From: Alphaproteobacteria bacterium | GTDB lineage: Bacteria; Pseudomonadota; Alphaproteobacteria; GM7ARS4; G965262615 | Direction: 5' to 3' | DNA length: 64,000 nt | Assembly: GCA_965262615.1 (NCBI GenBank) | Contig: OZ253545.1 | Coordinates: 832,001-896,000 of the forward strand | In this document: one piece after another, positions 1 to 64,000 of the stretch | How positions within the stretch are numbered: the first letter of the stretch is position 1 | How the letters are laid out: every line of letters begins with the position of its first letter | Made by a program: the position numbers and the translations under genes | The notes under the pieces: generated by a model | Databases searched by the model: none | The model's input: the letters and a program-made list of their open reading frames with translations, nothing else | Told to the model about the DNA's origin: nothing

Positions 1-746
1 CCATTGTGACCCACCTCACACGGGCGGTGTTTGGTCAGATTTTCCGAGACGGATTTTTCCATGCGGACATTCATCCGGGCAACATTTTGTTGGATTCACA
101 AAAGCGCATGGTGTGGCTGGATTTTGGCATCACCGGCGCGCTGGATGAGGAAGAGCGTTTGTTGCTCGCCATGATGATGGATGCTTTTTTTCAGCATGAC
201 TATGAGCGGGTGGCTCGCTTGCACAAACAGGCGGGGTATGTGTCCATGATGGAATCCACAAAATCGTTTGCCATTGCCATGGAGCGCATTGCCGTTCCGG
301 TGTTGCACAAGCCTTTGAAGGAGGTGTCCATGGCGCACTGGATTGCCCAAATTCTCAACATCACCGAGAACTTTGCCATGGAGGCACAGCCCCAATTGCT
401 CATGCTGCAAAAGACACTGTTCCTGCTGGAGAGCCTCGCCCGTATGCTCAATGACGACATGGATTTATGGACGCTAGGGCATGGAGAGGTGACGCAATGG
501 CTCAAACACCAATCGCCGCGCCAAAGGGTAGAAAGGAATTTGCGGGAGTTGTTGCCAGTGGTGGGACAATTGCCGCGCCAATGGCAGCGTGTGAATCATT
601 GGTGGCAAGAGATGGAGAAAGACGGGTTACGGCTGCACCATGAGACTGTGAAAGAACTACGCCCAAAGTCGTCACGCGTTGTGCCTTTTGTGTGGTGGCT
701 GTTGGGGCTTGTGTGTGGCGGTGGTGCTGTGTGGTTATGGGGGTGA
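1..746 (+). CDS. ubiB: Ubiquinone biosynthesis kinase-like protein UbiB, 5'-truncated by window edge
   Basis: DGFFHADIHPGNI and LDFGITG ABC1/UbiB motifs; QPQLLMLQKTL; C-terminal TM helix. Confidence 0.92.
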   Translation, partial: IVTHLTRAVFGQIFRDGFFHADIHPGNILLDSQKRMVWLDFGITGALDEEERLLLAMMMDAFFQHDYERVARLHKQAGYVSMMESTKSFAIAMERIAVPVLHKPLKEVSMAHWIAQILNITENFAMEAQPQLLMLQKTLFLLESLARMLNDDMDLWTLGHGEVTQWLKHQSPRQRVERNLRELLPVVGQLPRQWQRVNHWWQEMEKDGLRLHHETVKELRPKSSRVVPFVWWLLGLVCGGGAVWLWG

Positions 747-1076
747 TGGAGGCATCAGCTTTTTCACAAACTTTTTCAAATCATCATCGTCAATGACTGA
801 TGTATCGCCTTTTTTTACCTTTTCCCATTTTTCTTTATCTTTAGATAATTTAATCAGCTTGCACCCTAATGGGGTCAATTGTCTCACCATTATTGAGCTA
901 GGTGGTTCGTAATCGGACTCAAAATTATCCTTTTCCAAAAGCCCAAAATCAATGAGTTCTCGGAGAATTTTCTTTCTAGTCTCATCAGATTCCAACAAAT
1001 GCACACGACCTTTCGTAAGTTCAAGTTCGTCTTTGTAAAATATTAAATCTTCTACAACGCGTTCAAGTTTTGACAT
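735..1076 (-). CDS. Hypothetical protein, DUF2513-like winged-helix; AT-rich
   Basis: 113-aa ORF with RBS-like GAGGGA upstream; LTPLG...DKEKWEKVKK resembles the DUF2513 C-terminal motif; markedly lower GC than flanks. Confidence 0.55.
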   Translation of the reverse strand: MSKLERVVEDLIFYKDELELTKGRVHLLESDETRKKILRELIDFGLLEKDNFESDYEPPSSIMVRQLTPLGCKLIKLSKDKEKWEKVKKGDTSVIDDDDLKKFVKKLMPPSPP

Positions 1077-1333
1077 GTCCTATTCCCTCTTTTTTGCTGG
1101 TTTTGATTTTTCCAATATAGCAAAAATTTTCTGCATTGCCAATTTCATTCTATGTTGGCGGATGATGAGACATCTTCCCCCACTGCATCGCCATCGCGCA
1201 CTTGCACACTGCCATAAAAGCCCTCGCCACTGAGAGAGACATTGACATTGGATGCTTCCATCGTGTCGCTCACCCGCAGTCGGAACACATCTTTTGACAC
1301 CCGCACATCCTTGCCATAAGGCGAGAGCAAACA

Positions 1334-1879
1334 TCATTTCAGAATAAGTGTCACCAGAATGCCGCCAAGAAAAACAATCATTCCCACGGCGGCGCGATTG
1401 AAGGCATACAACATCTCATTTTTCGCCTTTTCAATCTTATGATCCATGGCTGCCATGGCTTGCTTGTTTTCAGCCCGCACCTGAGCGATTTGAGTCTCCA
1501 ACTTGGCGATGTCTTCCTTACTGTCAGCTCCCGCATCAGCAATTTTAGTCTCCAACTTGGCGATTTGAGCTTCCAGTTTGGCGATGTCTTCCTTACTGTC
1601 AGCTCTCGCATCAGCAATTTTAGTCTCCAACTTGGCGATTTGAGCTTCCAGTTTGGCGATGTCTTCCTTACTGTCAGCTCTCGCATCAGCAATTTTAGTC
1701 TCCAACTTGGCGATTTGAGCTTCCAGTTTGGCGATGTCTTCCTTGGTGGCAAAGTTATGGGACTGCTCCTTGAGGGTGGCAACATCCACCTTGAGATTCA
1801 CCACATCATCATGCAAGCCATTCGCACCGACATGCTTGGGTTTTTTTTGTTCCGTTTCTATCGTCATGGTGGTGATCAT
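1334..1879 (-). CDS. Coiled-coil repeat protein with C-terminal TM anchor (DUF1640/CCDC90-like)
   Basis: ATKEDIAKLE motif, three 25-aa repeats, hydrophobic C-terminus AAVGMIVFLGGILVTLIL; start uncertain (1867/1879). Confidence 0.7.
   Translation of the reverse strand: MITTMTIETEQKKPKHVGANGLHDDVVNLKVDVATLKEQSHNFATKEDIAKLEAQIAKLETKIADARADSKEDIAKLEAQIAKLETKIADARADSKEDIAKLEAQIAKLETKIADAGADSKEDIAKLETQIAQVRAENKQAMAAMDHKIEKAKNEMLYAFNRAAVGMIVFLGGILVTLILK
1503..1744. repeat. 75-bp tandem repeat, about 3.2 copies, in frame within the coiled-coil gene
   Basis: Unit ttggcgatgtcttccttactgtcagctc...gagcttccagt starts at 1503, 1578, 1653 and partially at 1728; copies near-identical. Confidence 0.95.
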
Positions 1880-1940
1880 ATGTGCATTGCAAGCGTTTGT
1901 CAATGACAAGACGCTTCCTGACATATCTTTATGGTGAGGC

Positions 1941-3296
1941 TCATGGTTGGGGTGAAAGCGAAGGTGAAAAATCCTCTCCCACTGTCACTAGCAGGGGGGA
2001 TTGACCGAAGACATTGCGCGCCACGCGAGCACAATCCTCAAGGGTAACAGACTCAATCAACGCCCTCCGCTCCGTCAAATAATCCATGCCCAATTGGTGG
2101 TATTGTAGTGTGACGAGAAAGTCTGCCAGTCTGCCTCGTGAGGTGAGTCGCAATGGCAACGCCGCCAGCAGATAATTTTTGGCATCGTCAAGTTCCGTTT
2201 GGCTGATGCCATTGTCGGCAATGAATTTCCATTGGTCGTGAAGCAGGTTTATGGCATCCTGAGCTGTGGCGGTGGAGGTGGCAAGAGAGCCCATCACGAG
2301 TGGCGCGGCGCGCAGTTCGGTGAGCCATGTGCCCACATGATAGACCAGACCCCGTTCCTCGCGCATGGTGTGCATCAGGCGAGAGGAAAACCCGCCGCCT
2401 CCCAACACATGGTTGATAACCTGCAGGACGAAATAATCCTCATGACGGCGCGGCAACCCGGGCACACCAAACACCACCTGACTTTGCGGCGATGGGTGCG
2501 GGACGAAAATCCGCTCCGTTGTCATGGGTGGAGGTTGGGGATTTTCTTTTGACGGTGCAGAATTGGGGAGGTCACCGAACAAATCATCCAAAAGTTTTGC
2601 GGCTTGCTTTTTGTCAATATCCCCGCTCATGCCGATGATGAGATTGTCTTTGGCGAGCCATGCCATGCGAGCGCGCATCATGGCGGGGGTGATGGCGGCG
2701 ATGGATTCCTCATTGCCATCGGTGGGCTCGCCGTAGGGGTGGGGGTCAAAGGCGTTATGATAAAAGGCTTTGGAGGCAATATCTCGCACCCGCTCTTTTT
2801 GCCGTTTGAATGAGGCGAAAAACTGCTCTTTGACGCGAGTCACGGCATCGGCATCAAAGCGCGGCTCGGTCAAAGCCAATCGCACAAGCGCGGCGGTCTC
2901 ATCTCGCTTGTCTGTGAGCATGGTGACCTCGCCGCCGATGGTGTCTCGTCCATTGCCCATAGACCAATTGCTTGCCAGTTCTTCCATTTTTTTCTTGAAG
3001 GTCACGCCGTCCAGCGAGCCCGCCCCTTCATCCAGCAATGCCATGGTGAGCGCGCCCAATCCTGCGGTGTCATCGCGGCGGCTGCCAGCATCGGCGAACA
3101 TGAAGGACACGGTAATCATGGGCAGACTGGAATCCTCAATCAGCCATGCGCGCACACCCTTCTCGCTGGTGACCGCCTGAATGTGCCAATCGGACTTGGC
3201 GGGTGACAAAACAGGTGCCGAGTCACACCCCATCAGCATGACACACAACAACAGACGACACATGAAGTCATGGCGCGGCATCATTGCCAAGCCCAT
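1941..3296 (-). CDS. M16 family peptidase, non-catalytic partner subunit
   Basis: LLDEGAG, LGGGGFSSRL, REERGLVY motifs; lacks HxxEH; paired with upstream M16. Confidence 0.88.
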   Translation of the reverse strand: MGLAMMPRHDFMCRLLLCVMLMGCDSAPVLSPAKSDWHIQAVTSEKGVRAWLIEDSSLPMITVSFMFADAGSRRDDTAGLGALTMALLDEGAGSLDGVTFKKKMEELASNWSMGNGRDTIGGEVTMLTDKRDETAALVRLALTEPRFDADAVTRVKEQFFASFKRQKERVRDIASKAFYHNAFDPHPYGEPTDGNEESIAAITPAMMRARMAWLAKDNLIIGMSGDIDKKQAAKLLDDLFGDLPNSAPSKENPQPPPMTTERIFVPHPSPQSQVVFGVPGLPRRHEDYFVLQVINHVLGGGGFSSRLMHTMREERGLVYHVGTWLTELRAAPLVMGSLATSTATAQDAINLLHDQWKFIADNGISQTELDDAKNYLLAALPLRLTSRGRLADFLVTLQYHQLGMDYLTERRALIESVTLEDCARVARNVFGQSPLLVTVGEDFSPSLSPQP

Positions 3297-4626
3297 CTAA
3301 AGATTTGTCCAATTGTGCGGTGACATGGGGATTGGTGTCATGCAAAAATGCTGCGGCATCTCGCAGTTGTTCTGTGGTGACATCATTGATGCGTTGGGGA
3401 AATTCCTCCACATCGGCAAGAGTGCCACCGGTCGTCAGAGCAATGCCGAACAGATAGGCGGGCGCCATGAGGCTGTCTTGAGAATAAACGGCTTCCGCCA
3501 GCAGATGCTGGCGCACGCGCTCCATGTCATCAGTGGGGATTGTCTCATTCATGATGGCGCGCCATTGGGAGCGAATGTGGGAATTCAGCTGCTCCAGTGT
3601 GACATCGGCAACGGGGATGACCGACAGCACAATGTCATCATAATCGCGCCCCCATGAATCAAAGGACAATGACACCGACACCGCCACGCCATCATCCACC
3701 ACCCATTGCTCATAAAGGCGAGAGCTTGAGCCGCCGCCCAGATAGTGGGTGAGGATGCTAAAGGCTTCATCGCTTGCTCTGTCCTCATCATGGCGGTGTT
3801 TGGGCAGTCGCCAGTAGTAGCGCAGGGTGGGCTGTTGCACGCGATCATCAGTGAGACGCACGGTGCGCTCGGTAATAATGGGCGGGTCGGTCACGCGTTG
3901 GCGTGGTGTGACGGTGCCGCGCTCAAGGTCGCCGTAGTAAAATTCCGCAAGGCTTTGAGCTTCTTGCAGTGTGATCGCCCCGCTCAAAATCACAATGGCA
4001 TTGTTGGGATGATAATAACGCCGATAAAAATTCGCCACATGGTCGCCATTGAGCCGAGCGATTTCATGCCGCCAACCAATCAATGGCGTGCCGTAGGGAT
4101 GATGATTGTAAAGGCTCGCCGCGGCGGCTTCATGGAGCAGAGCGGAGGGATTGTTATCGGAACGGCTTTTGCGTTCCTCCAAAATGACATTGCGCTCGGT
4201 GAGAATATCCTCATCGCGCAGGCGCAGATTTTTCATGCGGTCGGCTTCCATGCTCATGACATCCCCCAGCTGCGGGCGCGCCACGATTTGAAAATACGCC
4301 GTGTAGTCATAAGAGGTAAAGGCATTGTCGCGCCCGCCGTGCTTGGTGACAAAGCGTGAGAACTCACCCACTTCCAGCGTGTCGGTTGCCTTGAACATGA
4401 GGTGTTCCACAAAGTGGGCGAGCCCGGATTGTCCTTGCGGGTCATCGCCGCCGCCCACTTTGTACCAGATCATGTGACACACCGCGTCCCCTAAATTTTG
4501 TTCAATCACCACCACCCGCAAGCCGTTATCCAGCGTGAAGCTGTGCGGATGAAACACCGCCGCCGATGAAAGCGATGCTGTGGATGTCATGAGTGCCATG
4601 AGATAAAAAACGGCTCGGGCAACCAT
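3268..4626 (-). CDS. M16 family zinc peptidase, catalytic subunit
   Basis: GLAHFVEHLMFK (HxxEH), NAFTSYDYTAY, HPYGTPLIGW; signal peptide. Confidence 0.92.
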   Translation of the reverse strand: MVARAVFYLMALMTSTASLSSAAVFHPHSFTLDNGLRVVVIEQNLGDAVCHMIWYKVGGGDDPQGQSGLAHFVEHLMFKATDTLEVGEFSRFVTKHGGRDNAFTSYDYTAYFQIVARPQLGDVMSMEADRMKNLRLRDEDILTERNVILEERKSRSDNNPSALLHEAAAASLYNHHPYGTPLIGWRHEIARLNGDHVANFYRRYYHPNNAIVILSGAITLQEAQSLAEFYYGDLERGTVTPRQRVTDPPIITERTVRLTDDRVQQPTLRYYWRLPKHRHDEDRASDEAFSILTHYLGGGSSSRLYEQWVVDDGVAVSVSLSFDSWGRDYDDIVLSVIPVADVTLEQLNSHIRSQWRAIMNETIPTDDMERVRQHLLAEAVYSQDSLMAPAYLFGIALTTGGTLADVEEFPQRINDVTTEQLRDAAAFLHDTNPHVTAQLDKSLDGLGNDAAP

Positions 4627-4637
4627 CGCGCAACCAT

Positions 4638-5018
4638 TTACGGATTCAACGGCGGTGGCGGCGCGGTGCGACTTTGTGGCGGGTTTGCGCTGCGAGTTGG
4701 CTTGTCATTGGTGTCACTGGTGTTGGGCGCGGGCAGTTTGGTGAGAGATTTCGGCACGGCGGACGATTCCTCTTGGGGGCGCGGCGGTCTTCTTGTTTGC
4801 GCGGATGCTCTTGTTTTTGCTCTTCTCCAAGCGGGTGGTTTTATCAGGGGGCGTTCCAGAAAATCGGGAGGAATGATCAGTGGCGGCGCATTCAAAACGG
4901 CGGCTTCTTGAGCGGTGGGGTTTGCCAAGATGTCGGTGAAGCTCTTGCCGCCGCAACCGCTCATGATGGCGGCGGCAAAGCAAAGCAAAAAATAAGCAGA
5001 GGGAAAATGGCGTGACAT
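4638..5018 (-). CDS. DUF3035-like lipoprotein
   Basis: Lipobox-like MSGC; APPLIIPPDF motif; usual position between lspA and the M16 pair. Confidence 0.65.
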   Translation of the reverse strand: MSRHFPSAYFLLCFAAAIMSGCGGKSFTDILANPTAQEAAVLNAPPLIIPPDFLERPLIKPPAWRRAKTRASAQTRRPPRPQEESSAVPKSLTKLPAPNTSDTNDKPTRSANPPQSRTAPPPPLNP

Positions 5019-5043
5019 GATGATTGTCTTACTATGGAGCATT

Positions 5044-5196
5044 ATGGCACTGAAGACAAGTCTTTAGCAAGTCTTGGGCGGCGGTGACAGCAAATAAAGA
5101 ATGACACCAAAGGTGATGACACTGAAGACAAGTCTTTAGCGAGTCTTGGGTGGCGGTGACAGCAAATAAAGAATGACACCAAAGGTGATGGCACTG
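5044..5196. repeat. 72-bp tandem duplication of the lspA 3' end
   Basis: Units start at 5044, 5116 and partially 5188; about 3 mismatches. Confidence 0.93.
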
Positions 5197-5621
5197 TCGG
5201 CGATATTGAATGTGTAAAAATGCCATCCTGCGAAATGGACATCCAGAAAGTCAATGACAGCCCCGTTGAGCAGGCGATCCAATCCATTGGACAAGCCACC
5301 GCCGCCGATTGCCGCCAGCGCAATGGTGCGCAGGTGCGTCTGTTCAAACAGGGCAATGGTGATGAACGCCCCGCCGATGATGAAACTCACCCCCGCCATC
5401 ATCAAGGGTGACACCGCCGCCTCCGACAAAATGCCAAAGGCAATGCCCTCATTATAAACCAGCACAATGTTCAAAAAAGGCGTGAGCATGAAAGGTCCCC
5501 CCGTGGCAATGAGAGCTTTGACCAGCACCTTAGAGACCGAATCCAAAACCACAATAACGATGGAAACCGAAAACGCCAGAATATGCCGCAACAAACGGCG
5601 GGTTCGTTGCCTATCAACCAT
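5136..5621 (-). CDS. lspA: Lipoprotein signal peptidase
   Basis: YNEGIAFG, SNGLDRL..GAVIDF, FNIADSAI; follows ileS. Confidence 0.93.
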   Translation of the reverse strand: MVDRQRTRRLLRHILAFSVSIVIVVLDSVSKVLVKALIATGGPFMLTPFLNIVLVYNEGIAFGILSEAAVSPLMMAGVSFIIGGAFITIALFEQTHLRTIALAAIGGGGLSNGLDRLLNGAVIDFLDVHFAGWHFYTFNIADSAITFGVILYLLSPPPKTR

Positions 5622-8475
5622 AACACACCTCATAACAGCGAGCACAAATGCCTTTGTCCTTGAGGTGAGGCTCATTCTGATGTTCATACCGCCAGCATCG
5701 CGCACACTTGGGATTTTTTGTCGGCTCGGGGTTAAGATAGAGTTTTATATCTACATCTTCTTCAGCACCACCATATTCTAGTATCTTTTCAAAATCTTTT
5801 GCCGTGAGATATTCTCGGTCGTTTTCCCAATCAGAGTATTTCTTGACCTCAAAAGAAGCGGTCATTGTTAATTCTTTCATATCAATATCCTTCAAAAGCT
5901 CAGTCATATTCGTGTAACACACCAATTCAGCTTGTGAATTGGTGGTGAAATCATCACGCTTATGTTCTAATTTATGCTCTACACTGTAGATAATTGTTTT
6001 AATATTACTCATCAGTGCTTTTGCCTGCTGAACTTCACTAAAGTGTTCGTGCAAGTAATCTCCTAATGATAGCAGTGGTTGTGTGTCAAAGTCATGACAG
6101 TGAATGTCTTTGTCTTGTCCATGTCGGAGCTTCCACGCCTCATCGGCGGTGAATACCAATACAGGAGCAAGCCATTTGCACAAGCGGTCAAATGTAATTG
6201 CCAAAACCGCAAGGCTTAAGCGTCTCTTGGGAGAATCTTTGCCATCGCAGTAGAGACAATCTTTACGCCTTTCCAAATAAAAAGCCGACAAGTCTCTCGC
6301 GCAAAAATAATGCAACATGTTGTAGAATTCATCAAAGCGAAAGTTGCAATTATCCTGAGTGCACCATGCCGTATGACGCACATCATAATTAAACAGACTG
6401 TTCAGCAAATCTTGCTCCAGTGGCTCTAATTCTTCAAAAGGCGGTAGTTCTATGGAGTCGTCATAATCGTGCAACACCCCCAGCAAAAAACGCAAGCAAT
6501 TGCGAAAACGGCGATAGTGATCCTTGGCATGGGTGAGGCTTTGGTGTCCCAGCTTCATATCCTCACGGGTATCCGATAATGCCACCCACAGACGCAGCAC
6601 ATCCGCGCCGTGTTCCGCCATAATCTTTGGCAGTGTCAGGGTATCGCTTTTTGATTTGGATAGTTTATAGCCTTTGTCATCCAGCACAAAACCATGGGTG
6701 AGCACATTCTTATAGGGAGCGTGTCCCGAAGTGCCGCAGCCGTGCAACAGGGATGATTGAAACCAGCCGCGGTGTTGGTCAGACCCCTCAAGATACAAAT
6801 CAGCCTGTGTGTCGCCCAGCACAAACGAATGACTGCAACCGGAATCAAACCACACATCCAAAATATCCATGACTGGTTCATAGGCATCGCGATGAGTTTC
6901 GGCAAGAAATCGTCTTGGGTCGTCTTTGAACCACGCATCCGCGCCCTCATCTCTGAAGGCATCAATGATGTGCCGTTCGGTTTTTTTATTTTTCAACAGT
7001 GAGCCATCGTCCGTGTGTTGAAAAATAGCTAACGGCACGCCCCAGCGTCTTTGGCGTGACAGACACCAATCGGGGCGTTCGCGCACCATCGCCTCAATGC
7101 GCGCCTTGCCCTTCTCAGGATACCATTTCACCTCGTCAATGGCGCGCAACGCCTTGCCGCGCAAATCGTCATGAGTCATGGAAATGAACCATTGCGGCGT
7201 GGTGCGATAAATGAGCGGTGTTCCCGACCGCCACGAATGAGGATACGAATGTCGCCAGCCAAAATGATACAGCACCCGATTTCCCATCGCCGCCATCAAT
7301 TCCTCATGCACCTTGAAAATAAACCGCCCCCCAATCAATGGTGCGGTGTCACGATAGACACCGCGACTGGTCACAATGTCCTTAATTCCAATCTCATATT
7401 GCCTCGCAAGGCGAAAATCATCCTCGCCGTGCGCCGGGGCAATATGAACAAAGCCGGTGCCGGAATCATCACGGACAAAATCCGCCTGATACACCCGCGG
7501 GCAGTGGTCAAAACCCTGCTCGTGCAATGGATGGTGGGTGACAATGCGCGCATCATGCAACTGCTCCCCCGTGAAGGAATGCCGCACCGTGCCATCGCAA
7601 CCTAGACGCGTCCGCATCTCATCATAGCGTCCCTGTGCCACCAGCATGAGTTGAGGATGATTGGCAAACTTCACCAAAAGATAGGTGAGCCCCGTTCCAC
7701 ACGCCAATGCCACATTGGCGGGAAGAGTCCAAGAAGTTGTCGTCCAAACGGGAATAATGGAATTCTTGAGGGCATCAATACGCGATTCAGCAACCGCAAA
7801 GGCAACGGCGATGCTGGGGGATTCAATTTCTTTGTAATCCACTTCGGCTTCCGCCAACGCGGTTTGTTCCGCCACCGACCACAACACCGGACGCAACGCC
7901 CGCACCAACGAGCCATCCATGATAAAATGACTGAGCTCGGCACGAATCGCCCCCTCGGTCGCATGGGTCATGGTGCTGTAGGGATTGTCCCAGTCGCCAT
8001 GCACCCCCAGTGCCATGAATTGCTCTTTTTGCCGCGCCATCCAGTGACTGGCATGGTCACGACAGGCGGCGCGAAAGGCGATGTCATCGTTGAGCACATC
8101 ATTTTTTTTCTTCTGGCGCAGTTCTTGTTCCACCTGCCACTCAATGGGCAGACCGTGACAATCCCACCCCGGACGATAATCAATGCCCCACCCCGCCATG
8201 AAATAACTGCGGTTGATGATGTCTTTGAGAACCTTATTGAGAGCATGACCCATGTGCAGGTCGCCATTGGCATAGGGAGGTCCATCGTGCAGGATGAATT
8301 GCCTGTCTGGGTTTTTTAATACTCGCTTTTTTGAAATGTCTCTGATGCGCTGGTCACATTTGCGCGCATGATATTCGGCGCGCCACCCGGGCTCGTGCGT
8401 GGGCAGGGATGCCTTCATGGGAAAATCCGTCTGCGGCAAAAAAAGCGTGTCGCGCCAAGATGTGTTTTTTGTCAT
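5614..8475 (-). CDS. ileS: Isoleucine--tRNA ligase (type 1, C-terminal zinc finger)
   Basis: HDGPPYANGDLHMGH, WDCHGLPIE, WTTT, YLEGSDQHRGWF, KLSKS, CARC..CARC. Confidence 0.97.
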   Translation of the reverse strand: MTKNTSWRDTLFLPQTDFPMKASLPTHEPGWRAEYHARKCDQRIRDISKKRVLKNPDRQFILHDGPPYANGDLHMGHALNKVLKDIINRSYFMAGWGIDYRPGWDCHGLPIEWQVEQELRQKKKNDVLNDDIAFRAACRDHASHWMARQKEQFMALGVHGDWDNPYSTMTHATEGAIRAELSHFIMDGSLVRALRPVLWSVAEQTALAEAEVDYKEIESPSIAVAFAVAESRIDALKNSIIPVWTTTSWTLPANVALACGTGLTYLLVKFANHPQLMLVAQGRYDEMRTRLGCDGTVRHSFTGEQLHDARIVTHHPLHEQGFDHCPRVYQADFVRDDSGTGFVHIAPAHGEDDFRLARQYEIGIKDIVTSRGVYRDTAPLIGGRFIFKVHEELMAAMGNRVLYHFGWRHSYPHSWRSGTPLIYRTTPQWFISMTHDDLRGKALRAIDEVKWYPEKGKARIEAMVRERPDWCLSRQRRWGVPLAIFQHTDDGSLLKNKKTERHIIDAFRDEGADAWFKDDPRRFLAETHRDAYEPVMDILDVWFDSGCSHSFVLGDTQADLYLEGSDQHRGWFQSSLLHGCGTSGHAPYKNVLTHGFVLDDKGYKLSKSKSDTLTLPKIMAEHGADVLRLWVALSDTREDMKLGHQSLTHAKDHYRRFRNCLRFLLGVLHDYDDSIELPPFEELEPLEQDLLNSLFNYDVRHTAWCTQDNCNFRFDEFYNMLHYFCARDLSAFYLERRKDCLYCDGKDSPKRRLSLAVLAITFDRLCKWLAPVLVFTADEAWKLRHGQDKDIHCHDFDTQPLLSLGDYLHEHFSEVQQAKALMSNIKTIIYSVEHKLEHKRDDFTTNSQAELVCYTNMTELLKDIDMKELTMTASFEVKKYSDWENDREYLTAKDFEKILEYGGAEEDVDIKLYLNPEPTKNPKCARCWRYEHQNEPHLKDKGICARCYEVCYG

Positions 8476-9413
8476 GAGGGGCTTCCTGTCAGAGAAAAAT
8501 AGGCTTGAGCATGAGTTATGTCCTGTTGCATCTTTTGTTGCAAGTGAGTGGTGGAGGGAGCGTTTTCGTCACCGCTGATCCACTCAATGAGGCGCACGGT
8601 GATGTCTCTGCCGCGCAGTGATGGCAGGTGGGGCACAAAAATATGAGCCTCCAGTGAGGGCGCGCGCTCGGCAAAAGTGGGGCGCGTGCCCCAATAGACA
8701 ACCCCGCCATGCCAGAGAGACGCGTCATTGTGTCCATCATGAATGGCGATGGCAGCCACATAACTGCCATAGCGAGGATGAACAATATGAGGATGAATTT
8801 TCACATTGGCGGTGGGCACGCCCAAATCATGCCCCCTGCCCGCACCGCGCATGACCCGTCCGCTGACCTCCCACGGATTGCCCAGCAACGCCGCCGCCTG
8901 TTTCATATCACCCGCCTGCAGCAACTCCCGCACCCGCCGCGATGAGATGCGAATGTCATGGTGTGCATCACGCACCTCATCATGAGCTTCATACACAAAC
9001 CGATGAATTGTTGCGGCGCGGTGCAGGTGACTTTCATCCCCAATCGCCCCCGTGCCAAAACGAAAGCCAACCCCCGTGATGAGGGCTTTGAGCACAAGGG
9101 GTTCAATCAAAACGGAGCGAATGAATTCATCGGGCTTCAGGCGATAAATGCGGCGAAAGGGCATGATGATGCACTGCTCAATGCCGGCATGGCGCAGGCG
9201 GGCGATTTTTTGTTTGAGAGGCGAGATGAGCGGTGTGGATTCGTGTTCCTGATGCAAAAAACGGCGCGGATGGGGATGAAAAGTGAGAAGGGTCGGCACG
9301 GCATCATGCTGGCGAGCCAGCGCGCACAAGCGTCCGATGAGTGCCTGATGCCCCCGATGGACACCATCACAATTGCCAATGAGCACGGCGCGCGGCGTGC
9401 GATCATGAGGCAA
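8472..9413 (-). CDS. ribF: Bifunctional riboflavin kinase/FAD synthetase
   Basis: GNCDGVHRGHQ, TFHPHP, ISSRRVR, GVPTAN, GTRPTF. Confidence 0.93.
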   Translation of the reverse strand: MPHDRTPRAVLIGNCDGVHRGHQALIGRLCALARQHDAVPTLLTFHPHPRRFLHQEHESTPLISPLKQKIARLRHAGIEQCIIMPFRRIYRLKPDEFIRSVLIEPLVLKALITGVGFRFGTGAIGDESHLHRAATIHRFVYEAHDEVRDAHHDIRISSRRVRELLQAGDMKQAAALLGNPWEVSGRVMRGAGRGHDLGVPTANVKIHPHIVHPRYGSYVAAIAIHDGHNDASLWHGGVVYWGTRPTFAERAPSLEAHIFVPHLPSLRGRDITVRLIEWISGDENAPSTTHLQQKMQQDITHAQAYFSLTGSPS

Positions 9414-9434
9414 TTGACGAAAAATCCGCAGGGG

Positions 9435-9854
9435 TCACCCTCCGCCCAATTGAGGAAAGAAAATCACCGCTTCGCCGCTCGCCACCTGCGTATCCCCCAC
9501 ATGAGCATCGGTGGTGAGGGTGATGCGTTTTCTCTTGTCATCAATGGCGGTGATGGTGAGAGTCACGCTGAGCTCATCGCCGATGGCAACGGGCGCAATA
9601 AAGCGCAATTGCTGAGAGAGATAAATAGAACCCTCACCGGGCAACTCAGATGCAATGGCGGCAGAAATCACCCCCGCCGTGAGCATACCGTGGGCGATGC
9701 GTTTTTTGAAAAATCCTTTGGCGGCGGCGGCTTCATCCATGTGGAGAGGATTATAATCTCCTGAGGCATCGGCAAAAGACTGCACCGCCGCCTCATCAAT
9801 CACTTTGGTGAAATGAGCCGACTGTCCCACTGTGAGAACGGAAGCGTTCATCAT
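9435..9854 (-). CDS. MaoC-family (R)-enoyl-CoA hydratase
   Basis: FADASGDYNPLH..RIAHGML hydratase motif, LPGEGSIYLSQ. Confidence 0.9.
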   Translation of the reverse strand: MMNASVLTVGQSAHFTKVIDEAAVQSFADASGDYNPLHMDEAAAAKGFFKKRIAHGMLTAGVISAAIASELPGEGSIYLSQQLRFIAPVAIGDELSVTLTITAIDDKRKRITLTTDAHVGDTQVASGEAVIFFPQLGGG

Positions 9855-9909
9855 GGAAGCATCATAAAATATGATGACAAAAGCTACAAGATGGGCGTAT
9901 GATAATGAT

Positions 9910-10356
9910 ATGGTGCAGTCACTCCATATTGTATTGGGAAGCGACCATGCGGGCTTTGCGCTGAAGGAGGTCATCAAAGGCGCATTGCAGCGCGAGGGGT
10001 ATGGCTGTCATGATGTGGGCACGCACGATGAAGATTCGTGTGACTATCCGGTTTATGCCCATCGGGTTGCCGATGCGGTGGTGTCGTCATCCGATACGAT
10101 GGGCATTTTGGTGTGTGGCACGGGGCTGGGCATGAGCATGGCTGCCAATCGTCATAAGGCGGTGCGGGCGGCGGTGTGTCATGATGATGAATCGGCGCGC
10201 TTTGCGCGCGCTCATAATGATGCTAACATTCTGGCTCTTGGCTCGCGTTTGCTGGATGCCCAAACCGCACTTTCGTGTGTTCGGTGCTTTTTGCAAACCC
10301 AATTTGACGGCGGACGCCATCGCAAACGCATTCACGCCATTGAACTCAACCAATGA
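9910..10356 (+). CDS. rpiB: Ribose-5-phosphate isomerase B
   Basis: GSDHAG, CGTGLGMSMAANR, HNDANILALG, FDGGRH. Confidence 0.96.
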   Translation: MVQSLHIVLGSDHAGFALKEVIKGALQREGYGCHDVGTHDEDSCDYPVYAHRVADAVVSSSDTMGILVCGTGLGMSMAANRHKAVRAAVCHDDESARFARAHNDANILALGSRLLDAQTALSCVRCFLQTQFDGGRHRKRIHAIELNQ

Positions 10357-10374
10357 TCCCTCAAGGAGAAGACC

Positions 10375-11655
10375 ATGAATACCATGACGCATGATTTCTT
10401 TCATAAAGAACTGACAGACACAGCCGTGGTGGATGCCATTCGCGCCGAATATCAGCGACAAAGCGAACAGATTGAACTCATCGCATCGGAGAACATCGTC
10501 TCGCGCGCCGTGATGCAGGCACAGGGGACTTTGCTCACCAATAAGTACGCCGAGGGCTATCCGGGCAAGCGGTATTATGGCGGCTGTGCCCATGTGGATA
10601 CGGTGGAGGAACTGGCACGGGAGCGCATCATGCAATTGTTTGGCTGTTCTTATGCCAATGTGCAGCCTCATTCGGGCTCGCAGGCGAATCAGGCGGTGTT
10701 TTTGTCGTTGTTGCAACCGGGCGACACCATCATGGGCATGAGTCTGGCGGCGGGCGGACATCTCACGCATGGCTCGCCGCCCAATCAATCGGGAAAGTGG
10801 TTCAAGGCGGTCAATTACGGCGTGGATGATGCCAGTCACCGCATTGATTATGACGCGGTGGAGGAGCTCGCACAAAAAACCAAGCCACAATTGATTATTG
10901 CGGGGGGCTCTGCCTATGCGCGTCCCATTGATTTTGAGCGTTTCCGAGCCATTGCCGATGGGGTGGGGGCGTATTTTCTGGTTGATATGGCTCACTTTGC
11001 GGGATTGGTGGCGACAGGATTGCATCCTCATCCGTTTCCCCATGCTCATGTGGTGACTTCCACCACCCATAAAACTTTGCGGGGGCCTCGCGGCGGCATC
11101 ATTTTGTCCAATGACGAGGCACTGGGCAAAAAATTCAATTCGGCGGTTTTTCCGGGTTTGCAGGGAGGGCCTCTCATGCATGTGATTGCTGCCAAAGCGG
11201 TGGCATTTGGTGAGGCACTGTTGCCATCCTTCAAGGACTATATGGGGCAGGTGGTGGATAATGCGCGCTGCTTGGCTGAGGTGATGCAACAGCGCGGCTT
11301 AGATATTGTGAGCGGCGGCACCGATACCCATTTGATGCTGGTGGATTTGCGCCCTAAAGGGCTCAAAGGCAATCGCGTGGAAGATTCTCTGGAAGAGGCG
11401 GGCATCACCTGCAACAAGAACGGTGTCCCCGATGACCCCGAAAAGCCGATGGTGACTTCGGGCATCAGACTTGGCACGCCCGCTGGCACAACGCGCGGAT
11501 TTGGCATTGAGGAATTCACTCAAGTGGGCAATCTCATTGGTGATGTGCTGGATGGATTGCAACAATCCGATGACAATCACAAGGTGGAGAAACGCGTGCG
11601 GGCGGCGGTGCTGGAGTTGTGCCGACGCTTTCCTTTGTATTCTGAGGCGATGTGA
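10375..11655 (+). CDS. glyA: Serine hydroxymethyltransferase
   Basis: [32 protein letters not shown]; AAGGAG RBS. Confidence 0.98.
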
Positions 11656-11661
11656 TGCGTC

Positions 11662-12135
11662 ATGCTGTGTCCTCTGTGTGGTCATAAGGAGACTTCGGTT
11701 CTTGACTCTCGTCCTGCCGATCGCGGATGTTCCATCAGACGCAGGCGCAGCTGCGAGAACTGTGGCGGACGATTCACCACCTTTGAGCGTGTCCATTTGC
11801 GCGATATCTTGGTGGTTAAAAGTGACAACAGACGCGAACCCTTCAGCGGTGAGAAAATTGAAAAAAGCCTTCGCATCGCGTGTAACAAGCGTCCCATCAC
11901 CGAAGACATGATTCAACGCGCCGTGCATGATATTCAACGCAAACTAGAACAGGCAGGCGAGCATGAAGTCAAATCACGCACGGTGGGGGAATTGGTGATG
12001 CGCGCTTTGAGCGAGCTGGATGAGGTTGCCTATGTGCGTTTTGCATCCGTCTATCGTGATTTTAAGGAAGCGGGGGACTTCCATAGTTTTATAGAGCATG
12101 ATGTCTCACCCAGAAATGATTCTGCCAAGCGATGA
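11662..12135 (+). CDS. nrdR: Transcriptional repressor NrdR
   Basis: CPLC..DSR..IRRRRSCENC..RFTTFE, ATP-cone, VAYVRFASVY. Confidence 0.97.
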   Translation: MLCPLCGHKETSVLDSRPADRGCSIRRRRSCENCGGRFTTFERVHLRDILVVKSDNRREPFSGEKIEKSLRIACNKRPITEDMIQRAVHDIQRKLEQAGEHEVKSRTVGELVMRALSELDEVAYVRFASVYRDFKEAGDFHSFIEHDVSPRNDSAKR

Positions 12136-13198
12136 GAAATTGATGCGGGCGGCGGTGTCGCTGGCGCGTCGTGGTTTTGGACAGACACATCCCAACCCAT
12201 CGGTGGGGTGTGTGGTGGCATCTTGTGACGGCTCGGTGATTTATGGCGCGGCTCACACGGCACGAGGGGGCAGACCTCACGCCGAAGCACAAGCACTGGT
12301 TCAGGCGGGTGACCACGCCAAAGGCAGCACGGTGGCGGTGACGCTAGAGCCGTGTTGTCATCATGAAAAATCCTGTTCTGCTTTATTGGTGCAGGCGGGG
12401 GTGGCGCGCGTGGTGGTGGGAATCACCGATGATGACCCTCGCATGCAAGGAGAGGGCATTGACTCTATGCGCCGTCATGGCATTGAGGTGGTCATACCGT
12501 GTTGTGAGTCATTGGTGAATGTGGTGCATGGTGCGCATCGGTTGCGTCACAGGGAACACCGCCCCAGCATTACCTTGAAGACGGCTTTGTCCATTGATGG
12601 ACAGATGGCGGCGGGCGATGGCTCAAGTCAGTGGATCAGCGGTGACGATGCCAGACGCTATGGACATTTTCTGCGCTGTCGCCATGATGCCGTCATGATT
12701 GGCTCTGGCACATTGCGGCGTGATAATCCTCGCCTCACCGCTCGCATCGCAGGGGTGCGCCAGCCCATTCGCATTGTGCTGGGAGGAACTAAAAAACAGC
12801 TGGCAGCGTCTCATTTGAGCACGGACACCAAGAGCGCCCCCGTGTGGTGGATGACCCATCAGCCGCAATCGGTCAATGATGTCACGACTATTTCTCTGCC
12901 GCAAGGATTTTCCATCACGGATGTGTGTCACACATTGTATGAGCGCGGCATCACGCGCCTTTTGGTGGAGGGCGGGGCGCGTCTGGCATCATCGTTTTTG
13001 CGGGCGGGCGTGGTGGATCAATGGGTGGTGATGCGCGGCAGCATTGATTTAGGCGGCGGTGGCATTGCCATGAAGCAGAAGATTGAGTCTATGAGTGCGG
13101 CGCATCATTATGAGCGCGCGGCGACACGCATCATGGGAGACACGGTGATGACTCTGTATCATCCGCCTCACATGAAAACCAATCTGTGGGCGTTGTGA
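12116..13198 (+). CDS. ribD: Riboflavin biosynthesis deaminase/reductase RibD
   Basis: PNPSVGCV, HAE, TLEPC, LLVEGG; start uncertain. Confidence 0.93.
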   Translation: MILPSDEKLMRAAVSLARRGFGQTHPNPSVGCVVASCDGSVIYGAAHTARGGRPHAEAQALVQAGDHAKGSTVAVTLEPCCHHEKSCSALLVQAGVARVVVGITDDDPRMQGEGIDSMRRHGIEVVIPCCESLVNVVHGAHRLRHREHRPSITLKTALSIDGQMAAGDGSSQWISGDDARRYGHFLRCRHDAVMIGSGTLRRDNPRLTARIAGVRQPIRIVLGGTKKQLAASHLSTDTKSAPVWWMTHQPQSVNDVTTISLPQGFSITDVCHTLYERGITRLLVEGGARLASSFLRAGVVDQWVVMRGSIDLGGGGIAMKQKIESMSAAHHYERAATRIMGDTVMTLYHPPHMKTNLWAL

Positions 13199-13209
13199 GG
13201 GATTTGTGA

Positions 13210-13824
13210 ATGTTTGGCGGCGTTGTGCGAGTGATGGCGACCATTGAGCAGGTGCGGGATTCATCTGATGGGTCACCTGATGGGCGAGCGTTTGTCTTGG
13301 CGGCGCAATGGCAAGAATCTGACGCGCCGCAAAAGGGCGACTCCATTTGCTGTCATGGCATTTGTTTGAGTGTGGTGAAGGCGGGCAATGATTCCATCAC
13401 GGTGGAGGCGAGTTCCACCACATTGCAATGCACCACGGCGGCACGGTGGTGCGAGGGCGATGTCATTCACTGTGAGCGCGCTCTTGTGGTGGGAACAGAC
13501 CGACTGGAAGGACACATTCTTTTTGGGCATGTGGATGGCGTGGCGCAGGTGGTGGCGATGGAACAACAAGGAGACGGACGGTGCATGCAATTGCGTCTGC
13601 CGAACCAATTGATGCCGTTGATGGCGGCGCGCGGCTCGCTGGCGGTCAATGGCATTTCCCTCACCATTGCCGCGCTGAGTGATGATGACAGCACCGTCAC
13701 CTGTGCCTTGATTCCTCTCACCTGTCGCATGACCACGCTGGCGCGTCTTGAAGTGGGGGATGATGTGAACATTGAAGCCGATATGATTGCCCGCTATGTG
13801 GCGCGCGCGAGGAATTTCTCATGA
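13210..13824 (+). CDS. ribE: Riboflavin synthase
   Basis: MFGGVV, GDSI..GICLSV, GHVDG, VNIEADMIARYV. Confidence 0.9.
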   Translation: MFGGVVRVMATIEQVRDSSDGSPDGRAFVLAAQWQESDAPQKGDSICCHGICLSVVKAGNDSITVEASSTTLQCTTAARWCEGDVIHCERALVVGTDRLEGHILFGHVDGVAQVVAMEQQGDGRCMQLRLPNQLMPLMAARGSLAVNGISLTIAALSDDDSTVTCALIPLTCRMTTLARLEVGDDVNIEADMIARYVARARNFS

Positions 13825-14900
13825 CATGGGCATCACTGGATGAGACGCTTGCGCGTCTGCAGGCGGGGGGCATGGTGATTTTAACCGATGATGAGGCGCG
13901 CGAAAATGAAGGTGATTTGGTGGTGGCGGCGCAATACGCCGATGCCTCGGTGATTAATTTCATGGCGCGCTACGGGCGCGGCTTGATTTGTCTGGCGTTG
14001 GATGAAACCCGTGTGACGCAGTTGGATTTGCCGTTGATGGCGGCGCGCAATCGCTCTCGTCATGGCACGGCGTTCACGGTGTCCATTGAGGCGCGCGAGG
14101 GCATCACCACGGGCATTTCGGCGGCTGACAGAGCTCGCACCATTGCGGTCGCCATTGATGACCAATGCACCAGCGATGACCTTGTGAGCCCTGGGCATAT
14201 TTTTCCTCTGGTGGCGGCGCGCGGCGGCGTGTTGGTGCGGGCGGGACACACCGAAGCCGCCGTTGATTTGGCACGGGCGGCTCGGCTCAATCCCAGTGGT
14301 GTCATTTGTGAAATCATGAATGATGATGGCACGATGGCGCGCCACACAGACCTCATGGCATTTGCCGAGACTCACCGACTGCCGATGGCGCGCATCTCCG
14401 ACCTCATCGCATGGCGGCTCGCCCATGAGGAGCACATTCGCTGCACCCATGAAGAGGATTTTCACGCGCGCGATGGCGGGCGATTTCGCCTCAAACAATT
14501 CACCGATGACATCGCTCACGGCACTCATGTGGCATTGATCAAGGGCGATATAAAGCCCGATGGCGATGTGCGGGTGCGGGTGCAGGGATTGAGTGGAATG
14601 ACCGATGTGGTGGAGCTTTTGCGTTTTGAGGCAAAACAATACGGCATGGCGGCGTTGCCCATGGCGTGTCGGCACATTGAGCGTCATGGCGCGGGCGTTA
14701 TTTTGCTCATTGACCATGATCAAACAGCGAGTCAGCAACAGGAGGGGGATGGTTTGCGTCACTATGGCATTGGGGCGCAGATTTTGCGTCATTTGGGAGT
14801 CAGCCGCATGGTGTTGCTCACCAATCACCAGACTCACATTCACGGGTTGGAGGGCTTTGGCTTGACAATCATCAAGCGTCAGCCTCTTAATGAATCATGA
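13821..14900 (+). CDS. ribB: DHBP synthase RibB fused to a degenerate GTP cyclohydrolase II domain
   Basis: RENEGDL, TTGISAADRA, GHTEAAVDL; C-terminal domain lacks the zinc-binding cysteines. Confidence 0.92.
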   Translation: MTWASLDETLARLQAGGMVILTDDEARENEGDLVVAAQYADASVINFMARYGRGLICLALDETRVTQLDLPLMAARNRSRHGTAFTVSIEAREGITTGISAADRARTIAVAIDDQCTSDDLVSPGHIFPLVAARGGVLVRAGHTEAAVDLARAARLNPSGVICEIMNDDGTMARHTDLMAFAETHRLPMARISDLIAWRLAHEEHIRCTHEEDFHARDGGRFRLKQFTDDIAHGTHVALIKGDIKPDGDVRVRVQGLSGMTDVVELLRFEAKQYGMAALPMACRHIERHGAGVILLIDHDQTASQQQEGDGLRHYGIGAQILRHLGVSRMVLLTNHQTHIHGLEGFGLTIIKRQPLNES

Positions 14901-15307
14901 AGCCCATTTTGGTGGTCACCGCTTCTTTTTATCGCAAGATTGTCGCATCCCTCTATGATGCCGCCGCCGAGCAGTTGCGTGACCATTCTCTCACCCGCAT
15001 TGATGTGGCGGGAGCGTGGGAAATTCCTGTGGCACTGGCCCATCACATGAACACAAAACGCTATGAGGGCGCGCTGGCGTTGGGATGTGTGATTCGCGGC
15101 GAGACCGACCACTATCATTATATCTGTCACCATGTGAGCGGCCAGCTGGCACAGCTGGCGGTGCATCATGATTGGGTGATGACGCAGGGCATTATTATGG
15201 CACATTCCCGCAAGCAAGCCGAGCAGCGCGCCCGCCATGATGATGCCAACTACGGACGCAAAGCCGCCAAAGCATGGCGAGCCTTGCATCAGGCGATTCA
15301 TGGCTAA
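14897..15307 (+). CDS. ribH: 6,7-dimethyl-8-ribityllumazine synthase
   Basis: VAGAWEIP, LGCVIRGETDHY. Confidence 0.92.
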   Translation: MKPILVVTASFYRKIVASLYDAAAEQLRDHSLTRIDVAGAWEIPVALAHHMNTKRYEGALALGCVIRGETDHYHYICHHVSGQLAQLAVHHDWVMTQGIIMAHSRKQAEQRARHDDANYGRKAAKAWRALHQAIHG

Positions 15308-15683
15308 AGGCACTTCGCGTCATGCCACCCGGCGCATTGCGGTGCAGTGTCTCTATCAGGCATTGGTGCAGCAAGAGGCGCGCCCCCTCAAAGCCGATGC
15401 CATCATGGAGGATTATCTTGCATGGCGCGCCCGCCAAACCCCCAAGCCGCCGGTGCAGCTGTCGTTTTTGCAAAAAATCATTTTTGAGGCGGCACGGCAA
15501 AAAGATGACGAGACATCTCTTTCCGTCACCGCTCGCGCCATCATCATGGCGGCGCGCAGTGAACTGGCGGCAGACACCATCTCCACCCCGCGCGCCGTGG
15601 TGTTGAGTGAATATGTCACACTCGCCGCTCAGTTGTGTGACGATGGCGAGGTCGCCGTCATCAACGGATGTTTGGACTCATGA
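15300..15683 (+). CDS. nusB: Transcription antitermination factor NusB, short and divergent
   Basis: RRIAVQCLYQ, VVLSEYV.LA, INGCLD; between ribH and thiL. Confidence 0.75.
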   Translation: MAKGTSRHATRRIAVQCLYQALVQQEARPLKADAIMEDYLAWRARQTPKPPVQLSFLQKIIFEAARQKDDETSLSVTARAIIMAARSELAADTISTPRAVVLSEYVTLAAQLCDDGEVAVINGCLDS

Positions 15684-16633
15684 AGGAATTTGAGCGGGAA
15701 TTTGAGTGGATTGACCGCTATTTCAAACCTTTGGCTCACGATGATGAGGCATACACCTCGTTCAATCTCAGTGATGACGGCGCGCTGCTGGATGGTCATG
15801 TTGTTGTGACGGATTCTCTTTTTGAGGGAACGCATTTTTTGGCGAATGATGACCCCGAACAAGTGGCGCGTTTGTTGAGCCGAGTGAATGTGTCTGATTG
15901 TGCGGCGATGGGGGCGCGTCCGTTGTGTTACTGGCTCAATGTGGGCGTGCCGCGTGTCTCGGCTCAGCGATGGATGGAAGCTCTGGCGCGTGGATTGGCA
16001 CATGAGCAAAAAATCTACGGCATGACTCTGATGGGAGGCGATTGCGGCGTGGTGTCACAGCATGTGGCACTCTCCATGACGCTGGTGGGGCATCTGGAGG
16101 GGCGCGCTGTGCGCCGCAGTGGGGTGCAGCCCAATGATGTGATTGCCGTCACAGGCACGCTGGGCGATGGCGGATTTGCGTGGCATCTGGCAAGCGGCGG
16201 GCAGGACGATGGCGATTGCGATTTTTTTCATCGCGCCCGATTGCTGCCCTCGCCTCCCGTCACCTTTGCCACACAGGCGGCGCATGTGCTGCATGGCGCG
16301 GTGGATGTCTCGGACGGTCTGTGGGCGGATATCACTCATCTTGCCACCGCCAGTGGCGTTGGAATTGATATCAGGTTGGAGGACTTGCCTCTGTCGCCAC
16401 AGCTCATCCAAGCCGTTGCCCTTGATGATGCCTATCAATACGCCTTGACGGGCGGCGGCGATTATCAATTGGTTGTGGCGGTGGCGCGTGACAATTGGCA
16501 ACAGCTGAAAACCATCGCACAAAACAATCAGGTGACCATCACGCCAATTGGTGCGGCGCGCAAAGGCAAAGGGGTCACATTGCAGCATGGGCGACTCGCC
16601 GAATTTCATCGGACGGGCTTTCAGCATTTTTGA
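15680..16633 (+). CDS. thiL: Thiamine-monophosphate kinase
   Basis: EFEWI..YF, DDGALL, VNVSDCAAMGA, DVSDGL, GGGDYQL. Confidence 0.94.
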   Translation: MKEFEREFEWIDRYFKPLAHDDEAYTSFNLSDDGALLDGHVVVTDSLFEGTHFLANDDPEQVARLLSRVNVSDCAAMGARPLCYWLNVGVPRVSAQRWMEALARGLAHEQKIYGMTLMGGDCGVVSQHVALSMTLVGHLEGRAVRRSGVQPNDVIAVTGTLGDGGFAWHLASGGQDDGDCDFFHRARLLPSPPVTFATQAAHVLHGAVDVSDGLWADITHLATASGVGIDIRLEDLPLSPQLIQAVALDDAYQYALTGGGDYQLVVAVARDNWQQLKTIAQNNQVTITPIGAARKGKGVTLQHGRLAEFHRTGFQHF

Positions 16634-16723
16634 TGCGCGCCTCTTGTCATTGCCTCTTGTCATTGTGTCTTGCTTTTGGCATGGTGACGGCATCAATTCA
16701 GCAATTCAAAAGGAGTTTTGTTT

Positions 16724-18847
16724 ATGCACCATGTTCTTCCCGTTTATGATCTTATGACTTTGGTTTTTCTGTGTGGCGTGGCAGCCCTCGTGTTTGGCGG
16801 CTGGCTGATTAGGTCTGTGATGGCTTTGCCCAGTGGCGATAAAAAAATGCTTGCCATTGGCTCTGCCATTCAGGAAGGTGCGGCGGCTTATTTGCAGCGT
16901 CAATACACCACAATTGCTGTTGTGGGGGTTGCGGTGGGCATTGTGATTGCACTCACTTTGGGTGTGTATGCGGCGGGTGGTTATGTTTTGGGTGCGGTGC
17001 TGTCGGGCTTGGCGGGATTCATCGGGATGCATGTTTCTGTGCGCGCCAACATGCGTACCGCTCAAGCCGCTCGCAAGGGACTGGCTCAAGGACTCTCGGT
17101 GGCGTTTCGTTCTGGTGCGGTCACGGGATTGCTCGTCGTGGGATTGGGACTGCTGGGAATTGTTTCCTACTATCTTTTTTTGCAGGAACATCTCAACATG
17201 GCTCATGATCCATCAGCATTGCGTGAAATTTTGGAATCTCTCATCGCTATGAGTTTTGGCGCGTCTCTGATTTCCATCTTTGCTCGCTTGGGCGGGGGTA
17301 TTTTCACCAAAGGTGCGGATGTGGGCGCGGATTTGGTGGGAAAAATTGAAGCGGGAATTCCCGAAGATGACCCTCGCAATCCCGCCGTCATTGCCGATAA
17401 TGTGGGCGACAATGTGGGCGACTGCGCCGGCATGGCGGCTGACCTTTTTGAAACCTACATCGTCACGCTGGTTGCCACCATGCTGATGGCTGCCATCACC
17501 TTCAGTGCGCCGCCCGCGCAAATCATCATGATGAACTATCCTTTGGTGATTGGTGCGGTGTGCATCATTGCCTCCATCGTGGGATGCCTTGCCGTGCGCT
17601 TGGGGCGCAGCAAAAATGTCATGGCAGCTTTGACCAAAGGATTTCTTGTGAGTGCCATTTTATCCGCCATTTTGATCGCCATCGCCACCGACTATGCCGT
17701 GGGCTTGAGTGCCGTCTATGGCATTGATGGCTCGTCATCGTTGAGTGGCTGGCACTTGGTGTGGGCGGCTTGGGTCGGACTCGCCGTGACCGCTCTCATC
17801 GTTCGGATTACCGAATACTACACCGGAACCGATTATCGTCCCGTTCGCTCCGTTGCGGGGGCATCACAGACGGGGCACGCCACCAACATCATTCAAGGGC
17901 TTGCCGTCTCTATGGAAGCCACCGCATTGCCTGTGGTGATTATTTGTCTGGGCATTTTGGTGTCCCATTTGGTGGCGGGAATTTTTGGCATTGCGGTTGC
18001 CGCCACAGCCATGCTGGCGTTGGCGGGCATGGTGGTGGCGTTGGATGCCTACGGTCCTGTCACCGACAATGCCGGTGGTATTGCCGAGATGGCACAGCTG
18101 CCCAGCAATGTGCGTGAGACCACCGATGCTTTGGATGCCGTGGGCAACACCACCAAAGCCGTCACCAAAGGCTATGCCATCGGCTCGGCGGGATTGGCGG
18201 CAGTGGTGCTCTTTTCCGCTTACACCCATGATGCAGGGCATTACTTCCCCGACATCACCCTCTCTTTTGAACTGATTGACCCCTATGTGGTGGTGGGACT
18301 GTTCATCGGCGGCTTGCTGCCCTATCTGTTTGGTGCGATGAGCATGATGGCGGTGGGCAAAGCGGCGGCGGCGGTGGTGCAAGAGGTGCGCCATCAATTC
18401 AAGACCATCAAGGGAATCATGCAGGGCAAAGCCAAGCCCGCCTATGGCAAGGCGGTGGATATTCTCACCAAAGCCGCCATCAAAGAAATGATGCTGCCGT
18501 CATTGTTGCCCGTTGCCGCGCCTTTTGTTGTGTTCGGTGTCATTCATCTCATTGCTGGCGAAGCCGCCGCTCTCACCACACTGGGCGCATTGCTGTTGGG
18601 CACGATTGTCACGGGGCTGTTTCTTGCCATCTCCATGACTTCGGGCGGTGGCGCATGGGACAACGCCAAAAAATACATTGAAGATGGAAATCTGGGAGGC
18701 AAAGGCTCGGACAGTCACAAAGCCGCCGTCACCGGAGATACCGTGGGTGACCCCTATAAAGACACCGCGGGCCCTGCCATCAATCCCATGATTAAAATCA
18801 TCAATATTGTCGCCTTGTTGCTGCTTGCCACACTGGGTCATGGCTGA
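16724..18847 (+). CDS. hppA: Membrane-bound pyrophosphatase, predicted K+-independent H+-PPase
   Basis: [26 protein letters not shown] (Lys at the K+-dependence site), [10 protein letters not shown]; AAGGAG RBS. Confidence 0.96.
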
Positions 18848-19631
18848 TGGCTTGCGTCTGACAGCGTCATCGCGCATCCTCATCACCAACGATGATGGCA
18901 TTGACGCAAGAGGCATCACGGCATTGGAGACAGTGGCGCGCTCTCTCAGCGATGATGTGTGGGTGGTTGCCCCTCGCCGTGAGCAAAGCGGCATGAGCCA
19001 TGCTTTGACGCTTCGTCACCCCATCCGTTTTGAGCCCGTGGGTGAGCGGCGGTATGTTGTTGATGGCACGCCCAGTGATGGCATTTTTATCGCCATGCGC
19101 CATTTGTTTGCAACCCACAAGCCTGACTTGGTGCTGTCGGGATTCAATGAAGGTGTCAATGTGGGCAATGATGTCATTTATTCCGCCACTGTGGCGGCGG
19201 CGCGCGAGGCTGCCTTCATGGGAATCCCTGCGTTGGCACTCAGTCAAGCGATGGGGGACAATCACACTTATGATTTTTCTCTTGCCTCCACCACCCTTCC
19301 TGTTTTGCTGCGTCAATTGGAGGGCTATGACTTTCCCCATCACATGGTGCTCAATGTGAATTTTCCTCAGCCATCGGCAAAAGAGGCGCGCATGGAGCTG
19401 TGTCCCCATGGCTTGGATGTGCGTGTCGCCGACATGGAGCAGCGTCATGACCCCAGAGGCGTGCCGTATTTTTGGATTGGCATCGCGCACCATCTCAAGC
19501 ACAGCGATGAGAACAGTGACATTGCGGCATTGGCGCGCGGCAACATCGCCATCTCGCCCTTAGCGTCTCATTTGAACCAAGCACACACACTCAAAGCACT
19601 CGCCGACTTTATGCCTTCATCGCTTGTCTGA
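18840..19631 (+). CDS. surE: 5'/3'-nucleotidase SurE
   Basis: [29 protein letters not shown]. Confidence 0.94.
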
Positions 19632-19658
19632 TGGCTCGCTATCCAGTATCCTTGTGAG

Positions 19659-20588
19659 ATGAAAAACACTGTTTTCCTGTTTGTGTGTGTGTTGGTGGGA
19701 TGGTCTTGTGCACCCAAAGAGCCTCCCACTTTTGCCTCTGTCGCCATTGAAGATTTATTGCCCCCTTCCTCCAGCTATGAACAAAAACCAGAGCCAGAAA
19801 TAGTGTCAGAAGTGGATGTGTCTCCCGAAGTTGATGCGCCGCCACCGCAAGGTCAATTGATGCAAGAAATCACCGTCCGTCTTGGCGATACTCTGTGGAG
19901 CTTGTCGCAGCTGCATCGGTTGTCGGTGGACCGATTGATTGACATCAATGGACTTGAAGACCCCTACAATATTTTTGAAGGAGACATATTGCTCGTGCCC
20001 AAAAAGGATGAGCCTCAGGTTGCTCCAATAGCTCAAACATACAGGGTGCAAACGGGGGATACATTTTACAGCATCGCCCGCCGTCATGGCGTTTCTTTGT
20101 CTCATGTGTGGCAAGCCAATGGCATGAGTGAAAGCACCATCCTGCGAGAAGGAATGGTGTTGACCATTCCCGCCAAAGGGATGATGGTGTCGCCACCACA
20201 AAAGGAGATGACGGCGTCATCGGTTTTTGTTTTTCCCGTTCATGAACTGCTTGAGCCGCGCAATTTTCCCAGTGGTGATGAGGGAATGGACATCGTCACC
20301 CGCCGTGGCGCGGCGGTGCGCTCCATCGCCGAGGGCGATGTGATTTATGCCGGTAACGATGTGGAGGGATATGGCAATTTGTTGCTGATTCGCCACAACG
20401 ATGGATGGGTGTCGGCGTATGGTCACAATGAATCGCTGATGGTGGGTGAGGGCGATCGCGTCATGCGAGGGCAAACCATTGCTCGTGCGGGAACATCCGG
20501 TTCATCGGACATTGCCGAGCTCTATTTTGAATTGCGCCGTTATAATCGTGTGGTCAATCCGCGTCCCTATTTAGAACCATCACCGTGA
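19659..20588 (+). CDS. nlpD: NlpD-like lipoprotein, two LysM domains plus degenerate M23
   Basis: Lipobox WSC; GDTLWSLS and GDTFYSIA LysMs; YGNLLLIRH; zinc ligands degenerate. Confidence 0.82.
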   Translation: MKNTVFLFVCVLVGWSCAPKEPPTFASVAIEDLLPPSSSYEQKPEPEIVSEVDVSPEVDAPPPQGQLMQEITVRLGDTLWSLSQLHRLSVDRLIDINGLEDPYNIFEGDILLVPKKDEPQVAPIAQTYRVQTGDTFYSIARRHGVSLSHVWQANGMSESTILREGMVLTIPAKGMMVSPPQKEMTASSVFVFPVHELLEPRNFPSGDEGMDIVTRRGAAVRSIAEGDVIYAGNDVEGYGNLLLIRHNDGWVSAYGHNESLMVGEGDRVMRGQTIARAGTSGSSDIAELYFELRRYNRVVNPRPYLEPSP

Positions 20589-20896
20589 CGGCGGCTTTGC
20601 GCCCAATTCCGAGCACTTCTGCCTGATCGTCCCCAATTTATTGCCCATTGGTCGGCATCCTCATACCACTCGCCCTCATCGCCATCAAGGTCACACAAGG
20701 CGGCGTGATGTCGCACCATTTTCGGGTGGTCAATCCGTGTCCCTATTTAGAACCATCACCATGACGGCGGCTTTGCGCCCAATTCCTAGCACTTCTGCCT
20801 GAGCGTCCCCGATTTATTGCCCATTGGTCGGCATCCTCATACCACTCGCCCTCATCGCCATCAAGGTCACACAAGGCGGCATGATGCCGCACCATT
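20550..20896. repeat. 176-bp tandem duplication of the convergent nlpD / DUF815 3'-end junction
   Basis: Copies start at 20550 and 20726; 7 mismatches counted over about 171 bp. Confidence 0.95.
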
Positions 20897-21531
20897 GCGC
20901 GCCATGTGGTATCATCGCAGTGATGAAATCCCAACTGCAACCCAAAGCGATCGCTCAATGCCAGACGGTCATTGCGCGCATCGCTCGCATGAGGATCAAT
21001 GGTGCTGACACTGGCATCGCTTGCCGTCTGTTGCAGATGGCGCAGGTTGGAGGTGACATAAAACGCAAATAATGGCGGCGTCACCGTCAAGCTGCCTTCC
21101 AAGATGGTCTTGAAGGGATGGGCTTCATGGCTGTCAAAGGCGACATCATCACAAAAAATGATAAAGGGAGTGTGATGAAAAGGAGACAATTTACATAAGA
21201 GGCTGTCCAAGCGTGTTATATCACGATGGTGTAACTGGATGAGAATGACAGAGGGCTTGTCAATCGTATTGACATGGTGATGGACGGATTGCACCAGAGC
21301 GCTTTTTCCCATGCCGTGTGCCCCCCATAGCAAAGCATGTTGAGCCTTATAGCCTTTTTGTAGCCTTTGCGTGTTGGTAAGCAATAGTTGCTTTTCTTTA
21401 TCAACGCCGACAATTAAGTCCCATGCCAGAGGCTTTTCATTGTTTGCCTCGTGAAATTCATCCTTTTCGCCATGCCAGATGACGCGTGTGCCGTGATTCC
21501 ACTTTTTTGCCGTGTCATTGTCATTATTCAT
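20743..21531 (-). CDS. DUF815 family AAA+ ATPase
   Basis: ALLWGAHGMGKS Walker A, FIIFCDD, TSNLRHL, LSDRFGL.LGF, RSGRSA. Confidence 0.88.
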   Translation of the reverse strand: MNNDNDTAKKWNHGTRVIWHGEKDEFHEANNEKPLAWDLIVGVDKEKQLLLTNTQRLQKGYKAQHALLWGAHGMGKSALVQSVHHHVNTIDKPSVILIQLHHRDITRLDSLLCKLSPFHHTPFIIFCDDVAFDSHEAHPFKTILEGSLTVTPPLFAFYVTSNLRHLQQTASDASVSTIDPHASDARNDRLALSDRFGLQLGFHHCDDTTWRAMVRHHAALCDLDGDEGEWYEDADQWAINRGRSGRSARNWAQSRRHGDGSK

Positions 21532-21982
21532 GGATGATGTCTCCCCATATCACGCGCACTCCCGCGCTCACGCCGTGTTCGCGAAACCATCCCTCATTGA
21601 CTTCAAGGGCGTAGCGAGCGGGCATCAGAGCACAGTGGCTGTCATCACGCAAAGGCTTCATGGATTCTATATTAATTATAATGCCCTCGCTGTCAAGGAA
21701 TGCCACGCTCAAAGGAATGTAGGTGTTACGCATCCACATGCAGTGGCGTTGGTCGGTATCAAAAACAAAGAGCATGGCGTGGTCGGCGGGCAAAGAAAAG
21801 CGGTGCATGAGTCCTTGCTGGCGTTTGGCAGGAGAGTCGGCAATCTCAGTGTGAAGAATATGGGTGTTAATGTGCAGCGTCATGCTGGCATCGCTCATTG
21901 CCAGCAATGCCAAGCCGAGAAATGTCACGCGATGAGGCGCGGATATTGCATTTTGCAGGCGGTGCTTTATAGTGCGGCTCAT
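21524..21982 (-). CDS. DUF192 domain protein
   Basis: EIAD..RQQGLMHR, MLFVF, WMRNTYIPLSVAF, YALEVNEG; start uncertain. Confidence 0.85.
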   Translation of the reverse strand: MSRTIKHRLQNAISAPHRVTFLGLALLAMSDASMTLHINTHILHTEIADSPAKRQQGLMHRFSLPADHAMLFVFDTDQRHCMWMRNTYIPLSVAFLDSEGIIINIESMKPLRDDSHCALMPARYALEVNEGWFREHGVSAGVRVIWGDIIHE

Positions 21983-22017
21983 GGAATTGCGGCTTATGGA
22001 ATTGCGGCTTATGGAAT
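21973..22017. repeat. 15-bp triplication at the divergent DUF192/yajC starts
   Basis: tgcggct(c/t)atggaat x3. Confidence 0.92.
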
Positions 22018-22340
22018 TGTTCATGTCATCTCCTTTGTGGGCGCAGAGCACCGCCGCGCCGCCGCCACCTGGGTTGTTGGATTTGTTGATGCCCTTCATG
22101 CTCATCATGTTGGTCTTCTATTTCCTTCTCATACGCCCTCAGCAAAAAAGACTCAAGGAGCATCAAGAATTGCTGGCACGACTCAAAAAAGGCGATGTGG
22201 TGGTGACGGCGGGCGGCTTGATTGTCACCGTCATCAAGGTGCGCGACACCGATGTGCAGGTCAAGCTGGGTGATGATGTCACCGTTGCCATTGTCAAAGA
22301 CAGCATCACCTCCATTCACGGTGGCGGGCAAAAGCCATGA
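22011..22340 (+). CDS. yajC: Preprotein translocase subunit YajC
   Basis: FYFLLIRPQQKR, LKKGDVVVTAGG; upstream of secD; alternative ATGs at 21981 and 21996. Confidence 0.92.
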   Translation: MELFMSSPLWAQSTAAPPPPGLLDLLMPFMLIMLVFYFLLIRPQQKRLKEHQELLARLKKGDVVVTAGGLIVTVIKVRDTDVQVKLGDDVTVAIVKDSITSIHGGGQKP

Positions 22341-23920
22341 CTTATTTTTCTCGCTGGAAAACCATTGTCATTGTGACCATTTGTCTGTGGGGTGTCATGA
22401 TGGCATTGCCTGCCCTGTTGCCGTCATCGGTGACTGATTCTTTGCCCTCGTGGCTGCGGACGCAAAAAATCAATCTCGGATTGGATTTGCGCGGCGGTGC
22501 ACATCTGTTGTTGGAAGCCGATGTGAATCATGTGGTCAAGGAACGCTACGATGCTCTTGTGGATGGTGTGCGCCGTCATTTGCGCGAGCAAAAAGTCGGA
22601 TACAAAGGACTCGCCCGCCGTAGTGATTCCGTCACCTTCACCCTCACCCAGCCCGCCATGAGCGATGATGTGCGCTCCTTGCTGCGTCAACGCATCAATA
22701 CCACCAACGACTACCGCATTGATGTGGATGGCGCGGGGACATTCTCCATCTATTTTACCGATATTGCCCTTCGGGATCTCATCACCAGCGTCATGGAGCA
22801 ATCCATTGAGGTGGTGCGCTCGCGTGTTGATGCCACAGGCACCAGTGAGCCCATCATTCAGCGACAGGGCAAGGATCGCATTCTTGTGCAATTGCCCGGA
22901 GAAGACCCCGCGCGCATCAAAAGTCTGCTGGGGAAAACCGCCAAACTCACCTTCCACATGCTGGATCAAGCCACCATTGAACTGGTGAAACAGCGAGAAG
23001 GGAGCGTTCCGTCTCGTGCCTTTATTGCCCTTGCGTATAATCCTTTAGACCCCGAACAAGAATATGTGGTGCGTAAAAAAATAGAACTCTCCGGCGAGCG
23101 ATTGGAAAACGCCGTTGCCAGCTTTGATACTCAAGGACGCGGCTATGTTGTCAATATGAAGTTTGATGGTTTGGGGGCGCGCCAGTTTGCGCGCATCACC
23201 AAGGATAATGTGGGCAAACGCTTTGCCGTCTTGTTGGATGGCAGGGTGATTACCGCACCTGTCATTCGTGAGGCTATTCCTGGCGGCAATGCTCAAATCA
23301 GCGGACAGTTCTCGGCGCAAGAAGTCAATGACTTGGCATTGTTGTTGCGAGCGGGAGCTCTGCCTGCCCCCCTTGCTATTTTGGAGGAACGCTCTGTGGG
23401 TCCCAGTCTTGGGGCGGATTCTGTTGAAGCGGGTCGCATCGCCAGCATCATCGGACTGATTTGCGTGTTGCTGTGGATGGCGGTTTTTTATGGTTTATTC
23501 GGTCTTTTTACCAACACCGCCCTTGTGGTGAATTTGGCACTGTTGGTGGCATCATTGGCGTTTGTGGGGGCGACTCTCACGCTGCCCGGCATTGCTGGAA
23601 TTGTGCTCACCATCGGCATGGCGGTGGATGCCAATGTCCTCGTCTTTGAGCGCATTCGCGAAGAACTGCGTAACGGCAGAACGCCCGTCAATGCCGTGGA
23701 TAAAGGATACGCACGCGCCTTTGATACCATCATTGATGCCAATCTCACCACCTTCATCGCCGCCGTGTTATTGTATCTGTTTGGCTCTGGCCCTGTGAAA
23801 GGATTTGCCGTCACATTGTCCATCGGCATTGCCACCTCCATGTTTACCGCCATCATGGTGACCCGTCTCATGGTGGTGACCTGGTTGCGGCGGTATCGTC
23901 CTGAAAAACTTCCCTTGTAG
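22337..23920 (+). CDS. secD: Protein translocase subunit SecD
   Basis: LGLDLRGG, LRAGALPAP, GMAVDANVLVFERIREE. Confidence 0.97.
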   Translation: MTYFSRWKTIVIVTICLWGVMMALPALLPSSVTDSLPSWLRTQKINLGLDLRGGAHLLLEADVNHVVKERYDALVDGVRRHLREQKVGYKGLARRSDSVTFTLTQPAMSDDVRSLLRQRINTTNDYRIDVDGAGTFSIYFTDIALRDLITSVMEQSIEVVRSRVDATGTSEPIIQRQGKDRILVQLPGEDPARIKSLLGKTAKLTFHMLDQATIELVKQREGSVPSRAFIALAYNPLDPEQEYVVRKKIELSGERLENAVASFDTQGRGYVVNMKFDGLGARQFARITKDNVGKRFAVLLDGRVITAPVIREAIPGGNAQISGQFSAQEVNDLALLLRAGALPAPLAILEERSVGPSLGADSVEAGRIASIIGLICVLLWMAVFYGLFGLFTNTALVVNLALLVASLAFVGATLTLPGIAGIVLTIGMAVDANVLVFERIREELRNGRTPVNAVDKGYARAFDTIIDANLTTFIAAVLLYLFGSGPVKGFAVTLSIGIATSMFTAIMVTRLMVVTWLRRYRPEKLPL

Positions 23921-23928
23921 GTGGCGTT

Positions 23929-24837
23929 ATGTTTCCTTTGCGTCTTATTCATCAAGAACCCACGATTCCTTTCATGCGCTTTTATCGCTGGACGCTCGGT
24001 CTGTCGGCGGTGGTGGTGGTGCTGTCCTTGTCGTTGTTTGCCACCAGGGGATTGGATTTGGGAATTGATTTTCGCGGCGGCATCTTGCTGGAAGTGGGAT
24101 ATGATCAAGCTCCCGATGTTGTCATGTTGCGTGATGAGCTCAATGCCTTGCGCCTGGGGCGCAGTAACATTCAGACCTTTGGCAATGATGAGACCATTCT
24201 CATTCGTGTGCAGCGTCAAGAGGGCGGTGATGAGGCACAGCTCAGTGCCATTGACAAAATCAAAACCATGGTGGGCAATGGCGTGGATTATCGCCGCACC
24301 GAATTCGTCGGTCCTGTCATTGGCAGCGAACTGGTGGCAAAGGCTCAAGCCGCCGTGCTGTATGCACTGCTGGCGATTTTGCTTTATATTTGGTTTCGCT
24401 TTGATGGAATTTATTTTGCCTCGGCTGCCATCATTGCCCTGGTGCATGACATCATCGCCACAATAGGGTTGTTTTCCTTATTGCAGTTGGAATTTAACCT
24501 TGCCACCATTGCGGCATTGCTCACCATTGCCGGGTATTCCATCAATGACACGGTGGTGGTGTATGATCGCATTCGCGAAAATCTGCGGCGGTATCGCACC
24601 TCGCCGATGGAGACCATTTTGAATCGTTCCATCAATGGAACGCTGGCGCGCACGCTCATGACCAGTCTCACCACTTTGCTCGCCTTGTTGGCATTGTTCT
24701 TTTTTGGTGGCGAGGTGCTGCGCGGCTTCATCTTTGCCATGATGTGGGGCGTGCTCATTGGCACATGGTCATCCATTTTTGTCGCCGCGCCCTTGCTTCA
24801 GTTGTTCGGATTGAATCCTCGCGACATTCAATCGTGA
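23929..24837 (+). CDS. secF: Protein translocase subunit SecF
   Basis: LGIDFRGG, GYSINDTVVVYDRIREN. Confidence 0.97.
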   Translation: MFPLRLIHQEPTIPFMRFYRWTLGLSAVVVVLSLSLFATRGLDLGIDFRGGILLEVGYDQAPDVVMLRDELNALRLGRSNIQTFGNDETILIRVQRQEGGDEAQLSAIDKIKTMVGNGVDYRRTEFVGPVIGSELVAKAQAAVLYALLAILLYIWFRFDGIYFASAAIIALVHDIIATIGLFSLLQLEFNLATIAALLTIAGYSINDTVVVYDRIRENLRRYRTSPMETILNRSINGTLARTLMTSLTTLLALLALFFFGGEVLRGFIFAMMWGVLIGTWSSIFVAAPLLQLFGLNPRDIQS

Positions 24838-27800
24838 CACCAATGGTGTCGCCAATGGTGTCGTTTATTCCTCTCAAGCTCACCTCCAGCTATTCTTTGC
24901 TGGAGAGCATGCTCAAGACCGATGACATTATCCGTCTGTGCCGTCATCATGGGTTGCCTGCCTTTGCGGTGACGGATCACGGCAATCTTTATGGGGCGAT
25001 GGAACTCAGCATCAAAGCACTGGCGGCGGGAATTCAGCCCATCACGGCGTGTTCTTTGGGAGTCATCATGCACGATGGCGCACAGTCTCCCAAATCCAAT
25101 CATAGAGTGTCTCTTTATGTGGAGAATGCGCGAGGGTGGCAGAATCTCATTCATCTGGTGACGGCGGCACACAAGGCACATATTGTGGACGGAGGAGACA
25201 GCACCGCGGTCACATGGAAGCAGCTGTGTGAGCATCATGAGGGATTGTTATTGCTCTCTGGGGGGCGAGAAGGCGCGCTGGTCTCCTTGTTGGCAAAGGG
25301 CAATGTCTCTGCCGCCGCCGCATGGGTGGAGCGGTGTCGGCAGCTGTTTGGCGATCGCTTTTATTTGGAACTCAATCGTCATGGCTATGAGGAGGAGCGT
25401 CTGGCTGAACCGCATATTTTGGCATTGGCTCAGCGGCATGGCATTCCTGTGGTGGCGTGTCATCAAGCCTGTTATGAAAGCAAGGACGATGTCACCGCCC
25501 ATGAAGTTTTGCACTGCATCGCTCATAAAACCACTGTGGGAAAAAATATCCATGACGCGCGCCCTGTTCATGTCTTTCCCAATGACCAATTGATGAGGCA
25601 GCAATTTGCCGATTATCCCGAGACGATGCACCAGAGCGTGCTGATTGCAAAACGATGCTCGTGGTTTTTGCATGAAGAAAAAAATCCTCGCATGCCTGTC
25701 GTGGGAGACGAGACACAATTGCGAGCCGCCGCCAATGAAGGATTGGCACAGCGTATTGCTCATATTAAGGATGCCACAGAACGGCAACACTATCAAAAGC
25801 GATTGGATGATGAATTGAATATCATCATCAGTGCCGATTACAGTGGCTATATGCTCATTTTGGCGGAGTTCATGAATTGGGCGCGCGCCCAGGACATTCC
25901 CGTGGGACCTGGACGCGGCTCAGGGGCGGGTTCATTGGTGGCATGGGCACTGGGTGTCATTGATATTGATCCTGTGCCTCTGGGGCTTTTGTTTGAGCGG
26001 TTTCTCAATCCGAAGCGCATTTCCATGCCGGATATTGATATTGATTTTTGCCGTGACGGACGCGATCGGGTGATTGAGCATGTGCGTGAGCAGTATGGCT
26101 CGTCACAGGTGGCGCATATCATTACTTTTGGTGCGCTTAAGTGTCGCGCCGCCATTCGTGATGTGGGACGCGCACTGGGCTATCCCTACGGACAGGTGGA
26201 TGCCATCGTGCGCCATTTTCCCAATGGTCCCGATGATACCATTGCCAGCGGACTGAAAAACGATAGCAATCTCAGAGACATGATTAAAAAGGATGATGAA
26301 GCTGGACACATTGTGTCCATTGCTCGCCGCGTTGAGGGTTTGTATCGCCATGTCTCCACCCATGCGGCGGGCGTGGTGATTGGCGACAAGCCTCTGGATG
26401 AATTAGTGCCGTTGTCTTTTGATCAAGAGAAAAAAACCGTTCTCACCCAATGGTCTATGAAGCTGGTGGAGAAAGCGGGGCTGGTTAAGTTTGATTTTCT
26501 CGGTTTGAAAACTCTGACGATGCTGCGCCATGCTGAAGATTTGCTGGCGGCAGATGGGGTCTCGGTGGATTTCATCACCCTGCCTCTTGATGACAAGCTG
26601 ACCTATGAGCTGATGGCGCGCGGCGATACAACAGGAATTTTCCAATTGGAGAGCAGTGGCATGCGTGGCATGCTTGAGCAACTTCAGCCTGATTGTTTTG
26701 AAGATGTGATTGCGGCGGTGGCTTTGTATCGTCCTGGTCCGATGCAGCATATTCCAGACTTTATTGCCCGCAAGCATGGACGCAAGAAAGTGACCTATCC
26801 GGATGAGCGTCTGCAGGAATTGCTGGAGAGCACCTACGGCATCATTGTTTATCAAGAGCAGGTGATGAAGATGGCGCAAATTTTAGCGGGTTTTAGTTTG
26901 GGCAAAGCCGACATATTGCGGCGCGCCATGGGAAAGAAAGATTCGGCAGAAATGGCAAGCCAAAAGGATGAATTCATCAAAGGGGCAATTGACAATGGCA
27001 TGAAGTCTGACAAAGCCGAAAAGATTTTTAATCTCATCGCCGAATTTGCCTCCTATGGCTTTAACAAGAGCCATGCGGCGGCATATGCCGTGCTGGCGTA
27101 TCAGACGGCGTGGCTGAAGGCGCATCACACGGAGGTGTTTTTTGCCGCCTCCATGTCCATTGATGTGGATGTGCCCGAAAAGTGCGCCGAATTTTATCAA
27201 GAAGCGTGTGAGGCATCCATCAGTGTTTTGCCTCCTTCCGTTAATGAATCGGACACCCTGTTCACCGTGCGCCAGCACGATGATGCCAAGCATCTGGTCT
27301 ATGGACTGGCGGCATTGCGTCATGTGGGATTGGCGGCGGCTGGACACATCGTTCAAGAGCGCAAAGACAACGGAGCGTATCAATCGTTGTTTGATTTTTT
27401 GAGCCGTCATTCGCCGCATGTGCTCAATAAACGATTGCTGGAATCTCTCATCAAGGCGGGGGCGTTGGACGAGCTCATTCCTTCACGACGATGGGGGGTG
27501 GAAAATCTGGATGGCTGGATGTTGTCACTGCAGCAGTGTCACAAAGAGCGTCAGCAACGGCAAGCCAATCTCTTTGGTGATGACGGCGGGCAATTATTGG
27601 CTCTGGAAGTGCCTGAGGATGCCGATGAGTGGGACATCAGTGAAAAACTTGATCATGAAAAAGAAATTTTGGGATTTTATCAATCGGAGAATCCGCTCGC
27701 GGTGTTTGATGAGTATATGCAGCGAGAAAACATGTCCATCCTTTCACAAGTCATGGAGCAGTGGCAAAACGAGACTTTGAAAGTAAGGAACAAGGGAAAA

Positions 27801-28322
27801 CGGGTGCATTGTTTAATGCTCATTAACGGATTCAAAAAACGCTACAGCAAAAAGACGAAGGAACCGTTTGCCTTTGTGTCCTGTTGGGATCGTCACAATG
27901 TTCATCACGAGGTGGCTTTTTTTGGCGATGTGTTTACCAAGTTCCGACCTTTGCTGGATAAGCCATTGCGCTGCGAAATGGCGATTGAATTGAAACCAGA
28001 TAAGAAGAATAATGAGATGACGCGTCTCAATGTCTTATCCGTCAAGGTTCTGCCCACACAGATGTCTGACGCTCCCGCCGCCACACAGCTGGAGGGACAA
28101 GTTGTGGTGCGGGTGACGGTGGACACCATGAGAAATCTTTTGCAGCTTCAACACATGATCAAAGACCTCCCCAAAGGGGATGATACCCTTGAGTTGATTT
28201 TGCGAGATACAGGGGATGAGTTCAAGCGTCTGCGTCTGCCTCATCGCTATCGTTTGGGTCTGGCTGCCATCACGGCTTTGCGTCAGATATGCCCTCAAGT
28301 CGATAAGGAGCGATTGTTTTAG
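24834..28322 (+). CDS. dnaE: DNA polymerase III subunit alpha
   Basis: YSLLE/TDH PHP domain, GPGRGSGAGS, SMPDIDIDF, KFDFLGL, YGFNKSHAAAY; start among 24834/24843/24855. Confidence 0.97.
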   Translation: MTPMVSPMVSFIPLKLTSSYSLLESMLKTDDIIRLCRHHGLPAFAVTDHGNLYGAMELSIKALAAGIQPITACSLGVIMHDGAQSPKSNHRVSLYVENARGWQNLIHLVTAAHKAHIVDGGDSTAVTWKQLCEHHEGLLLLSGGREGALVSLLAKGNVSAAAAWVERCRQLFGDRFYLELNRHGYEEERLAEPHILALAQRHGIPVVACHQACYESKDDVTAHEVLHCIAHKTTVGKNIHDARPVHVFPNDQLMRQQFADYPETMHQSVLIAKRCSWFLHEEKNPRMPVVGDETQLRAAANEGLAQRIAHIKDATERQHYQKRLDDELNIIISADYSGYMLILAEFMNWARAQDIPVGPGRGSGAGSLVAWALGVIDIDPVPLGLLFERFLNPKRISMPDIDIDFCRDGRDRVIEHVREQYGSSQVAHIITFGALKCRAAIRDVGRALGYPYGQVDAIVRHFPNGPDDTIASGLKNDSNLRDMIKKDDEAGHIVSIARRVEGLYRHVSTHAAGVVIGDKPLDELVPLSFDQEKKTVLTQWSMKLVEKAGLVKFDFLGLKTLTMLRHAEDLLAADGVSVDFITLPLDDKLTYELMARGDTTGIFQLESSGMRGMLEQLQPDCFEDVIAAVALYRPGPMQHIPDFIARKHGRKKVTYPDERLQELLESTYGIIVYQEQVMKMAQILAGFSLGKADILRRAMGKKDSAEMASQKDEFIKGAIDNGMKSDKAEKIFNLIAEFASYGFNKSHAAAYAVLAYQTAWLKAHHTEVFFAASMSIDVDVPEKCAEFYQEACEASISVLPPSVNESDTLFTVRQHDDAKHLVYGLAALRHVGLAAAGHIVQERKDNGAYQSLFDFLSRHSPHVLNKRLLESLIKAGALDELIPSRRWGVENLDGWMLSLQQCHKERQQRQANLFGDDGGQLLALEVPEDADEWDISEKLDHEKEILGFYQSENPLAVFDEYMQRENMSILSQVMEQWQNETLKVRNKGKRVHCLMLINGFKKRYSKKTKEPFAFVSCWDRHNVHHEVAFFGDVFTKFRPLLDKPLRCEMAIELKPDKKNNEMTRLNVLSVKVLPTQMSDAPAATQLEGQVVVRVTVDTMRNLLQLQHMIKDLPKGDDTLELILRDTGDEFKRLRLPHRYRLGLAAITALRQICPQVDKERLF

Positions 28323-28933
28323 TTGGTGTAGTTATCCGGCAAGCCGTAGCTGTTGTCATCATCTTGGTGAAATCCTTGCTCGTGCTGTGGCTGGCGGGAA
28401 TCTGCGGGGCGCGTGAAATCTTTGGCGATATCTTGCAGGTCAACAAAATTATCGGTTTGTCGCCGCAAATCATCCGAGATCATGGGGGGCTTGGTCTTGG
28501 CGGTACTCACCACCGTGATGCGCACGCCTTGCCGTTGCAGATGATCCACCAAACGCCGCAAATCGCCATCGCCAGCAAATAAAATCATGTGATTGGCGTA
28601 GGGAGCCATTTCCACCATGTCCATCGCAATCTCCACATTGACATTGCTCTTGACTTTGCGTCTGCCTTGAAAGTCAACAAACTCTTTGACAGGTTTGGTC
28701 ACCACGGTGAAGTTATTGTAATTGAGCCAGTCAATCAAAGGACGCACAGGCGTGTATTCCTGACCATCCAGAAGGGCGGTGTAATAGAAGGCTCGCAGCA
28801 GTCGTCCCTGGCTATCAATGAAATCATAGAGGCGGCGGTAGTCAATATCAAACTGCAGATGTTTGCCAGCGGCAAAAATATGGCTACCATCAATAAAAAC
28901 GCCAATGCGTTCGTCATCAAAAAAGCGTAACAC
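28319..28933 (-). CDS. NYN (LabA/DUF88) domain protein
   Basis: FIDGS, LLRAFYYTAL, LFAGDGD, DDLRRQTDNF; divergent from folK. Confidence 0.88.
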   Translation of the reverse strand: MLRFFDDERIGVFIDGSHIFAAGKHLQFDIDYRRLYDFIDSQGRLLRAFYYTALLDGQEYTPVRPLIDWLNYNNFTVVTKPVKEFVDFQGRRKVKSNVNVEIAMDMVEMAPYANHMILFAGDGDLRRLVDHLQRQGVRITVVSTAKTKPPMISDDLRRQTDNFVDLQDIAKDFTRPADSRQPQHEQGFHQDDDNSYGLPDNYTN

Positions 28934-29017
28934 GATTATCTCCTTGTGGTGTATTCTTTAATCACAATCACGGAACTATGATATAATCAGCAATTGAGAA
29001 GGATGCAAGTCTTTGTG

Positions 29018-29563
29018 ATGGAAGAAAAAATTTTCATAGCCATTGGGTCTAATCAGCCTTGTGTTGCGCGCGGCTGTGAGGATTCTTTGGCGGTGTGTTT
29101 ATCGGCGGTGGCTCGTTTGCGTGGCGATGGGGTGGTGTGTGTGAGGGGGTGTTCATCGTGGTATTATTCTGAGCCTGTGCCTCGCTCGGAGCAGGCGTGG
29201 TTTGTCAATGGCGTGGTGGCGGTGACATCTCACTGTGCGCCGCGGGCGTTGCTTGCTTATTTACATGGCATTGAGCACGATTATGGACGGGTGCGTCACA
29301 CGCGCAATGAGGCTCGTCCGCTGGATTTAGATCTCCTTGCGTATGGTGAGCGGGTGGTGACATCATCGGACATTGTTCTTCCTCACCCGCGTATGGAGGC
29401 GCGGTCGTTTGTGTTGTATCCGATGCGGGATGTGATGGCGCATTGGTGTCATCCTGTGAGTGGCATGACGGTGGATTCGTTGTTGTCCAGATTGCCTGAG
29501 GGTGCGATGATGCGCCTTGCCGATGCCGATGGGACGCGTCTGGCGACACCTCAGTCATTATGA
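29018..29563 (+). CDS. folK: 2-amino-4-hydroxy-6-hydroxymethyldihydropteridine diphosphokinase
   Basis: [30 protein letters not shown]. Confidence 0.94.
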
Positions 29564-29609
29564 TGCACAGCTCTTGCGCGTGAGACAAAAATATACTATG
29601 TGTTTTCTT

Positions 29610-29948
29610 ATGGCTCGTGTGACGACAGAAGACTGCATTGACAAGATTTCCAATCGGTATGAGTTGCTGGTTTTGGCGGCTCATCGGGCGCGCCAGCTGA
29701 GCGAGGGCGATGCGCCGCGGGTGGAAGAAGCACAAGATAAACCCACCGTGCTGGCATTGCGAGAGATCGCCGCGGGCAAAGTGGAGAGCGATGATTTGCG
29801 TGAGAATCTTGTCAATAATTTGCGTCATATTTCGCCTCAGGATCATGATGGTGACGAAGAGGTGCATTTGGTGGGTGATCCCTCTGCGATGATGGAGACG
29901 AAGGAAGAAGGAAGTGCTGCTCAAAAGGACGCACAATCACGCGTCTGA
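29610..29948 (+). CDS. rpoZ: RNA polymerase omega subunit
   Basis: [37 protein letters not shown]. Confidence 0.96.
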
Positions 29949-32028
29949 TAAGGCTCAGAGTTTTTGCCGATCGTTGCGGGGGGTGCGGGTCTGTTTGACC
30001 GATGAGCTTGCCTCTTATCTCTCACCACAGGATATCACGGATGTGCGGCGGGCGTGTGCTTTCATGATGCGTGCCCATGCGGGTCAACGGCGGGCATCGG
30101 GCGAGCCGTACGCGATTCATCCGTTGCAGGTGGCTTTGATTTTAGCGCAGCGGCGATTGGATGCCGCCACCATTGTCACGGCATTGCTGCACGATGTTTT
30201 GGAGGATACCGATGTGGCGGCACAGCAATTGCGTGGGATGTTCGGTGCTGATGTGGAATCGTTGGTGCGCGGGGTGTCGCAATTGTCACGGCTGCATATT
30301 CCTTCTGAGAGGGAGCGAGACGCTGAAAATTTTCGCCGTTTTTTGTTGGCAATATCCGATGACATACGGGTTTTGCTGGTGAAGTTGGCGGATCGATTGC
30401 ATAACATGCGCACACTGCATTTTTTGTCTGAGGATCGCCAGCGGCGCATTGCGGCGGAGACGATGGATGTGCACGCTCGCTTGGCGGAACGCATGGGATT
30501 GCGAGACATTGCCGATGAAATGGATGACCGCGCCCTGGAGGTTTTGGAAAGTGATGCCATTGCCGCCATTCGTCAGCGGTTGGATGACATGCGCGAGCGT
30601 GATGGCGGTCATATTGAGACCATCATCAAACACATTGAGGCGATTTTGTATAAACATGGATTACATGGACGAGTGGAGGGGCGTGAGAAAGCCATTCATT
30701 CCATTTGGCAAAAGTTGCAAAACAAAGAGCGGGCGTTTGAGAAGTTATCGGATATTTTTGCGTTTCGTGTCATCGTGGCGGATGCCAAGGCGTGTTATGA
30801 GACGCTTGGCGCGATTCATCAGTCTCATCGGATGGTGCATGGTCAGTTGAAGGATTACATTTCCTCGCCCAAGCCCAATGGCTATCGGTCGTTGCATACG
30901 GTGGTTTTGGGGGCGTATCACCGTCCCATTGAGATTCAGATTCGCAGCGAACAGATGCATCATGAGGCAGAACACGGACTGGCGGCGCATCATTGTTACA
31001 AGAGTGGCTGGCATCACGATGTGAAGAAAGATTGGCTGGATTCTCTGTTGCACATCAGTGAGAAATCCACCGATGCCGATGATTTTTTGCGTCACACCCG
31101 CCTTGAGATGTATCGCGATCAGGTTTTTTGTTTCACGCCGCGCGGCGATATGAAGGTGTTGCCGCAAGGAGGCACGGCTCTTGATTTTGCCTACAGCCTT
31201 CACAGTGATCTCGGAGCCCATGCCATTGGGGCAAAGGTCAATGGGTATGAGCGTCCGTTGGGATATGCTTTGAGCAATGGCGATCGGGTGGAGATTGAAT
31301 GTGGGGACGATGTCATCATTCATGAAGGATGGGAACACATGGCGCACACCGGCAAGGCGCGCTCTCATATTTTGCAGGCGTTGCGAAACCGCACCCGCGA
31401 TGAATTCACCGATTTGGGCAAACGCTTGTGGGTGGCTTTGGTGGGAGACGCTTCCTATGTGCCGTCTGCGGATGAATTGCTGCAGATGAAGGCGGATGAC
31501 ATGCCCTCATTGTTCTGGTCTTTGGGCAGTGGCAAGATTTCATTGGGGCATGTGATGAGCTGTGTGAAGACGGGGCGCGCCATGGAGGTGGTGTCGCTGG
31601 ATGGCTTGCGTTTGGGGGTGTCGCTGCACTATGGCGACTGTTGCTATGGCATGGATGGTGAGGAAGAAATGCTGGCTATTCTCAGACAGAACTACGGACT
31701 CATGCTTCATCGGCGTGATTGCGATGTCAGAGATAAAAAAGAAGTTGTGCGGGTGCGCTGGCGCGGTGAGGAGGGTGAGCGGCATCATGTGCAGTTGCAG
31801 TGCTCGTTGCTTCATCGGCGGGGCAGTTTGGCGGCGATGAGTCAGGTGATCTCAAAGAGTCACGGCAATATCATGAACATCACCACACTGCATCACACGG
31901 CGGAGCGATTTCACATTGTGTTGTCGCTGGAGCTGCGTGACTTTGCTCATCAGAATTTGATCATGAAACGCCTTGAGGATTTGGATGAGGTGTGTGCGGT
32001 GTCGGCGATTTTGGTGCGCGGCGCATGA
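29914..32028 (+). CDS. spoT: Bifunctional (p)ppGpp synthetase/hydrolase (Rel/SpoT)
   Basis: [45 protein letters not shown] domain; start uncertain. Confidence 0.95.
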
Positions 32029-32753
32029 GCCGTTGTTTGCTGGGTGTCAATTGCGACCACATTGCCACACTGCGTGAGGCGCGCGGCGGGACGCATCCCG
32101 ATGTCATGCGCGCCCTGCCGCTTTTGAAAAAAGCGGGAGCGGACGGAGTCACCGTGCATTTGCGTGAGGATCGCCGTCACATTCACGATGATGATGTCGC
32201 CGCTTTGTGCGGGCAGAATCTCTTGCCCATCAATTTGGAAATGGCGGCAACCGATGAGATGGAGTCCATTGCGCTTCGTCATGCCCCTCAGTGGTGCTGC
32301 CTTGTGCCTGAGGGTCGCCATGAGCTCACCACCGAGGGCGGGTTGGATGTGGTGCGTTTGCATGAGGGTTTGGCACGGCGTGTGGCGCGGCTGCAAAGCG
32401 GCGGCATCAAGGTGTCATTGTTTATTGAACCCGACAGCGCGCAAATCAAAGCGGCGGCGGACATCAAAGCCGATGCCGTTGAGCTGCACACCGGAGCGAT
32501 GTCATTGGCAAGCGGGGACGCTCACGAGCACGAGTGGCGGCGCATTGAGGATGCCGCACGGATGGTGGCACAAACAAACCTTTTGTGTCACGGCGGGCAT
32601 GGTCTCACCTATGACAATGTTTCGCGTTTGGTGGCATTGCCCATGGTGCGTGAGGTGAACATTGGTCATTTTTTGGTGGGGGAATCGGTGTTTGTGGGAT
32701 TGTTTGAAGCAGTGCGGCGGATGCGTCAGGTGATTGACGAAGCGCGCTCATGA
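32025..32753 (+). CDS. pdxJ: Pyridoxine 5'-phosphate synthase
   Basis: LGVNCDHIATLR, HLREDRRHI, ELTTEGGLD, GHGL, EVNIGH. Confidence 0.96.
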   Translation: MSRCLLGVNCDHIATLREARGGTHPDVMRALPLLKKAGADGVTVHLREDRRHIHDDDVAALCGQNLLPINLEMAATDEMESIALRHAPQWCCLVPEGRHELTTEGGLDVVRLHEGLARRVARLQSGGIKVSLFIEPDSAQIKAAADIKADAVELHTGAMSLASGDAHEHEWRRIEDAARMVAQTNLLCHGGHGLTYDNVSRLVALPMVREVNIGHFLVGESVFVGLFEAVRRMRQVIDEARS

Positions 32754-33148
32754 TTATTGGCATTGGCATGGATCGCATTGCCACGCACCGCATTGCCCGC
32801 GCGCTTGACAGATTTGATGAGCGCATGAAGGCGCGTCTGTTCACCAATGATGAGCGCGCCCTGTGTGACAGTCGGAATCTGTGCGCGGCGTGTTATGCCA
32901 AGCGATTTGCGGCAAAGGAGGCGGCATCAAAGGCGTTGGGAACCGGTATGAGAGGCGGCGTGCGTTGGCGTGATATAGAGGTGGTGCGACTGGCAAGCGG
33001 TCAGCCATTACTGTGCTTGCATGGCGCGGCATACAATCGCTTGCAATCCCTTGTGCCTCAAGGCTACACGGCACAAGCTCACCTTACGATTACTGATGAT
33101 GACGAAACCGCGATGGCTTTTGTCGTGCTGGAAGCGGTGAAAATTTAG
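32750..33148 (+). CDS. acpS: Holo-ACP synthase
   Basis: IIGIGMD, RFAAKEAASKALGTG, W.DIEV. Confidence 0.96.
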   Translation: MIIGIGMDRIATHRIARALDRFDERMKARLFTNDERALCDSRNLCAACYAKRFAAKEAASKALGTGMRGGVRWRDIEVVRLASGQPLLCLHGAAYNRLQSLVPQGYTAQAHLTITDDDETAMAFVVLEAVKI

Positions 33149-33450
33149 GATTCTATGTTAGAGCCAGCAATAAAGCCCAGTGCCAAAGTGACAATGGAAG
33201 AGAGAGCAAAAATGGCAGAGCGTATATTTTCGCCATCAACAAGGCATTCAGACCCCGTATAGGTGGAATAGAAACTAGATGCCGCAGAAATGAAAGCAAG
33301 AAACACGATGGCAATAATGCTATATTTTATTGCCCAGCTTGCCGTTTTTAGCCTAAAAAACTTCCTTTCATGGGAACGTTGCTCACCAACCATTTTAACA
33401 GTTTCTTTTCCCAGCTTCTTAGGTGTATTGACTTGTTGCTCTTCGTTCAT
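33145..33450 (-). CDS. Small two-TM membrane protein, candidate toxin of a Panacea TA pair
   Basis: 101 aa, two hydrophobic segments; ATGA overlap with the upstream Panacea gene. Confidence 0.65.
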   Translation of the reverse strand: MNEEQQVNTPKKLGKETVKMVGEQRSHERKFFRLKTASWAIKYSIIAIVFLAFISAASSFYSTYTGSECLVDGENIRSAIFALSSIVTLALGFIAGSNIES

Positions 33451-33926
33451 GAGCTTGCTGCTTGCTTAAATTCATCAACGATAGATTCGTGAGTTATAAT
33501 AAATTTTTCACCTTTTTCGTGCGCCTTGCTCCAAGCACCATCTTTTTTGTGTGTGATATCAACAAGATCAAAGGCTGTCATGTGTCCGTATTTATTGAAG
33601 ACATCGTCAATGACTTGACTGCCCATCTTAAAATCATCACCAAAAACATAGGGGTGTTGGTCGCCAGAAAAAGTACATGCCTCTGTTATGAAGCCATCAC
33701 CGAATCTCTTAAATTCATAATAAACCTCTTCAATGACGGGTCCATACGCCCACGCTTGAAATGACACATCGGAAATCTTTTTGCCGTCAGATTTCGCCGC
33801 GTAATGTCCGTAACACAGGTAGAGAAGTTTTTGCAACTTTATGTGAGTCACCTTGATTGTGCGGCGCGATGCCTCAAACAAGACGGAATTGACAAAAGAA
33901 ACAACCTCTTTTTTGTTCAGTGACAT
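33447..33926 (-). CDS. Panacea (DUF4065/SocA/GepA) domain antitoxin-like protein
   Basis: KLQKLLYLC, FQAWAYGPV..VY, DLVDITH..GAW; AAGGAGAGG RBS. Confidence 0.9.
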   Translation of the reverse strand: MSLNKKEVVSFVNSVLFEASRRTIKVTHIKLQKLLYLCYGHYAAKSDGKKISDVSFQAWAYGPVIEEVYYEFKRFGDGFITEACTFSGDQHPYVFGDDFKMGSQVIDDVFNKYGHMTAFDLVDITHKKDGAWSKAHEKGEKFIITHESIVDEFKQAASS

Positions 33927-33958
33927 GAAACCTCTCCTTTCGTCTTACGGATGCCTCT

Positions 33959-33988
33959 CTTATATCATATAAGCAATTTTTGCGTCAA
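33959..33988 (-). promoter_or_regulatory. Putative sigma70 promoter of the Panacea operon
   Basis: TTGACG (33988-33983), 18-bp spacer, TG-A-TATAAG. Confidence 0.5.
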
Positions 33989-34019
33989 TAACAGACAGAA
34001 AGATGAGCTTAATTATCTA

Positions 34020-34040
34020 CTGGAAGCCGTGAAAGAATAA
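34020..34040 (+). repeat. Second copy of the acpS 3' end (LEAVKE*)
   Basis: ctggaagccgtgaaagaataa versus acpS ctggaagcggtgaaaatttag. Confidence 0.75.
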
Positions 34041-34053
34041 AATAACTGACTTT

Positions 34054-34133
34054 GTGTCGGGCTTCTCGCCGAATACAAAACCGTCAGGAAATAAGCGAGA
34101 GCCCTCGTCTGTGGCTTGTGCAAAGCCCGATAC
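34054..34133. repeat. Structured inverted-repeat element, copy A
   Basis: gtgtcgggctt...aagcccgatac termini; internal gcttctcgc/gcgagagc stem. Confidence 0.88.
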
Positions 34134-34136
34134 TTC

Positions 34137-34166
34137 TTGTCAGTGATGCGTGGAATTTGGTATAAC
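34137..34166 (+). promoter_or_regulatory. Putative sigma70 promoter
   Basis: TTGTCA, 18-bp spacer, extended TGG-TATAAC. Confidence 0.6.
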
Positions 34167-34170
34167 TGTC

Positions 34171-34357
34171 CTTACACAGCTTACATGCAGGCTCGACTTT
34201 TAGGGTTTTTACTCTAGGTCGGGCTTCTCACTGAATACAATACTGACTCGCAATTTTATTGTGAGAAGGGAATAGGTGGGAGCCTTACCTGCGTGTGGCT
34301 TGTGTAAAGCCCGACACCTTATGGGTGTCTCACCAAAACACGCAAGGAGGTAACGCT
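34171..34357 (+). ncRNA. Putative structured leader/riboregulator containing element copy B (34218-34317)
   Basis: Mutually exclusive pairings among 34171-34197, 34218-34226, 34285-34315 and the SD region 34338-34353. Confidence 0.55.
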
Positions 34358-34534
34358 ATGAACAAGACGCTTTTGATGAGTGTTTTTGGCGCGTTCCTTT
34401 TGACATCCCCTGTTTCATCACACGATGTTGCCGCATGGTCGTCTTTCACGAGTGACCATGTCGCGCACAGTGGCGGAACGGATCGCAAGGGGTGTCATTG
34501 GGATCGCAAGAAGGATGTCTATCACTGCCACTAA
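34358..34534 (+). CDS. 58-aa secreted His/Cys-rich protein, YHYH-like family
   Basis: AAGGAGG RBS; signal peptide; HSGGTDRKGCHWDRKKDVYHCH. Confidence 0.8.
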   Translation: MNKTLLMSVFGAFLLTSPVSSHDVAAWSSFTSDHVAHSGGTDRKGCHWDRKKDVYHCH

Positions 34535-34543
34535 AAACACGCG

Positions 34544-34574
34544 CCCTCTTCCTCGCGTGATGCGAGGGGGAGGG
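34544..34574 (+). terminator. Strong hairpin after the YHYH-like gene, probable terminator
   Basis: ccctcttcctcgc-gtgat-gcgagggggaggg; U-tract is weak. Confidence 0.55.
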
Positions 34575-34590
34575 TTGTGTCATGATTTCT

Positions 34591-34625
34591 TGGCTTTTGT
34601 TGTGCTGGAAGCCGTGAGAGAATAG
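34591..34625 (+). repeat. Third copy of the acpS 3' end (AFVVLEAVRE*)
   Basis: tggcttttgttgtgctggaagccgtgaga versus 33114-33142 tggcttttgtcgtgctggaagcggtgaaa. Confidence 0.9.
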
Positions 34626-34637
34626 AACATCTGTTTT

Positions 34638-34720
34638 GTGTCGGGCTTCTCGCCGAATACAAGACCATAAGGAAATAAGCGAGAGCCTTACCTGTGTGTG
34701 GCTTGTGTAAAGCCCGACAC
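34638..34720. repeat. Structured inverted-repeat element, copy C
   Basis: Perfect 11-bp terminal IR gtgtcgggctt/aagcccgacac; left half like copy A, right half like copy B. Confidence 0.9.
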
Positions 34721-34731
34721 CTATGGGTGCG

Positions 34732-35142
34732 TCATGATTTCTTCTTGGCAGACGACTTCTTTTTGCTGTTCCATGTGGTGAGAACGGCGGGCAGAATCAT
34801 GCCGAGCAATAACACATAAAACGCCGCCAAGCCCGAGCCGTAAGGGGCGAGCATCATCAGCACCACTATCCAGACCGCCGCCACGCCAAACCATTGGGGT
34901 TGCAATCGTTTGTGCCAGATGATGCCGCAGCTCACCACGGCATAATAAGTCACCATCACCGTCAAGGACATCCACGCGGCAAAGGAATGACTCGCCTTAA
35001 CGCCGTCATAAAGGCTCACAACAATTGACATGCCAACAATTAAGGTGACCGCCGCCGCGCCCAAAGCCACATAGATGAGATAAAAGCCGATGGCTTCCAA
35101 CAAATTGCGCCGTGTGCGCCAATCAAACGGTTTGCGAAACAT
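34732..35142 (-). CDS. Hypothetical membrane protein, about 4 TMs
   Basis: 136-aa hydrophobic ORF translationally coupled to the acyl-CoA dehydrogenase stop. Confidence 0.65.
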   Translation of the reverse strand: MFRKPFDWRTRRNLLEAIGFYLIYVALGAAAVTLIVGMSIVVSLYDGVKASHSFAAWMSLTVMVTYYAVVSCGIIWHKRLQPQWFGVAAVWIVVLMMLAPYGSGLAAFYVLLLGMILPAVLTTWNSKKKSSAKKKS

Positions 35143-36782
35143 CAGCGTCCCACCAGACCGCGCACCACGACCTGTGCCTGAATTTCCGCCGCGCCCTCAA
35201 AAATATTGAGAATGCGAGCATCGCACAACACACGGCTGATTTCATACTCCAGCGCATAGCCATTGCCGCCGTGAATTTGCAACGCCGCATCGGCATTGCC
35301 CCACGCCACGCGCGCCGCCAGCAATTTCGCCATGCCGGCTTCTATGTCACAGCGTTTGTCCTCATCTTTTTCGCGAGCTGAGAAGAATGTCACCTGACGC
35401 GCCGCCATCACCTCACTCGCCATCAATGCCAGTTTGGTGGCAATGCGGGGAAAGTGCAGCAGTTTGTGTCCAAACTGTGTTCGGTCTGAGGCGTATTGCA
35501 CCGCCAGCTCCAACGCCGCCTGAGCCACACCCACCGCTCGCGCCGCCGTTTGAATGCGAGCCGATTCAAAAGTCGCCATCAATTGCTTAAAGCCCATGCC
35601 TTCCTCACCGCCCAGCAAGGAGGATTCAGGCACGACAAAATCATCAAAGGCAATCTCGTATTCCTTCATGCCGCGATAGCCCAGCACCTCAATCTCACTG
35701 CCAGAGATGTGTGAGTCGGGAAATGGATTGTCATCGGTGCCGCGAGTTTTCTCTGCCAAAAACATGCTCAAGCCGCGATAGCCTTTGTCATTTTTGTTGG
35801 TGCGCGCGAGCAGGGTCATCAAGTCACTGCGTGCGCCGTGGGTGATCCATGTTTTTGCACCGTGAATGTGATAGCCATCGGCTTGTTTTTCCGCCCGTGT
35901 GGCAAGACTGCCCAAGTCAGACCCCACATTGGGTTCGGTAAAGACCGCGGTGGTAAGGGTCTCGCCGGATGCGATGCGCGGCAGCCAGTGTTGTTTTTGT
36001 TCCTCCGTGCCGCCCAAATGAATGAGCTCGGCGGCAATTTCAGCCCGTGTTCCCAGCGAGCCCGCCGCCAGAAAACCCCGTGACAGCTCTTCGGTCACCA
36101 GACACATCGCCATCTTGCCCATGGAAAGCCCGCCGTATTTCTCATCAATGGCAATGCCAAAAACCCCCAGCTGCGCCATCTGATTGATGACCTCCATGTC
36201 AATGAGCTCATCGCGTCCATGCCAGGTCGCCGCATGGGGCTTGATTTCTTCCTCAGTAAAACGGCGAAATTGATCGCGCACCATAGAGAGCATCTCATCG
36301 CCCTCATGACTGTGTCCCATGTTGCCCTGCTGCAGCTGCGCCGCCAGTTCTTGAGTCAGCTCACGACTGCGCGCCCGTGCCATCAGGGCGGTGGATGATT
36401 CATCATTAAAAAATTCCTCATCGCCAAAGTCACTGGGGCGAATGAATTCCTGTTGATTCATGGGCAGTCCGCCCTTGAGCTGCGCGCAATACTCACCAAA
36501 CAGACATTGCACAATCAGCACATCCACAGGCGAAAGGCTACCACTGCCGTCCAAGCTTCGTGCCCAGCTGAGCATCTGCCGCAATGTCTCATAATAGGTG
36601 GCAATCCAACCGTAGCCGTGCGCCTCGTATTGATACTCGGTGAGGCGCGCCCCATCACACGAGCCATCCTCACGGCAGATTTGTTTGCGAACCACCGCCC
36701 TGACATGCTCCTCATACCGCTTGACTTCACTCAGAGCCTGCTCGGCATGGTGCAGCGCGTCTTTTGCATCAAGGGGTGTCAT
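35142..36782 (-). CDS. mcd: Acyl-CoA dehydrogenase, probably (2S)-methylsuccinyl-CoA dehydrogenase
   Basis: AVFTEPNVGSDL, GAKTWITH, IFEGAAEIQA; N-terminal extension HGYGWIATY; downstream of ccr. Confidence 0.85.
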   Translation of the reverse strand: MTPLDAKDALHHAEQALSEVKRYEEHVRAVVRKQICREDGSCDGARLTEYQYEAHGYGWIATYYETLRQMLSWARSLDGSGSLSPVDVLIVQCLFGEYCAQLKGGLPMNQQEFIRPSDFGDEEFFNDESSTALMARARSRELTQELAAQLQQGNMGHSHEGDEMLSMVRDQFRRFTEEEIKPHAATWHGRDELIDMEVINQMAQLGVFGIAIDEKYGGLSMGKMAMCLVTEELSRGFLAAGSLGTRAEIAAELIHLGGTEEQKQHWLPRIASGETLTTAVFTEPNVGSDLGSLATRAEKQADGYHIHGAKTWITHGARSDLMTLLARTNKNDKGYRGLSMFLAEKTRGTDDNPFPDSHISGSEIEVLGYRGMKEYEIAFDDFVVPESSLLGGEEGMGFKQLMATFESARIQTAARAVGVAQAALELAVQYASDRTQFGHKLLHFPRIATKLALMASEVMAARQVTFFSAREKDEDKRCDIEAGMAKLLAARVAWGNADAALQIHGGNGYALEYEISRVLCDARILNIFEGAAEIQAQVVVRGLVGR

Positions 36783-38026
36783 GATGCGCGCGCTTCCTCC
36801 AATGTGATCATTCCCGCCCGCTTGGCATTGACCAGCACCGCCATGTTGCCGGGTTCGTGTTTGTTGTTCATCATTTTCTCGTGGGCGGCGGGGATGTCCT
36901 TCCACGCAAAAGCCTCCGACATGCACGGGTCAATGCGTTTGTCAATGACCAGCTGATTGGCGCGGCTGGCTTGTTTGAGGTGGGCAAAATGACTGCCCTG
37001 CACGCGCTTTTGTCGCATCCAGACAAAGCGGGCATCCATCGTCAGACGATATCCCGTGGTGGCGGCGCAAAACACCACCATGCCGCCGCGTTTGACCAAA
37101 AAGCACGACAGCGGAAATGTCTGTGCCCCGGGGTGTTCAAACACCATATCCACATCCACGCCCTTGCCTGTGATATCCCAGATTGCCCTGCCGAATTCGC
37201 GGCATTGTGTCATGTAGTCTTTGAATGCTTTTTGGTCATCGGGGTCGGGGAGCGGTCCCCAGCAGTTGAAGTCGTTACGGTTGAGCACGGCTTTTGCGCC
37301 CAGTTTCATGACGAAGTCTTTTTTGCTTTTGTCCGAGACAACCCCAATGGCATGAGCTCCCACCACCGATGCCAGCTGCACCGCCATAGAGCCAATGCCT
37401 CCCGATGCTCCCCACACCAACACATTCTCGCCCGCCTTCAGATGATGGGGCTCATGACCAAACAACATGCGGTATGAAGTGGCAAGGGTGAGGGTGTAGC
37501 ATCCCGCCTGTTCCCATGTGAGATGAGGCGGACGCTTCATCAGCTGGCGTTCTTGGGCGCGAGTGAATTGAGCAAATGCGCCATCGGGAGTCTCATACCC
37601 CCAGATGCGCTGACTGGAGGAATACATGGGGTCGCCGCCGTTACATTCTTCGTCATTGCCAGCATCGCGATTGCAATGGACGATGACCTCATCGCCCACC
37701 TTCCAGCGCGTCACCCGATTGCCCACCGCCCAGACAACCCCCGAGGCGTCTGAGCCGGCAATGTGGTAGTCAGACTTATGCACATCAAACATGGAAACAG
37801 GAACGCCTCGCGATGCCCAAATGCCGTTGTAATTGACACCAGACGCCATCACCATCACCAGCACCTCATCATCCTTGATGGTGGGCACTTCCACCACTTC
37901 TTGCACCATGGCTTTGGAGGGAATTCCCTCGCGCTCCCTGCGAATGAGCCATGCATGCATGGAGGCGGGAACATGCCCAAGAGGTGGAATCTCGCCAATA
38001 TCGTAAAGGTCTTTGGTGTCGCTCAT
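36779..38026 (-). CDS. ccr: Crotonyl-CoA carboxylase/reductase
   Basis: KDLYDIGEIPPLGHVP, GVNYNGIWA, IWGYETPDG, RFVWMRQKRVQGSHFA. Confidence 0.96.
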   Translation of the reverse strand: MSDTKDLYDIGEIPPLGHVPASMHAWLIRREREGIPSKAMVQEVVEVPTIKDDEVLVMVMASGVNYNGIWASRGVPVSMFDVHKSDYHIAGSDASGVVWAVGNRVTRWKVGDEVIVHCNRDAGNDEECNGGDPMYSSSQRIWGYETPDGAFAQFTRAQERQLMKRPPHLTWEQAGCYTLTLATSYRMLFGHEPHHLKAGENVLVWGASGGIGSMAVQLASVVGAHAIGVVSDKSKKDFVMKLGAKAVLNRNDFNCWGPLPDPDDQKAFKDYMTQCREFGRAIWDITGKGVDVDMVFEHPGAQTFPLSCFLVKRGGMVVFCAATTGYRLTMDARFVWMRQKRVQGSHFAHLKQASRANQLVIDKRIDPCMSEAFAWKDIPAAHEKMMNNKHEPGNMAVLVNAKRAGMITLEEARAS

Positions 38027-38161
38027 GATAAAAGCCTCCTTGAAAGCGTTGCAAAATGAATGGCGCGTCTTTAATCTTTAGTGAGACAAAATGCTTTTGA
38101 CAAGGAGCGAAAGTGAAATTTCTTTGCACCGTGTTAAAGAAAGCGTATAGGAGGCAACGCC

Positions 38162-39394
38162 ATGCTAGACCAAAAAACATTAAAGCCCCGCACGATTTTC
38201 TGTCACGACAATTTGCCTATTTTGCGTGGTATCAACAGCAATTCCATAGACCTCATCTATCTTGACCCACCCTTCAACAAGGGCAAGAAGTTTCATGCCC
38301 CCATTGGCACAAAGGCAGAGGGGGCAAATTTTGATGATGTATGGTCAAAAGATGATGTGGATGATGCGTGGCACATTCAACTGGGTAAAACACACCCTCA
38401 CACCTGTAATTTCATAAGTGCTGTGGAAGGCGTGGGAAACGAATCAACAAAGTATTACATCATTTATATGGCGATGCGTTTGATGGAAATGAAGCGTATT
38501 CTCAAGGATACAGGAAGCATTTATTTACATTGTGACCCAACGGCAAGTCATTATCTTAAGTTATTGATGGATGGCATTTTTGGTAAAAATCGCCTCGTCA
38601 ATGAGATTATTTGGTGCTATCATGGACCCGGATCTCCTAACATGAAGCAATTTAACAGAAAGAGTGATACGATTTTTTGGTATGCAAAAACTGACCAATG
38701 GACTTTTAACAACAGTGCCATGCGTGTTCCCTACAAAAAAAAAGAGCAAGGATTAGTCGGTGCGATGTCTGCCGATGGTTCTGTTTCCCAAGAAGATGTG
38801 TTGGAACAAAGAAAGCGTGGCAAATTGCTGGAAAACTGGTGGATTATACGCATCGCCGCCAGAAGCAAAACAGAATATGTGGGCTATCCCACGCAAAAGC
38901 CACTGAAGCTTCTCACCCGCATCATTGAGGCTTCCAGCAATGAAGGGGATGTGGTGCTTGATCCATTTTGTGGGTGTGCCACCACTTGCGTGGCGGCTGA
39001 AAAACTTGGGAGACAATGGATAGGCATTGATGTGTCAGACAAGGCGTATGAATTGGTGAAAATTAGGATTAAGAATCAAGTCCCGCACAACATTCTTATA
39101 GAGGGAGACCCCATCTATAGAGAGGATATTCCCAAACGCACCGACATAGACTACAAAAGAAAACCAACTCCTGAAGATAAGGTAGTGCTATATGGTGAAC
39201 AAAGTGGCAACTGTAATGGGTGCAAAACCCATTTTGAAAGAATTGAGAATTTTCATATTGACCACATCATTCCAAAATCAAAAGGCGGGCATAATGAGAT
39301 AGACAATTTGCAGTTGTTGTGTGGTCATTGCAATAGCGTCAAAGGTGACAGACCGATGGAATACCTGCTGGCGCGCCTTGCCAATAATGAGTGA
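38162..39394 (+). CDS. Beta-class amino-DNA methyltransferase fused to a C-terminal HNH endonuclease
   Basis: IYLDPPF, YPTQKP, DPFCGCATT; C-terminal CNGC..IDHIIPKSKGG..NLQLLCGHCNSVKG; lower GC. Confidence 0.9.
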   Translation: MLDQKTLKPRTIFCHDNLPILRGINSNSIDLIYLDPPFNKGKKFHAPIGTKAEGANFDDVWSKDDVDDAWHIQLGKTHPHTCNFISAVEGVGNESTKYYIIYMAMRLMEMKRILKDTGSIYLHCDPTASHYLKLLMDGIFGKNRLVNEIIWCYHGPGSPNMKQFNRKSDTIFWYAKTDQWTFNNSAMRVPYKKKEQGLVGAMSADGSVSQEDVLEQRKRGKLLENWWIIRIAARSKTEYVGYPTQKPLKLLTRIIEASSNEGDVVLDPFCGCATTCVAAEKLGRQWIGIDVSDKAYELVKIRIKNQVPHNILIEGDPIYREDIPKRTDIDYKRKPTPEDKVVLYGEQSGNCNGCKTHFERIENFHIDHIIPKSKGGHNEIDNLQLLCGHCNSVKGDRPMEYLLARLANNE

Positions 39395-39431
39395 CATTGC
39401 ATATGATTGTCGTCATGAATAGACCGGTGAC

Positions 39432-59302: not shown

Positions 59303-59616
59303 ATGGCAAAAAAGTCATCCAAAGGCAAAAAATCTATCGCTACCAAAAATGCAGATGTCACGCAGATAGATGCTGATGGCGGTGAAAGGCGGTTGATAGA
59401 ACGCCGTGGGGTGCACATATCCTGCACATATCCATTGTTTCACCTGATGAATTGAAAAAATATGAACAAGCGTTGCGAGGCACGGGCAAAGTTTTGGCTT
59501 GTGTTTCTTTTGTTATTGTTGTTGCAATGATAGGATTTTTATTTCCAGCGAACTATTCACCTTTTGCGATGGCATTGTCTTTTGGTTTGTTTTTGAACTT
59601 TTTGCATAAGAATTAG
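59303..59616 (+). pseudogene. DUF2335-like membrane protein frameshifted by an 11-bp duplication
   Basis: tgcacatatcc x2 at 59412-59433; removing one copy gives a 100-aa ORF with SPDELKKYEQALRGTG and two TMs. Confidence 0.65.
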
Positions 59617-59662
59617 TGATTCTCTTGCGCGCGAGGGTCTTGCGGGTTATTCTTTTGTTTTT

Positions 59663-59749
<87 letters not shown>

Positions 59750-59765
59750 CATGAAGGATATCGCT

Positions 59766-60398
59766 ATGGCAAAACCGCCGCCCATCAAAGCCACATTTCA
59801 CGAGGAAGATGCCCCCAAGGAACTGCTCAAACAGCCTTCTGTTGCTGTGGATACCGAGACCATGGGGCTTAAAATCGGCAGGGATCGCCTGTGTCTTGTG
59901 CAGCTGTGTGGAACGGATGGAGCGTGTCATCTGGTGCGCTTTGCTTCTGATTCCAAGTATAAAGCACCGGTGCTGCGTCAATTGCTGGAGGATGACGCAA
60001 TTGTGAAGATTTTTCATTTTGCCCGTTTTGATGTGGCGATGCTGTATCATCATCTGCATGTGCGGGTGCATCCCATCTATTGCACCCGCACGGCTTCCAA
60101 AATCGCTCGCACATTCACCGACAAACATGGCTTGCGGGTGTTGTGTCGTGATTTGCTGCGCACGGATATATCCAAAGTGCAGCAGAGTTCCGACTGGGGC
60201 GCGCCGCACCTCAAAGACGCTCAACTTCATTATGCCGCCAGTGATGTGGTGCATCTGCACGCCTTGAAAGAAAAACTGGATGCCATGCTGGTCAGAGAGG
60301 GGCGTCAAGAAATTGCTCATAATTGCTTTGACTTTCTCATGACACGCGCTATTTTGGATGTGAAAGGATGGGAAGATGAAGATATTTTCGCTCACTAG
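59766..60398 (+). CDS. rnd: Ribonuclease D-like 3'-5' exonuclease
   Basis: VAVDTETMGL, RDRLCLVQL, FHFARFD, QQSSDWG, YAASDV. Confidence 0.9.
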   Translation: MAKPPPIKATFHEEDAPKELLKQPSVAVDTETMGLKIGRDRLCLVQLCGTDGACHLVRFASDSKYKAPVLRQLLEDDAIVKIFHFARFDVAMLYHHLHVRVHPIYCTRTASKIARTFTDKHGLRVLCRDLLRTDISKVQQSSDWGAPHLKDAQLHYAASDVVHLHALKEKLDAMLVREGRQEIAHNCFDFLMTRAILDVKGWEDEDIFAH

Positions 60399-60714
60399 TG
60401 CCGCGATCGCGTGTCTGTTGTTGTGCACTGATGCTCGTGCATCGGATGACCCTCATGGGTGGGTGGAGGACTCCTTTCGTCATAACGGACAAGAGGATAT
60501 TTTTGTCAACCGTCATCCGTTGGGGTCTCTGGTGGAGAGTGCCGTTGGCTTGGCACTGCTGCCCTTGAGAACATGGCAACAATGGCAACACCGTCATCAT
60601 GATGGCTTTGAACAATTCAAACAACGCGACCCTGCTTCTTTGGATTGGCATCATCCTTTCTTTGAAAAGCAACGAGCTTTGCGTGAACGCGATGATGGCG
60701 AGAGCTTGCGTTGA
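60376..60714 (+). CDS. Hypothetical secreted protein
   Basis: 112 aa, signal-peptide-like N-terminus, fills the rnd-coxB gap. Confidence 0.5.
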   Translation: MKIFSLTSAAIACLLLCTDARASDDPHGWVEDSFRHNGQEDIFVNRHPLGSLVESAVGLALLPLRTWQQWQHRHHDGFEQFKQRDPASLDWHHPFFEKQRALRERDDGESLR

Positions 60715-60758
60715 TGAGATAAACTTGCTACGGTTGCGACCGTTAAAGGAGGATGCTG

Positions 60759-61616
60759 ATGAAGGGGCATAGAATTTGTTTTGGCTCACTGGCAATGATT
60801 TTTGTCTGTGTGACGGCTTTTCTTTTTTCAATGGAGTCTGTGCTGGCGGCGCAGCCCACGGAGTGGCAGATGAATTTTCAGCCCGCCGCCACACCTGTGA
60901 TGGAAGATGTTGTCGGTTTGCATGAGGGTGTCCTCTGGCTGATTATTGCGATTTCACTCTTTGTTTTTGGATTGCTGGCGTATGTATTGTATGCGTTTCA
61001 TGAGTCACGCCATAAAAAGCCCTCTCAAGTTTCTCATAATGCCACCCTTGAGATTGCTTGGACTGCCATTCCCACTTTGATTTTGGTGGTGATGGCGGTG
61101 CCGTCTATCAAATTGCTCTATTATACTGATGTGGTGCCGTCGGCGGATCTCACCATCAAAGCCACAGGGTATCAGTGGTATTGGAACTACGAGTATCCCG
61201 ATCACGGCGAATTTGATTTTGATTCCCTCCCTTTGGACGATGATGAGCTGGGCCCCACTCAGCCGCGCTTGTTGGCGGTGGACAACCCCGTTGTTGTGCC
61301 TGTGGGACGGGTGGTGCGCCTGTTGGTTGCCGCCGACCCCGATGGTGTCATTCACAGCTGGGCGATGCCCGCCTTTGGTGTCAAAAAAGATGCCGTGCCT
61401 GGGCGGCTCAATGAGACATGGTTCAAGGTGGAAAAAGAGGGAACTTATTATGGTCAGTGTTCCGAATTGTGTGGTGCGAATCACGCCTATATGCCCATTG
61501 CCGTCAAGGTGGTCTCTGCGGAGGCATTTCAGGCATGGGTCACACGCGCCAGAGAAGAATTCGCCAGCAACAGTGAGAGAACACCCCAAGTGATCGCTCA
61601 CAACACCAATCAGTAA
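60759..61616 (+). CDS. coxB: Cytochrome c oxidase subunit II
   Basis: LEIAWTAIP, GYQWYWNYEY, VIHSW, CSELCGANHAYM CuA site; AGGAGG RBS. Confidence 0.97.
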   Translation: MKGHRICFGSLAMIFVCVTAFLFSMESVLAAQPTEWQMNFQPAATPVMEDVVGLHEGVLWLIIAISLFVFGLLAYVLYAFHESRHKKPSQVSHNATLEIAWTAIPTLILVVMAVPSIKLLYYTDVVPSADLTIKATGYQWYWNYEYPDHGEFDFDSLPLDDDELGPTQPRLLAVDNPVVVPVGRVVRLLVAADPDGVIHSWAMPAFGVKKDAVPGRLNETWFKVEKEGTYYGQCSELCGANHAYMPIAVKVVSAEAFQAWVTRAREEFASNSERTPQVIAHNTNQ

Positions 61617-61622
61617 AAATAA

Positions 61623-63209
<1,587 letters not shown>

Positions 63210-63211
63210 GA

Positions 63212-64000
63212 ATGATGGCGGCGCGCAACCATAGCAGTGATTCGTCTGACGCTTTTGGCGGCGCGCGCGCGAGTGATTTTATCACCCTCCTTAAACCGCG
63301 TGTGATGACGCTGGTGGTCTTTTCGGCATTGTGTGGCATTGTCATTGCCCCTGTGGCGTTGCATCCCTTTTTGGTTCTGGTCACCTTGATTGCCACCGCT
63401 CTCGCCTCGGGCGGCGCGGCTTGCTTTAACATGTGGTATGACAGAGACATTGATGCCCTCATGGCGCGCACCGCGAATCGTCCCATTGTGCGCGGCGTGG
63501 TGTCACCATCCAGTGCTTTGGGATTTTCCGTGATGCTGTCTGTGGGGAGTGTCATGCTGATGGCATTGGCTCTCAACATCAGTGCGGCACTGGTGCTATT
63601 GGGGTCTATTTTTTATTACGCTTTCATTTACACGGTTTGTCTCAAGCGTTTGACATCTCAGAACATTGTCATTGGTGGAGCGGCGGGAGCGTTCCCGCCA
63701 CTGGTGGGATACATGGCTGCCGCACCCGACCAGATGACTGTGTATCCTTGGGTGCTGTTTGCCATTATTTTTCTTTGGACGCCGCCTCATTTTTGGTCAT
63801 TGGCAATGCTGCGACAAAAAGATTACGCCGCCGCCCGTGTTCCCATGTTGCCGGTGCAAAAAGGAAATGATGTCACCATACGCGCCATGCTCATGTACAC
63901 GCTGTTGTTGTGGAGCGTCTCTCTCATTCCCGCCATGGCGGGATGGACGGGAATGCTCTACGGCGTGAGTGCATTCCTTTTGGGAGGATGGTTTGGGGCA
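63212..64000 (+). CDS. cyoE: Protoheme IX farnesyltransferase, 3'-truncated by window edge
   Basis: Translated by hand: LLKPRVMTLVVF, NMWYDRDIDALMARTANRP, QNIVIGGAAG, FLWTPPHFW. Confidence 0.94.
   Translation, partial: MMAARNHSSDSSDAFGGARASDFITLLKPRVMTLVVFSALCGIVIAPVALHPFLVLVTLIATALASGGAACFNMWYDRDIDALMARTANRPIVRGVVSPSSALGFSVMLSVGSVMLMALALNISAALVLLGSIFYYAFIYTVCLKRLTSQNIVIGGAAGAFPPLVGYMAAAPDQMTVYPWVLFAIIFLWTPPHFWSLAMLRQKDYAAARVPMLPVQKGNDVTIRAMLMYTLLLWSVSLIPAMAGWTGMLYGVSAFLLGGWFGA

Follow-up and report, generated by a model that had tools for sequence, protein, structure and literature searches.

sRNA-Xcc1 has been in Rfam since 2012, where it is listed as a stand-alone sRNA gene. It occurs in plant pathogens, integron cassettes, phages, and many uncultured bacteria, its role is poorly understood, and it was reportedly called trans-acting by Chen et al. 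in 2011. The c4 RNA of phages P1 and P7 also has three stems and controls an antirepressor in the phage immunity region. Its a′ and b′ segments are complementary to a target over the ribosome-binding site of the downstream gene on the same transcript, and they are complementary to the upstream a1/b1 as well; the CI RNA of phage P4 is grouped with c4 and IsrK as like systems. According to passages of PMC5320573, RNase P releases c4 from a longer transcript by a cut at the P1 5′ end, and the loops of c4 bind the target, b′ occluding the ribosome-binding site. The same passages describe the Group 1 C4-like sRNAs of Acinetobacter baumannii, which exist in many chromosomal copies and are apparently processed from longer transcripts, and the c4-a1b1 motif is listed in an excerpt of PMC2864571. 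For sRNA-Xcc1, passages of PMC2996969 describe an 88-nt RNA in Xanthomonas, the one genus for which mapped ends are known, where it gives one Northern band and its 5′ end is the first base of P1. The literature also reports sRNA-Xcc1 as carried in integron cassettes, a genomic island, and phages.

The window analyzed here is a 64,000-nt stretch of an alphaproteobacterial genome. A reading made from its letters alone (the sequence-only reading) had described positions 34137 to 34357 as a leader, with an anti-SD/anti-anti-SD switch before a YHYH-like gene, had not recognized the sequence family, and had proposed covariation, suboptimal folding, and an Rfam cmscan search as checks. Every sequence and pairing string that it named was found in place (Table 1). 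The downstream gene indeed encodes a YHYH_alt domain (NF033223, 37 bits against a cut-off of 30); a Pfam search with the 58-aa protein gave no match. Housekeeping genes and a Panacea-domain pair are the neighbors of the locus. For taxonomic placement, the AcpS protein gave only matches at about 45 to 50% identity, spread over many phyla, and was uninformative. Rather than a lone leader, the element is copy B of a 22-copy family, with copies A and C beside it. We favor, at a probability of about 0.65, the reading of this region as a 5′ leader to the small YHYH-domain gene, built around copy B and working as a c4-like self-addressed switch. The analysis shows that the family exists, how it folds, and that it is related to sRNA-Xcc1; it also shows that the complementarities are specific to each locus and that two folded states lie close in energy.

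Table 1. Features of the copy B leader and its surroundings, in window coordinates
Feature	Position	Strand	Detail
Copy A	34020..34131, core 34056-34131	+	R1 74.2 bits
Putative sigma-70-type promoter of copy B	34137..34166	+	TTGTCA 34137-34142, 18-nt spacer, TATAAC 34161-34166
CTTACACAGCTTACATGCAGG	34171-34191	+	String named in the sequence-only reading
Upstream masking box (a1b1-like, anti-anti-SD)	34172..34191	+	Predicted transcript 5′ end; pairs 34288-34309 in MFE fold
AGGCTCGAC, alternative partner of P1 5′ strand	34189..34197	+	Pairs 34218-34226 in SD-masked state (-69.0 kcal/mol)
Copy B core, Xcc1-type three-way junction	34218..34315	+	Model R1 best match, 92.4 bits; covariation
Copy B P1	34218-34226 (GTCGGGCTT) / 34307-34315 (AAGCCCGAC)	+	Covarying closing stem
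Copy B P2	34227-34232 / 34275-34280	+	Core model
Conserved P2 loop strands, copy B	GAATACAA 34233-34240, GGGAATAG 34268-34275	+	
Inserted hairpin in P2, specific to copy B	34248-34265	+	
Copy B P3	34281-34284 / 34297-34300	+	
Variable segment, P3 + J3/1 (a′b′-like)	34281..34306	+	Model columns 121-169, alignment A3
Anti-SD stretch TTACCTGCGTGT, inside variable segment	34285-34296	+	Pairs with upstream box or start region
Small 3′ hairpin GACACC/GGTGTC	34313..34329	+	3 nt in common with P1 3′ strand; then ACC after P1
Target box over Shine-Dalgarno (a2b2-like)	34338..34353	+	ACACGC, AAGG, AGGTAA
Target-box strings	ACACGC 34338-34343, AAGGAGG 34344-34350, AGGTAA 34348-34353	+	
58-codon ORF, small protein	34358..34534	+	N-terminal signal-like segment (read from sequence), C-terminal YHYH_alt domain
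19-nt direct repeat, left copy	34573..34591	+	Family D5
Copy C unit	34599..34753; upstream block 34605-34633, core 34640-34718	+	R1 82.1 bits

Iterated nhmmer searches (E ≤ 1e-3) detected 22 copies of the structured RNA in the 1.54-Mb genome, and model R1 matched 22 places there and one to six per genome in 11 of 100 other genomes. Tandem arrays are frequent, with a spacing of 157 to 275 nt, and copies A, B, and C lie within 700 nt. Among 18 copies from this genome, 93.3% of the cells pair, compared with 29 to 55% when partners are slid, and changes on both sides occur at 12 of the 21 pairs, a number equaled by none of 500 shuffles. In 48 distinct copies, pairing was 93.4% and both-side changes were seen at 17 of 21 pairs (shuffles as high, 0/500); the covariation of the three-way junction core is strong. 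G-U pairs are abundant (17, 18, and 20 sequences at three pairs), and the fold is therefore specific to the given strand. The part common to all copies consists of P1, P2 with its invariant internal loop, and the base of P3, including invariant unpaired nucleotides A17 to A23 and G32 to A38 (numbered in the first sequence of alignment A1); the variable part is the P3 loop and J3/1. An inverted repeat, 34218-34231/34302-34315, was also recovered mechanically in copy B.

A Shine-Dalgarno sequence and a start codon follow within about 20 to 65 nt, on the same strand, in 13 of the 22 copies of this genome and in most copies of its relatives. Every gene-linked copy has the orientation of the gene that follows it, no copy opposes a start, and copies A and C and seven others are without an ORF behind. 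The genes behind the copies are heterogeneous, encoding lipoproteins, nuclease-like secreted proteins, an outer-membrane barrel protein, an HTH regulator, and phage-like small proteins. A hairpin that competes for the 3′ strand of P1 was examined as a general terminator or anti-P1 element and was rejected as such, being confined to a subset of copies (z < -2 in 7/47, z > 0 in 15/47); in some copies a U-rich sequence follows it. It was left out of the copy B model because it is not significant there (cognate test on the P1 3′ strand, z -0.32).

By sequence and fold, the family is a divergent, sub-threshold but reciprocal relative of Rfam sRNA-Xcc1, and it is thus recognizable where the sequence-only reading had seen no known family. 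RF02221 scored copy A at 37.6 bits and copy C at 41.2 bits against a gathering cut-off of 53, and it gave 16 places in the genome at E ≤ 1, all below that cut-off, which none of the 22 copies reaches (best, 41.2). Copy B itself had no Rfam match at E ≤ 10; a 19-nt insertion in its P2 is the probable reason. Copies A and C align with RF02221 over its full length, and the alignment takes in the unpaired AAUACAA and GGAAAU strands that both families place in P2 of the same three-way junction. Conversely, R1, which was built from this genome only, recovered 25 of 30 canonical or near-threshold Xcc1 loci. The multicopy, tandem habit of the copies resembles that of the sRNA-Xcc1 array in Xylella, and in symE cassettes and APSE phage sRNA-Xcc1 likewise lies 5′ of a gene on the same strand. 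In bona fide Xcc1 members, the variable segment fits its own downstream start region (28 loci, 0/20,000 permutations), with no cognate upstream box within 50 nt (2,352/20,000 permutations). Unlike canonical Xcc1, the copies in this genome usually carry a 5′ extension of 25 to 50 nt, the first bases of which would mask the variable segment. A self-targeting reading of sRNA-Xcc1 was not found in the literature searched.

The likeness to C4 and IsrK proposed by the sequence-only reading holds for the layout, in which the variable segment is complementary both to an upstream box and to the ribosome-binding site, but it does not extend to the covariance models or to the antirepressor and phage setting. 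No copy matched C4 (RF01695) or IsrK (RF01394) at E ≤ 10, and both were absent from all-Rfam scans of the locus. Copy B precedes the gene of a tiny, presumably exported YHYH-domain protein, and the setting of the family is chromosomal and multicopy. It resembles the A. baumannii Group 1 sRNAs in combining a common scaffold with variable specificity loops; passages of PMC5320573, however, describe the latter as sRNAs matching Rfam C4 and not as leaders, whereas our family matches Xcc1. The tRNA-like RCC tail after P1 that is expected of an RNase P substrate is present in 4/22 copies of this genome versus 17/26 in relatives, and ACC follows P1 in copies B and C. Mutually exclusive helices would set access to the Shine-Dalgarno sequence in copy B as they do in translational riboswitches and RNA thermometers, but here the anti-SD is carried by the variable loop of a scaffold that is conserved and mobile, it differs per gene, and nothing points to a sensor of a ligand or of temperature. 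Integron attC sites, the hammerhead, and other small ribozymes were considered and rejected; the core strings are unlike theirs and Rfam gave no match.

Locus-specific complementarity was evaluated on 31 copies whose starts had been checked by hand and which fall into 23 paralogue groups, using duplex energies that leave out competing intramolecular structure and alignment A3, which was fitted to the model and contains paralogues that are not independent. Against their own start regions, the variable segments summed to -395.6, versus -285.9 ± 14.7 with permuted partners (0/20,000 permutations). Against their own upstream 50 nt, the sum was -498.1, versus -297.1 ± 18.4 (0/20,000). The copy B segment pairs with its upstream 50 nt at -29.2 kcal/mol (z -4.48) and with its own start region at -22.0 kcal/mol (z -2.62), and none of 30 unrelated controls was as good in either case. 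An earlier downstream test with 110-nt targets had shown only a faint signal (mean group z -0.65), owing to the noise that long targets bring in, and start-region windows were used instead. The address logic is not universal, since z exceeded 0 in 3/23 groups in the start-region test; in the 50-nt mask-window test it did so in 5/23, one of which has its mask farther upstream. Compensating changes were found in all three partners between the tandem paralogues L028 and L043, and in mask and segment among the three L018 copies. The three-partner layout recurs in other copies of the same and of other genomes, and the partners change together by locus. The anti-SD/anti-anti-SD logic put forward from the sequence alone is backed by both the cognate tests and this locus-by-locus change.

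Folding of the 203-nt leader gave -69.5 kcal/mol, compared with -51.8 ± 4.0 for 200 dinucleotide shuffles (z -4.48; equally good, 0/200). The helices described by the sequence-only reading as mutually exclusive are exactly those that folding returned as two near-isoenergetic states, an SD-free one at -69.5 kcal/mol and an SD-masked one at -69.0 kcal/mol. When the RNA begins at 34218, the first base of P1, the Shine-Dalgarno sequence is masked by target-box pairing in the MFE fold; this pairing is broken by a 4-nt bulge. P2 is kept in every predicted state. Enforcing P1, P2, and P3 together (the canonical Xcc1 fold) in the full-length leader cost 12 kcal/mol (-57.4 versus the best -69.5). P1 covaries across the family although it is disfavored in the full-length copy B fold. 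The pairing of AGGCTCGAC with the P1 5′ strand was predicted for copy B, the single copy examined in this respect. Taking the comparative tests and the folding together, the C4-like anti-SD/anti-anti-SD reading is therefore supported by comparison.

The promoter proposed for copy B is putative: its hexamers and 18-nt spacing are present, but a strict promoter scan of 33900-34800 accepted zero sites, missing this one because its second hexamer ends in C, not T. TATAAC ends 5 nt 5′ of the upstream box, the distance most often seen among the copies, and the gap from -10 to box is 4 to 6 nt in 13/24 copies with a strong box (no shuffle control). The best -10-like hexamer ends 0 to 12 nt 5′ of the mask in 17/24 strong-mask copies, again a count with no shuffle control. 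With a predicted start at about 34172 and the ATG at 34358, the leader would be about 185 nt long. A strict terminator scan of 33900-34800 gave zero sites, including between core B and the ORF. The sequencing data listed for 33950-34800 are DNA-type contigs from four runs of one study, with no RNA run among them, and the organism seems to be uncultured. Contigs of two runs listed zero differences in 33950-34422, and those of the other two runs had all their listed differences at 34423 or beyond; therefore, there are zero natural leader variants for a compensatory test.

Copies A and C have in common a 29-nt upstream block (34020-34048 in copy A). Copy A is a stand-alone copy, with neither an ORF behind it nor an upstream masking box (upstream cognate z +0.35). 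The copy C unit also stands alone and is present or absent among strains: contigs skipping 34599-34753 or 34599-34762 occur in 4/4 runs of one study, and in the allele without copy C the sequence is joined at 34598. The unit is flanked by 19-nt direct repeats, the right copy (34725-34743) falling at the 3′ end of a convergent gene (34735-35142). The address of copy C differs from that of copy B by one base, and its segment fits the copy B start region at -21.8 kcal/mol, versus -22.0 for that of copy B itself. For three stand-alone copies, the best target is the start region of the neighboring gene-linked copy.

These properties suggest a constant scaffold whose variable P3 loop and J3/1 serve as a locus-specific antisense address, following the a1b1/a′b′/a2b2 logic of phage P1 c4 RNA. 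The leader probably switches translation of the downstream gene on and off much as c4 does. Pairing of the address with the first 20 nt of the transcript would leave the Shine-Dalgarno sequence free; pairing with the target box would cover it and block translation, and AGGCTCGAC would then hold the P1 5′ strand. The gene would be repressed when the upstream mask is absent or displaced. Such a loss might come about if the RNA were cut at the P1 5′ end, as c4 is by RNase P, or the mask might be displaced by extra copies competing in trans, for example, the neighboring stand-alone copy C. We infer transcription from 34137-34166 and likewise the processing, the direction of control, and the trigger.

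A different account would make copy B an independent trans-acting sRNA gene, as sRNA-Xcc1 is catalogued, with true targets elsewhere and the proximity of the ORF incidental. It draws on the discrete 88-nt Xanthomonas RNA described in passages of PMC2996969, on the nine copies without an ORF behind, on the nearly equal fit of copy C to the start region of copy B, and on the stand-alone copies that best target an adjoining gene-linked one. We consider it unlikely, since so many copies, here and in relatives, precede a Shine-Dalgarno sequence and start on the same strand, the segments fit their own downstream start regions far better than others do, and a terminator-like site is absent between core B and the ORF. 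It also partly merges with the self-addressed leader because a processed RNA could act both in cis and in trans.

Binding of a small molecule or protein by the invariant P2 loop, in place of antisense pairing, might instead select the fold. Invariant unpaired nucleotides inside a covarying junction, the position in leaders, the two near-isoenergetic states, the P2 kept in all of them like a constant sensor domain, and, in some copies (7/47 at z < -2), the hairpin against the P1 3′ strand with its U-rich stretch would fit a leader that acts as a riboswitch or binds a protein. However, none of the known riboswitch classes matches: at the gathering threshold, Rfam 15 found tRNA only and zero riboswitch classes in the whole window, and a permissive scan of the locus gave RF02221 and one chance-level match only. 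The downstream genes are also heterogeneous, and the locus-specific antisense logic accounts for variable parts that a ligand switch has no need of, which makes such a leader quite improbable on its own; binding by the P2 loop could still be a trigger layered on the self-addressed switch rather than a true rival to it. As for a DNA-level repeat (REP/MITE-like, or a cassette-type recombination site) whose inverted termini merely mimic an RNA fold, the multicopy and often tandem occurrence, the presence or absence of the copy C unit between direct repeats, and the carriage of sRNA-Xcc1 on cassettes, an island, and phages are all as expected of it. We nevertheless hold it to be very improbable. 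On the opposite strand, the many G-U pairs would turn into A-C mismatches, the gene-linked copies are co-oriented with the gene behind (13/22, none opposed), loops and junction strands are conserved, and the downstream gene's start region is included in the covariation. A unit that moves as DNA can still function as RNA.

A wider reading of the self-addressed switch is possible, though doubtful: all sRNA-Xcc1 would be a portable, programmable self-repressor, gain of the mask would have produced the three-partner switch of this genome, and the P2 loop would dock a common factor (RNase P, another protein, or a ligand) that flips all copies. If this were true, one factor would command about a dozen genes for exported proteins as a regulon of this 1.5-Mb genome, with a constant scaffold, an exchangeable address loop, and for each cargo gene an address to its own ribosome site.

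Our comparison points to an upstream mask and a self-addressed leader role on a known sRNA-Xcc1-type scaffold. It offers a testable function for sRNA-Xcc1, in which each copy would carry an address for the start region of whichever gene immediately follows. The combination of a constant scaffold and a swappable address is simple enough to interest builders of synthetic translational regulators, and in annotation such elements are now missed or labeled free-standing sRNAs. The 5′ mask would recreate the three-partner logic of phage P1 c4 on a different scaffold, before ordinary chromosomal genes for exported proteins, and with 22 copies in 1.54 Mb, one RNA design would control a sizeable share of the surface and secreted accessory genes.

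The core of the copy B leader (34218-34315) is repeated in the window as copy A (34056-34131) and copy C (34640-34718), all on the + strand, and copy B carries a 19-nt insertion relative to the other two. The sequence-only reading treated copy B alone, and the repeat nature of the core went unseen. With an iterated nhmmer profile, 22 copies were found at E≤1e-3 in the genome, frequently in tandem at a spacing of 157-275 nt; the window's contig is a single one of 1,542,258 bp. Alignment of the 18 full-length copies showed that invariant single-stranded blocks (GAAUACAA- and GGAAAUAG-type) separate covarying helices, and RNAalifold recovered a closing stem (P1) and an arm with an internal loop (P2), with double compensatory changes in 9 of 15 pairs. 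The structure tested by name comprised P1, P2, a 2-bp distal P2 stem, and P3, the hairpin of the three-way junction. In this alignment 93.3% of the cells paired, versus 29-55% with partners slid by 1-3 columns, and every measure was reached by at most 1 of 500 shuffles. With 11 other genomes added, 48 distinct copies gave 93.4% pairing (0/500 shuffles), a figure biased towards the model to which that alignment was fitted. Covariation among homologues, which had been proposed as a check, was found as both-sided changes in 12 of 21 pairs for the resident copies and in 17 of 21 across the 48. Since the G-U pairs present at several positions in 17-20 sequences of the larger alignment would become A-C mismatches on the opposite strand, the structure is that of an RNA read from this strand rather than of duplex DNA.

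Model R1, built from the resident copies only, was run on 100 other genomes (97 from the same class, one per family, and 3 from the same order) and found 1-6 copies in each of 11; the 3 same-order genomes yielded none. At gathering thresholds, Rfam matched nothing in the whole window except one tRNA (gene at 59663-59746). At permissive thresholds, the covariance search suggested by the earlier reading aligned RF02221 (sRNA-Xcc1), along its full 87 positions, with copies C and A at 41.2 and 37.6 bits, respectively (cut-off, 53), and gave no match to copy B. The unpaired AAUACAA...GGAAAU strands are common to RF02221 and copies A and C. Genome-wide, RF02221 hit 16 places at E≤1, each coinciding with a copy, and R1 reciprocally recovered, across the full model, 25 of 30 canonical or near-threshold Xcc1 loci in other genomes of the phylum, where 24 of 151 sampled genomes hold an RF02221 match above the cut-off. 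Recognition in both directions thus places the family on a divergent branch of the Xcc1 kind, below Rfam's own threshold for membership. The C4 and IsrK models matched no copy at E≤10.

Features of the copy B leader and its downstream gene
Feature	Position	Strand	Basis	Remark
TTGTCA	34137-34142	+	sequence read	
TATAAC	34161-34166	+	sequence read	after 18-nt spacer
5' segment of leader	34171-34191	+	sequence read	
AGGCTCGAC	34189-34197	+	sequence read	
GTCGGGCTT	34218-34226	+	sequence read	
TTACCTGCGTGT	34285-34296	+	sequence read	anti-SD
AAGCCCGAC	34307-34315	+	sequence read	
ACACGC/AAGGAGG/AGGTAA	34338-34353	+	sequence read	immediately 5' of ATG at 34358
58-residue ORF	34358-34534	+	ORF call	

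Each sequence string quoted in the sequence-only reading was found in place, and the gene that it had called YHYH-like encodes a YHYH_alt domain (NF033223, 37 bits; cut-off, 30); Pfam gave no match to the 58-aa protein. Immediately 3' of the ORF lies a G+C-rich hairpin, CCCTCTTCCTCGC...GCGAGGGGGAGGG (34544-34577), which has no U-run and is not listed as a terminator by a strict scan. Seven strain substitutions fall in the 3' half of the gene (34423, 34480, 34483, 34492, 34512, 34513, and 34515), and the metagenome contigs list no variants in the 470 nt preceding 34423, leader included; either diversifying change in the small protein or recombination there could account for the substitutions.

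Folding of the copy B leader bore out the proposed mutually exclusive pairings. The best fold of a 203-nt RNA from 34173 (−69.5 kcal/mol; z −4.48 versus shuffles) leaves the SD free and pairs 34173-34191 with 34288-34309, the complementarity of the 5' segment to the anti-SD region noted in the sequence-only reading. Forcing the anti-SD helix (34285-34296 with 34338-34353) gave −69.0 kcal/mol, a penalty of just 0.5, and added the third helix of the earlier reading, 34189-34197 on the 5' strand of P1. With canonical P1, P2, and P3 forced, the energy was −57.4 kcal/mol, and an RNA beginning at P1 (34218) folded best with the SD masked (−51.8 kcal/mol). P2 and the invariant loop were common to all computed states.

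We then compared duplex energies of the variable segment of each copy, the address (P3 plus the junction strand J3/1, bounded by model columns), with the 50 nt before P1 and with −35 to +6 around the start codon, using equivalent regions of unrelated copies as controls. The test set comprised 31 copies, their starts checked by hand, which fall into 23 paralogue groups. Summed cognate energies were −395.6 kcal/mol for the start region versus −285.9 ± 14.7 when permuted, and −498.1 versus −297.1 ± 18.4 for the upstream region; neither was equalled in 20,000 permutations, which agrees with the postulated anti-SD/anti-anti-SD logic. Groups with z<−2 numbered 10/23 and 14/23 for the start and upstream regions, and those with z>0 numbered 3/23 and 5/23, respectively. 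In a cruder pass with 80-/110-nt flanks, the upstream cognate was better than all unrelated controls in 22 of 48 copies, and the downstream signal was weak. For copy B, the address scored −29.2 kcal/mol on its own upstream 50 nt (z −4.48) and −22.0 on its own start region (z −2.62), with 0 of 30 unrelated controls as good in either case. Individual loci were in line: L041 has a perfect 18-bp match between address and the region directly 5' of the start, three paralogues in L018 differ in mask (the upstream box) and address sequences that nonetheless stay mutually complementary, and L028 and L043 differ at two positions in the address, the downstream box, and the upstream box (−65 to −80) with pairing kept.

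Bona fide Xcc1 loci behaved likewise at the start region. Of the 30 loci taken with RF02221, 24 exceeded the cut-off and 6 scored 44-53 bits; a start could be recognised at 28, for which address against start region gave −513.2 versus −343.3 ± 15.2 (0/20,000), with z<−2 in 12/28 and z>0 in 2/28. In the typical arrangement, J3/1 pairs directly 5' of the SD, with the P3 loop on the stretch between SD and ATG. This start-region signal therefore indicates that self-targeting is a property of the whole Xcc1 kind; we found no published statement of it in the sRNA-Xcc1/RF02221 literature searched. In contrast, the canonical loci showed no cognate signal in the upstream 50 nt (2,352/20,000 permutations), and the 5' mask sets the present variant apart.

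A strict scan listed no promoters in 33900-34800. By a best-hexamer search used without a shuffle control, a −10-like hexamer lay 0-12 nt 5' of the mask in 17 of 24 strong-mask copies, with a gap of 4-6 nt in 13 of the 24 (5 nt in copy B). This spacing suggests that leader transcripts begin with the mask.

An SD and start codon follow 13 of the 22 resident copies at ~35-50 nt on the same strand. Seven precede ORFs of 58-172 codons, encoding the YHYH protein, four proteins with a lipobox-like LxxC as read from sequence, an SNase-like protein with a signal-like N-terminus (PF00565, 19.9 bits; cut-off, 21), and a DUF6804 membrane protein. The remaining six precede short frames only, within tandem arrays. 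Arrays of leader copy, ~16-17-codon frame, and next copy occur at genome positions 1464244-1464904, 1392370-1392826, and 570659-570952; in the first (L018:245-905), the short frames duplicate, in truncated form, the beginning of the SNase-like gene ending the array. Other genomes share the layout, with an SNase protein, an outer-membrane barrel protein, GmrSD_C-like secreted proteins, lipoproteins, an HTH regulator, and small phage-like proteins downstream. In one (G017, 749745-751809; L028/L037/L043), three tandem units 994 nt apart each combine an Xcc1-type leader with a 104-aa ORF that belongs to no known family, and from unit to unit the leader loop has covaried with the upstream box and the start region. 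Published settings fit this layout: sRNA-Xcc1 lies ahead of symE, and co-oriented with it, in Xanthomonas cassettes (bioRxiv 10.1101/2025.06.18.660453), upstream of an ORF in an APSE phage, and as five tandem copies ~381 nt apart in Xylella, with transcripts detected (PMC12189769).

A 29-nt block upstream is common to copies A and C, which have neither a mask (z +0.35 and +0.58) nor an ORF behind them. Address C differs from address B by one base and scored −21.8 kcal/mol on the copy B start region (address B, −22.0; all-segment mean, −12.9 ± 3.7) and −26.4 on the copy B mask; address A fitted poorly (−13.2). In 3 of 9 stand-alone copies (C, g828040, and g1392370), the best target was the start region of the adjoining gene-linked copy. 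Metagenome contigs from all four runs of one study include an allele without copy C, which skips 34599-34753 or 34599-34762 and joins 34598 to 34754 or 34763 via 6 or 15 other nucleotides; in it, the convergent membrane-protein gene terminates in the left direct repeat (34573-34598). The copy C unit is flanked by a 19-nt direct repeat of that gene's 3' end and is thus gained or lost at the DNA level. Nearby, 33148-33926 (−) encodes a 159-aa SocA_Panacea antitoxin-domain protein (PF13274, 68 bits) that overlaps by a few bases with a 101-aa protein bearing a hydrophobic segment and only faint SLATT-like matches (E 0.02-0.05). The two may form a Panacea-type toxin-antitoxin pair, inserted between acpS and the RNA copies.

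In phage P1, the three-stem c4 RNA is released by RNase P at the P1 5' end, and its loops pair with the target, occluding the ribosome-binding site (PMC5320573). By analogy, the copy B primary transcript would open with the mask, which would occupy the address and leave the SD open; once the mask is removed or displaced, the address would shut the SD. Cleavage at 34217/34218 could bring this about, as could competition with copy C RNA. ACC follows P1 in B and C, resembling a tRNA-like RNase P substrate; an RNase P-substrate-type tail occurs in only 4/22 resident copies versus 17/26 in relatives. How the RNA would be processed, which way it would regulate, and what would trigger it are proposed by analogy with c4, and the support for the sequence-only interpretation is comparative, not experimental. 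Taken together, these comparisons indicated that the element probably joins an Xcc1-type scaffold to c4-type three-partner logic, as a variant of the known Xcc1 kind.
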